A DNA stretch of 63,846 bases, filler included, from Platydemus manokwari (Eukaryota), in assembly GCA_037951405.1 (NCBI GenBank). It is 6 parts of 6 records of this genome, joined end to end, with 100 filler letters (N's around TTAATTAATTAA, not from the genome) between each part and the next. Parts side by side here need not be neighbours in the genome. Positions count along the whole stretch, not along the records: positions 14,276 to 24,785 come from JBBMOY011128108.1; 5 more parts are not named here. One strand, written 5' to 3'. The notes beneath the pieces are model-generated. The model made no database searches. It saw nothing but the letters and a program-made list of their open reading frames with translations, and was not told the DNA's origin. Positions 1-63,846 of this stretch are shown here, piece by piece; position 1 is the first letter of the stretch; each line of letters begins with the position of its first letter. Made by a program: the position numbers and the translations under genes.

Positions 1-510
1 AAACTGTCAAATTAAAATACTGACATGCCCATCTCTTGAATGGAAATATATTTAATCAGTAGTATTTTACAATAACTATAACATTTGATCAATAAATTAA
101 TTATTCAAATATAACCAATAAACACTATATATCAATTAATCCATTATTCAATAATCGATTAATAATTATTTCTGACATGTTTTTGTTTAAATAGATATAT
201 CAAACATATTCCAGAATTCGATCAGAATATCGATTTTATTGGAAAATATTGAAACTTTGCGGTATTTATTTAAATCACTGAAATTTGCTTATTTCCAAAA
301 TCAAGCTTTTATTTGTCATATAAAGGCTATTTCGATTATAACTTCAAATAATTTTCCTAGTACTTGGTTTACTCACTCACTCCTTCGCATTAAATAAAAA
401 TTAGAAAATCAAAACACAAATAGCCATTATGTTTCTACTCTATATTATAAAAAAGTTATTTATAGACGACTTTTAAAATATAAAAATTATTTTTCAAATG
501 GTGTTTAAAA

Positions 511-1268
511 TTAAAATAATTTACAAGACATCCCCCCAATTTTATAATTATCCCATGGTAATGTGTGTATTTCATCGTCTTCAATACATATTTTGTCACC
601 CAGCTGAGATATAGCATCTTCATCATGTTCATAATATCATAATCTATATTTATCACTAATGAAACCCTTAATCACAAATACCACGGTTAAATTATAATAA
701 ATATCACAAATTACAGTCTAATTTAATGTACGAGCTGCAAAATTTTTGTTAATATTTTGATCTAATCAAACTTGTTTCTGAAGCACGAATTTAAAAATAT
801 TTTTCGATTTTCACTATTTTAACATTTTGCCTTTTTCTAAAATTTTCAACTGCCTTCTCATCAAGTGAATTAGAAAATAATTTAAATAATTCAACTCCAA
901 ATTCATGTACTTGCTTTAGTGATCCTTCTTTATGCAATCTTGAATTCCACGTAATTTCTTAACAATCAATTTTCCATGAATTTTTTTATCCCATTCCCTG
1001 ATGTAAATAGAAATCTAGATTATTCTCCAAGACAATATATTTATATTTATTTTCTTGGTTCAACATTAATTTTTCTGAAAAATTATCATCTTTATTTAAT
1101 TTCTTTCGATTTGAAGACAACATATCATAATTTATATTTCTTTTATTTAGAGCTAATTGATTTATTATTTTCGAGTATACTTATAGGGTGTTCTAAATCA
1201 GATTTATACATAAATTGATTATGTGGGTTTCTTATGAATATAATTGCTGTTTTTGCATTGAATTTCAT
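511..1268 (-). pseudogene. Decayed intronless coding relic, family not recognised
   Basis: Manual minus-strand translation gives long protein-like runs broken by sparse stops and frameshifts (MKFNAKTAIIFIRNPH..., ...EITWNSRLHKEGSLKQVHEFGVELFKLFSNSLDEKAVENFRKK..., ...YEHDEDAISQLGDKICIEDDEIHTLPWDNYKIGGMSCKLF*). No motif identified. Confidence 0.35.
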
Positions 1269-2450
1269 AGATTATTTCTATTTAATTTTAATTAAAATAT
1301 GTATTTATTGTAAATATTGTAATATCAATTTAACTTCTTGAGAAAAGATCAAATTCAGAAATATCAACTAAACAAAAGAATTAAAAAAATTCTAGACATA
1401 CTTATAAATGAGCTGAATACAATTATTGATAACGTGTGCATACCGCAAAATATTCTTCATACGGTTTCAAGTCTCAGTAATAAAATCTAATTCCTTTGGT
1501 ACTGGTTCACAAGCCTATTGATGACGCAATTTCATTAAATAATCGAAAATAATTTATCAAACTTAGCGTCACTAGTAGCTCAGTTTGCAACTAGGATCTA
1601 GCTACCTTACACAACTGTCGTACCACCAAGGGCTTTTACGAAAACTTCACAGGAGAGTCTGTAGCACCTTCATAATTGATTCCTCTAGTTGATTAGACCC
1701 ATAAATAAGAATTTCAAAATAAAAAGTCTTGTTAAAATTTTTTGTCGATTAATCACATTGTTAATCTCAATCCATTGAACTTTGTTTTAATAGTTTTGGA
1801 TTATTTAATTAAATATTAATGTAGTTAACCATAATTATACACCAATCACTGGAGTCAGGTTGCGTTCAAATCAATAATTAATATTACCTAAACAAAAAAC
1901 TATAAATCATATTTAAGTTTTAATTTTCTTACCCATTTGTTTTCTTCATTTATCTTGACCAATCAAAACAGACAAATAAGTGTGTAATTAATTTTTGTAA
2001 CTTTTTCTTATTAACAAGAAAATTCTTGCCACAAATAGAGATTTGTCAAAATCGTACAATAAAACTGAGCAAATCAATTGCCTTTTCGAATATATTTTAT
2101 CGAGAGAGTTACGGATTTCCAATGGATTCTGGATTCTTATGAATTCTACTGACAATTAAAGATGAAACTAGCTCAACAAGATATTTCACTTGTTTTTTGA
2201 ATAGCGAATCATTCACATAGAATTTGATAAAATGTTCTGACAATAATTTTAGCACATAATATTTTATTTCCTTCGCAGACTAAATTTGTCATTATTTTTT
2301 ATAACTGACTCAAATTTAAACAGAATATTTTGATATTATTCACCGATATTCAACATTATCAAATCAATTCAAATAATAAAAAGCATAAAGTTAAATTCAA
2401 ATAACTAACTTTATTCAAAATATAATTAATATATAAAAATAACTCAAAGT

Positions 2451-3169
2451 TTAAAAATTTAAAATGTTTCCCGCAATTATCTCCAATTCTCTAATACCGA
2501 CCATTTCTGTAGATTTCATTCCACCTTCCCATAGAGTTTTCACAATTGCAAGAGTGTTGTATTTAGATGTAAAAGGTTGTTTTTCTAATTTGGCTACTTC
2601 TTCCAGTTTTGTGTTCAATTTGATAGTATACTCAGGTTAGAAATATCTGGCACCGAATAACGATTGTCTTGCTTCCTCTTTGGTGAAGATTGAGGGAAAG
2701 TATTCATTTTTTTAAGAAATATAATATGAATGTGATGTGTTCATGATTTTTATTTTGAAAATTTGAAAATCAAACAATATCTTTTGTAATTTGAGAACAT
2801 TATAGCAAACTAATGTGCCATAACCTTGTATTTCGTCATTTCGATAATAACTATAATCAATTTCATAGAATCCGTATTTTATTTTAATCCGTAGATCAAT
2901 TTCAAAATTTCCTTCGACCTTTAACTTCAATATTGATTCACTATACTTGTTACAATAATTACATTTGATCTTAGATTCAAATTTATTCTTGTTCATTACA
3001 CACACATCAAGTGAAAATTGTGTCCACAATTCAGTTGTAAGTGTGGTTGATTTTCTAAAATATCATTACAAATTGAGCAAGCATTGCTTTCAGAATCACT
3101 GATGTCAATGATTGATTGGTCATCAATCAATGGAATTGTCACATTATTTTCGTCAAATTGCTGAAACAT
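2451..3169 (-). pseudogene. RING-H2 finger protein pseudogene (intronless, ~240 codons)
   Basis: ATG at 3169 gives ...CSICNDILENQPHLQLNCGHNFHLMCV. A 2-nt slip in the (CA)4 run at 2999-3006 shifts into ORF 2712..3029 (VMNKNKFESKIKCNYC), completing a C3H2C3 pattern. Two in-frame stops and one more frameshift follow. AATAAA on the minus strand at 2410-2415. Confidence 0.75.
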
Positions 3170-3195
3170 TAATGTAATGTAATATTGTGAATATT

Positions 3196-3226
3196 ATTAT
3201 ATATACAAATGTTATGATGACGTCAT
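3196..3226 (-). promoter_or_regulatory. Candidate compact promoter: TATA-like run plus perfect CRE/ATF palindrome
   Basis: ATGACGTCAT at 3217-3226 and TATATATAA about 30 bp upstream of the RING-H2 ATG. Confidence 0.35.
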
Positions 3227-6200
3227 GAATTGAACAGAAACAGAAAATTTCCTTTATTATGAAAAACGACTTGGACAAAATGAAATGATGTCTTTGTTAT
3301 TACATTTTAGGATATGAGCAGATGAATACGTAATACAGACGCAGCTTTTGGTGATAAATTAAAATAATTTATGTTCACAAATAAAAGATATTTTATATTT
3401 CGTTATGGATGGCTACTTAGTGTAGGGGTTTAGAAGTCTTTCTGGCATGATGATTACAATAATTTGTAAAACTAAGAAATTATGTAGTAAAAATTAAGAT
3501 GACAAAAGAATGTATCAGAGCCTTATAAAGAAAGGGTAATTGAGAAGTTCACTAAGTTATCGTTGGTCGTTAACCATTAAAATAAATCCAGAAATTATAT
3601 ACATATATAAATATGGTTGAAATTCAGAGAGAAAATATAGTCAATTCTACTAACTTAAAATAACAGAGATAACATATTGGTTCGACGAAAAGGAATGGGG
3701 AACTACAGGTATCGGAGGCTGCTACAACATTATGAAAGAATACTAGATAGCACCATTCAAATGGAAACAATAGTAAGAGTGAAACAAATGTGAGGATGTC
3801 TAAGGATGAATAAATAGACAAACAAATAGCGTGAGAAGTGCTTCTTATGTTTCACAGTACAAATATATATGCCAACAGTTTTCTAATTTCCCAGGAATTA
3901 TGAGACCTATGACTTAAATGCCGATGAATCATTTTATTCGCCTGATTTTCTATTTATTAAATAAAAATGATTTATTATAATGCTGGTCAATTATTTTATT
4001 TACGAGCATTTATCATAAATTAATTATTAAAGATTAATTTAATAAGGTGTATTTTTTCGCTTTGCTTGTCTGATCATTAGATAGGAATTTTCATTTTGTT
4101 TATTCCGGATTTCCAGCCCATTTTAAAAGTTCAGTATAATCACTATGAATATTATTATATTGTATATAGTAATATTCTTTCTTCAGTTTATATTTAATTA
4201 ATAATACTTCTATGATTATTATAAATGTACATCAATAAAGTTAATTTTTCATGCAACATTTTTGGCTTTTACTAGCCATTCACAGAAATAATAATAAAAT
4301 ATTAAACATAGTATGTGAAATGCAGTGAATTCAAGATTATATTTTGAAATTTATTATATCACGCCTTCTTTGTATTATTTAATTTTATAATTTTCTGATG
4401 GTGTTATAAAAAACAACCAAGACATTTCAAATTATCAGATTATTACCGACTGCAATTATTAAATAAAACATAAAACTATAAATGCTTGTCGTGAGGAATT
4501 TGTTAGGAAACGATATGATTACCAATACAGATTCAGTTAAAGTATCAAATACATTAAATCAGCAATTTATAACTTAGATTATTAAAAAAATGCAATAACT
4601 TACTAAGTAAATTAATTTATATTTTGAGATCAAAATGAAAGAATCGATAAATTTTAATATTGTTGCTCATGAAAGAAACATCGAAATTGAACTCAAAATA
4701 TGAGTCAATTGATATGAATTTAATCCGGTGACTCAATAATATACATAATGATAGTTAAAAATCAACAACCAGAGATATAAATTTAATAAACTACAAGAAT
4801 TTATTAGATAATAATATTTAATACATTTAAACAATCGATAAGCACATGAAATTAGGAAATGATATTTTCAATTAGAAATAAATTATATCCATGTTAAAAT
4901 TTATGTAAACAATGCAAGTATTGGATATTTGAGGATTATGCACAACGAATGGGTATGGGAGTACTGAAAAGTAGTATTTCAAGAGTGATGAAACTCTAAA
5001 TAATTTTTTTAATATAACAAAAGTTTTATTTATTTAGTTGTAGACTTATAATACATTAAAGTATTGCATTTTTTTATGTTATTACCGTATTTCTAACAAT
5101 TATTTTACTTCGATAACCAGAGGTTCTTAAAATGGTAGTAAAAGACCAAATATCATGACTATGTTCTCGTTTGAGAATATTAACATTTATTGACAATTTT
5201 TACACAATTGAGTTTTTGCAGTGTTTTATAAAATATATTTTAAAACCAGAAGATTTGTGATTACTTTCAAAACGAACATAAATATAAGTCAAGTACAGAA
5301 CTAACCACTTTGAGTTTGACTAAATTAATAACGATTAATTTCTACTTTCTAATTTAAAATTATCCTTTTATTTTGAGTCAAATTTCAAAATTTTAATGTA
5401 AGTATGTCTCGAATACTTGACATCAGCCTTATACTCAAATTATCAAAAGTTACGGGGCTTAGTGAGTTTAATTTATTCCAATTAAATATAATAACATGAA
5501 AAAACCCCGAACATTTATTATAAGAGTAAAAAATAATAAAAGTAGTGTTTTTTCAAAACTTTCAAATACGAAAATCAATTAATTGGAATCCATTCTAACA
5601 CATAATCTCAGAATAAAACCAATAAACCAAAAATAGATTGATGCTAGCTCCTGGAATAAACCTGCTGATATATAAGAGTATTTTTAATAAAAATAATTTT
5701 GGGAAACCATTGACTAGCTAGTGCTCCAGTCAGATAATGAGAAGAGCGATGAAAAAGCTTCAATTATCATCAGCTAAGTTAGGGCGAGAGCATAATAAAC
5801 TGGGAAACACAACGCAACAAAAGAAACAAATATATTATCCACATCACACCTCACGTCACTACCCAATCATCCACAGCCGATGAGTTTTAAAAGCCGACGG
5901 CTTTTTTAGCTTAAAAATTTGCTGACAAGAAAACCTATTTGAAAAAAAACGATCGGTAAAAATGCAAAAATTAATCTTTAATAATGATAACAAATTTTTA
6001 AAAAACCTTTACCATTCTTAAGGGTCTCATCTTTGGAATGTACATATTAAAATTAATACTCGAAGCTGTAGGAGAAAGGAAAACAAGCTCTCACATTCGT
6101 GGTGAGATATTTTTACCATTTTGTCAAATTCGTTTGAATTCATTATGTAATAATTGTAATATAAATAAAAATTTGTTAATAAATCTGTGTTGTTATTTAT

Positions 6201-9200
6201 GATAAAAAATATTTAAAATTAAAGAACTCACGCTGTTGAGTTGTACACAACACCGATAAATATAAATTTTGAAGTTTGCTCACAGCGAACCTCATAAGTT
6301 CCAGTGCTATTCGGATTTAACTTAAAAATGAGAGATCTCTTCGTTATGTAATACATGTTTACAACTTCTTTTATCGCAACACTTATCGAGGTAAGGCATT
6401 AATTTTAATTTTATTTTAATAAATTTTAAAGAATTTTTAAAAAAGCTATTATGTTAATAATTCAACTTATGAAAAAAGTTTATGTAAAATTTAATGAATA
6501 CTTATTTAAATTTTCATTATTTTTCCATCTCTAATGAAATGATGTTATTAAAGCAATAAATTCAAGATAAGCGGATTACAAAGTAGATTAAAAGAATTAA
6601 GAGAAAGCTAACAACAAATATATTGGAGAAATAATTCAAGTCGAATAATTCAAATCCAACTTACAACACGGCACTTAATTCAACACAAGAATTAACCATT
6701 ATTACCCTGAATAATTAATTAAAATTTAGAATACAATTTTCAAGTTACAAAAACAGTAAGATACAAAGGTCGCATTTCGTGAGCAAAGTATTTACAAAAA
6801 TTTTCAGTTGCATTTATTTTTATGTTCACAGCAATAGAAAATCATTTGGTATATTGATTATTTCAGTAAAGAATTGTGAAAGTGTTGGAAAATGATAGAA
6901 GACATATTGAATTTAATATTATGCTACCCAGACCATTTATAATCAACACAACTCTTGATACAGCCGCAATTCAATAACTTAACCATCACAAAGTTTCAAT
7001 ACAAAACTAGTGTAAATAAAAAAACAAAAACACATAAACCAACTAACTTTATTTATACCTTCTAAGGTCAATTTAAATAATTTCACTATATCTTATTTAA
7101 ATTACAAATGGAATTTTATGGGATTCTATTTTTATTATATCTTGAATCAATTACTATATTTTGAATAAATTTTCTACTTCAATCATTTCATTTTGTTTTA
7201 ATTTATTGCACATGTTGAATTAACATGATTGATTTGACATTTGAGTAACTAAACACGATTTTAATTTAATGATTATAAGCATTATATACAATAGTCAAAG
7301 TATGTAATCGATGAAATCACTACTTAATAAACGCTAGAAAATAAAATACAATAAACAAAATCCGGAGGATGCCAGCATTGTTTCGAAATTATTTTATACC
7401 ACAATGTTTAATTTTGAAATGACCATACTTGAAAAAAACTTTAATTAGTATTACCGATCATAAAAATTTGAACACATACGAGATAAAATATGTGAATCCA
7501 TCGAGTAAGAGGATATTTTCACAAGTTTTTAGGAAAATCATTTCGAAAATACTAGTAATTGATCTAATAAACTCAATTCATAAACTAATGATTAAAATTT
7601 CCATAAGGGATTTTTTGCGGATCAGAATTCTGAATTCGGGGCAGAATCTCAAATTTAGAGAATATGTAAGCCAAATCAATCCCTCAGATCGATAGATTAA
7701 AATGTGAATATTTAAATTGTTTGACGGAACAGCATCAATAATATGTAAGATATCTCTGCTGATGATCTATTCCCACTATAATGAACATCTAAAATAACCT
7801 AGAAACTCAGCAAATTCAGTTAATTAATTATGACAAAAGCAAACATTGATTTTTAATAATCATCAACATTTAACATTTAGGAATAAAAAAATGTATTTTG
7901 ATTGATATTTATAGATTTAACACAAAAATTGTATTTTCATTTTCACATTGTATTTTTGTGTTTATATATTAAGATAGAAAGAATATTTGGCTACAATGAA
8001 CCATCGATAAGTGTGTCAATCGATTACAATGATACAATGAGAAATAGAAATGTAATAACCCAACAAATATTCAAGAATACTATCACAATTTTAAAACCAC
8101 CTTTTATAAAGAATTACAAAACATTAAAAAACCAATAAAAGGTTTGGTCTAAATACGTCGAAAGATTGTAATGGCAGATATGGAGTCGGTATCTGAAAGA
8201 ATAAAAAATTCACGACAAGCTAATAACTAAAAAGTAAACCGAATTTCGTGAATTGGTTCATTTTAAAACGAATATCTATATTACGTTTATATGGCTATTT
8301 GTGGTTTAATTTGTTGTCAATGTACTGGATTTTTACCTAAGAATTTTAATTTGAAACAATAAAAACATGTAAAATAATTAGCACGTATAATAAAGGCTGA
8401 AGTAATTACATGATTAGGAAAAAATTAGGGTACTACAAATAAATAATAAATGACTTAAATTGATAAATTAAGAAAAAACATTAGATATTTCACGGCTCTG
8501 TAAGATGTGAGAACAAGGACCTCGTAATAGATAACAAAAACAAGCATGGTTTACCACAAAAAATATTATTACATTAAACGAATAAAGTACTAAATTAAGT
8601 AAATTATTCTAACAAAGTAACTGAGGTTGGGCTTCTTCAATATTGCCCAATCCAAGCTAATACTTTTGTCACTGATATTTTTCTGATTAATTTGTTGTAT
8701 TTTTTGTTATTTATCACAAGATGGTTTTATTTTAAGTTATCAGGTGTGTTCGATCCAAATTAAAGTTTTCTATTTAATTAAAATTACTTTTTACACTAAG
8801 TTTAGCAAAAAAGAAAAAGGACCAACTAGAGAACAGTCGACCTGTCAACACTTCTAATTATTTAATATAGTATTTAAGTAAATTATCTATTTTATCTATT
8901 TATATTAACTTTAATTTTTGATGATTTATATTCCGTTTTAAACTGTTAGCTGCTACTATTTAACTAAATACGAATTGAAAACGAATTCAAGAAAGTCAAC
9001 TCAAAAATTATATTTAACCAAAATATTCAAACAAATTATTTAAAAATATTTTTAATCAGTTGTTTTTCTTAAAATGATTAAAAATTATTTATAATATCTT
9101 TCAAATCTTCATATCGCCCCTTCTTTATGTTCTTAAATTTTCTTTACATCTTTTTTAATGAATTCTGAAATTTCCTTATATTTTCTTAAAAGATTATTTA

Positions 9201-11099
9201 GATACTTTGTTTTTATATCTTATTATCGTCTTTTTATGTAATAGAAGTGCTTTCCTTATTGTTTAGCCATAATTTAGTCATATTTGGCCATTATTTTGAT
9301 GTTATTTGGATATTGTTCGATGGTTTTTGAAATTTATTTGGTCTTTTGATATAAATATATTTGCAATTTTCTTTTTATTTTCTATATTTTTTTTCTAATT
9401 CCTAAATTTATCCCATTACACATGCTAAATACGTAGAAGTGATAATACCCCTTTGTACCTCAATAATTTTTCTATATATAATTATCAATATTGTTTAGCA
9501 CTGAAAAAATAAAAGTACGTTAGACTGACGTATAATACTTCAAAAATCTAACCAATTATCATTCCTATCTATCTTCACTTACGCATATCTGAGAGTGTAT
9601 TAGTCAAATAGAACCTATGCTAAAAGTAGAAAACATAAAAATAAAGCACGAAGAAGAACAACTTGGCTTTATCTAAGAGGAAAGCCATTAAAAAGAGTCC
9701 AGCAGAAACCTTTGTGTTCATTAAATTAAAACAAGTATAAAGACATCCTTGGTTAAGAAATTACACAAACAATGAGTTATATTTATTTACATAAAACTTA
9801 CAAGAGTAACATCTTGTTGAAGAATTCTACGAAAATTTACAAGAATCCAAACATCATTTACGTAAAATTATTACTTTACAATGAAAAATCGACTAGCATT
9901 CTGACGCATAATTTGCGAAAACGAGATTAGAAAAAATTCACAATTTCAGAAAAGAAATTTAACTTACTGTTAACGATGTTTGTCAACAGAATTATCATTT
10001 ATAATTATTTAAACTGGTAAATTTAATTGTTTGGTATTGAATATGAATTTATTTTCATGAATTTTCCTTATTTTGTTAAATTTAACTAAAATCAACCTCT
10101 TTATATGATCTATTTACAGAGGATGCACGACCAATTAAGAGTCAAATTCTAATAATCTATCAATCAATTCTCTAGGATTTACTGAAATGTTTTAAATTAT
10201 TTTGATTTTAACATGTTTTACTGTATTATTTGCTTTCAATCCATGTTTTATTTAAATATTATCTATGATTTATAAATAGAGGCTATCGACAACACATGTC
10301 GGAGATAGAAAGTATGGCTAATAGCGAATGTAATAGTTTAAATTTAGAATCACTCGTTGGACAAAAGATATGTATGAACTCTGAAAAGTCATTTATATTT
10401 TTCGAAAATTAAAGGAGAATAAATAATTTTAATTTTTTGCTTATTGATTGCATAACTCTTTAGAATCCACTTAATAATACTATTGCTTTGGTTGAACGTT
10501 TTTATAAATTACGGCGCACAGTTATGTTCCCAATAAAATGAAGTAATTACAATTTATTAAATGGCTGATAAAATAACAAAAGATATGATTATTGCAGTAA
10601 GATACTTTATACATAAGATCGCAACTACAAATTACTGTTAGTAGATTAGTTTGATTACCAGGAAATGTGATCTAATGCATTAATTGAAGTCCGACGTGAT
10701 TAATATTCAAACAATGACATGTATTCAAAGTCTTATAACGTGAAAATTTTCTGTTGTGGTTAGGCATAAAATAAATTCTATGAGAACTCGTATGAACAGT
10801 CTTTATTTTTATTTTCTACTGCTGATAACATGTAATAAAGTTTTCCATTATCTGGTTTATAACGTTTAATTACAAAGTAGCATTAAATAATTTGAATATT
10901 TTAATTTACAATTGTATTTTACGAGTTGAATACTATTTTAATATGTAAAAGTACTTTAAGTCATAGAAATTGAAAAGATGAAATAGTATTTATAAATATA
11001 TAAAAAGAATAATAAATTAATAAAATTCTCTAAAAATTGTTAAATGTTAATTAAGCCTTTGAAGGTCAATAATAAATCCTACATAATTCAGCGTCAATG

Positions 11100-11760
11100 T
11101 CCTTTAACTAATGTTCTACGGTGGAAAAATAAGGAACTTTGTTCCACTGCTTCAAAGACTAACAGTCATCATAGAAGTCATTAAAAAACCACATGTAACC
11201 GGAATAATGGATCTTATCACACCAAGCTCCCAACAACCTGCTACTACTCAATTATTTCATCAAGACCAACAAATCAACATTGTGCCGGAACTGCAATATG
11301 CAACAAGAAACTGATGTTCATATCTTATTTAATTGTCAAAATTTTACTGGATTGGCCTCAACGTACTCGATAATGCTTGATTATTCAGGTAAATATCTGC
11401 AATCAATCGACTTTGACAATGACAGAGATAACATATACCAGAATTCATGACTAAACTTTCGCCAGAATTGGTGAACTGAAAGAAAAGTATAAGTCAATCC
11501 TACACCGTAGATCTCAAAAATACTTTGACTTGAGTCAAAACTTTCAACGTCAAAGTCTCCTCAATCAGAAAAAATACAGAAGCATTTTCACAGAGATCTG
11601 CAAGAGATTCGAGACTTACCTTGATGCCATCTGCACCGGTGTTCTTTGGTTTTGAAATCCTCACAATATGAGACTTAACAAAAAGTAAATAAAGATCATT
11701 TCAGTTTCCTGATGACCCTTCTGTTTAGAGATGCCTTTGCCATTTACAAGCCTCACATAG
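11100..11760 (+). mobile_element. Decayed 3' end of an RLE-type non-LTR retrotransposon (NeSL/Utopia/R2-like)
   Basis: CCHC knuckle CRNCNMQQETDVHILFNC starting at 11283, preceded by KLPT. Followed by PELV...VDLK and FQRQSLLNQKKYRSI...DAICTGVLWF*NPHN, which match restriction-like endonuclease motifs. Several stops and frameshifts. Confidence 0.7.
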
Positions 11761-14175
11761 ACTAAAACTAAAGCTTGAGATCGATCTCTAACTCTATGAG
11801 ACTAGCCAGCCAAAACGACGAATGAATTACAATCATAGATTTCCTATTAGTCATTTATATCATTTAGTACTTATACCATGCAATCTACGATCAGATATTA
11901 AGAAGAATTTGTTTATTACCGAGTTTTAGCTAGACAGATAAAATTAACCGTTTTTATTATTGATGAATATTCATTGTTAATAGTACTCAAATATCATCAG
12001 CAATCAATCCAATTAAAATAACTAATCAAGAATAACAAATTACTTCACCATGAAAAACCTATCAATAATCCAAGTAGTTTATATATTTAAAAGAAACTAT
12101 AGATAATTCAAAAACTTTTCTAAGATGTAATTTTAACAAAAAAAAATATCTGCTCGGTTCAATTCTGTAAAATCAGAAAGAATTTCAGAGACAATATATT
12201 AGGCAGAATAGATTGATAGTCAAAGTTTATTTAGTAGAATAAAGTTAGTAAATTTTAGCGATTTAGTCTTTTAATTTAATGTGAACAATTGCTATATATC
12301 ATTTATTAACACTATCTAATTCCATTTGATTTTATTATTATGATTATTATTATTTAATTTGATTAATAGGAGTGAATATACAACGCTAATGGTCATCCAA
12401 GTAGCCATTATATGCTGTTACAATGGTATAGTTATTAACAAAAAGGAGAAATTATAGTAAACAATGTAATAAATAATATTTTCGGTAGAAATCAAAAGAG
12501 CCTTATGTCAGAAAATTTCACCAACAGATTAAATCACTATTTAACAATTTTGTTGTAACGCCTCTACCATAAATCGACACCAAATACCCTAGCGCACTTA
12601 TACTATTAAATCACGTAACCCAATGAAACTTTTCACCAAAAGAATTTTACATATGAAATTATTTTAGTATCAGGAATTTTTAGAAAACATTAACGTTCTA
12701 CCATAGATTAATCTTAATAATTTGGGTGATCTTCGCACTTATTTCTTACGTATATATATCGTCTTATCTTGCATGGAAAAATGTTGTTTTAAAAAATTTA
12801 ATTTAATGAAAAAATTAATTTTGAAAATCTTCGATTAAATAAGTGTAGCTATCCAGTTGTAATATAATACAAATTAAAATCAAATTAAATTTCTCTATTT
12901 ATCTACCCAATTATTCCTACTCTTTAAGTTTGTAAGTATTCATGTAATAAAAGGCGCCTAACGCAAAGTAAAATAATTTTTAGTTGTTGATTTGTTCTAT
13001 CTTTCTGGTATTTGAACATGTTTTATTGGATCAGCGTTTATTTTGGATATTGTATCATATTCATTATACCCGTTAACACTTTGTAATTAATTATTTAACA
13101 CCTCATTCTATTTTTAGGTAAGCTTTTTATTATTGTAGTAGTATAATTATGAAAAGTTGTGTGCATAAAGGGTTTTATTTATAGATACCCCATACTAATA
13201 TTTCTAAATATGGCGTCTTCATATGACTAATTGAAGTATCTGTTATGGTCGGTGTATAACAGCTCACCTTCAAATTCTTTCTTCAAAGTCACTACAACCC
13301 ACCACCTAAATTGTATTTTTATTAAAATAATCTCAGTTTTGAATATACTCAATTTAACATAATGAATTTTATAATTCAACAAATTTGTATTTAAATAGTT
13401 AAGATGAAAGAAATTACTTTCTCCGTGAAAATAGTCATTCACCAAATTAAAAACAAATTTATATTAAATGCTATGATAAATAATATACAATAATAACACT
13501 ATTATTATTCTTCATTGATTCTACTAAAGATGTTACAGAGATATTTGGACAAATGTGTTACTATTGAATGTATTGTTGACAAAATATTGATTTTTCAAAT
13601 AAATATCGTATTCTATTGAAAACCAAAATAATCACATATTACATTATGTTAAATTAAATTGTAATATAATCAAAGGTCGTCGCACTTGATTTCATTAATT
13701 ATTTACAAACATACGAGTAACAAAATAACTAATAAAAACAACTCAAACCAACAACCAAATTTCTAAAAATAAAACAGATTAAAGTTACAATTGATAACGC
13801 AAATAAAAATTTAAGTTATTGAAAAAAAAAAAATTAATTAATAAAATATATTTTAGAAAATGAAGCAAAATCTGGATATTGAACCAGGAATATTTATCAC
13901 CCAAAATGAACTTGTAAAATCTATTATAATCAACATTAGAAGTCATAAAGTTAAATAATAAGGATATTCAAATTTTAAAAATTTATAATACAGAATTTTT
14001 GAGCACAAAATCAGAGTATAAAAATTATTTTTTATTTACTGGAAATGGAACCAAATTTTAGATTACAGATAATTTATTAAACATTATTTTGGGAAATAAA
14101 AATGAAAAAATCATAAAGAAAAGGAGAATACAAGCAAAAACAAAGCAAACTCAAATTTGGTAACAGAAAAATTGA

Positions 14176-14275
14176 NNNNNNNNNNNNNNNNNNNNNNNNN
14201 NNNNNNNNNNNNNNNNNNNTTAATTAATTAANNNNNNNNNNNNNNNNNNNNNNNNNNNNNNNNNNNNNNNNNNNN
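14176..14275. other. Artificial contig-join spacer (44 N + TTAATTAATTAA + 44 N)
   Basis: Six-frame stop linker at 14220-14231. The same 100-bp structure occurs five times. Confidence 0.97.
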
Positions 14276-15089
14276 TAATTTGTAATTATTGATGATATTA
14301 CATAATAAATATATAATTAATTTTGCGCCCATATAACCGATAAGATCCGAAATTTACAAGAGTGATGGAAATCCTAGGTACAAAGTACCGAATCTCAGCA
14401 TCTATATATGCTGATGAATTTCCATCACTATTCACTCTAAAAAACTCGATACAGCGATATCATAGTTACGACAGAGATATTGAAATAAAAGAATTGAATT
14501 GAACGGTAAAGAAACAATAATATTGCAGTTATTTTATTAAAAGAAATTTAAATAAATTATAATTAAACTCTAAAGGATCTGCTTTTAGAGTCAATATATA
14601 TAATCTATAGTAAAATTTTAAGATGCAAGTTTTTTTGGTTCTCACGGTCTCTGTGAGACAACCTTACCGATTTGTTTATATAAATTTTTAGTGTGAGTTA
14701 AAATCTTTGAGTTAAATTTTTTTGTCTTTGTAAATTTGTTTTCTGCGATAAATAAGGTTTTTTTAACAAGTTTGACTGTTATTTATTTACGATTTTTCAA
14801 TTTAAATATAGCAAGGGAACTCAAGTTGTTAAGTTGACAAAACAACTTTTAACATCACATACAACCCAACAGAATTATTAAATATTTATTATTACAAATT
14901 TAAAATATTTTCTCAATTATTGCCCTTCCTAATTAGGAATGTGTACATGGATTATTTAAAAGTTACTTCATAATTAATCTTAAATAACTTATTAAAATTT
15001 AAATTCGTAAGAATTAAATTATATTTAATTTGTTGATTACAATGTTGCTCACAAAAATAAAAAATTAAAACATTACACCAACAACCCAT

Positions 15090-15602
15090 TTATACACTCA
15101 TGTTTTGAATTCTTCTCTTTCGAAGTTCGATTAAGTCCTTGATAACAAAAGTGAAATATACAACTAAATTGCCCATTATCACAAATTGGAAAGCTGTTGG
15201 CATTATCATCGAATACACGCGACCAAACGAATACTTAATGTTTATTAATGGGACAATATCCATTATAAGTAAGGCAGCAATAACCACACTGCCGATGAAA
15301 GAAAGAATTATAAATACAAATGTTGGAATTACAAATCGCATCTCTCGTTTAAATGAGCAGCATATTGCCAATATTCCTGCTAAACCCAATGCGGCCGTTC
15401 CAAATATCAACATTAAGTTGGAGAAAGCGTTTGCGAAACCAAAGTTCATAATATTTAAAACATAATGGAAACAAAAAACAATAAAGATTACTCCTGAATA
15501 TAGATATTTTTCTATAATATTTCTCGATATTTCATATTGTGATTCGATTGGTTTTTCGGATACGTACTCCAAATTGATATCACCAGGATTGCGAAAGGAC
15601 AT
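15090..15602 (-). CDS. Small four-transmembrane protein (170 aa), family uncertain
   Basis: Intact ATG-to-stop ORF, long for this AT content. Four hydrophobic segments (YLYSGVIFIVFCFHYVL, LMLIFGTAALGLAGILAICC, FVIPTFVFIILSFIGSVVIAALLI, IMPTAFQFVIMGNLVVYFTFVI) and a basic cytosolic tail. Confidence 0.75.
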   Translation of the reverse strand: MSFRNPGDINLEYVSEKPIESQYEISRNIIEKYLYSGVIFIVFCFHYVLNIMNFGFANAFSNLMLIFGTAALGLAGILAICCSFKREMRFVIPTFVFIILSFIGSVVIAALLIMDIVPLINIKYSFGRVYSMIMPTAFQFVIMGNLVVYFTFVIKDLIELRKRRIQNMSV

Positions 15603-17296
15603 TTTTACTAGATATGGACACTGCTAATAAGGTATCGGAATTTTTTGTCTCAAATAAGACTTTCAATGTCTCGTTGAATGATTTTCAATCGACCAATGTT
15701 CAATAACCATTATTAATATCGATAAGAACACAAGTGACTTGATTAAAATGCACATAAAATTTTAAATTCTTTGCTTAATGTTTACTTAAAATGATCTGAT
15801 TTTGTAGTGCTTGGATAGGAAAATCAAATTTTATTTTTACTAAATCTATGTATAGTATGTCTGGAATTTTTTGTAAAATGTTATGGTATTTTTGTGTTAT
15901 CTTATTTATTTATTAAGGCATTATCTAATTTATGATTCAACATCAAATTCCATCCGTTTATCAAAGGTAAGCCGAAGTCTCATAGTTGCTCGACTTTGAG
16001 TCAAACACATATTAATAATAAGGATCCTACAAAAAATCAAGTTACAAATTTCAAAATATGATTTTTCGGAGAAATTGAATAAAAGGGAATGTTATAATTT
16101 TCATCAAATTATCTTACGAAATAAATATTTAAGGAAATGGAAAATAAATATTTTGTTTTGCTTCTATTTATGATTTATCCAGAAAGGCTAGCATTTTAGG
16201 ATTTATTGAAGATAAGTAAAATCCCCTACATCATGTTAAGTTAGGAAGAAATATAAGATTTGGAAAAGTTTTTTATCAAAAATTATATTGAATGACGAAG
16301 GAATAATATTTTTCGATAAAGCTTCTAAATTTTTAATAAATCGTGAGTCATCAATATTTAATGTTAATTCGTTTCAGGTATTTAATTTATTTAATATAAT
16401 TTTGTAATTTTTTATTTTATCTATCATTTTGTTGAGTGAGATGATATTCTGCAAAAAGAAAAACGAAATCGCGCCTTGGAACCCTAGTTTTTGCACTTCA
16501 AACATTTACATGCCTATACAGCCATACAGGCATAGCAATCAGCCAATCATCGAAAAGTTAGATGAAAAACGACATTGGACAAATGGCAAAGCTACACAAC
16601 AACACACATATAGGGATTGACCAATCCCACTCAGGTAAAAACTTAAAACCCAATAAAAAGCAAATATCAAATCAAAATATGATGAAACATGACACAAAAA
16701 ATTGGGCACAGATCACGAATATAAAAATCTATATAAAGGCGGCCAACTTCCAGTTGAAAATCGAGTTTTGGTTGATATTTTGTGAAGTAGGTGTTTAACC
16801 GTGTTAAAAAATGATAATAATAATAAAATAGATATTAAAAATCTCATTTATTAATTTTCAACTATGTTATAAAATGCATTTATTTATATTTCTTAATTAT
16901 AATAAACATTTTTTAAAAATTAGAATAAATTATAAAAAAATTATTTAATTTTATAATTAATTTAATTTAGTAAAATATATAAATATAAATTTTTTAAAAT
17001 AACTTTTAAGCTTTAATAATATGAAATTTTTATTAATTATTTTAAAATGTGTAATGAAACTTTTGAATTTATAAATTGTCTATGTATAAATATTAGTTAT
17101 TTTTAACAAAAAATATAATTTAAAAATTCAACATTTATAGCATATATCATTTGGATATAATTAAAATAATAAAATAAAGTAATTTAAAAATATTTTTTTA
17201 ATTTATTTAATTTTATAACATTTAAACAAAACAATAATAAAGAATATTTGCTAATATATTTGTTTAGATAATTAATTTATTTATTTCATATCATCA

Positions 17297-19834
17297 ATGC
17301 ATCTTAGTAATCATATGTCTTTAAATTCAGCTAGTGGAATTCTATCATTATTGAATGATAAATCTGTAGAGATTAAAGTAAGCCTTAGATTAATAAAAAA
17401 ATATTGTGTTTATAAATTATATTTATAGGGTTTAGCATTAAAGAAACTAGATGAACATGTTGATATGTTCTGGCCAGAAATATCTGAGGAAATTGGTCAA
17501 ATTGAAATTCTATATGAAGATTCAAACTTTGTCTATCATAAATTAGCTGCATTGTTAGCTTCAAAGCTATATTATCATTTGGGTGAATTTCGTGAATCTT
17601 TAAATTATGCTCTTTGTGCTGAAGAATTGTATGATGTTAATGTGTCAAGTGATTATGTTGAAACAATTAATAATAAATGCATTGAAGAATACATTACAAT
17701 GAAACAGAAACACAATTTGCAAAAACATATTGATGGAATTAATGAATTTAATAATTTTTCTCGATTGGAACAATTTGTTAACAGAATGTTTGAAACATGT
17801 TTTCACCATCAACAACATAAACAAGCTATTGGTATTGGAATAGAGAGTCATCGATTGGATATGTTTGAAAGAGCGATTGAAACTGCATTAGATAAAAAGG
17901 AAATGTTGCAATATGCTTTCAAAGTTGCAATGAATTTGGTGTACAATAAGTCATTTCGAAATGAAATTTTAGAAAGAATAGTACGACTCTACATGACTCT
18001 TGCTAGCCCTGATTATTTGAACATGTGTCAATGTTTAATCTTTTTAAACGACTATCACAAAATCGCAGAAATATTGGAAAAATTAATCATGGAATCTGAT
18101 GATTCATCGATTATTGGTTATCAAATAGCTTATAATCTGTATGAGAATGTAACTCAACAATATATGTTGAAAGTTCGAATGGCATTGAAGGAATTGAAAC
18201 ATTATTCACGATTGTTTGATGAAAATAAAATAATGGGAAAAGATCAATGTGGTAAAGAAACTGTATATGAAGATGTTATGCAATTGAATGAGGAAGATCA
18301 AGTAATGAAGAGAAGATTTAGACATTTGAATTCGATATTAACTGGAAAGAAAGTTGTTGAATTAAATTTGGAATTTTTGAAGAAAAATAATAATATCGAT
18401 TTGAAAATTATTGATAAAATTAAAGTTGATGCTAAACATTCAATATTGCACAATGCAACAATTATTGCCAATGGTTTAATGAATTGTGGAACAACATCAG
18501 ATCGGTTTCTAAGAGAGAATATGGAATGGGTTAGTCGAGCTGTGAACTGGGCTAAATTCACTGCAACATCAACAATGGGTGTCATTCACAAAGGTAATGA
18601 AAAAGAAGCTTTGAAATTACTTTCATCCTATTTGCCAAAACAAAATTCCATAGCTGGCAGTATGTACATTGAAGGTGGAGCACTATATGCATTAGGTTTG
18701 ATTCACGCCAATCATGGTGGAGATGAAATGATTGAATATTTGTTGAGAAATTTACGAGATGCAATTACTGAACCAGTTCGACATGGAGGATGTTTGGGTC
18801 TCGGATTAGCAGCAATGGGTACTGAACGACAGGATGTTTATGAACAGATGAAGTTGAATTTATATCAAGATGATGCAGTGACTGGAGAAGCCGCAGGTAT
18901 TGGAATGGGATTAGTGATGTTGGGAAGTGGATGTGGTGAAGTTGTTAATGACATGTTGAGCTATGCTAAAGATACAGTTCATGAAAAAATCATTCGCGGA
19001 TTAGCTTTGGGTATGGCATTGACTATGTGCGGTAAACAGACAGATGCAGATACTTTGATTGCACAATTAATTACTGAGAAGGTCGCTATTTTACGATGGG
19101 CAGGAATGGCTACAATTGGAATGGCTTATTGTGGAACTGGTGATAATGATGCAATTAATAAACTACTTCATACTGCTGTTAGTGACACGAATGACGATGT
19201 GAAAAGATGGGCTGTTACGGCTTTAGGATTTGTTTTATTTAAAAATCCTCAACAAATTCCATCTCTTCTTTCTCCACTGAGTCATTCATACAATCCACAC
19301 ATTCGATATGGTGTTGCAATGGCTATTGGTGTTGGTTGTGCTGGTACAGGATTAAAAGCAGCTTTTGAAGTTGTTGAATCTCTTCTTGAAGATTCTGTTG
19401 ATTTTGTGAGACAAGGTGCTTTGATTGCAATGTCAATGTTATTGATGCAGCAAACCAAAGTTACTTGTTCGAAATCAGTGGATTTTCGAGAAAAGATATT
19501 TAAAATAATTTCTGATCGTCATGAAGACCTGATGACGAAATTCGGAGCTATTTTAGCAATGGGTATCATGGATGCTGGAGGACGAAATGTAACAATTTCT
19601 CTTCAAACCAGAATGGGAAATACTAATATGACTGCTGCAGTCGGTCTTTTGGTTTTCCAAAATTACTGGTTTTGGTACCCATTGACAAATTTCATTAGCT
19701 TAGCTTTTACTACAAATTCTGTCATTGATTTAAGGAAAGAGTTGCAAATGATGGATGAAGTAGTTCATGATGATGATGATGTGAAAGAACCACAAGCGCC
19801 TGAATCATTTTTATTTGAAGATGGTGAAAATTAA
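17297..19834 (+). CDS. PSMD1: 26S proteasome non-ATPase regulatory subunit 1 (Rpn2); exons 17297-17377 and 17429-19834, ~828 aa (alternative ATG at 17315)
   Basis: Exon 1 MSLNSASGILSLLNDKSVEIK joins in frame across a 51-bp GTAAGC..TAG intron (17378-17428) to GLALKKLDEHVDMFWPEISE. Diagnostic Rpn2 segments: NWAKFTAT, GGALYALGLIHANHG, HGGCLGLGLAAMGT, SYNPHIRYG, DAGGRNVTISL, WFWYPL. AATAAA at 19882-19887. Confidence 0.97.
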
Positions 19835-20576
19835 TCGCAGAAGGATTAGCCATGATAAATGATGTGAAATGATATTTTTTCAATAAATTGATTGTTTGTT
19901 GTTTATTGTTTTAAGTTATATTAAAATGTAAGAAAATATTTATTTTTCATTATTGTTTAATAATTTTATTACTTTGATTTTGTTTGAAAATGATTTATTT
20001 TTTACACAAATTTTATTTGTCGTGAATTACTGAGGAATATAATTTTCATTATTATTTAATGACATCACATTGTGATCTTGTTTAATAAGTTTATAATAAT
20101 AATATTGAGTTATATAATAATAATGTGTTTTACGGCTTGTGATATTTTATTTTATTCTTAACAGTTTCTAATTTTAACTCTTTGAATATCACTGTTGTCT
20201 TGATCAGTATCTACGAGTCCTTATCAAACCTAAGATACAATCTATAAAACCTTATAATTTCTTTCTTCGTCTCATGACTAATATTTTATGAAGATAGGAT
20301 GATCAGCAACAATGATATTGATGTTTTTAATGCTATCCGTCTCAAATTGTACACTTTCCTATTGCCTATATGATCTATCCCACAAATTCCAAACCAATAA
20401 CGCTTTTTAATACACTAATATTTATTATTAAGACACCCATACAACAATTAAATATAAAAATCACAATTGATTTTCATACTACACTATACGATTAAATACA
20501 TTGGAACGACTTTCCTACAAATTCTGGATAAAGAACGGTAGTTTATGAATGTATATGAACGGTAGAATATGAATGC

Positions 20577-21165
20577 GATAAATTAAAAATAAAGATAAAT
20601 CAATATTGGATATAAAATTTCTTCCAATTGATAAGTTCAGAAGTAATTATATTAACTAACGAAGAGATTTTGAAAACTAAAGATAACAAAAAATGTTTTA
20701 AACAAAATATTTTAAAAATTATGTCAAACAAAATCTTAATTTTATTTCAAAATTCTCAACAAATTCCATCTCTTGTTTCTCCACTGAGTCAATAATTTAA
20801 TCAACACATTCGATATGGTGCTGTAATGATTGTCGGTGAATTTGTAAGAAACTTCATGAGTCTGTCTTTACTGATACTATTGTCATTGTATTGAATCACG
20901 AATAATAAATTCCAGAATTAAAAATAAAATTTATAAGTCATTAATTTGTATTTAGATATTCAGAACTAATTGATATAAAAAAGGAAAAGAAAGAAAATGT
21001 CAAAATGGGATAAATTAAAAATAAAGATAAAACAATATTGGATAGAAAAATTCTTCAAATTGAGAAGTTCAGAAGAAATTATATCAATTAAAGAATAGAA
21101 TTTGAAAACAAAAGATAACAAAACATGTTTTAAATAAAACATTTTAAAAACTATGTTTAACAAAA
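20577..21165 (+). repeat. Diverged ~160-bp direct repeat pair (20577-20733 and 21009-21165)
   Basis: Both copies begin gataaattaaaaataaagataaa-caatattggata and remain alignable to aacaaaa. Offset 432 bp. Confidence 0.9.
20741..20888 (+). pseudogene. Degraded duplicated fragments of the PSMD1 coding sequence
   Basis: 20741-20837 (ctcaacaaattccatctcttgtttctccactgagtca...cacattcgatatggtg) matches ~19233-19330. ~20849-20888 weakly matches ~19688-19727. Confidence 0.85.
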
Positions 21166-21992
21166 AATTCTGGACAAATGTTCCAGTTGTCAATGCTCCA
21201 GAGAAGAGTAGAACCGATTATTCAAGATGGTTGGGATTAACCAGATAAGTTGGGAGAATTTGTGTTTTTGGATATAAATGAACAATGATTTTACATGTAC
21301 TGTATCTTGCTCGTTCTTTGGATCTTATCAATCAGATCGAAAATCAATATTGATGTTCATTTTAGTTGCCAGCCAAATTCCATTTCATTTTAAATAGGGA
21401 TAATTTATTTTATAAGGGTACTTTGAATATTCACGTATTTAAAATAGGGGTAATTTTAGTTGTTAGGTTGAAAATATAGATTAATTTCAGGGTTTAATTA
21501 TAAATTTTTAAATTATAGGTTTTTTATTTATAACTCACTTTTCAAAATTATTTCTATTTAATTTTATTTTATTATGTTAATTGTTAAGAATTCTGTCCAG
21601 AAAATTAAATGAAATAGAAAAACATTATTAATGATAAAAAAATACTACTAATTTACACAAATATTTACATAATAACTATAAAAATTCATCCACAGAAATG
21701 AAAATGGATTCGGAATCATATCTTCTTAATAAGCAATGTCATTATTCCATAAACCCAACATATCTCTAAATTCTTTCTTTTGTCTCTTATTTCTTCTTAT
21801 TCTTAATACCAAGTTTTATTGATTTTGCATTCTTTATTCTTAACTAATTTTATGATTTTCTATTCTTCATTACTTAGATTACACATAAATTTTTATGAGA
21901 TTAAATTGGCCAAATTTTTAAAGGAAATAAAAGAAATGACAGATCTCATGCAGGTCTTATTTCTTTGGGTTTTATGTGTGTATTTTTATTCT

Positions 21993-22153
21993 NNNNNNNN
22001 NNNNNNNNNNNNNNNNNNNNNNNNNNNNNNNNNNNNNNNNNNNNNNNNNNNNNNNNNNNNNNNNNNNNNNNNNNNNNNNNNNNNNNNNNNNNNNNNNNNN
22101 NNNNNNNNNNNNNNNNNNNNNNNNNNNNNNNNNNNNNNNNNNNNNNNNNNNNN
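21993..22153. other. Intra-scaffold assembly gap (161 N, no linker)
   Basis: Plain N run. Confidence 0.98.
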
Positions 22154-23149
22154 TCATTATTATAAGTAGTAAAAAATATTTATCCAGTGTTTATTTCTAA
22201 TTAAAATTTCAGATTATAACAATATAACCTTTGATGATGAATCATCAAAAGGATAATCAATACAGAATAACAAAACCAGACATGAAATATATTTTAATAG
22301 CTTGTGAATATTCATAAATAGATTTACCTTTTGTGAATAAATATAATAATTTTTATATTGAATAAAAATTAAAATTAAGTAAAGATTTTAGTGTGTTCAA
22401 GATTTATTGACATAATGATTTTCGTTTGACATCAGCAATAGAGATCATTTTGTATCACTTACAAATTTATAGTAGTGCTTGAAATTTTTATCTCACCATT
22501 TGAAAGTATATTTCTATTCTATAGAGGTTTGCCAATTACTTCATAACTATTATAAGGAAATCTCAACAGAGCCAATACGATTAACAGATAATCGATGTAA
22601 TTTGTTTTTATATTTAAAGAAGGCACAATAAAACAATCCGACATAATGAAAAAGTAGAAGAATGAAAAGAAAAACCTTGCTAAAATATATATTTGGAAAT
22701 AATCTTAACGCCCACATATTTTAATGACCCAACAGAAAACATTTTGAGACTAAAATCAATTTCTAACAGCTTACATTATCCAACTGACGCAGTACAGCAG
22801 ATGTTTATTATCATTTACAACAAATAAATTCAATAGAAATATTGAAGGCTTGTTGGATAGGTTTTATGGATATTTTGGGAATAATTTGGATAGTTTTTGA
22901 ATGCCTTGACCGCTTTGGAGGAGTTTAGCAGGGTTGATGAAGGTAATGACGATTGAAAATTGGGCAGAAGATTTAAAATAAAAAAGTGGCCAGTTCAGAC
23001 ATATCACAACTAAATAGCGAAGACTCAGAAATCCTCAGAAATTACAGCGTTTATCAATTGAAAACGAATCACGTTTTGAAGAATTATTTATAATCGGTAC
23101 ATTGAAATTATAATGATCATTGTAACGTGTAAGCGACATAGAATCAATC

Positions 23150-23390
23150 AATTTTATAGAAAACACTTGAAATAAAGAAAGAAAATTGAGATGTTGATTG
23201 AAGAAATCGTTCGATACTTGGAATACAAGTATATCTGACTCTAGAACGCATGGGTCGAACATCTCCCATAGGGAAAGGGAATATCAATAACTCAGGTTCA
23301 AACATAATCATCATATCGGGATGAGAATGATTTTTGAGGACAAGAAATTTTACAAAAATGTCAGGGTTGGCACTACGTAAGGTAGAGAGG
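23150..23390 (+). mobile_element. Heavily decayed LINE reverse transcriptase fragment
   Basis: VD/LKKSFDT (one base missing; DxxKAFD motif) followed at plausible spacing by NVRVGTT*G (GxPQG-like). Confidence 0.45.
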
Positions 23391-24785
23391 CCTGTTGTGA
23401 ATATGAGAATGATAAGCCTTCATATATTGATTTATTAAATAATAAAATATTTTGAAACTTGTAACCCAATGCAATACAAGCTACAGATTGTAATGAAATT
23501 TGCATTTTTTGTAAAACGAAATCGATACACAATATTTTACATTTTTCGTTGAAAATTGTGTATTTTTGTAAATTTATTGGAATCATTAGTTGCGATATGT
23601 ATTTACTGTAAATCTAAATCGTGAAATTATAACGATTGAAATATTTTGCTGAATATAACTTGGTTAATCCAATGTTATTTCAGAATTAATAAAATCAAGA
23701 AAATTATTGATTGAATGACTCAATCATTACGTGATTCCATCTAATATAATTTATTTTCTATCGATAAATTAGACGATTTGTAAAAGCACAGAAAATTAAA
23801 CGGTATATTTTGTAATAAATAAATAAGTATTGATTACACTCAGTGCATGCATTTTGTGATCGATCTAGATAAATAAATAAATATGGAAATGATGAGCCAC
23901 TCATTTCTGCTATCTTCTAACGAATTTGAAAATCTATCGATCACTATTTTGGGAATTTTTGATGAAGAAAGAAATAATGAATTTTATGAAATTATAATTG
24001 GCCAATTCTGTTGAACTCTATTTATTCATATATTCCCATTATGCAAAATTATCAATTCGAATAATATTACAAGAGATGACCTTCGGTTCCATGTTATCAT
24101 CAATAGAGCCTCATTTAATATATATTTCCATTTGTTGTGCACATGCATGTTTACAAAAATGATTTGTATGTTTTAAATTGTTAATCATTAAATTCTTTCG
24201 ATCTTCACATTGTTTCCCCTGCATCTTCTATACAACTTTGTCATATCTTTATTGGATCGTTTTTATATTTTTTCACATTTTCTTCTTTTTATTTTACGTT
24301 CCTGAGAATCAAAAAGAGAGGGCTCCGTGTGACTCGTTACCTTTTAATAATGAATGCCATGGCAACGTAATACAAAGTCACTAAACCAAATTATATTTTC
24401 ATTACAATTATTTAAACAACTAATTACTTGAAAAATATTGATTAAAATTTTTTCAAATATCAATATTTTATAAATCGTTACATGCGTTCACACAAATCTA
24501 AAGTATTTTTGTTTATGAGTTGGCAGAATAAATAATTTTTGATGATATATTATGAAGTGACACAGAGTTATTGATTTAATCACATTTCTGTCGACATTTT
24601 GACAATTCTTGAATACATTTATGCCATTGATATATAGGTGTAATAACTCTACGTGGGTAACATTTTTTGTAAGCGTTCATACATTCTTTCTCGCAAGGGT
24701 TACCGGAAACTGAGCAACAGAGTACAAACATTGTAACGATAATCAGCAAATGGACAAAACCTTTCTATATAAAGATAATGCAGAT

Positions 24786-24885
24786 NNNNNNNNNNNNNNN
24801 NNNNNNNNNNNNNNNNNNNNNNNNNNNNNTTAATTAATTAANNNNNNNNNNNNNNNNNNNNNNNNNNNNNNNNNNNNNNNNNNNN
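24786..24885. other. Artificial contig-join spacer
   Basis: TTAATTAATTAA at 24830-24841 between 44-N runs. Confidence 0.97.

Positions 24886-24953
<68 letters not shown>
24886..24953. repeat. (TTA)n microsatellite at contig end
   Basis: About 22 perfect TTA units abutting the gap. Confidence 0.95.
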
Positions 24954-24955
<2 letters not shown>

Positions 24956-27900
24956 ATAAAAAAAAAACATTTTCAAGTTTCAAAGGTTTGATCAATAATA
25001 TCAACCTAAGAGTTTAAAGGTTCGATTAATAATGTCACAGTTTCGTTGTCATGTATTTGATTTAGTTGAGTAGAAGGCTTTGGAATTAGTTTCGATTTAT
25101 TAATATATAAGTGTATACAACAATTATCACCTACATAATCCTAGAACAATTTTAAACTTATACAAATTTTCAAATCTAGTTAATAATTAAACCAAGGCAG
25201 GAATAATAAATTAATAATTATCTTGGCGACTAAAAAATCTGATAACGATATCAAAACTGAAAGCATTAAATAGAAAAAACAAAGTTGTTCGTTTACCCTC
25301 TAAAATCAAAAGATAGAAACAATAATTTAAAAATAAGGAACAATTATCTAAGAGTTTTAAATTAAATAATAAGACCTAAAAGAAAATAATTTTTGATATT
25401 TTAAATAATTCAGATCTTTCTCAAAAACTATCACTGTTATTTTAACACAGTAAAATAATATTATTTTGAATGTATAATTATATATAATTGTATAATTGTT
25501 CAATTGTATAAACATTAAGCGCGAAGACTGTTAATCTATAATCTTTAGCTGGAATACCGAATAACCTTGTTTACCAGGGCACCTGATGAGAACGATCCAA
25601 GAAAAGAAATCGACCCCATGGCCATGACAGTGTGGATAAACGGATATCTGAATATCATTGGCTTTACTATGACAATTGATTCGAATAATAATTTCTTTGT
25701 ATGCGCGCTAAATCTTAAGCAATTATATTTCAATGAACGTGTTGTTATTTATTTTTGGAATTGATTAAGGTTTTAGTTTTTGTTAATTGATTGGAGCTGA
25801 TCTGTATCCATGGTGCTATTATTGTGATCAAGTTTTGTTATACGAAAAATTGAAAATCTTGAAAAAACACCATTGCTCTATCTCACTCATTTAGAAAGTC
25901 ATTTTTAATTTCAACTATATTTTCAACTGTCCGAGCCAATTTTATGACCGAAATAACAATCAGAGGCAGTCATTGTTGGGCACACTAATATATTATCCAT
26001 TTTGGGGTAACGAAAAATTATTTGAAGTTCGAGATACAATTCAAACTCAACTAATCAATGAAAGAGTATAAATATTTACAATCGATCACATTTAGGATAA
26101 TATTATTTGAGTTAGATTCAACTCCAATTATATTCATTCAGATTTTGATTGAATGAACTACTGAGAAATTCTTTATATTGAATTATCAGATTTTCTTTAA
26201 AATTTTGGGATTTATAACTAAATAGATTTCATACATTAAAAAAGATTATTTTTCTTTCAATTGATATAAAATAATGTATTTTATTAAAAGCAAATTCATC
26301 GACACAAAGCATCAAATAATTCACAAAGATATTTAGGACTTATCATTTGTTAAATTTAATATATACTTTTAAAATTTACGAACTTAATGACTTACGTGGG
26401 CGGATGTTTCAACAACAATAATACAATCTATTCATAAAATTTATTCATTTTGCAAACTTATCATAATATCGATTATAAAAATTGATAAAAAACTAATAAT
26501 TGAGCAATTGAAGTAAATGGTCAACACTCAAACACTCAGAATAATTACTCTAATCGATCATCAAAGATTTTCAATTATCTAAGCTAATAAATTCCATAAA
26601 ACATTATTTTAAATATTGTCTAAAAACGACTGTAAATGACGATTATTAAGAGTTTTAGATGTTTCATTAGACCACTGGACCGAGACCAATTATCAAATTC
26701 TCAAACAATTCACATTTCACAAATTCCATACTCACAGTCGATATAAATAACTACTGTTAATATAGATTGTTTGCAACAGTTGGTTCTCATATAATTTTGT
26801 TAATTAAGTTTTATTTTAAAGCCCAGTTTTGTTTGGTATATTTGGATAGCTTATTCTGTCCAGCTTGGACTTGACTGTTAGAAAAACATTTGAAGATAAA
26901 ATTGTCTGAATTTCTATAATTAAATTAAATTTTAATCACATTAATTACCGAAAAATAGAGATTTACTAACAGAAATACCATTAAAAATTTAATTTACAAT
27001 TTAATTTATTAATTAAGTCATTTTACAAAATAACTTCACAAATATTTAGTGGTAATTCAAAGTGGATCTATCATTAGAAATGTCAGAAAATATGGTAAAT
27101 TGATCAAAGCAGGAAATATCAGTAATTAAAGTAATCAACACGATGTTAATTAAATGATTTAAATTCTGAGAAAATAAATATTAATATGGTGTTTAGGAAA
27201 TACGTAAAATAATTAATTGGAAACGTAAAAAGTATAATTTATATTATTTTGTATTAAGACGATTATGATATTGTCTTTTCAATCATAAATTATGCCTTGA
27301 AAACCAAATTGTTATTTTTAAACATTAAATTGAATAACTTCATTCTGCTGGCCTAGATCCCATTTGCAAAATAGGAATGAATTAAATTTCACTTCTCAGT
27401 TTCAATTTGTGCATTCTAATGATGACAGAAATTCAAAATAAGATAACAAAATTCAGACAATTTATTCCAGATTATTAGTATGTTCGTATTAGGCATTTCA
27501 TCACTCCATTGAATTATCGACGATAACATAGATCTCATCATAATTATCAACCAAATACTGAAATTCGCTCTTTTTATCATAATTGATGCATTAAAAATGG
27601 AATAAAAGCTTATAAATTAATTCTTTAACTCACTACTATTTTACAGCGAATGTATGCTAAGTCGTGAAATTATAGGAAACACACTACTGCAACATCATCC
27701 GTAATAATAAATTATTAAATGGAAAATATTTTGTTGTTATCCCAGTCATGTTGTGATAATGGATATACTACACACTGTCAACTTTCATAATCTAACGACT
27801 CCCACGCAATACTTTATCAAATAAACATTTTTTGTCCTATATATGCTGTTTTCTAAAACATGATAACACAACAGGTCTTCATACATTTCAGTTTTATTCT

Positions 27901-27997
27901 CTAAAAACTTTCTAAGTGTTTGAACGACTCTTTTAAAGCTTTCGTACATTAACTCAACTGCTGAGTTCATAAAAATTTATAAATTTCGAATAAATAA

Positions 27998-29908
27998 ATG
28001 AGTCGATCCTCTAAGCTCTCTCATATAAGCAAACAATGGTCCAGTCACGAAGGGACAGTAGAGAATTCCCAGAACACTATAGACACTAGTCATTCACGAC
28101 GATACAGCCAATCAACTAGATCAATAATAGCTTCAACGACAGCTGTGTTGCAATTGGAGCATTCCATTAACCCAATACAATGTCGTGATGACTTAAAAAG
28201 TACTAAGAACTCGTGCTCTGGATTTGTAAAGGATGATATCAAACAAATGAATCATTATCGTCATGTTAGAGTTGTAGAACAAGAAGATACCTGCAAAGAA
28301 ATCAATTCATTATTTGGAGATTTAGACATAAATTACTATCAAAATGATCATCGATTTCATTCTGCTTACAATCAACGATTGATTGCTTGTCATTCTCGAC
28401 AAACATCCAAAGATCAAAATACAGTAATTAGTGAGTCGAATATTCAATTCTCGCCTCACCGCTTATCAACTTATCAAGAAACAAATTTGACAGTGACTGA
28501 TTTTGTGAATCAACGTTATCGATCTCGCAATACTCACGATTCATCACATTTAATTAAACAAAGCTCTTGGGAATCTCCTGGCACAAATACTCAGCTGGAG
28601 ACAATGAATAATAAAGGTTCAAGAAACTTGCAAATCGATCAAATCAAACGTCAGAAATCATGTGAAATCAGTACCTATTTTGATACTCCATCAACATATC
28701 GACCCCTTCAAGAACCTTATTCCAGATCTCAACGAGATTCTCATAACTCTTCACGGAAGCACTCTTTCCAAAATACATATGGAAATGCAGAAGTTACAAT
28801 TGGTATTGAAAATTTATCTCTTGAATCATCAAACAGTCCAGATTACGAAACTTCTAATAAAGATTTTCTTAGCGTCAATAGATATAATACTCATCGGGAA
28901 TCCCTATCAAAACAACGATCATGTGAAAGTCCTCCGGTTTTTAGTGAAGAATTTTCATATGCTCAGAAATATAAAATGGCTAACTTCAGACAAAAATCTT
29001 GTGATTCTCCGACAAATTTTGAAGATTGCTCTTGGAATAAAATTGCTCATAATCAAACCAATGAAAAACGTTCTTCGATTTATCACGAAGAGAGATTTGT
29101 AGTTAATAATGAAAGTGACGTACTTCATTCTAGATATCAACCCACTTTAGGATCATCTCACTCCAATTTACTCAATGCACATGTAGTAGTAGATGAAAAA
29201 CGTCAAAGCTTTAAGAAAGCTTCGAACAAAAAAAATCAATTGAACCGCCAGCCTTCGATGGATTTAAGAGATAATAGAACATCAGAAAATCAACATGGAT
29301 TTTATGACGATGTTCTCTCAAAGCATTCTGATTCAATAAACAATTTAGATTATTTATCTCCTACCAGATATGATGCCACCTATTCACGTACTCCAATTAC
29401 AAAGCAGCGGTCATGTGAGATTGCAATTAGCTCTAAAAATGATGATTATTACAAACCTTCAAGTAGCAATATTATTGGTAGTGATCGACCATCATCATCT
29501 AATTATAATTATAATATCTACAACTCGTTCGAAAATGTGAAACCATCTGAGAGAATAATGTATAGTAACAAAACAAGTTTCTATCCAGATCCATTAGTTA
29601 GCACCAGCAGTACTGATTTACGGCACATGCGAAAAAGCACTATGACATATTCCACAGGTGCAGATCAATTTCTTTCATCAACAGATTCTTACATCGATGT
29701 CAGCTCGAAAAATAGTAAAAGACATTCAATAAAATTATCAGCTGATGGACACAGTAAATATCTGGATGTTCCGTTGGCAAGATCAAAATTAATAAAGCAG
29801 TGTACATATGACACTTCAAGCACTAGGCGTGTTTGTAGTTCTAATTCTAACTCTCCATCTAAAGTAAAGATGTCAATGAATTCTCCAAATTCAGATAAAT
29901 TATCAAAG
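27998..29908 (+). CDS. Large coding exon (637 codons) of an unidentified gene; Ser-rich, disordered, with repeated [RK]QxS/T motifs
   Basis: 1.9-kb open frame, far beyond chance at this AT content. It ends at a strong phase-0 donor AAG|GTAATT (29908/29909) just before the ORF-track stop. Downstream exons were not found. Confidence 0.85.
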
Positions 29909-32900
29909 GTAATTTTTTTTAATTAAAATATTCTTTTATTAATTTGAAATAATAGAATTTTGTAAAATTTGATTATTATAAATTTCACCAATGACATTTG
30001 AAGAAAATCCCAAAATATATAGGTTCAGTTTGTAAATCAAGGAAACATCAGAAATTTAAGTTACATAGAAATTCATGTTGCTTTACAAGTATTTATCCAA
30101 ATTTATTAATATTAGCAATTTAAGATATGAATATTAATACAAATTTGAGATTCCAAATATTTTTATTTTATCAAGAAACTGAACAAAGTCTGAGCATTTA
30201 TGGAAATCTTTTGATAATAGATTTATTATCAATACTTTTTTTAATTATTATGAGTGTTATGTTATTTAATTATTTTGAAAATAAATTTACACACACACAT
30301 ATATATACTCACAATATTTTAAAACATTATGCTTAAATGTCGCCCTGAAGAATACTAAATTCATTTATTAAGCTATAAATTAAATTTCCTTATCGTACTT
30401 GGTCAATTAAATAGGTCAAATATAAATTATTGCTGAATAATATTTCGGAAAACGGAAAATTCTAATAAACTTTTATTGTTTATGTATAATTTAAATATTC
30501 GTCCACAAACCAAATAAAATAAAATCTATTTTACGAATAATTGAAACAAAATGTTATAATTTATAAATGAAATTACATTATCTCAATAGAGTACATTTCA
30601 AAGGAAATTAAAGATTATACTATGAAATGGTTGCATGGGCACATAGAATAACCAGAACAGGATTTAGGGTGTTATTCTTAGAGTGGATTTCTACTCAACA
30701 CAAGATGTCAGATTGCGATTAATCATTGGAAAAGAAAAGCAAAGAAAAAGGAGGCAATTATTATGGTTTTCAGGATGAAAGTTGTTTTTGGTCTAATTAA
30801 TGTTCGTGATTCATTGTTTTGAAATCAATAGTCGGTTTAATCACAGAATCTGTTTCAAACTACGGCAGCTTTTTGGCAGTGAAAGTTATTCGAAGAAGTT
30901 GTATTTACATCTTTCTGGAATGCCAATATTTCGAAGGACAACAAGAATTGGTGACTGCCAACTATACTGTAATAAGTGTTAAAGACAATATAAGTCATTG
31001 GCATCCCCCATGCCAAAAACATGAAGAGCATAACTGGTGAAAGCATTATCACTGCTTACTATAACACCAAATGCTCTATTCGCAACGAGGAAGCCTTACC
31101 GATTTAAGCTAAGCAATTCTATAATTATTCAGTCCATTAAGATCATGTGCTTGATGTTTGTGTTACCTATGCAGTTTGTGAATAGTGGATTGTGGAATTG
31201 ATTGTGTTTGTCTATGATGCTCGTCAGATTATTTCTTCCAACTGGATAGATGCATCATAAGAAGATTCTCCGCTTGAGGTTGTTTTAAATTTACAGATCC
31301 ACTCTAAAGTTATAAATTAATATCTTATTAGATAATGCAAAATAACCGCCTCATAGAAACATTAACAAATCCGGAAATACAATAATCGATGAATGAGTCT
31401 AAGACATTCTTGATGTCTCCCGACAATGAGTGACATGGAATACAAGGCTGAAGTATATGTGTCAATGACATGTTTAACATTATTGCGGATGACTCCATTA
31501 TGGACTATACAATTGAATTTGATTTTTATTAATATCAAGAGCTAAGATGTTTGAATTATATTGGTCATTATCTACTTAGGCAGATATGAATCGACAATAG
31601 ATAGATGAATAATATGAGTAGACTATCGCTTGTGTTTATAAGGAATCAGTTGCGTCTGACAAAAATAATGATTCATGCAAATACACATGCTTCAATATGC
31701 TTTAATTTTCTTTAAATTCATATAACTGCTCTTAAATTAGTCGATTGCTTTGATAACTCAAAACAGCATATTTTTCTGGTCTGAGTTAAATATGACAATT
31801 TTATATCCCATTGAAACTAAAAATTGAAATGCTAATTGATGGAATCAAATAACTTGAAAATCTCAGAACTGTATTAACTACTTTCATTGATCTGATTATC
31901 TGATGTAACACAAGATTCGATATGTCGCTAATCTTTAAAAGTTGGATAATTTATTGTATTATTCAATAGACATCTTATGCCACTGCCTCCATGTTTTTGA
32001 TTGATGTTCGTACAATAGGTATCGGAATGTAATGTAAGACATAAAAATTTCCAATCTAATCTCCTCAAACAATATAGTTTTATGAATATCTGGAGTCTAT
32101 CTTATGGATCCTCATCAAATTCGATTGCGCTACGAAGATAAAAGTCCATTCAATGGAGTTGTTAAATTCATTGGAAGTTTATCAAAAAGTCTTGGAAATT
32201 ATTCAAATGATATGGTAACGAAATAAATATTCATCATTGCGATCAAAACAGGAAATTGCACTTTTTCACATTCTTATCTATGTTTAAAAATATTTGCCAG
32301 ACTGATGTCTGGTCGCAATAGCAAGATCATAAAAATCAATAAGAACGCAGATTTTCTTATAAAAAATCTTAAATCTCAAAAAGCCATTTGCATTGAGAGA
32401 TGGATTGATGATCAACAGAAATGAAAGCATAGAAGAATGATAGTTTCATTTTACATCCACACTAACTACGGTTGAAATAGCTATCGGTCCCTGATAGCTG
32501 ATCCGCAATTATTTTTATTTGATTTTGAAATCAATGGGTTTTTAAACTGATTCCATCCAGAGGGTAGTTTTTGAAAGCCATAATTTTATTATTAAAAGAT
32601 GACAAAAGTTTATCGCTGAAATTTAGAATCACGAGATGCGATGGTTTGCATCTTCACAATTTGATTGCCAATGATTGGTTCTAGATAGTGAGTATATTCA
32701 CTCGATTTGCAAATATCCAAGATATCAAGTGAATGTATCATTGGTATAGATCCTAAGAATTTTAAGTACATTTGGTCCACATAAAATGGAGAGTCGTTTA
32801 TTATTCTTGACCATTTGATTTTGATCATTGGTCTTAGCTTTTCAGTTTTAGGAACTTTAAGATATTCCATACACCTTGAAAAGGTCAAAATCGGACATTA

Positions 32901-33871
32901 ACTGAGGAAGCCCACTTAAATGTTTGATAAGATCTAAGACAAAAGAAGATTTTTTAGAAAAGTAGAAAATGACTGAATATTCGGATAACCATCATCATTT
33001 ACATTTTAAAAAGGCTAGATTGATCTTTTTGGAAAATGGACATAGTAAATATTCTTAAATCACGATAAAAGATATGAGTTTGAAAAGAAATTCAAAGCGA
33101 TTTATCGGAATTTTCATCAAAAAAATCTTTGTATGTATCTTCCAAATATTTCCCAGTTGTTAATACATATATATTCATTTCACAGTAACACTATCTCTTA
33201 CAATACTTTTATTTCTCAATGAGAATTTTTACAACAGGTTTATGAGATACTTGTTTGATGCTCATCAAGTTATTTGAAACAATAAAAAATTCTTCAAAGT
33301 TAAGCGCTAATCAACAATGAATTTCTACATTAAATAAACTGAATGAAAACAAAATTACTCATTCAGTTCAAATTTGACATAATTTATGGAATATTATTTA
33401 TAAATGTAAAACAAACTATGTGCAAAAATTATGATTTTTTCTCCTCAACTAAAGTCTATAATTTTAAATGTGATTTTAATTAAAATTACCTGATTAATAA
33501 GCTATATTTTAAATTTTATTTTAATGAAAATAAATAAAAATCAGATATCTATCAAAAAGTTACATGAAATAAAAACCAAACTAAATAATAATCCAATATT
33601 TTAATCAAGAAAATATAATGCAGAGAAAATTACCTGAAAACTACGATTTAAATCTTGAAATGATACCTACAAAAGTATACACGCAGTCAGAAATCACACA
33701 CCATCCAATAACTAACCACAGGCCTTCACATTAACAATCATTGTTTAGACTTTGATTTGTATTATTCGCATATTCACAGAAAGTAGCTGACAACGGGATG
33801 CACCCATGGCACGAGGAATTTACCAATTGATTAATCTTTAAAGGATCTATTAGATGTAAATCAGTAGATAT

Positions 33872-33971
33872 NNNNNNNNNNNNNNNNNNNNNNNNNNNNN
33901 NNNNNNNNNNNNNNNTTAATTAATTAANNNNNNNNNNNNNNNNNNNNNNNNNNNNNNNNNNNNNNNNNNNN
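33872..33971. other. Artificial contig-join spacer
   Basis: TTAATTAATTAA at 33916-33927 between 44-N runs. Confidence 0.97.
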
Positions 33972-36900
33972 TATTTTTGGAATTAATAAATTCTATTTTT
34001 AGATTCTAATCTATTTTTGTAATTATTAAATTCTATTTATAGGATTTGATTTAATTTTGGAATTTAATTATATTATTATATTTGTGGGCGTGATATGTGC
34101 TTATATGACTCATTGTGGGTTGGATTAGGATCCTAACAATTCGTTTATTTTTGAAAGTCATTCTTATCTGTTTATTTCAATAATTATAATTTTAAATGCT
34201 TTTTATTTAATGAATTTGAAATCATTGGTAACAGATAACATACCAGGATATTGATTTTACGTTTTTGATATGTAATTTACCAATAAAATTATAATAATAA
34301 ACATTGTTTTTAATATAACGTTGTATTAGCTATGAATGACCTCAAACCACTTTAAAAATTAACGAAATTATTTTTCAATTCTTATAAATCATAAATAAAT
34401 TTCGTAAATAAATTTTCATTGGAATAAAAATAATCTATTAATCGTTTTGAAAATAAAATCTTTTCCAAATAATTTTTAAGCCATCTATTTTTTTTATTAC
34501 AAAATCTTAAAGATTTAAAATATATTGGCTGCATATTTATTCCAGATGAAAAGACAAAATAGAAATGTAAAATCCTAAAATTAATTATAATACGTGAAAA
34601 ATCTAAACATAGTTTCTGAACATATTAAACCGTAGTATTTGGACCTCAAATAAATCTGCTCGACTCAAGATCTAGTGAGAAACAAATAATTGATTTTAAA
34701 TAAATTGCTTATTATATAAATCCCCATTAGTTTTCAGTACTTACTTACAATGTACTTCCAGAATGAGATCGTAAGGAATAAAGTGCAATTCCATCATCGA
34801 TTTCAATGCCTCAATAAAATAATAGTCAAATAGTTATGTATTTTTATACGATAATTCATTACCCAATTCATATAAACAAATAAGCCCATCAACCCATAGA
34901 ATGTAATATTTTACAATAAATTATTTGGTTACTTTAACCTGAAATTATCTGACCTGAGACTAGTCACGTTCCACACACTTCCAAAAGAAACATTGACGTC
35001 ACTTGATCATTGAATTGTGACCAACTTGTTAAGGATCTATCAATTTTATTGAAAGATAACCTATCTCAAACTCCTGGAGATTAGCGTGAATATATCTGAT
35101 TCCCGCTTCCCGAAGACAAAATTCTCGCGCGCAGTAAGAAAAGTTTATTTAATTTTCAAAACGATGCTTGATTTCCTGATAATTTCAAACAGCAGGAATG
35201 GCATCTTACTGCGAATGACATGCAATTGTGCTATGCATTGATTGCATAGGAATGCCTGTCGTATTTTAATTTGATCTGATTTTCAGGCACAGCTCGAGTA
35301 ACTGTTAAAAATGGACAGGAAAATTTATTTCTAAAATGATCCCACAGACAATATTTGCCTCCTGAAACAAGTGTAAATGTGAAAATCGCCAAAATTATAT
35401 GCATCCCAACACTGGCCAATTAAAACAAACTAAATAATATTAATATAAGCCTTAATAATTTAAACAAGCAAAAAAATTGACATTTTTATTTCATCACATT
35501 TTACCATCATCGAATATTACTGATTCACAAAAGAGTTTTAGAGAATCAGGCGCTACTGTGAGATCTTTACTGATTAACTGGTAATGTTTCGCACAATTTG
35601 AAAGAGTCTGGCAACCCCGTTGGGCCACCAGGTTGCTTACCAGCTAATTATAATTACAGAATACTTTGTGGGATTTGTTTGATGTCACCGAAAATGAATC
35701 ACACTTCTTTGATGAGAATGTTTGTTTATAACAATTAAAGTTAGTCCTGAAAAGGCTATAATTGGAAAACCATAAATAAGTTCTTTTCTACAATTTGTCT
35801 TTTAAAATACACTTTATTTCGGTGATACTGTTTAATTATTCCTCAAAAATCTCTGAAAATCACAACTGATGGATTTCGTATTTTCAGGTATCCTAAAAGA
35901 TGTCTGGGTCGCAATAACCCTTTAATAAGTAATGGGTTTTTTAGATCAATCAATGTGTGTGAGGATGATGTTGATATGGAAATACAATGCTTTTCAGAGC
36001 TTATCATGGTCAAACATAAATCAATAATAATTTTTCAGATGTCGTTGGTCAGGACTTTTTAATGACCATAGTACGAGGCTGTCCTCAAAATTACTAACTT
36101 CAGAAAATGAATCGTGACATAGAATTATTCGTGCAGACACGAGAAAAAAATTATCCTCACACAACTATGCTGTAAAGCAAAATTTATGTTTTTACCGAGA
36201 GATCATGATAATGAATAGCGTGGTTGGAATCCAACCATTGGATTTGACTTTCTATTTATGGTAAATAGAAGGCACATAAAAAGAGTGAGTTGGATTATAA
36301 AATGAGATCAAATTGAAGCACAATAAGTAATAGAAATGGAAAAAATACTTTATGATATTTTTAAAGAAATTCGATTAAAATATTTTAGCAGAAATCACAT
36401 ATCGAGGCTGTGTGCATATAATCGTAATGTGGTGAAATGAAATTGTGAACATAAAAGCATTATTTTCAAAAATCCATGATTAAAATGGAAACCCAAGGCC
36501 TATAAATAGTTAATATATGAAATTAATTTAGAATATATGATTTTAAAGTGATTTCAGGTACAAGCCTCATAACCACCTTATTGACAGTATGAAATCTTTA
36601 CAAACATTCAGTCCATCGTGTACCCCCACGCAACTCATCTTATTCGTAAATATAATATTGGAAAATATTGAAGCACTTTATTATGTCTGATAATAGCATG
36701 AATGAATATGCTATTTTTATCTTTATCATTGTTATCCATTTCTACGGATTTAAAAGGAGCATCCGACCATGATTTTTGGAAAGGAAAAGAGCGAATGATG
36801 TTAACTTGAAGTAACATCTTAATGTTATATTGAAGTAACAGTCTAACCTCATGGTGCCAATGAGTTCTGTGCAACCTTAGTTGAAAATCACAACTAGTAA

Positions 36901-39118
36901 TACTTATTTGATACATTACGCCTACTAAAAATTGGGTTAAGGAATATATTGTCCTGGTTTTGAGATTTCGAGATGGTGTCCATTAAAACTGAAACCGATG
37001 GAATATTTAAATATACAGCTAAATAGTTTTGATAAGTTTTTTATCCAAATTTTGTCGGCATTTTTCACAATGGAAAATTTTCCTGTCCACTGTGCCAGGA
37101 CGGAAACAAAACGTTTCCGATAATTTTAAATAATCGAATAAAATTAAAATTCGATAAATAAGTGATTTGATTTTTTGGGGGAGATTTACAAATATTTAGA
37201 TCGAATTGCAATCAATTAACCCTCTGATTACATAATCAATATTTTCATACGTAAAAGTAATTTAATTGAGAGTTATTTCTTCAAATTACTTATGAATAAT
37301 TACTTGGTTTATTTTTCTGTCGTGGGAAACAAGAATTTATTATAGATAAACTTTATTTGAATTGAAATGTTTATATTAGATGAATAAAACAGTATTCAAA
37401 TAAAGAGAGAATATTTAATTTTAACCAAATCGAAACCAATATTTTAAAATCAATTTTCATATTTAATTTTCATAAATTAATTAAAATATATCAATAAATT
37501 CATTTCATAATATTAGTCCTTATTTCTGGTAATTATCAATTATTATTTTCCGCCCCCTATCATTGACAATAAATACAATAAATTTAAAAATGATTTAAAT
37601 AAGTGATTATTAATGAAACTCTCAAATTTCAAACCCATTACAAGAATTCGAATTAGTTCATCAACGGTTTAGCAAAAAAAAACCAACGATATCAGAGTTG
37701 AAAATTTCTGACCAAATCATTAACAGACCGAACAACATTTTTCTGTGATTTTGATCACCGGAACGAAGTAGGTTCACTTTGAAACAGTTTTTTTTCGCTC
37801 TCCAATTTTGATAATCGACTGTGCTTTTTTTTTCTCTTTTGAACACCAATTTGATTGATGCCGTCTGACATTTCATTGGGAACTTCAATCGTTCTCCAGT
37901 CGACTCCTATATGTGAGATAAAACAAGGAAAATATCTCCGGTGATATTGGAAACGAAAAGTTTTCATTTTCATAAAATCATGTTATGTAATAGATTGCAT
38001 AATAATCGCCCACTCAGTAATTGAGTGCAAAATGATTCAACGATACGTGTTTTTTTCCTCACACAATCGATATTTGTAAATTATTGTAAATGATTTTTCC
38101 GAATAATTTTTCCCAACCGATAATAAAACGATCACGATTTCATTACCAACACCAAACCGATATAAAGACACCGACATAAAGTATCATTCATATTCAAAGC
38201 TTTGATATACCGAATATATTGGGAATAAAAGGTATTCCATAACACAAAACGAAGCGATATCTACTCGATATCAACGAGTGTGGAATCAAGATAAATATGA
38301 GAAATCCCAAGGAATATGATTGAACTAATAGTATGTAAAATATCGAATTTCTGATGGTTTCTTTAAAATTTCTGTGTTTGTAACGGAGTCTGATAATTCC
38401 ATTTCAAAGTCTCGAATTAACGATTATCGGTTTCCATTTTACATTCCGCTAACAAATTACTGAAAGACTGGCAAAAAACTGTCGACATAAATACAAATAT
38501 GACGATTAATTTCATCTAACTAGTTATTTTATTTTTAAATATATATTTTAATATTATTTTACACATTCCTACAGATGGGCTTAATTCCCTATCGACTAAT
38601 AATAAATACTATCGTATTATATCTACTGATATCTGAAATTCAATAAGCCATTCGATACTTGTTTCCATTGATTTTATAACGATAATATTGAGACGGAAAA
38701 TTTTATTTTTAAAGATAGCTAAATTTATCACAGTGTAAAGCGAAATTAATGAAGTCTCTAAATTATGAAATGAAAAGTGTACGAAAAACTGATTTGTTAA
38801 GATCGACGATATCTGGCTATTTCGCGCTTGGTTATTGTTGTGGTCCACATGTGGATTAGCATTTATCATGGAAAATCATGTAGTTAATAGGAGAAATAGT
38901 AAGAAGTAAGGAGATGAAAAATGCAGCACAAATTCTAGTGTGAAAGTTTGTCTGCAATTCAATGTCGGTATTCAATCGAAAGTATTGCATGTATATAAAT
39001 ATTATTTCGAGTAATTCTATTGGTTGAATAATTATTTGAAAATAAAGTTTCAAATCTTTTTTCATAAATTATAAAAACTTACAATGTAGATTGGGGGATT
39101 CAAATTGGAATATTTCAA

Positions 39119-41305
39119 ATGTATCTCGTTGGAAATTTTGTCGTCATTGTGATGATTTGTTTGATTGCCTGCTCGATCAATTATGGAGTGGATGGAAATA
39201 CACAGCGTTTGAGACAGTGTTACCCTCAATTCGACAACCATACTCTTTGTCATGGGCCAAAGATTTTAAATTCTGTCAAAAGTTTTTCAGGTCTGTTACG
39301 AAATTCCAGAACTGGATATTCGATTTATCAATCGAATGTTTGGATTATTCTTTTACATACGAAATGTCACATCGATTTGGAGAAATTACTTTGTTCGATT
39401 TATGCTCCGATCTGTTTGAAGGGTCATCATTTTACGCGGATTTTACCGTGTCGTGAATTGTGTAATTCTGTCAGAGAAAAGTGTTTACCTCGAATGAAAA
39501 TCTATGGGTTCGAGTGGCCTTCCATTGTTAACTGTTCGAAATTACCCTCCGACAAAGAAACGAGCTGCATTCAATTGACAAATCGAACAGGTAAAAAAAA
39601 TCATTGATTAAAAATACTAATAAAGTTATTGATTGATAGTGATGTGTACTTTATCGATTTTTTTTCTGATATTCACAATTTCTTTTTCCATATCAATCAT
39701 AGAAAAGATCGTCAAGTATTAAAAGTATCTACCATCAATCAATTTGCTTTGAAAAGTTATTAATTAAATTTGACAGTTGTGTTTGTCGATCATCCCAGCT
39801 GGCATTTATAGAGTTTTGAAAATATTCCATTTAGTTGGCACAAACCGGTTAGGAGTAGAATTAATTTTTGTTATCAATTCGTTAGCACGAAAAATAAACG
39901 AAGCGTTATAATATTTCAACATTATTCGATCCTAATCTAAAGTTGTTGTTTTTTCCCCACTTTTCTCTCTCGCTCGATAAAAGCACAGCGATAGCAGCAT
40001 ATTTACAGGGAAATAAAATTCATAAGATAATTTCGATAAATAAAATAGAAATGAAATTTTATGAATGTAAAAGTAAATATCATGGATGATTTATTACTTA
40101 TCTACGATAATTACTTCTGGTCAATATTTAGGTCTCGTGCAACTTTGAAAAGACAATAAAAATCATGTCCAATACTTTACTGATAATCAAATTGTATTTT
40201 TTGGTAATTTGATTGAGAATACTTATGGCATTTGAATTAATAAGAGTTTGATTTATTATTAACATCGCCATTTGGGGGGTATTTGACCCCAATGTTTTGT
40301 AATAATCGCATACACGCCTTTGTAGATTTATCAAAGGAAATTGACATCGTCAATTAATCCTGAAAACAGTTCGCTTGGTAAGATTTGGTTTGGTGATTCA
40401 TATTTGTTCCGAACCACTCATTATCCTAAATTTGAGATGTTAACATGTTTAAGGACAATGAAGTCCTACTGTGTTGTGGACAGGTTCATCAAAATGGAAT
40501 GGGTTTTTAAAATCACTTTTAAAATATTAATCTAAAATTTTTCACAAACAGAATTATCTTATTAATGTAGGAAATTGCTAAATGATTTTAAAAAATTCAG
40601 GATAATTTCAATTTTTACTTTGATAATTTGGTTTTCAAACTTAAAAAACACTGATTTAATAAAAACGATATGATCATATAATAATAATAATAATTATTAT
40701 TATTATTATTACATTTTGAAAAAGGTTAAATATATTGTTCGGAATTGAAGTTTTCCACTTTAAAAACATTTCATGAATTTCCAGCTTATATTTAAAATTC
40801 ATTGGTTTCATTATCAATCATAGAGCAGGGGTGTTTATTCTCTACAAAATAAAAATAATAATTTCCAAATTCATATATCAACTTTTCTAATGTTTTCCTT
40901 TTTAATGTTTTCTTAAATGCAAAAGAAATTTAGATGTTTTTGATAAAATTATCAGAAATTTTGATTTTAGTACAATTTTATTTTAAGCACACCTGATCAG
41001 TCGAATTAATAAATTTTAAAATCATGAAGTTTTATCTCATTAATATTAATGTTTATATCGATTATTCCTGATTAAAATTCAACAATATTTCAGGAAAGGT
41101 CGTAAAATCATTTTAAGAAAATCGATAATAATATATTAATAATATTTAATATTAATAATTAATATTTCCTCTTACATATTTAGCTTTTAAAAGCACACTT
41201 TTTATTGATGGCATTGATATCAGTGATTTAAGCCTGATTTCATTAATTTTTTTACAATTATTATTATCGTTATTCTCTTTTATTTTAAAATTTATTTTAA
41301 AAGTG

Positions 41306-41361
<56 letters not shown>

Positions 41362-42543
41362 TCTTTTAAAATCTCTTTTCCAGTACTGATTAAAGTTGGC
41401 TTTAAATATTTTCAAAATTTTTCGTCATTGAATAGATAACATGTGGTAAGAACTTCGTGTGAATTCTCATTCTAACCGATATTTGACTTGTGCTGCGCAA
41501 ATGTTAGAAATGAAAAAATGCTGGCGGTTTAATGTATAAAGAGATGATGATAAAAAGGCCTTTCTTTCATATGTATGTTTCTGTGCGTCATTAAATAAGT
41601 AAAATGAAATATCGTATAATATTCATACCAAAGGAAGGGATTTATTAATAATAATGATAATGAAGTTAAAAAAGATAATATATTATTCCATAATATCTTG
41701 TTTAATTATATTACATGAATCTAGACAGTACTATATATACTTTATATTATAAAGTATGTCTAATTTAGAGAATAAATCAGCGAATAGCCAAGTCAAGCGA
41801 CAAAGAGAAGATCGCTCTTTGAATCAGACGATCTTATCAGATGAAGAAGAAAGAAAAAAACAAAGTACATAAATTATATTAATATTTGTATTGCGAATAT
41901 ATTATTTATTTATTCTGGATATCTTTCTATACACATCCTTTATTAAGAAAACTGTCAGATTTGTAATCGCAAAGTAGCCCTCAATATACTGACAAAGAAA
42001 TTTTGTGAATATTCCTTAGGTATTCCATTATAATGTGCTATTTTTATAATTAGATAACCGGATTTTGTTTTAGTTATCAAAGCCAAGATCTCAAATATTT
42101 TTCAAAAACCCAAAGGAGCCATTTCTATTCGTCTACAAGCCAGAAGCGAAATCATGTTCAGTTCTCAACTTATCAAGATTTCTGTCACTAACCTAATAAC
42201 GGAATTGCAATGCAAATGTCCTCTGTTGCAACAAGCGAAATCCGTCAACCAAGGTAAATGGCTTCTGATCGGTGATATTGAAAATGGTCAATTCATTGTA
42301 AAATTTCTGACGAAATGGCAACGAAAACGGAAAAAGTTTCGCATTCTCTTTAAATTGTTAAAAGAAAGACCCAAAAGATATTGTAAAAAACAGAAGAACA
42401 TTCTTAGATTGGTCAAAAAACAAGCTCGACTCAATGAGTTTGAGAACGAACATAAAAAACCGAAAAAGTACAAACGGAAACCCTTGGTAGATTCAAATTA
42501 TCAAAATCAATTTTATAATTTCGGAGATGCGAAAAGTCGATAA
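39119..42543 (+). CDS. sFRP: Secreted frizzled-related protein; exons 39119-39590, 41769-41864, 41948-42019, 42074-42543 (369 aa)
   Basis: Signal peptide plus 10-Cys Frizzled CRD (CHIDLEKLLCSIYAPIC...PCRELCNSVREKC...GFEWP...C). Three phase-1 GT-AG introns join in frame to an NTR domain (NCQICNRK...FCEYSLVIKAKI...CKCPLL...WLLIG...KWQRKRKKF...C). No TM segments. Paralog number not assignable. Confidence 0.93.
41306..41356. repeat. (ATT)n microsatellite in sFRP intron 1
   Basis: About 17 ATT units. It explains the poly-Ile ORF 41152..41415. Confidence 0.95.
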
Positions 42544-43051
42544 CAAGAATCATCTCTAAAATCACAATGATTACCTCTTCATAATAATACATATATAAAT
42601 ATGATGTATCTTTCTATTGATGTTCGCCCTGCTTGTGCATATTAATATGTTGTTGCTGTTGTTGTTGTTTCGTGTTCGATCAAAAATGATTTGTATATTA
42701 TGTTATTTTATGTATTACTCTTTATGATTTTATCAGTGTGTGTGTGTCTGTGTGTTTATGTGTGTCTTCATCGATAATTAATTGAAATCTTATTTCACTT
42801 ATTTATATTTTATAAATATTATCTCAGTATTGAAATTATTGATTTTTGAAAAATTCATTCTTTCAGTCTCACTGTTGTACCTCATCTATGTTTTTGCACA
42901 TAAAATGAATCGATATTGTGAAGGTAGCATCTCCAAATTATAAAAAATTATATTAATATTATTAATAATATTCATATTAATAATAAAAATAATAATAATA
43001 GTAATAATAATATTTAGAATAATAGTAATAACAACAATAATAATGAGATTA

Positions 43052-43151
43052 NNNNNNNNNNNNNNNNNNNNNNNNNNNNNNNNNNNNNNNNNNNNTTAAT
43101 TAATTAANNNNNNNNNNNNNNNNNNNNNNNNNNNNNNNNNNNNNNNNNNNN
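43052..43151. other. Artificial contig-join spacer
   Basis: TTAATTAATTAA at 43096-43107 between 44-N runs. Confidence 0.97.
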
Positions 43152-43560
43152 CACCGAGCAATATGTGGAAATCTCTGATCCCTAATTTGTATAAGAGAAT
43201 AGAATAATTGTCGTGAGTTGTATGGCCATTGCCATAGTTTCGAGCATATAAAGAATGGCTAAATTGAGTTTATGTTCATTTCAGAAGAGCAAGGCATGTT
43301 TTATTATTGAATTGGTGGTCAAGCAATGGTACATATTAGCAATATCCATAAGGGTTACTGTAGTAGTAAATTTGTGCTTATGATCAAGTCTGGACATCTC
43401 TAAGTAACTTATTGGCAAGATTTATTTGAGAAAAGTGATAATTTACAACAGTATTTACAATTATTGTAATTTAGTGGAGAACCATATTTAGAAGCAAAGA
43501 CATTTAGATAAAAAGACAGGGTTGTGTTACTAACTGACAGGTCTAACATGTGTGTGTTAC
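43152..43560 (-). mobile_element. Possible decayed Penelope-like reverse transcriptase fragment
   Basis: TLMDIANMYHCL resembles the PLE DIxNLYxxI motif, and a later GSEIS resembles GSPIS. Stops intervene and the relic is cut by the gap. Confidence 0.3.
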
Positions 43561-46510
43561 ATAAATCCTCAGTGTTCAACGAGTTTATCAAAAAATAAAA
43601 AATTCAACAAACTCACCTGTTGAATCAAACTGTTATTGATTTTGAATTATAATTAAAATCAATGATGTAAAATTGTTTAAATTTTCCTTTCCAAATTATC
43701 ATATTTTATTGTCAACCATTTCTCTTGTTGAAGGCTCATCGTTAATGAATAATTCCTGCAGAATCAATAAATTTGAGATTTTTATCAATAAAACCACCTC
43801 TTGACCAAAATTAAAAGTCCTACATATTATTCGATTATATTCTGTGCTCTCTCACTATTTACTGGAATGATGAAATAATAGTAGAAGACTGGATTTCTGT
43901 CATACCGATTATCCATTGCGATAGATAAATTTTAAATACTCCCCTATCTGAATTACAGGAAATAATTGATTGATTGATGATCTTATCTTCTAAGGGAACA
44001 CACAAATTAATAGATTCGGATAGAAAATGAAATCCCTTATAATTAAAGAGTCAAACTTCAGACCGAAATTTCGGACCGAATCAACTTAGTTCTTTCTTGG
44101 AAAGAAATTATCGTTATTTTAATTGCACATGGATCATTTGTATAAAATGATTAACTCGTGAATTAAATTGAAATCGATTTATTAAACACGTTAAATGTTT
44201 ATTTATTTAAAAATTTTTAAAAATTTAAAATGTTCAGAATTATTTCATCTTTCATTTATTGACCTTCACGCCTAACATATGTAATTTAAGTATATAATAC
44301 AGGCTTGAATTGGGACATCCTGATAAAAATCGATAAAAATCTCAAAACAAGAACAAGTATCACGTAAAACATCAAAATTCAGTAAAAACCGTTTTGGAAC
44401 ATGAATTACAAATATAATTACTCAATCAGTCCCTCTTTGAAAAGGTCTACTATTCAGGACTGGACTCAATGACAATCCTGAACTGAATTTGTGATATATT
44501 TGTTTATATTATATATTTCACGGTGGGTTAAAATTTATGATGGCAGCCTGACTTTCATATTGTGCCGTTTATTATGTGATTTATAATATCGATTATGTAC
44601 ATTTTCATTGTATTTTGTAATAAGAAAATACTAGCGGCAGACAAATCAAAGATTAAATCTAGAACAATAAGAAAATTGAGATTTGTAACGACAATAAAAT
44701 AATAATAAAAAAATGATAAAATACAAGAGCAACATAAATATATTATTTTGGACCTACAGTAGCCTGGAATCTCTTCTATTGGTATCTAAAATGTGTAAGA
44801 TAAATAAGTTAAAAGTAAGAATAATGGAAATTTATATATTATTAGCAAAAATATCATTGATTTATGTAATAAATCTGCCAAACAAAACCGGGATAAAGAG
44901 CAAATACAAGTATTGCAATTTATTTAAATGGTTTGGATTTAGTTTCATTGATTTAAAGTAACGAACTCACTTGTCGGGTTATTTAACAACAGAGTGTGAA
45001 AGTTCAACTCGCAGAAACTCAACATTTCCGAAATACTTTATGGGTCTATATTGATAATTTTTTTGATATTATCAGTGTGAAATTTGGTGATTAAGTAATC
45101 ACAGGATGTACAAGTCGTCACTTTGTGAATTAAATATTGAAACATAATATTAGTTCATTTCAAAATTTAAAATATTCATTATCTATCACAGTTTAAATAC
45201 ACAATTTAATCAATCAGAATATTGATAGGAAAATTATGGAAGTCATAAAGCCGATATATTGATAATATATAATAAAAATCTGAAATTTAGCTTTATGATC
45301 ATAAATCATTAATCATAATCAAGTCTAGAAACCGCTTAGAATTTCCCTTTAATAAAAAACTATTCATATAATATAATTAGGAGTGAAAATGTCATTATGG
45401 CAAACATCAAAAATTAAAATTCTTTGGCTTAAGTTCAGAAAAAGGGTTCTTTGAGCTATTTTGGTGTTGATAAATTTTCGCATGTGAGGTAAATTTTTAA
45501 TTTTATATATATTTTTCATATAAAAATTAATTTGTATAAAATTTTTGGGATCAAGATGTTACGAATTAACTGTCAATTCTTTGAAACTATTCTTTCAAAT
45601 CTCTCAGTTCCATTGATGTTGAATGGTGAACAGTGTCTTGTTAAGCACCAAAGTTGGAAAGCATCTGTAAGACCTCAAATAAAACATATAAATGATTAAT
45701 CCGTCCTCATCTATCATCAATTAAATATAAACTAATTATTTTAATGTTAATTATATCTTTATCTTGTAATTGATGCTTCCCAGGATTATCACAGTTTTTG
45801 TTGTAAAAATTCATAATATCAGTAAATTTTATAAATTTATAAATGCCAAATAGGAATTTAACAGAATTGTCAAACCAAGTTCCTATCATAATAACAACAC
45901 TTCTATACGAAATTTTTGATTTCGTAATTTTAATTATGGATCGAATTAGTAAACTGCTGGCATCTAATATTACTTGTACTAATATAATAGTAGTAAAAAT
46001 ATAGACAATCTCTCAATTTCTGATATATAATGGGGGTTATGTTAAATAGTATCAAATTTAGGAAATTGCAACATGATTATATTATTATTTTGTAACACTT
46101 ATACAAATATTTATCACTCTTGCAAGTAATACTTATAAATTTACTTAAATAATAAACTGGTATTAGGAATTTCTAAATTCTTTTGAATGAAAATCATGAG
46201 TTTAGTTATCAAATGAAATTAAATTACTTTTTTAATCCAATAGAAAAATAATATTTAATGAAAAATCATAAAAATTTTGAAATCATTTGAGTAATTATAA
46301 ATACCATAAAAACAAATGGAGTTAGTGCAAAATTAAAACAAACTATAATTATTTTAACCTTTACCGATGTCTGAAATATTTATATTTCGAAAGTAAATAT
46401 TATTTACTGAATTGGAATCATTTTAATGGCGATTTTAGAGTGATTTTTATCGACTTCCAAAATGGTATAAAGGAAATGGCTACCACAGGTCTATTTTTCT
46501 TACTTTTTTC

Positions 46511-48485
46511 AATATTTATTAACAAAACAAGAGTATTAGAGACCTGTAGATCACAGATGTAATCTGCCTTTGTTATTGGGGTTTTTTGTGCCAAATGATT
46601 CAGTAAATTACAGATTTAATTCGTAAGTCATAAGAATTGTTTCTATTAATTATTAATTACGTTGGATTATATTGGTCAGAAAACATTGTCCATTACAATG
46701 TATCGAGGAGCTTTGTGAAAGCTGTTACAATAGTTCTGATGATCAGGATTTTTTCTTCGTTTGGTCTCATTATTCACAGAACCCTGTATTCATTTCAAAT
46801 TTTATAAATAATGCCCAGTACTTACCAAAACATGAAGTACATATTTTCCTTCTGTGCTCCTTAACCAACAAATACTTTTATACAACCTAATGTTTGAAGA
46901 TATATAAAAGAAACAAAAGAAAATAAACCACTGGCAATTAATAAAGAATTTTCCTAACTGTTTCATCTTTAGTAATTCAATAAATCATTGCAAACTGATT
47001 CGAAACTAAATTTTTAAGTTGAAATGCTTTCAGATAATTAAAAATTAATATGAAATGCTTCAAAATGTTAATAATCAGTAAAGATATTATGTTGAAACAG
47101 AAATAATATTATTTAATTTCTAGATTAAAAAACGAATTTTATTATAAAATTTCATTGAAAGATTTTCATTCAGTCTTATTGCAGCAGTACTAATTCTTAT
47201 ATAACATCATTGTATCCACTTCTTTTATACAAATAAAGCCTCAAAAATCTTTCGATCTTGCTTTGACAATATAGATTAGAAAATTTAAAATATAAATATA
47301 TCAATTCATTGATTAAGATCTCCATTTTTTGTTTTTTGCAATGAATTACATGTATACGGATAGTTATTATTTATATCCTGATTATTATGCAGGATACTAT
47401 GATCCAGTAAGATTGAAAACAACCAAACGAAGCATTTATTCCACAAATCCAGGAAAGAACAATAGCGATATCGATGAATCCGTGAAGCATTTAATTCAAT
47501 TATCAAAAGAACAGATAGCCAAAGAACGAGAGCTTTCAACATCATCTAAAGATCCCAAAACCGAATCGAAAGCTAATGCTTCGAATCCCATCGTTGGGGA
47601 CACTAATCGACTGTCAAAGCATGTTGTGGATATTTTGGAAAATATTTATCAAACTTCTACATTCATCAACAGAAAACGCCGTGAAGAAATAGCTGAAGAG
47701 TTGAATTTACCAATAGAAAAAGTACGAAATTGGTTTCAAAACCGTAGAGGAAAAGATAGACGATTGAATCAAGTACAACAATTTACAAGTCGAAAATATA
47801 TCAGATCCGGAAAATATGCTAGGAAAATTAATGGGCGTGATGATTTTATCTATTATGACCAACGACCATCTGATTACAGTCCATCAGAAAATTTAAATCA
47901 GATTGCAATTAATGTTGGAATTGTAAAGGATAATTTCATTTCAGTATCATCTCCAGATAAGATGGATCCGATTAATTTATCATTTGCCAATCATTCACCT
48001 CCTGTTTCTGGCACAATGCCATATTGGCCCGCTTCTAATTGGCACAATAATGAAGAATTAATGTCATCTAACGCCTGTAATTCTGATAACATGGAGAAAC
48101 AAATAGAGAATCAGAGTTACTTATATTCAGTAATGTATGATAATGATACTAATAAATCATTCACTATTCTGAGAGACAGTATGAGCGAATTGATTTAATG
48201 TTGAATGTAGATATTGTTCATATGTTTTCAATGTTTTATTAAATATATGTGGGTAATTACTAGGTTTGTTAATAAATTACATATTAATATAAAACTAGAA
48301 AATGAGCTTTTAAAATGATATCAATTTTTGAATAAATAAATAATTTTAGTATAGATAAAGATGAAAATTACTACGAAAATAATATTTATTAACAAAACAA
48401 GAATTAAGGACATGTATGCCATAGAAGTTATCTGCGTCATTAGCTTGAGTCTTTCGTTACTAATAGATAAATCAATTACAGATTA
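46511..48485 (+). repeat. Diverged ~105-bp direct repeats (46511-46616 and 48381-48485) bracketing the homeobox gene
   Basis: Both start with the identical 22-mer aatatttattaacaaaacaaga and end in aattacagatt, with an alignable middle. Confidence 0.8.
47341..48198 (+). CDS. Homeodomain transcription factor, divergent Q50 type, single coding exon (285 aa from first ATG)
   Basis: Homeodomain at ~47590-47769: ...DILENIYQTSTFINRKRREEIAEELNLPIEKVRNWFQNRRGKDRR. The ORF track starts at a TTG; the first ATG is 47341. Confidence 0.92.
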   Translation: MNYMYTDSYYLYPDYYAGYYDPVRLKTTKRSIYSTNPGKNNSDIDESVKHLIQLSKEQIAKERELSTSSKDPKTESKANASNPIVGDTNRLSKHVVDILENIYQTSTFINRKRREEIAEELNLPIEKVRNWFQNRRGKDRRLNQVQQFTSRKYIRSGKYARKINGRDDFIYYDQRPSDYSPSENLNQIAINVGIVKDNFISVSSPDKMDPINLSFANHSPPVSGTMPYWPASNWHNNEELMSSNACNSDNMEKQIENQSYLYSVMYDNDTNKSFTILRDSMSELI

Positions 48486-49097
48486 TAGCATCGGTGGTAA
48501 AGAAAAAAGCAGTTTTATACAATGAAAAGTTGCTGAAATCAACTGATTTAGGATTAAAAATCCTTATTTTTATTTATTAGATTAAAATTTTCATTATCTT
48601 TCAAAGATCAAATTTTTACTATTATGATGTACATTTATTTGAAGTTATCAACAATTATACCTGAACATTATACTATCCAAACCCTACAATCTTATTCACA
48701 ACAACTACAATTAAACCTCTCTATAATCAACGATAGTTTATCACATAATTTGGGATCAGTACCCAAAGTCAAAGACAGAATAGAAAATAACCAAAAAAAT
48801 GGTTACTGAAAATCACACTTATTTAAGATTAATAAGGAAGTTACCAACCAAAAAGACTGGCAGTTACTCATGGAATTCAACCTCTTTTATAGACCTATCG
48901 GATACGTCTGCTTGATGTCACCGATCTCCGTTACTCATTTGCTGAATTCTCTCGTTGATCGGTCTGCTTGAAATATTCCTTGCATCTCCTTATGCTATTG
49001 ATAGATATTTTAGTTTGCTGTCAATTGTAGGTATGTGCCTATCGATTCTTAGCTTCCAAAATGGATTAATATTAGAACGAATCTGATTATCCTACGA

Positions 49098-49202
49098 CAG
49101 AGGTGGCCAACTTCTGTGTACGTAAGATCGACTTTTTATTTGAATGACATCTCACGCGAAAGACTAAAATCGGCTTCAAGATCGACCGGTTGGCCAGCCC
49201 TG
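49098..49202. mobile_element. 105-bp non-autonomous hAT (Buster/Charlie-type) MITE
   Basis: 14-bp TIRs CAGAGGTGGCCAAC / GTTGGCCAGCCCTG (12/14 match). Flanking 8-mers TCCTACGA and CCCTACGC (6/8) have a central TA. Confidence 0.85.
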
Positions 49203-50409
49203 CCCTACGCATATATGCTTATCGTTTCTGTATGTATCTAACTTTTTAGAGGTATTTCCTTCGTTCCTGTTACCCTTTTTTGGTTGATCTGTAATATATC
49301 TAACAGATTGTATTCGGTCTCTGTTTTGTATTAAAGATCGTCTATAGCTAAGATGAAACTACCATAGGAATTATGTCAATTGAATTACTTTACCATTTAT
49401 ACTAAACCTTTACTACATAATGTTAAGTTTATCCGGTCTATTTATAAATTCGCATTATTAAATGAATAATTTTATAATAAAGGATATACGATCGTTTGAA
49501 TTAATTATGATTTTAGACGGATGCTGAATATATCTCGATGCTTAGATCACTGAAAATAGTTACGCAACTTCAATATTCCTTATTTTAGTATAAATAATTA
49601 TGAATGGCATTATTAATTTGTGGATTTTATTATGTTTTTCTTCCAATCAAATAACTGTTATTCTTTTATATTATTTCATAAAATTATCAAAAAATCAAAT
49701 CCTTAATAGTAATATTTGTTTAAATCAATATACAAAGATAAAGCGTTTTATAGAAATCATCGATAATCGTGCATTAAAAATCACAATTTTCATTTATAAG
49801 TAATTATTAATAATCACAAAAATTCAGAGAATTGTATAGGTTTGAAAAGTCATCAATTGTTGATAATAATGTGAGATTTAAATAAATCAATGGTGCCATC
49901 TGGATCATAATTATCGATTTGAAGTCGAACCAAGACTTTATATGACCCCGTGGATTAGAGCTCTCGTATGGTAATAATTTCGATCTAGTGGGTCATTTGT
50001 CAAATCAAAAGAAATCTGTTTGAGTTTTGCGTAGGGACACCAACCCACACACACATCCAGTATATATATATATATATATGAAAAAGTAGATTATTTATAA
50101 ATTTAAGTAAAAAATAAATTCGGTATTTACATTTCTCGACCAGAAATAAATTATATTTCCTTTGCTAACTTCTTTCTTGGTAGTTTATTGACATTTTATA
50201 ATTAAAACAGAAATTTTATACATTCCTGACTATTTTAACAAAAAAATTTTTTAGGTATGTCATTGGCTAAGATAAGAAATCGATAATTTAGTTTCAGTAA
50301 ATTTTTAAATATCACGAAATCAAAAATATTGAAATCAAATCAAAACAACCCCAACAAATTATTGATTTCTTCTAGTATAAAATCTGACATGGAATTCAAA
50401 ATATTCAAA

Positions 50410-51531
50410 TCACGAATTTCCAAAATTAGTACTTCTAAGATCCACACAAACCGGTTGGCATTGACACACTCGGAAAAGATCAAGGAATCCATTCCTAAAA
50501 TTTGGCAAAAATACCAAATAGATAAAAAATTCACAAGCAAAATTAACATCTTTCAGCGATGAGAAGAGTCTGGACAAATGTTGAAAAGCATTGTAGAGAT
50601 AGAGATTGGTGAGGAACATTTTATTATCATCAGAATACATTCTCAAAATCATCACAATCACCGAAGGCATTGTCAACAGTAAAAACGCCACATTTACAGC
50701 TAAATGTCCGAGAACTCTATTGAATTCTTTTTCTTGATTTTTCATAATCGGATTTGATGCGGATTTGCAATCGTTGGTAAAGAATCTTTTGATCATATCT
50801 GTCCTATTTAAGTGCAGTTGCCAGATTTTCAAGCATATCAAAGTATTTAAAATAAAGACAATAAATGTTGGTATTATAAATGTTCCCAAAATCTTTAAAT
50901 ACAATCCAAAATTAGCCAGAAACCTCTTCTCTTGGGCTGTTATTACTGTACATTTGAGAGTCATCTTTAACCCCATTTGCTGTTCTACCAATCCATAACT
51001 TAATAACAAAGGAATATTGAGACACAATCCAATTACAAATACTGCTCCACACGCAATGATGGAGAATTTAATATAATAAACGGAATGAAACTTTATCGGG
51101 TTATGAATTGTGATCAGGCGATCGATAGAAAATATAACTGTAATAAATGAAGATACAAAAAACATAGTATTTGGCACGTATTCCATAATTTTGCAACAGA
51201 AATCACAATGACTGTCCCACTTGAAGGCTTTTAAATATTGGCCAAGAGCGTAAGATAAGCCTCGACCTAAAAAGTCATCCATCAGGCTATTGACAATAAG
51301 ACCAATAGTATGGACAAAAGCTAGATTTATACAATAAATTGAAAATCGTGATGATTTTGTTTTCAGATAGAATGTTAAAATCACAAATATATTTCCGATA
51401 ATTCCAATAATTGCTACAAATGGAGTGATGTAAGCTCGAAAGCATCCAACTATAGATTCATATTCATATGCTGGAGATTTGGTCACGAGTTCAGTAATAA
51501 TTTCGGATGATGAATTCGTTGTAATAATCAT
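50410..51531 (-). CDS. Rhodopsin-class (class A) orphan GPCR, peptide-receptor-like, resembling flatworm PROF1-type receptors (373 aa)
   Basis: Seven TM segments: GIIGN (TM1), CK at the top of TM3, SIDRL, ECL2 Cys, FIIP...LN (TM5), FLLLTMP (TM6), VNFACEFFIY...NFR (TM7/H8). A splice acceptor (tactttcag) directly precedes the ATG. Confidence 0.93.
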   Translation of the reverse strand: MIITTNSSSEIITELVTKSPAYEYESIVGCFRAYITPFVAIIGIIGNIFVILTFYLKTKSSRFSIYCINLAFVHTIGLIVNSLMDDFLGRGLSYALGQYLKAFKWDSHCDFCCKIMEYVPNTMFFVSSFITVIFSIDRLITIHNPIKFHSVYYIKFSIIACGAVFVIGLCLNIPLLLSYGLVEQQMGLKMTLKCTVITAQEKRFLANFGLYLKILGTFIIPTFIVFILNTLICLKIWQLHLNRTDMIKRFFTNDCKSASNPIMKNQEKEFNRVLGHLAVNVAFLLLTMPSVIVMILRMYSDDNKMFLTNLYLYNAFQHLSRLFSSLKDVNFACEFFIYLVFLPNFRNGFLDLFRVCQCQPVCVDLRSTNFGNS

Positions 51532-52803
51532 CTGAAAGTAAAATATTGAAAAATCATTGTTAAAATAGCATAGTTTTCATGAATAGGATCAATTTTCAGT
51601 AAATAAATGAAAATACCTTAAAAATAATAGAAGATCTGTCTATTCAGTTAGACAAAATACCAATGTACAAAATGTATTTCCGTCATATAATGTTTTGATT
51701 GGATTAAGATCTAAAGAACAAGTCAGTCAAGCAATTTTTCACCAACCCAAAGATAAACAAAAAGATCACAGAATAGTTGAACAAGAAGATAAAATGGATT
51801 ATTTTAAAAGTCGGTTCATTTTATAGCTCAAAATCTGTGTATTGAAATGTCTTTAGAATATTATAATGCTTAGCAACAGTAATTCCTTGACAACAGCAAA
51901 TTTCACGATCTCTAAATTTTTGCAGACGGGATTCGTTTCGCACTCTTTCGGTATCCTTATCAAGGTTAACTTTAATGTTTTTTCCTGGTTTTCGCATCTT
52001 TATTCTTTAATAAAATCCCAATGCTTGCAGTTTTCGGTTGAAGAAAGAATTTCACAATCTAATTACAAGATTTTAATAGCATAATTATTTTCTATCGATT
52101 TGAAACTGCTAACGTGATTTGTGATAATAAAATTATCATTTCTAAAATTTTAGCTACATTCGCGCACATATTTACACAATCAATAACTTTAACTCGTTCA
52201 GCATTAAATCATGTCGGATAATATTTGATTTTTATCACGAAGAATTCTATTTTAAAATTAAAATTTAAAAAAATAAAATGTTTCTGAAATTTTAATTAAT
52301 TAAATTTCACGTTTTATTTTTCGATGTTGGAAATTTTTTTAATTATATTTACAAATTAAATTATAATTTTATTTATTTAATCAGCTCTGAAATTCGACGA
52401 GGTTATCATTAAACTGAAATAAAACCATCGTTAGTGGCTGGAATGTTAATTGCTTGCTTTCGACATTTGTATTGCTAGCCTCGATAAACTATTTAACCTA
52501 GATATAATTATTTTATTCTTCTGTGTTGAGGGTGAAAATTTATGAGCACAGACATTGAACTTGAATGAAAAAACGTTATATAACTTTCTTTTAATGCCCA
52601 GTCGAAAGCAAGTAAATAACATTCCATCATAAATCCGTGTAGCCAAGAACAACTGTAACTCCAACAAATTAATTATGTAGAATTATAATTTAAATAAAAA
52701 ATATAATAATAGAATTTTCTAAAATTGGAAAATCAAATTAAAATGTAATTATAATCCGAAAAATAATAAAATATCAAATTTTAATTTTATAAAAGAAGCT
52801 TCA

Positions 52804-52903
52804 NNNNNNNNNNNNNNNNNNNNNNNNNNNNNNNNNNNNNNNNNNNNTTAATTAATTAANNNNNNNNNNNNNNNNNNNNNNNNNNNNNNNNNNNNNNNNN
52901 NNN
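52804..52903. other. Artificial contig-join spacer
   Basis: TTAATTAATTAA at 52848-52859 between 44-N runs. Confidence 0.97.
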
Positions 52904-54885
52904 TTGAATAAATAAAGAGAAATAAGAAATTTTAAATTATAATTAGAAAATAAAAATTTGTTTTAACAAATTAAAATAATAATATGGAAGCCAAGATTTT
53001 GAGATAGTAATTGGAGAACAAGTCACAAATTTCAGAGAATTTATTTGCAGAAGAAGAAGACAATTTCAGATAAGATTTTATTTGCAGAAGAAGAAGTTAT
53101 TAATCGAAGGATTTGCCAGGACCTTATCAGGTTAAGAATTATTTTAATTTAAACTTGATAGTGTATATTTATTCGAGGAAGACGTGTTCCCGAATAATAG
53201 TTTATTAGTATATTTAGAAATTTTAAATCGTGTTTGAATATTTGCGGATAGTGTATCCCGAATATTGGTATCTCAATAAAAGAAAAGTCTTTGTATTGTG
53301 ATTTTCGTGAACAGTGCCTCCCGAATATCGGTATTAGTGTAGAGTCATTGTATTGAGTGTCCGTAACCCGTTACGCACACTGGTATTGTAGTATAGGCCA
53401 TGAGTGATCCTCGGCCGGTAATTCAATTTAGTGCACGGACTTGATCCGTATTTGTTGACAGAACTTTATTAGGGGCTAGGCCCTTGTGTAACTAAATCTA
53501 AGTTGTAAATTTGTAAAAATATAACTTAGTGAGCAACCACTTTGTTTTGATTTTTGGAGTCAGGAGATTTACGAGAATTGTTGCGCTCTACAGTTAGTAC
53601 ACCCAACATATATATAAAATTTTGATGACGGCTGCCATTTATGTCCAACAAAATCTACGCCTTTCAAATGCGTAGGAAATGCTCGAAATTTTTAATAATA
53701 ATACTAGTTAAAATATAAATAATCAAAGTAGCTACAAAATTCCTAAAAAATATTATCAATAATCAATTAAATAAAACGGATTCAAATCAAAATAAATTCT
53801 ATAAAAATATTCAAATTCAAATTTATAAACGCTAAAGACAATGGAATATCTAATGTATATATAAATGAATATCTAGACACTTCAGTAAGATGATTTAGGT
53901 AACTCCAAATAAGTGACGAGACACCCCTGTGGAAATAATAAGTAAGAACCATAGGGATTTGAGAACAACCATAAAGCTGTGGAAATAGCTGTGTGCGCAT
54001 AATAATAGAATTTAAATTTACTCATCATTTTGGATTCAAATAGAAATATAACTGTTAAGGAAATTCATCTGGTTCAGTTTCTGAAAATAATTCTTCATTT
54101 GAAAGTCCTCTGGTATACTGCTTTTCTTGGAGTTTAACAATAAGGTTTCGTAATATTTCAAATAAATGCTTTGGAATGAATCAGAGTTTCATAACAAATC
54201 AGAGCTTCGAAAATTAATCCAATAACTCAGTATTTTGATTACGTGAAACAAAGTGCACACTAACTGAATTAATTTGTGCTGAGGTCGCATGTGCCATCTA
54301 TATGTGTTTTATTTCTTACCTTGTTTTGTAAATAATTTTGGTAACTCTTAAGATGTCATACCTAAATTTAGCAAAATCCAAATTTTTTTAGCCACTTAAG
54401 TTGCTAAATTGACCTACTCAATTTTAGTAATGATGTAGTTACTAAGAAATAATTTTTTTATATAAAGTTTATAAATTTTATTTTTCTTTCTAAATATTTT
54501 TTGTGCTTTTGTTCATTTATTGATTTTGTAATATAGTTTCAACTTTAGAGTTGAATTTTTGATTTTTATATATTTATTTCTAATTAGTTTTGTTTTAAAA
54601 TTTTAAATAATAATATTTTTTCTTCCTAAATTAGTGTGTCGTATTTTATTTATTTCATAACATTAAAATAATTTTTGAATAATTTATAAAATATTGATTA
54701 TCAGATGACATTGATTAATAAATAATTTTTAAATTAATTGAAGATTATACTACAAATATTTGTTAAATAGATTTGTTAAATTAAATTTATTAAAATATAA
54801 AAGAATTTTAGGATGATGCTATCCCTTAACTGATTGAAGATGATTAATTAAAAAATTCCACTGGATTAGGGTTGATCTGAATAAA

Positions 54886-57208
54886 ATGGCATCGCGTATG
54901 AGCCTGGATGATGCGTGCTTAATATTCCGAGTGAATGCGCTGAATTTTTCGCATATTAAATATGCAATTGAATTGCTGAAGAACGATCGTTCTGAAGTTG
55001 TATCTGAGAAATTAGTGTAAATTTTGGGATGGGTTTATATACCCAGATTTTTTGTGGGAATGATGATTAATGTTTCCGCGAAATAATTTCTCAAGTAGTA
55101 ACTTTTTAATTTTCTATTGTGATTCAGCGGTACTAATGCTTTCACCATAGTAATATGTGAATCACCATTGTGATTTAGATAAATTTTTAAAATTGTTATG
55201 GCAACGCGTATTTAAATTTAATTTGGAGTTTAGCTTATTCATTTGATTATTTATAATATTTGTGTGGGTGGGATGTGGGTTGAATGTACCCAACAACTGC
55301 TCAGAAAACGCTACTTTTTCTTGTGCAATCTTCAACCTAATATTTGTGTGAATTTGGATTTACAGCATTAACAACCGTCAAACACAAGAAACAAACACGA
55401 TTACTGTTTATGGAAGATGGACCTCGTGTGTATCTCTCAGAAACTCGATTAAATCTTAAGGTGTTGTGCAAGAAACACCATGCTCAACTTCCCCACTGAG
55501 GTTGTGATAAGAATAAATTTAGTCTATTCAAACATGTACGATTTAGTTTTCATTTCATCAACATACATGTACAATATACTGAACATAAATACTTTTATTT
55601 TATTTTAAAAAATAAATGCTCTTTTCTGCATATAACAATTAAATAATTGCACAAGGTTTCTCGAGCCAGAGGATAGTTTCGATGGAGTTCCTCTAAGTAT
55701 TATTTTGTATTAAATATCGTCATAATTAATTGAGAAAGAGTTTCAAACGTTTTTCAGTTAAATATACAAGAAAATATTGAATTTCTTTGCAAAAGTATTA
55801 TTTCTGAACTTTGAAATATTGTCGAATAAATGTTGGAAGACGAATTTAATATTTTAAATAGTTTTTCAGAAATTAGTCAAAACTCACTAGTGATTCCTTT
55901 GACGGTGCATAGATAAGTAAATATTCCGAAATATTATTTCATATACAACACAAAATGTAACATATAAACTGTTTCTCAAACTATTCATCTTTAAAGCTAC
56001 TCGACTATTTGACATTCTAATTCACTTTTCTCTCATATATTTTATGGGGTATCACTCAGATATTTCACGTATCCCTTCATATTCGACATTATATCATTAT
56101 AAAAACAATGTCATCATAACTATTCATGATCTAATTTAGATCTCTTCACTCCTTTTGGTATGTTCTTTATTATTGCGAAAATATATATCAGATAAATCTT
56201 TAGAAATGTTTTTTTCTAAGTGTCTAGTTAATTTGTGTACCCGAATATCACAATTTTTTAAATAATAAAACGATTAAGTTCACAATTATTCAAAGATTAA
56301 CGAGCTTTAAAATAAAAATTTAATACATCACACAGAATATCAGTTTATTATTATTTAAGTTTAAATTTAATTTCAGAACAGAAAAAACTGAATGGAACTT
56401 GATAAAAAAAATTTCAATATATACTTAATCAGTCGTTAAAAAGTCACTTATGATAATTACAAAGTTGTACGCCAACACATTTAATTTCTATTTTAGCATT
56501 TTGGTATACCAAAAATTCAGTTGTTATGTTTAAGTTCGATGATTTCATTTGTGTCCACTGTTTTTTGATTCTCACTAGAATAATAGATTTTTTAAGAAAT
56601 TAAGAAAATCCAGATAGAAATCCATTATTTATTATTATTATTTTCAACAGATTTTAAAATGTTTTTAATTTTAAAATAATTATTTATTCCATAATGAAGT
56701 CAAATTTACATGTTATATTGTTCTGATAGTAATCAATTTGTTTTAAACTTTAACCAAATTGATTAGTCTATACAATGAATTTATTATTTTAAACTTGTTA
56801 AATAAAACTCGCACCATGTTCCAATATTTGAAAAACAAATATAATTATAAATGTCATGATTAAGAATTATCCAGTTTTACTGTTCAATGTGTTAAAGAGT
56901 GCATGAAATAGTAACTAATAGATAAATTTAACATACCCATTAAAGTAAAAAGAAATTAAATCTTAAATAATCAAATTGTGTTTATTTATCCTAACAATTA
57001 TTCAATAATAAAAAGTCCATATATGTCAAAAAATTAACGCTCTGTTTTTATTAATATTAAAAAAAATTTTCAGTTTTCAATTAGCATTGATAAAATTATT
57101 ATAAAGTCTAGGCAACATATATTTTGCTGCAAACATCAACAATGGTGCCGCAGTCAAGTGAGCACCAATAAATCCAGCGCTACTAGTACAATCGAGGTGG
57201 GTGTACGG
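54886..57208 (+). repeat. Left arm of a long inverted repeat (pairs with 61750-63563)
   Basis: Its reverse complement aligns colinearly with 61750-63563 (e.g. 56950-57146 vs 61803-62000 nearly identical), with indels including ~250 bp (55573-55821) present only in this arm. End coordinates are approximate. Confidence 0.93.
55284..55499 (+). mobile_element. hAT (Buster/Charlie, ZBED5/FAM200-like) transposase C-terminal relic
   Basis: MYPTTAQKTLLFLVQSST*YLCEFGFTALTTVKHKKQTRLLFMEDGPRVYLSETRLNLKVLCKKHHAQLPH* matches the YP...STYLCExGFS...K.K.R.RL...R..LS...AQxSH terminus. Confidence 0.88.
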
Positions 57209-58062
57209 TTAAGTTAACAAACGCACTGCTGTCAGATGAGCTCCTACTTTTCCACTACTGACCGTAATATTTATATGAGTGTATGGTAGTGGCTTCTCTT
57301 AACATTTACCATGCTACAAAACTATTAATAACAATCATCAAATTCTCCTTAAAACATAATCTACTTCATACAGTCAGCTTGCTAATATTAGGAAATAAGG
57401 TGGGTAATTCAAATGGTTCATACAACAAATCGAGACCGGTCAATGTGGCAATTGTATATAAGGAAGGATTAACTACTGCAACTTATATCTATGTTGAGAC
57501 TACAATACTTCTATGACGGTGTTCAAGAATTCAAATTTTCATTTCTTCTTCGAGCTTTGTTAACCTTGCTCCATGTCTTGGCAAATGTCGATTTTCCTTA
57601 GGCTTGTTATTCAAATGATATTCTTGTTTTTTTGTTGTGCAACAGCATAAAGAAGTTGAATAACGGCGGAAAACTACTTAATCATAGTTGAACCAGCAAG
57701 CCAAGTTGCTGACTCCAGCTATTAGACATTTTAGACTGAATTTTTTTGCAAAAAAGGTAGGTCTTAATACACGTAATCTACGGTAATATTAAAACAATTT
57801 TTGATAATTCTACCTCCTATTCTCAGCACCATAAAGAGCTCTCAATATTTTTTGACAACTGATGACACCTAGCCAATGAGTTATTTTATTGTAATTTGTT
57901 ATACATTTTATATTATTAGACTTCAGAAAATTGAACGAAATGAACGAGAAGTTTTCATTTTCGGTACCTGATATCCAAACGTTACTGGACTGAGTGTATG
58001 GCGCGGCAGTTTTATTCAAGATAGAATTATGCCAAACATCAAAATTCTAGGTTGAAAATGGT

Positions 58063-58236
58063 ACTAGATCTGGGCAGTTCTGTTTTCACAGACTACCTTT
58101 TGGATTATGTACATTTCAAAGTTTAATAAATACGATATTCAAAGATTTAGTTTCCAAGTGCGTTCTTGTTTATCTGGTCGATAATTTTTTGTATGGAAGA
58201 ACATTGGAGGAACACAATTAGAAACTCGAAAAGGTA
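58063..58236 (+). mobile_element. Ty3/Gypsy LTR-retrotransposon reverse transcriptase fragment
   Basis: TRSGQFCFHRLPFGLCTFQSLINTIFKDLVSKCVLVYLVDNFLYGRTLEEHN*KLEKV contains LPFGL and a degenerate YLDD (YLVD). Confidence 0.88.
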
Positions 58237-58904
58237 TAATTAAATGATGATTATGACGAAAGTAGGAGACTTTATGAAGCCTCAAAAGCTGGTATTAAAC
58301 TGTAAGATGATCTCAAGTTTTTGATTTAACTTTCAATTGATGGTTTAGAGCCAACGATATGGGTCTGAAAAAGCCATTACTTGTACTTGGTGATTTGCAA
58401 AGTTTACCATAGGATCATTCCAAATGAGCTACACGTAAATATGTCAAAACAAATTTGATTCTTGGTGCTTTATTTGCTTCTTATGTGGTATTGTTATTCG
58501 AATTTACAAATTAAATTCTTATTTTACATTTAAAATTATGATAAAAATAACAAAAAAATTAAAAAAATTTAACTTATATATTGTGTAAAGGACATTTGAA
58601 TTTCAAATTGAGATGCCCTAATTCTTAAAGATAGATGGTCGTGGATATTGGAGAAGTATTTTTAAAAACAAGTCACATTAGTTTATTAAACACATCAGGC
58701 TTTAATAAGTCTATTTATAATTTAAAATTAATTTTGCAAAATCAAGAAATCATATCGATGTGTTATGATTGGAATAGCAGCTTGATATTTAGAAATTCTG
58801 ATTTCTAAATATTCGACATATTGAAATGGGTGTGCTGTCAACTGAACTGTGTGAATAAATCACTCAGCACAAAGTGCTAAAAACCTAATAAAAATAAAAC
58901 TAAA

Positions 58905-59170
58905 TGCCCCATGAACGAGCCGAGGCTAATTGATGAGACAAATTAGAAAAACCTAACCAAGTATGACAGTCTCAAGAAAGATGTCTAAAATAACAGGGCA
59001 AAATTCCCGTTGGAACTACACGCTTTGATTGTCAGTGTGCTCGGAAGATGGGTTAAATCCAATAATGGATTTCGACCAAAATTGGAACTTAGCTATCGAA
59101 TCATCTACAAACTACCTATGAAATGCATTAAGTCAAATATCAATGCGTCTTTCTTACAATGGCAGTTCAT
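58905..59170 (+). mobile_element. RLE-type non-LTR retrotransposon C-terminal relic (NeSL/Utopia-like)
   Basis: CPMNE...KNLTKYDSLK...LHALIVSVLGRWVKSNNGFRPKLELS...KCIKSNINASFLQW resembles the K..KY..L...IVGxLGxW..N endonuclease tail. Two in-frame stops. Confidence 0.65.
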
Positions 59171-59660
59171 ACGGGCAAAATAAACTCATACTGCCCCAAA
59201 TCAACGGAAACAAGGGATGAAGACTATTCACAGTTGGACTTTGTCTCAGCGGACGATAGCTGGTAAAATTAATCAATTACTGAACGAAGCCAATTGAAAT
59301 GTGATTATAGGTTCAATCGCAAAAGAGAGAATCTATGTTAGAAGTCGCGATTTTTCAAGGATAACTAATTAATCATTGTCTTAAATACGTATTAGCTTTA
59401 TTGTTATTTTATTTAAAAAAATAGAAATAAAATTTGTTGATTTCTTCTTATTTCCCTGACAATCCAACATGAAAATTTAAAAAAAAATTATAAAATTAAG
59501 ATTAACCGAATTATTTTATATTTAATTAATAGGATCGAAGAAGGAAATCTTGCAGATGCCTTCTAAGCTTTGGTTATCAATACGGAGCTGTTAAAAATTC
59601 AAAATATTTCACCAATCAATGAAACTGAGAGATTTACAAATATAATTTTGAAGAATAATT

Positions 59661-59810
59661 AATTCATATAATTTCATATAATTTCATATAATTTCATATA
59701 ATTTCATATAATTTCATATAATTCATATAATTCATATAATTTCATATAATTCATATGATTTCATATAATTCATATAATTTGATATAATTTCATATAATTT
59801 CATCTAATTA
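59661..59810. repeat. Minisatellite (ATTTCATATA)n, 9-10 bp unit
   Basis: About 15 tandem copies, degenerating rightwards. Confidence 0.95.
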
Positions 59811-59861
59811 TATAAATTTATTTTTACATTAAATTTGATATCTATTTGAAAATAGATGTGA

Positions 59862-60545
59862 TTAAATTATGAAATTATTTCTTACACGAAAATTCATTAA
59901 AATGAAAGTAGGTCAAAGCAATCTTTGTGTTAAATTAAGCCTTTATTTCTATTTGAAAAAAATTTTAACCATTTAAATTTGTTACCAATTAATAATATTT
60001 GGCTAAAAGAGGTCTTAAAATAAAATTTTTAATTTTACTGTATTGGAAAAATCTAAATAATTTATTTCATTATATTCGTTAGAAACATTTAGAATGCTTT
60101 ATTTAAGTATTTCAGTAGCGTTTTAGTTGTTTGAAGTCAAATATTAAATATCCTAAAATTTTATAATTTAATAAACGTCTCGAAATTATTGAAAATTGGA
60201 TCACTTTTTTTAGCATTAGAATCAAATTGAGAGATACTCTCTTTTTACTATTATTTTATGGTATTATTAAACAAGTTTGTAGTTAGCTAACTCGATTAAT
60301 CATAAAAAAATTTAATTTAAAACCTCAAATAATCATATGAAAGTGTTGTGATTAGAATGGGAATTGGGTTTTTAAAATATGTTCTGTCCGTGTTATCCAC
60401 CCAAAAAAGTTAGATATTAACTGAATTATATGAATAAATCAAGCATCGCATTCATATTTAAAATTTAGTTATAAAATTATCCCATACGCGAAAATTCATT
60501 ATTACGAAATTAGGTCAAAGGACCTCTTTTCTGGACTTAAGCTTA
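59862..60545 (+). repeat. Diverged ~80-bp direct repeat pair (~59862-59941 and ~60463-60543)
   Basis: Shared cgaaaattcatta...gaaa.taggtcaaag...ttaagc. Confidence 0.7.
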
Positions 60546-61749
60546 ATATTTTATAGGTATTGCAAATGAACTATTATGAATATTTTGACAAAATTGCGAG
60601 TTATAAATATTGCATATATTTTAAAAAATGCTTTTTTAAATTGTAATTGTTTCCAAAACAAATGAAATATTTTATTAACTAAACCGTTCATATAAATAAT
60701 TTTATTACAGCTAAGTGTTTGAATGAAAACATGTTCTTAATTTACATGTTTTTACTTACAACAAGCTGGAAATGATCATTTTGTCGATTACGATTTTTAC
60801 ATGTTGACTCTGTTTTTCTTGATCAATTCGTTTTTTCTCGTAATCTATTGAGATTGACGTCGACGTACCTTCCAGAACTAAAAAGCTGAACAGTATCGGG
60901 ATTAATGGTGTTAGTACATAACTTCTAGACTTGAAAAAGGAAGGCGTGTAACACGAGATATTGCTGGATATGATCTTGAGAGAATGTCGGCACTAAATGT
61001 TGCTTTGTGTATAGAAGAAGAAATCAAATATACAGATATTAAAGTTACTATATAACTTGTTGATAAAGCCAAATATCCATTAATGTATGTTGTTAATTGA
61101 GCAGCGTATTAATGATACTAACGAATAACTTTAATGTAATAATCATTATTTATAGTCTCATGTACTTTCGCTTCAAGTGCCCTTCCTATTGAATAAATTG
61201 ATGAAGATTGGGCCTATAGATGCAATCAATCTCTATGATTGACACAGGTTTACGCAGTTAGTTTAAATGTAATTAGTAGAATGGTTGGACTGGGTAAAAT
61301 TCGTTTAAATTTACAGTAGAAATATATAAATTCATTACAATAAAATCGATTATAAAAGTCATTTGATCAAAATAAAATTACTTGAAACAAATGTAGGTAA
61401 CATGAAATAATTATAATTACACATGAAATTCGTGTTGTTTATACATGACTATTGATTGTTTTTTTTTGTTCTATTAAAAAGTGTTTTATTAAAATAGTCC
61501 TCATGTGACTGAGTAGATGTAATAATACTAGATCGTTGAATCTGAAATTTCTTGACTGATATAGCACAATAATGAGTGCGTTGTAAATATAATATTGGAC
61601 GTATCATAATATTGGGCACGCAAATGCCGTTTTTCATGTATATATATATATATATAGTGGACTTGATTAGGTTTGCCAAATAACGATTATCTATTAATAT
61701 GTCTACAAATTATGGTCTTTAGCACTTCAAAAAATCCAAGAAACCATTG

Positions 61750-63563
61750 CCATATACCCACGTCGATTGTGCTGGATTCATTGGTGCTCTCTACACTGTG
61801 TAACCATTGTTGATGTTTGCAGTAAAATATATGCTGCCTAGACTTTTATAATAATTTTAGCAACACTAATTGAAAACTGAAAAATATTTTAAGATTAATA
61901 AAAGCAAAACGTTGATTTTTTGACATATATGGACTTTTTATTATTGAATAATTGTTAGGATAAATAAACACAATTTGATTATTTAAGATTTAATTTCTTT
62001 TTACTTTTATGAGTATGTTAAATGTATCTATCAGTTATGATGTAATGGACTCTTTAACATATTGAACAGTAAATCCAGACAAATCTTAATCATGACATTT
62101 ATAATTATATTTGTTTTTCAAATATTGAAACATGGTGCGAGTTTTATTTAACAAGTTTAAAATTCATTGTATAGACTAATCAATTTGGTAAAAGTTTAAA
62201 ACAAATTGATTACTATCAGAACAATATAACATGTAAATTTGACTTCAATATGGAATAAATAATTATTTAAAAATTAAAATCAATTTAAAATCGGTTGAAA
62301 ACAATAATTACGAAAACAAATGAAATCATCGAACCATTTCTTAACTTAAACATACCAACTGATTTTTGGGTATACCAAAATGATAAAAGAGAAATTAAAT
62401 ATGTTGGCGTACAGTCTTGTAATTATCAAAAGCAATTTTTTAACAACTGATTAAATATTTATTTAAATTTTTTTCAAGTGTTATTCATTTTTTTCTGTAA
62501 TTAAATTCAACCTCAATTAATAATAAAGTGATATTTGTGTGATATATTAAATTTTAATTTAAAAGCTAGTTAATTTTGTGATAATTGTGAACTTGCATGT
62601 TACATTATTTAAAAAAAGTATGATATTCGTGGACCCAAATTAACTAAAAAGTAAAAAAACAAACATTTCCAAAGAATTATCTTAAATATTTTTGAATACT
62701 AATAAAGAATATACCAAAAAGGAGAGAAGAGATGTAAATTAGATCTTGAGAGAGTTATGATGCCATTGTTTTTATGAGACATAATGATGAATATGAAAAG
62801 ATTTGTGAAATATTTGAGTAATACACCGAAAAAGTTCCTGCCAATTTTCGAAAAACTATATAAAATATCAAATTCGTTTACCAACATTTATTCGAAAAAA
62901 AGAGTACATATTTGTTGATGAAATAAAAATAAAATCGAACATGTTTGGATAGACAAAACTGAGTGGGGAAGTTGAGCTTTGTGTTTCTTGCACAACTTTT
63001 TCAGATTTGGTCGAGTTTTTAAGAGATATACACGAGGTTCATCTTCAACAGATAATAATTATGTTTGTTTCTTGTGTTTGACAGTTGTCAGAGCTGAAAA
63101 TCCAAATCCAGATATTAGTTTTAATATTGCACAAGAAGTACGAGCGCTTTCTGAGGAGGTTTTGGATACATTCAAACCACATCCCACCCACACTAATAAT
63201 AAAAATAATAAGATTAATAAGTCAACCTCAAAATTAAATTTATATTCGCGTTCCCATGACAATTTTAAAAATTAATTCACATCACCATGGTGATTCACAT
63301 TAATATGACGAAAGCATTAGTAACTTTGAATCACAATGGAAATAAAAATTATTACGAAGGGAGAAATTAGTTCGCGGAAAAATTAATCATCACTCCCACA
63401 AAATATCTAGGTATATAAACCTAGCTCAAAATTGGGAATTTGCACAATAAATTTACATTAATTTCTAGGAAACAACTTCAGGACGATCGTTCTTCAGAAA
63501 TTCAATTACACATTCAATTTGCAAATTAACAGAGAAATTATCTACGCCCATACACGATGACAT
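61750..63563 (-). repeat. Right arm of the long inverted repeat (pairs with 54886-57208)
   Basis: Colinear reverse-complement match to the left arm. Outer anchor gcccatacacgatgacat (63546-63563) vs atggcatcgcgtatgagc (~54886). Confidence 0.93.
62962..63171 (-). mobile_element. Second copy of the hAT transposase C-terminal relic
   Basis: MYPKPPQKALVLLVQY*...GFSALTTVKHKKQT*LLSVEDEPRVYLLKTRPNLKKLCKKHKAQLPH, with lesions largely different from the left copy. Confidence 0.85.
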
Positions 63564-63846
63564 TCTTCTATATCAATGTTAAATTTTATTGATTTAATTT
63601 CACTCATCCCCTCGCAAAGCTCAACGAGATTTCCACGGCTAAAAACTAATTGCAAAGCCGAAATGCTTTGTGATTTAAACTCATTTCTTTAGTTTATTGT
63701 CCGAAGTAGGGCATACCTAGTTCCCTATGTCGGTTGTTCTAATCTTCAGGGCACATCACTAAATCTATGTTATTATTAGGTGTATTAGTATGATTCCGGC
63801 TTTTACAAAAATGAGTTAAAATTTGTATTTCAATGAATAAATTTAA

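What the first reader, a model, noticed from the sequence alone, without database searches (positions are those of the whole stretch)
19680..19834. Rpn2/PSMD1 with a clean in-frame loss of its C-terminal domain but a retained Rpn13-binding tail
Seen: after ...ISLAFTTNSVIDLRKELQM the frame runs straight into MDEVVHDDDDVKEPQAPESFLFEDGEN*, with no intron and a poly(A) signal ~50 bp later. Known: canonical Rpn2 (human, 953 aa) has well over 100 residues between the equivalent GLNKDLKM and the terminal EPEPPEPFEY motif. These include TAVLS, the KEKE stretch, NPARV and GGII of the C-terminal beta domain, and the terminal motif docks the ubiquitin receptor Rpn13/ADRM1. Here that block is missing, while the ~828-aa frame, PC repeats and tail are intact. 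Inference: a functional, structurally minimised Rpn2, possibly a specialised paralog defining a variant 19S particle.
Basis: partly seen in the sequence, partly recalled or inferred. Interest (0 to 1): 0.75.

Follow-up and report, generated by a model that had tools for sequence, protein, structure and literature searches.

The report
Flatworm Rpn2 lacking its C-terminal domain
This is an intact gene for the proteasome scaffold subunit Rpn2/PSMD1 from an AT-rich free-living flatworm that has cleanly lost its globular C-terminal domain but kept the short tail that normally docks the ubiquitin receptor Rpn13; it is a rare structural variant of a well-known protein, and neither its expression nor the presence of a full-length copy in the same genome could be checked.

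Summary
A two-exon gene (17297-17377 and 17429-19834) encodes an 828-aa Rpn2/PSMD1. It aligns to human PSMD1 residues 34-798. It then runs straight into a 27-residue acidic tail ending EPQAPESFLFEDGEN, with AATAAA 48 nt after the stop.

About 139 residues are missing, which is almost the whole Pfam RPN2_C domain. All five closest relatives, from one flatworm clade, have that domain.

- **Not a retrocopy:** a relative shares the same first intron.
- **No hidden exon:** the missing domain is not encoded elsewhere in the piece.
- **Constraint:** the frame has no stops against 40-102 in the other five frames, and dN/dS is at most about 0.08. The block just before the junction is 97% conserved. The junction block itself is only 37% conserved.
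- **History:** a decayed Rpn2 relic 900 bp downstream is closest to this gene (86-89% nt). It still carries the first ~28 codons of the lost domain, so the loss looks lineage-specific and fairly recent.
- **Second case:** an unrelated eukaryotic transcript-like contig (P0307) has the same domain-less, tail-retaining architecture.

I read it as a selectively maintained, minimised Rpn2 (confidence 0.6). Whether it is a paralog or the only copy cannot be decided from this piece, so the "variant 19S particle" idea is untested.

The parts
17297..17377 (+). Exon 1, 27 codons (MHLSNHMSLNSASGILSLLNDKSVEIK). The second in-frame ATG at 17315 matches the start of relative L001.
   Evidence: Sequence. tblastn of P0007 begins at 17315. 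L001 encodes MSLTSASGILSLLDDKAPEVR before the same intron.
17378..17428 (+). 51-nt intron, GTAAGC...ATAG.
   Evidence: The same intron position is present in the genomic contig L001 of a relative, which argues against a retrocopy.
17429..19834 (+). Exon 2, 801 codons plus the stop. It contains the rest of the Rpn2 coding sequence.
   Evidence: ORF. tblastn of P0001 residues 29-815 maps to 17429-19750 at 75% identity. phmmer to human PSMD1 gives E 2e-263.
17468..18391 (+). RPN2_N rod-like helical domain.
   Evidence: Pfam PF21505, E 3.3e-75, residues 2-309 of the ORF starting at 17465.
18440..19741 (+). PC-repeat toroid, including the two axial helices.
   Evidence: PC_rep E 7e-32 and HEAT_2 E 1.6e-14. 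In the AlphaFold model the helices run from 338 to 771. The toroid has pLDDT 85-95, and the axial helices are 734-745 and 751-759. Foldseek's top hits are Rpn2/PSMD1 chains.
19748..19753 (+). Deletion junction, between the codons M774 and M775 (exon-2 numbering). About 139 residues are absent here, corresponding to P0001 residues 816-954.
   Evidence: Alignments A1 and A3. RPN2_C spans residues 804-950 in P0001. Local identity is 37% in the junction block against 97% in the block before it.
19751..19831 (+). 27-residue acidic tail (MDEVVHDDDDVKEPQAPESFLFEDGEN), predicted to be disordered.
   Evidence: Model residues 762-801 have pLDDT below 50.
19787..19816 (+). Rpn13-docking-like motif EPQAPESFLF, equivalent to human PSMD1 941-950 (EPEPPEPFEY).
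   Evidence: tblastn of the P0002 tail maps to 19787-19822. The near-invariant columns E787, P788, P791, E792 and F794 are retained. The human contact residues are listed in PMC5494190.
19882..19887 (+). AATAAA polyadenylation signal, 48 nt after the stop codon.
20740..20838 (+). Rpn2 relic, part A. It is pseudogenic with one in-frame stop and corresponds to P0001 residues 643-675.
   Evidence: tblastn E 7e-9. Nucleotide identity to the gene at 19233-19321 is 86-89%, against 74-75% to relatives L002 and L004.
20847..20995 (+). Rpn2 relic, part B. It corresponds to P0001 residues ~794-843, which is the toroid end plus the first ~28 codons of the RPN2_C domain that the gene lacks. It has three stops and a frameshift.
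   Evidence: tblastn E 2e-5 to 9e-5. It keeps the canonical IVLN motif where the gene now has IDLR.
20572..20733 (+). Left copy of a 162-nt direct repeat that flanks the relic.
   Evidence: the repeat finder family D1, 88% identity, spacing 432 nt.
21004..21165 (+). Right copy of the 162-nt direct repeat that flanks the relic.
   Evidence: the repeat finder family D1.

Best explanation
This is a real, selectively maintained gene for a minimised Rpn2/PSMD1 in an AT-rich free-living flatworm of the clade sister to Neodermata, probably triclad-like.

Shown: the N-terminal rod and the closed PC-repeat toroid with its two axial helices are intact. These are the parts that build Rpn2 into the 19S base.

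Inferred: the protein can therefore still be incorporated into the 19S base.

Shown: an in-frame genomic deletion of about 417 nt removed almost exactly the globular RPN2_C domain, including the KEKE-rich loop. It joined the end of the toroid to the acidic stretch that precedes the C-terminal EPxxPExFx[FY] motif.

Inferred: Rpn13, and through it Uch37, would still be recruited. It would hang on a flexible tether of about 25-40 residues attached directly to the toroid, rather than beyond a globular domain.

Inferred from the neighbouring relic: the deletion happened within this lineage and fairly recently, after most of the lineage's sequence divergence had accumulated.

Whether the genome also holds a full-length Rpn2 is unknown. 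I lean slightly (about 55:45) towards this being a second, divergent copy rather than the only one.
For: - **Identity and intact core.** Pfam finds RPN2_N (E 3e-75) and PC_rep (E 7e-32). The protein aligns collinearly to human PSMD1 34-798. The model has toroid pLDDT 85-95 and a disordered tail, and Foldseek's top hits are all Rpn2 chains.
- **Real loss rather than a hidden exon.** tblastn with three full-length relatives finds no RPN2_C coding sequence in the piece except a decayed relic.
- **Not a retrocopy.** The same 5' intron is present in relative L001.
- **Open frame.** There are 0 stops in 828 codons, against 40-102 in the other five frames. With 420 possible stop-creating substitutions, P(no stop) is 4.5e-4 at 5.5% neutral divergence.
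- **Purifying selection.** dN is 0.17 with dS saturated above 2, so omega is at most about 0.08. 198 of 222 sites that are invariant in the other 21 taxa are kept, and most of the 24 changes are conservative.
- **Localised divergence.** Identity is 97% at residues 760-789 and 37% at 790-819. The changes that followed the deletion are therefore local, not gene-wide decay.
- **Tail.** The motif residues that are at least 90% conserved are all retained. In human they are the Rpn13 contacts (PMC5494190).
- **Relic.** It is 86-89% identical to this gene at the nucleotide level and still carries the start of RPN2_C.
- **Independent second case.** P0307 has the same architecture.
Against: - There is no expression, protein or binding data.
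- The exact protein and its species are absent from the collections.
- The time since the deletion is unknown, so a very recent loss of function would leave the frame intact.
- The lineage evolves about 4 times faster than its nearest relatives: 88 against 18 unique changes, and 24 changes at otherwise invariant sites, the most of any taxon compared. That is also what relaxed constraint looks like.
- Human contact P947 is Ser here, and P944 is Ala.
- RPN2_C is present in every other complete Rpn2 among the 120 closest hits (the one exception is a mis-modelled sturgeon gene). It is also present in all but one complete protein among the 150 best cluster representatives.
- The piece is a short scaffold with a gap, so it could be one haplotype.
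Confidence: 0.6

Rival explanations
1. It is a young, redundant duplicate (or the damaged copy of a pair) that lost its C-terminal domain and is on its way to becoming a pseudogene. The frame is still open only because too little time has passed. A canonical Rpn2 elsewhere in the genome does the work.
For: - The lineage shows faster evolution and 24 substitutions at sites that are invariant in the other 21 taxa.
- A decayed Rpn2 fragment lies next door, so copies of this gene have been made and lost at this locus.
- The domain is otherwise near-universal.
- At only 2% neutral divergence, P(no stop) is still 0.06.
Against: - Divergence is concentrated at the junction, while the adjacent 30 residues are 97% conserved. 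The rest of the protein runs at 57-90% identity in all but one 30-residue block, the poorly conserved linker at 280-309.
- The substitutions at invariant sites are mostly conservative.
- The start codon, splice sites, tail motif, stop and poly(A) signal are all intact.
- The relic shares several of the lineage's changes, so the acceleration largely predates the domain loss.
Confidence: 0.2
2. It is an assembly artefact or a haplotype-specific deletion. The real locus, or the other allele, contains the RPN2_C block, and the short scaffold shows a collapsed or allelic form.
For: - The piece is only about 10.5 kb and contains a 161-N gap.
- An (ATG)5 microsatellite sits at 19767-19781, just 3' of the junction. 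This is the kind of sequence where slippage or collapse can occur.
- No independent copy of the sequence could be found for comparison.
Against: - The deletion is exactly in frame and at a domain boundary.
- The 15 codons before the junction have diverged from both the relic and the relatives (N796R at an otherwise invariant site, IVLN->IDLR). A collapse would not produce that.
- There is no repeat shared by the two deletion ends in relatives, and no N near the junction.
Confidence: 0.08
3. It is the species' only Rpn2. The globular C-terminal domain has become dispensable in this flatworm, so there is no variant particle, just a streamlined standard one.
For: - Its gene structure is the same as in relatives.
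- Other members of the same clade also have long branches (P0121 0.58, P0122 0.37), so the long branch can be a species effect.
- The relic shows that the lineage's divergence preceded the domain loss.
- An unrelated eukaryote (P0307) also has a domain-less Rpn2 with the tail.
Against: - A domain kept from yeast to human is more easily lost from a redundant copy.
- This gene has the most substitutions at invariant sites of any taxon compared.
- This could not be tested here, because the rest of the genome is not available.
Confidence: 0.27

Closest known systems
Canonical Rpn2 / PSMD1 (human PSMD1, 953 aa; yeast Rpn2, 945 aa; flatworm relatives P0001-P0003, P0121, P0122)
   Same: It has the RPN2_N rod and the PC-repeat toroid with axial helices. 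It is about 53% identical to a fish PSMD1 and 52% to human PSMD1 chains in the Foldseek alignment, and 75% identical to P0001. The first intron is in the same position as in L001. It ends in the acidic EPxxPExFx[FY] C-terminal motif.
   Different: It lacks about 139 residues, which is nearly all of Pfam RPN2_C: the globular C-terminal domain plus the KEKE loop. It also lacks the ~31-residue acidic extension that its nearest flatworm relatives carry after FLFEED. It evolves about 4 times faster than those relatives.
P0307, an 814-aa Rpn2 on a transcript-like contig from an unidentified GC-rich eukaryote (Logan ERR11260148, locus L006)
   Same: A complete ORF with RPN2_N and the PC toroid, no RPN2_C, then about 45 residues ending in EPEPPEPFEWP. 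The architecture is the same: domain lost, tail kept.
   Different: It is only about 40-43% identical. Its deletion boundary lies about 10 residues earlier (after ...FQPTA), so the event was independent. It could be an exon-skipped isoform. The organism is unknown.
Rpn1 / PSMD2, the paralogous PC-repeat toroid subunit of the 19S base
   Same: It has a PC-repeat toroid of similar size and no RPN2_C domain.
   Different: The match is only distant: E about 1e-12 against 1e-263 for PSMD1. Foldseek identity is 17-18%. Rpn1 has no RPN2_N domain and no Rpn13-docking tail. The window gene is clearly Rpn2, not Rpn1.
Tissue-specific proteasome subunit paralogs, such as mammalian PSMA8/alpha4s and Drosophila testis-specific subunit duplicates (from my own knowledge, not checked here)
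   Different: Those are whole-length duplicates with altered sequence, not domain deletions. No evidence here shows that this gene is a paralog or is tissue-restricted.

Membership tests
Rpn2 / PSMD1 (26S proteasome non-ATPase regulatory subunit 1) | N-terminal rod-like helical domain (Pfam RPN2_N, PF21505) | tested here: met
   E 3.3e-75, with profile positions 32-296 of 296 matched. The model is helical throughout this region.
Rpn2 / PSMD1 (26S proteasome non-ATPase regulatory subunit 1) | PC-repeat domain forming a closed toroid around two axial helices (He et al. 2012, as cited in PMC10940360) | tested here: met
   PC_rep E 7e-32. There is a collinear alignment to human PSMD1 up to residue 798. 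The model has toroid pLDDT 85-95 and axial helices at 734-745 and 751-759. Foldseek gives E 1e-48 to Rpn2 chains. Toroid closure itself was not measured on coordinates.
Rpn2 / PSMD1 (26S proteasome non-ATPase regulatory subunit 1) | Globular C-terminal domain (Pfam RPN2_C, PF18004) | tested here: not met
   There is no hit even at E<=1 on the last 120 aa. The alignment shows about 139 residues absent. P0001 has the domain at residues 804-950.
Rpn2 / PSMD1 (26S proteasome non-ATPase regulatory subunit 1) | C-terminal Rpn13-docking peptide (human 940-953, QEPEPPEPFEYIDD; contacts P942, P944, P945, P947, F948, Y950) | tested here: inconclusive
   The tail is KEPQAPESFLFEDGEN. The equivalents of P942, P945 and F948 are kept, Y950 is Phe, P944 is Ala (as in the clade) and P947 is Ser (unique to this gene). 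Binding was not tested.
Rpn2 / PSMD1 (26S proteasome non-ATPase regulatory subunit 1) | Descent from the Rpn2 orthologous group rather than from Rpn1 or another PC-repeat protein | tested here: met
   The ML tree places it with three flatworm Rpn2 sequences (SH-aLRT 100), sister to neodermatan Rpn2. Rpn1 hits are about 250 orders of magnitude weaker.
Rpn2 / PSMD1 (26S proteasome non-ATPase regulatory subunit 1) | Stoichiometric incorporation into the 19S base | not testable with these tools
   This needs proteasome purification and mass spectrometry, or a structure.
Specialised proteasome-subunit paralog (variant 19S particle) | A second, canonical copy of the same subunit in the same genome | not testable with these tools
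   Only this 10.5-kb piece is available. The exact-sequence look-ups, the neighbour-gene search and the metagenome scans were all blank.
Processed (retro)pseudogene | Loss of the parental introns | tested here: not met
   The 51-nt intron is retained at the same position as in the genomic contig L001.

The most novel reading that the evidence does not exclude
The globular C-terminal domain of Rpn2 is dispensable, and the only indispensable C-terminal element is the short Rpn13-docking peptide. On this reading the flatworm runs a 19S particle, either its standard one or a paralog-defined variant, in which Rpn13/Uch37 is tethered directly to the toroid. The same minimisation arose independently in at least one other eukaryote (P0307).
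Probability: 0.35. Interest if true: 0.6.

Novelty: new variant of a known kind. Interest (0 to 1): 0.42.

Why it matters
Rpn2 is the largest scaffold of the proteasome's regulatory particle. Its three-domain layout is conserved from yeast to human, yet the role of the globular C-terminal domain and its KEKE loop is poorly defined compared with that of the terminal Rpn13-docking peptide.

A naturally occurring, selectively maintained Rpn2 without that domain would be a ready-made separation-of-function allele. A second independent example strengthens the case. Such an allele would say that the domain is not needed for base assembly or for Rpn13 recruitment. It would also allow tests of whether the geometry and length of the Rpn13 tether matter for substrate capture.

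If the gene proves to be a paralog with restricted expression, it would be a first case of a domain-deleted 19S scaffold variant in a regeneration model group. If it proves to be a decaying copy or an allele, it is ordinary.

Tried and rejected
- **Retrocopy rejected.** The 5' intron is shared with L001.
- **Hidden or alternative 3' exon rejected.** tblastn of P0001, P0002 and P0007 against the whole piece finds only the stop-ridden relic. The 161-N gap was left untouched.
- **Species identification and a same-species canonical copy.** All of these failed:
  - exact look-ups of the 789-aa ORF and of the neighbouring 170-aa ORF were blank;
  - the neighbouring ORF has no homologs and no Pfam hit;
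  - two metagenome scans gave nothing useful, only one 50%-identical contig, L003;
  - Rfam and the tRNA scan were blank.
- **Fragments with the same junction.** A search with the 189-aa C-terminal piece found none. It found only two more relatives that have the domain.
- **Branch-specific dN/dS.** Not obtainable, because dS is saturated and base composition differs strongly (GC3 23% against 67%).
- **Apparent domain-less hits that are artefacts:**
  - P0005 (sturgeon, 'UNVERIFIED_CONTAM') is a fish gene model with internal duplications;
  - P0299, P0316 and P0358 end in read-through junk;
  - P0251 and P0325 are cut inside RPN2_C.
- **Microhomology at the deletion ends.** It could not be established from diverged relatives.
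- **Bacterial promoter/terminator scan.** Irrelevant for a eukaryotic gene.
- **Spliced model.** No search was made with the joined exon 1 + exon 2 protein. All searches used exon 2 by reference. The joined coding sequence was used only inside a local script, to count codons and stop-creating substitutions.
Full report
**1. What is in the sequence**

The piece (14276-24785) is very AT-rich: GC is 10-26% between genes and 30-40% in coding sequence. Its longest ORF runs from 17465 to 19834 on the + strand (789 aa). Upstream there is a 27-codon first exon (17297-17377; a second in-frame ATG lies at 17315) and a 51-nt GT..AG intron (17378-17428). These join in frame to 17429, giving an 828-codon gene. 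AATAAA lies at 19882-19887, 48 nt after the stop.

Pfam finds RPN2_N (E 3e-75), PC_rep (E 7e-32) and HEAT_2, but no RPN2_C. phmmer against PDB aligns the protein collinearly to human PSMD1 residues 34-798 (E 2e-263). The alignment ends at DLKM. The frame then continues as MDEVVHDDDDVKEPQAPESFLFEDGEN and stops. The only amendment is that the gene does have one small intron, near its 5' end.

**2. What is missing**

The closest proteins in the 5.8-billion-sequence collection are:
- P0001, a UniParc-only entry of 1014 aa;
- P0002, from the genomic Logan contig L001;
- P0003, from the JGI contig L002.

They are 74-82% identical over the last 290 residues, and all carry RPN2_C. A fragment search added P0121 (L004) and P0122 (L005), which also have the domain.

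Alignments A1 and A3 show the window protein jumping from ...KELQM to the acidic stretch just before the EPxAPEPFLFE motif. It skips the equivalent of P0001 residues ~816-954, which contain TAVLS, the KEKE stretch, NPARV and GGIL. Pfam places RPN2_C at 804-950 in P0001. The last 120 residues of the window protein give no RPN2_C hit even at E<=1. The gene also lacks the ~31-residue acidic extension that P0001-P0003 carry after FLFEED.

**3. Artefacts and trivial explanations**

- **Retrocopy.** L001 is genomic and has an intron at exactly the same position, followed by one long exon. This is the ancestral gene structure, so the gene is not a retrocopy.
- **Hidden exon.** tblastn with three full-length relatives over the whole piece finds no RPN2_C coding sequence apart from a stop-ridden relic. 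The tail that follows the junction is itself the homologous C-terminus. No downstream exon could therefore restore the domain.
- **Misassembly.** This cannot be excluded without reads, but it is unlikely. The deletion is in frame and at a domain boundary. The 15 codons before it have diverged both from relatives and from the relic (see section 5). A collapse would not cause that.
- **Masked stretch.** The 161-N stretch (21993-22153) was left alone.

**4. Who it belongs to and how it evolves**

An ML tree (LG+C20, 24 taxa) places the window protein with P0001-P0003 (SH-aLRT 100). That clade is sister to the neodermatan flatworms, with Macrostomum outside. The source is therefore a free-living flatworm, probably triclad-like. 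The species itself could not be identified.

The terminal branch of the window protein is 0.37, against 0.03-0.08 for its three sisters. With Schistosoma as outgroup, it has 88 unique changes against 18 for P0001. It has 24 substitutions at 222 sites that are invariant in the other 21 taxa, the most of any taxon compared. Most of these are conservative, such as K>Q, V>L, E>D, I>V and R>K.

In a C-terminal-region tree, P0121 (0.58) and P0122 (0.37) are equally long-branched. Rate variation between species of this clade is therefore real. The long branch alone does not prove that the gene is a paralog.

**5. Evidence for constraint**

- The frame has no stop in 828 codons, while the other five frames have 40-102.
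- 420 single substitutions would create a stop. At 5.5% neutral divergence, the chance of none is 4.5e-4.
- dN to L002 is 0.17 with dS above 2 (saturated), so omega is at most about 0.08 over the whole history.
- Identity to P0001 runs at 57-90% in all but one 30-residue block before the toroid end. The exception is the poorly conserved linker at 280-309 (40%), where P0001 and P0002 are themselves only 60% identical. Identity reaches 97% for residues 760-789 (the axial helices). It drops to 37% in the block that contains the junction. This block includes N796R at an otherwise invariant Asn. Such a local burst next to a strongly conserved block is what one expects if the segment that used to lead into the lost domain was released from constraint while the rest of the protein stayed under selection.
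- The tail keeps every column that is at least 90% conserved in a 25-sequence alignment: E787, P788, P791, E792 and F794.
- In human PSMD1, residues 940-953 suffice for nanomolar binding of the Rpn13 Pru domain. P942, P944, P945, P947, F948 and Y950 make the contacts (PMC5494190). Here the equivalents are P, A, P, S, F and F. The Ala is shared with the clade, and the Ser is unique to this gene.

**6. A fossil next door**

About 900 bp downstream of the stop lies a pseudogenic Rpn2 fragment on the same strand.
- **Part A (20740-20838)** corresponds to P0001 residues 643-675 and has one stop. It is 86-89% identical in nucleotides to the gene's own 19233-19321, against 74-75% to L002 and L004. 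It shares the gene's derived QQ, SPLS and HIRYG states.
- **Part B (20847-20995)** corresponds to P0001 residues ~794-843, has three stops and a frameshift, and gives tblastn E 2e-5 to 9e-5. It keeps the canonical FT.T..IVLN.E motif. It then continues through P.L.IK...F.Y.E.I.I.KEKK, which is the first ~28 codons of the RPN2_C domain that the gene lacks.
- The fragment is flanked by a 162-nt direct repeat at 88% identity.

My inference, at moderate confidence because part B is more decayed than part A: a copy belonging to this gene's own lineage still had the domain after most of the lineage-specific substitutions had accumulated. The domain loss would then be late and lineage-specific, and it would not be the cause of the long branch.

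**7. Structure**

An AlphaFold2 model of exon 2 was built with a 25-sequence alignment (mean pLDDT 76). It gives a helical rod and a confident toroid (pLDDT 85-95), with axial helices at 734-745 and 751-759. Residues 762-801 are disordered (pLDDT below 50). Foldseek's best PDB matches are human, spinach and yeast Rpn2 chains (E down to 1e-48). Rpn1 chains are far behind. He et al. [quoted passage not shown] This protein has the first two.

**8. How unusual it is**

- Among the 120 best word-search hits, every complete Rpn2 has RPN2_C. The single exception, P0005, is a mis-modelled sturgeon gene.
- The exhaustive search of 1.84 billion cluster representatives found 4647 hits. I inspected the best 150.
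- Proteins that end soon after the toroid were checked one by one. P0299, P0316 and P0358 end in read-through junk. P0251 and P0325 are cut within RPN2_C.
- One is a true parallel. P0307 (814 aa) is a complete ORF on a 2.6-kb transcript-like contig from ERR11260148, with GC 59% and about 40% identity to animal Rpn2. It has RPN2_N and the toroid but no RPN2_C. About 45 residues follow the toroid, ending in EPEPPEPFEWP. Its boundary lies about 10 residues earlier than here, so the event was independent.

The architecture is therefore rare, but it is not unique.

**9. Interpretation**

The best-supported reading is a selectively maintained, minimised Rpn2 (confidence 0.6). The rod and toroid are intact, so it can presumably be built into the 19S base. 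The Rpn13-docking peptide now hangs on a short flexible acidic tether attached directly to the toroid.

Shown here:
- the anatomy;
- the absence of the domain;
- the historical constraint on the sequence;
- the retention of the tail motif.

Inferred, not shown:
- incorporation into the 19S base;
- Rpn13 binding;
- continued function after the deletion.

The rivals are:
- a young decaying duplicate (0.2);
- an assembly or allelic artefact (0.08);
- within the functional reading, the sole-copy alternative to a paralog (roughly 45:55).

Only the rest of the genome, transcriptome and proteome can test it.

**10. Procedural notes**

All database searches used exon 2 by reference. The joined two-exon protein was never submitted to a search. 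It was concatenated only in a local script, for codon counts. No sequence here was taken for human. The N stretch was not filled or looked up, and look-ups of the gene used flanks short enough not to reach it.

Noticed in passing
window 20572-21165: A 432-nt unit made of a 162-nt direct repeat (20572-20733 and 21004-21165, 88% identical) that brackets the decayed Rpn2 fragment. It could be a local tandem duplication, or a mobile or repeat element that captured gene pieces. The fragment itself jumps from Rpn2 residue ~675 to ~794.
   Followed up: partly
window 15090-15602 (-): A 170-codon ORF in 26-31% GC sequence. By eye it encodes a protein with about four hydrophobic helices. It has no Pfam hit and no homolog in the 5.8-billion-protein collection. 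It may be a lineage-specific membrane protein.
   Followed up: partly
L004 (JGI 3300016484, Ga0186813_135368) 109-1029: Another AT-rich member of the same flatworm Rpn2 clade (P0121). It has RPN2_C, but its ORF stops after GGIIVVRNSQHNKR, about 45 residues before the canonical end. No EPxAPEPF tail is present in the remaining 262 nt. This is the reciprocal pattern to the window gene, or an artefact.
   Followed up: no
L006 (Logan ERR11260148) 20-2464: P0307 is a complete 814-aa Rpn2 from an unidentified GC-rich eukaryote. It has no RPN2_C but a perfect EPEPPEPFEW tail. It is an independent instance of the same minimised architecture.
   Followed up: partly
P0001 residues 1-28: The N-terminus of the nearest relative (UniParc UPI0006027AF4) reads like translated intron up to ...GP|GFALKKL. 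It is probably a gene model that missed the small first exon and started inside the conserved intron.
   Followed up: no
window 19767-19781: A perfect (ATG)5 microsatellite encoding the DDDD run lies 14 nt downstream of the deletion junction. It is a conceivable substrate for slippage or microhomology, but this could not be tested with the diverged relatives available.
   Followed up: no
window 16776-17275: The 500 bp upstream of the gene are only 10.6% GC. That is extreme even for this AT-rich piece. No promoter model for this organism was available to interpret it.
   Followed up: no
window 21993-22153: A 161-base run of N (an assembly gap or masked stretch).
   Followed up: no
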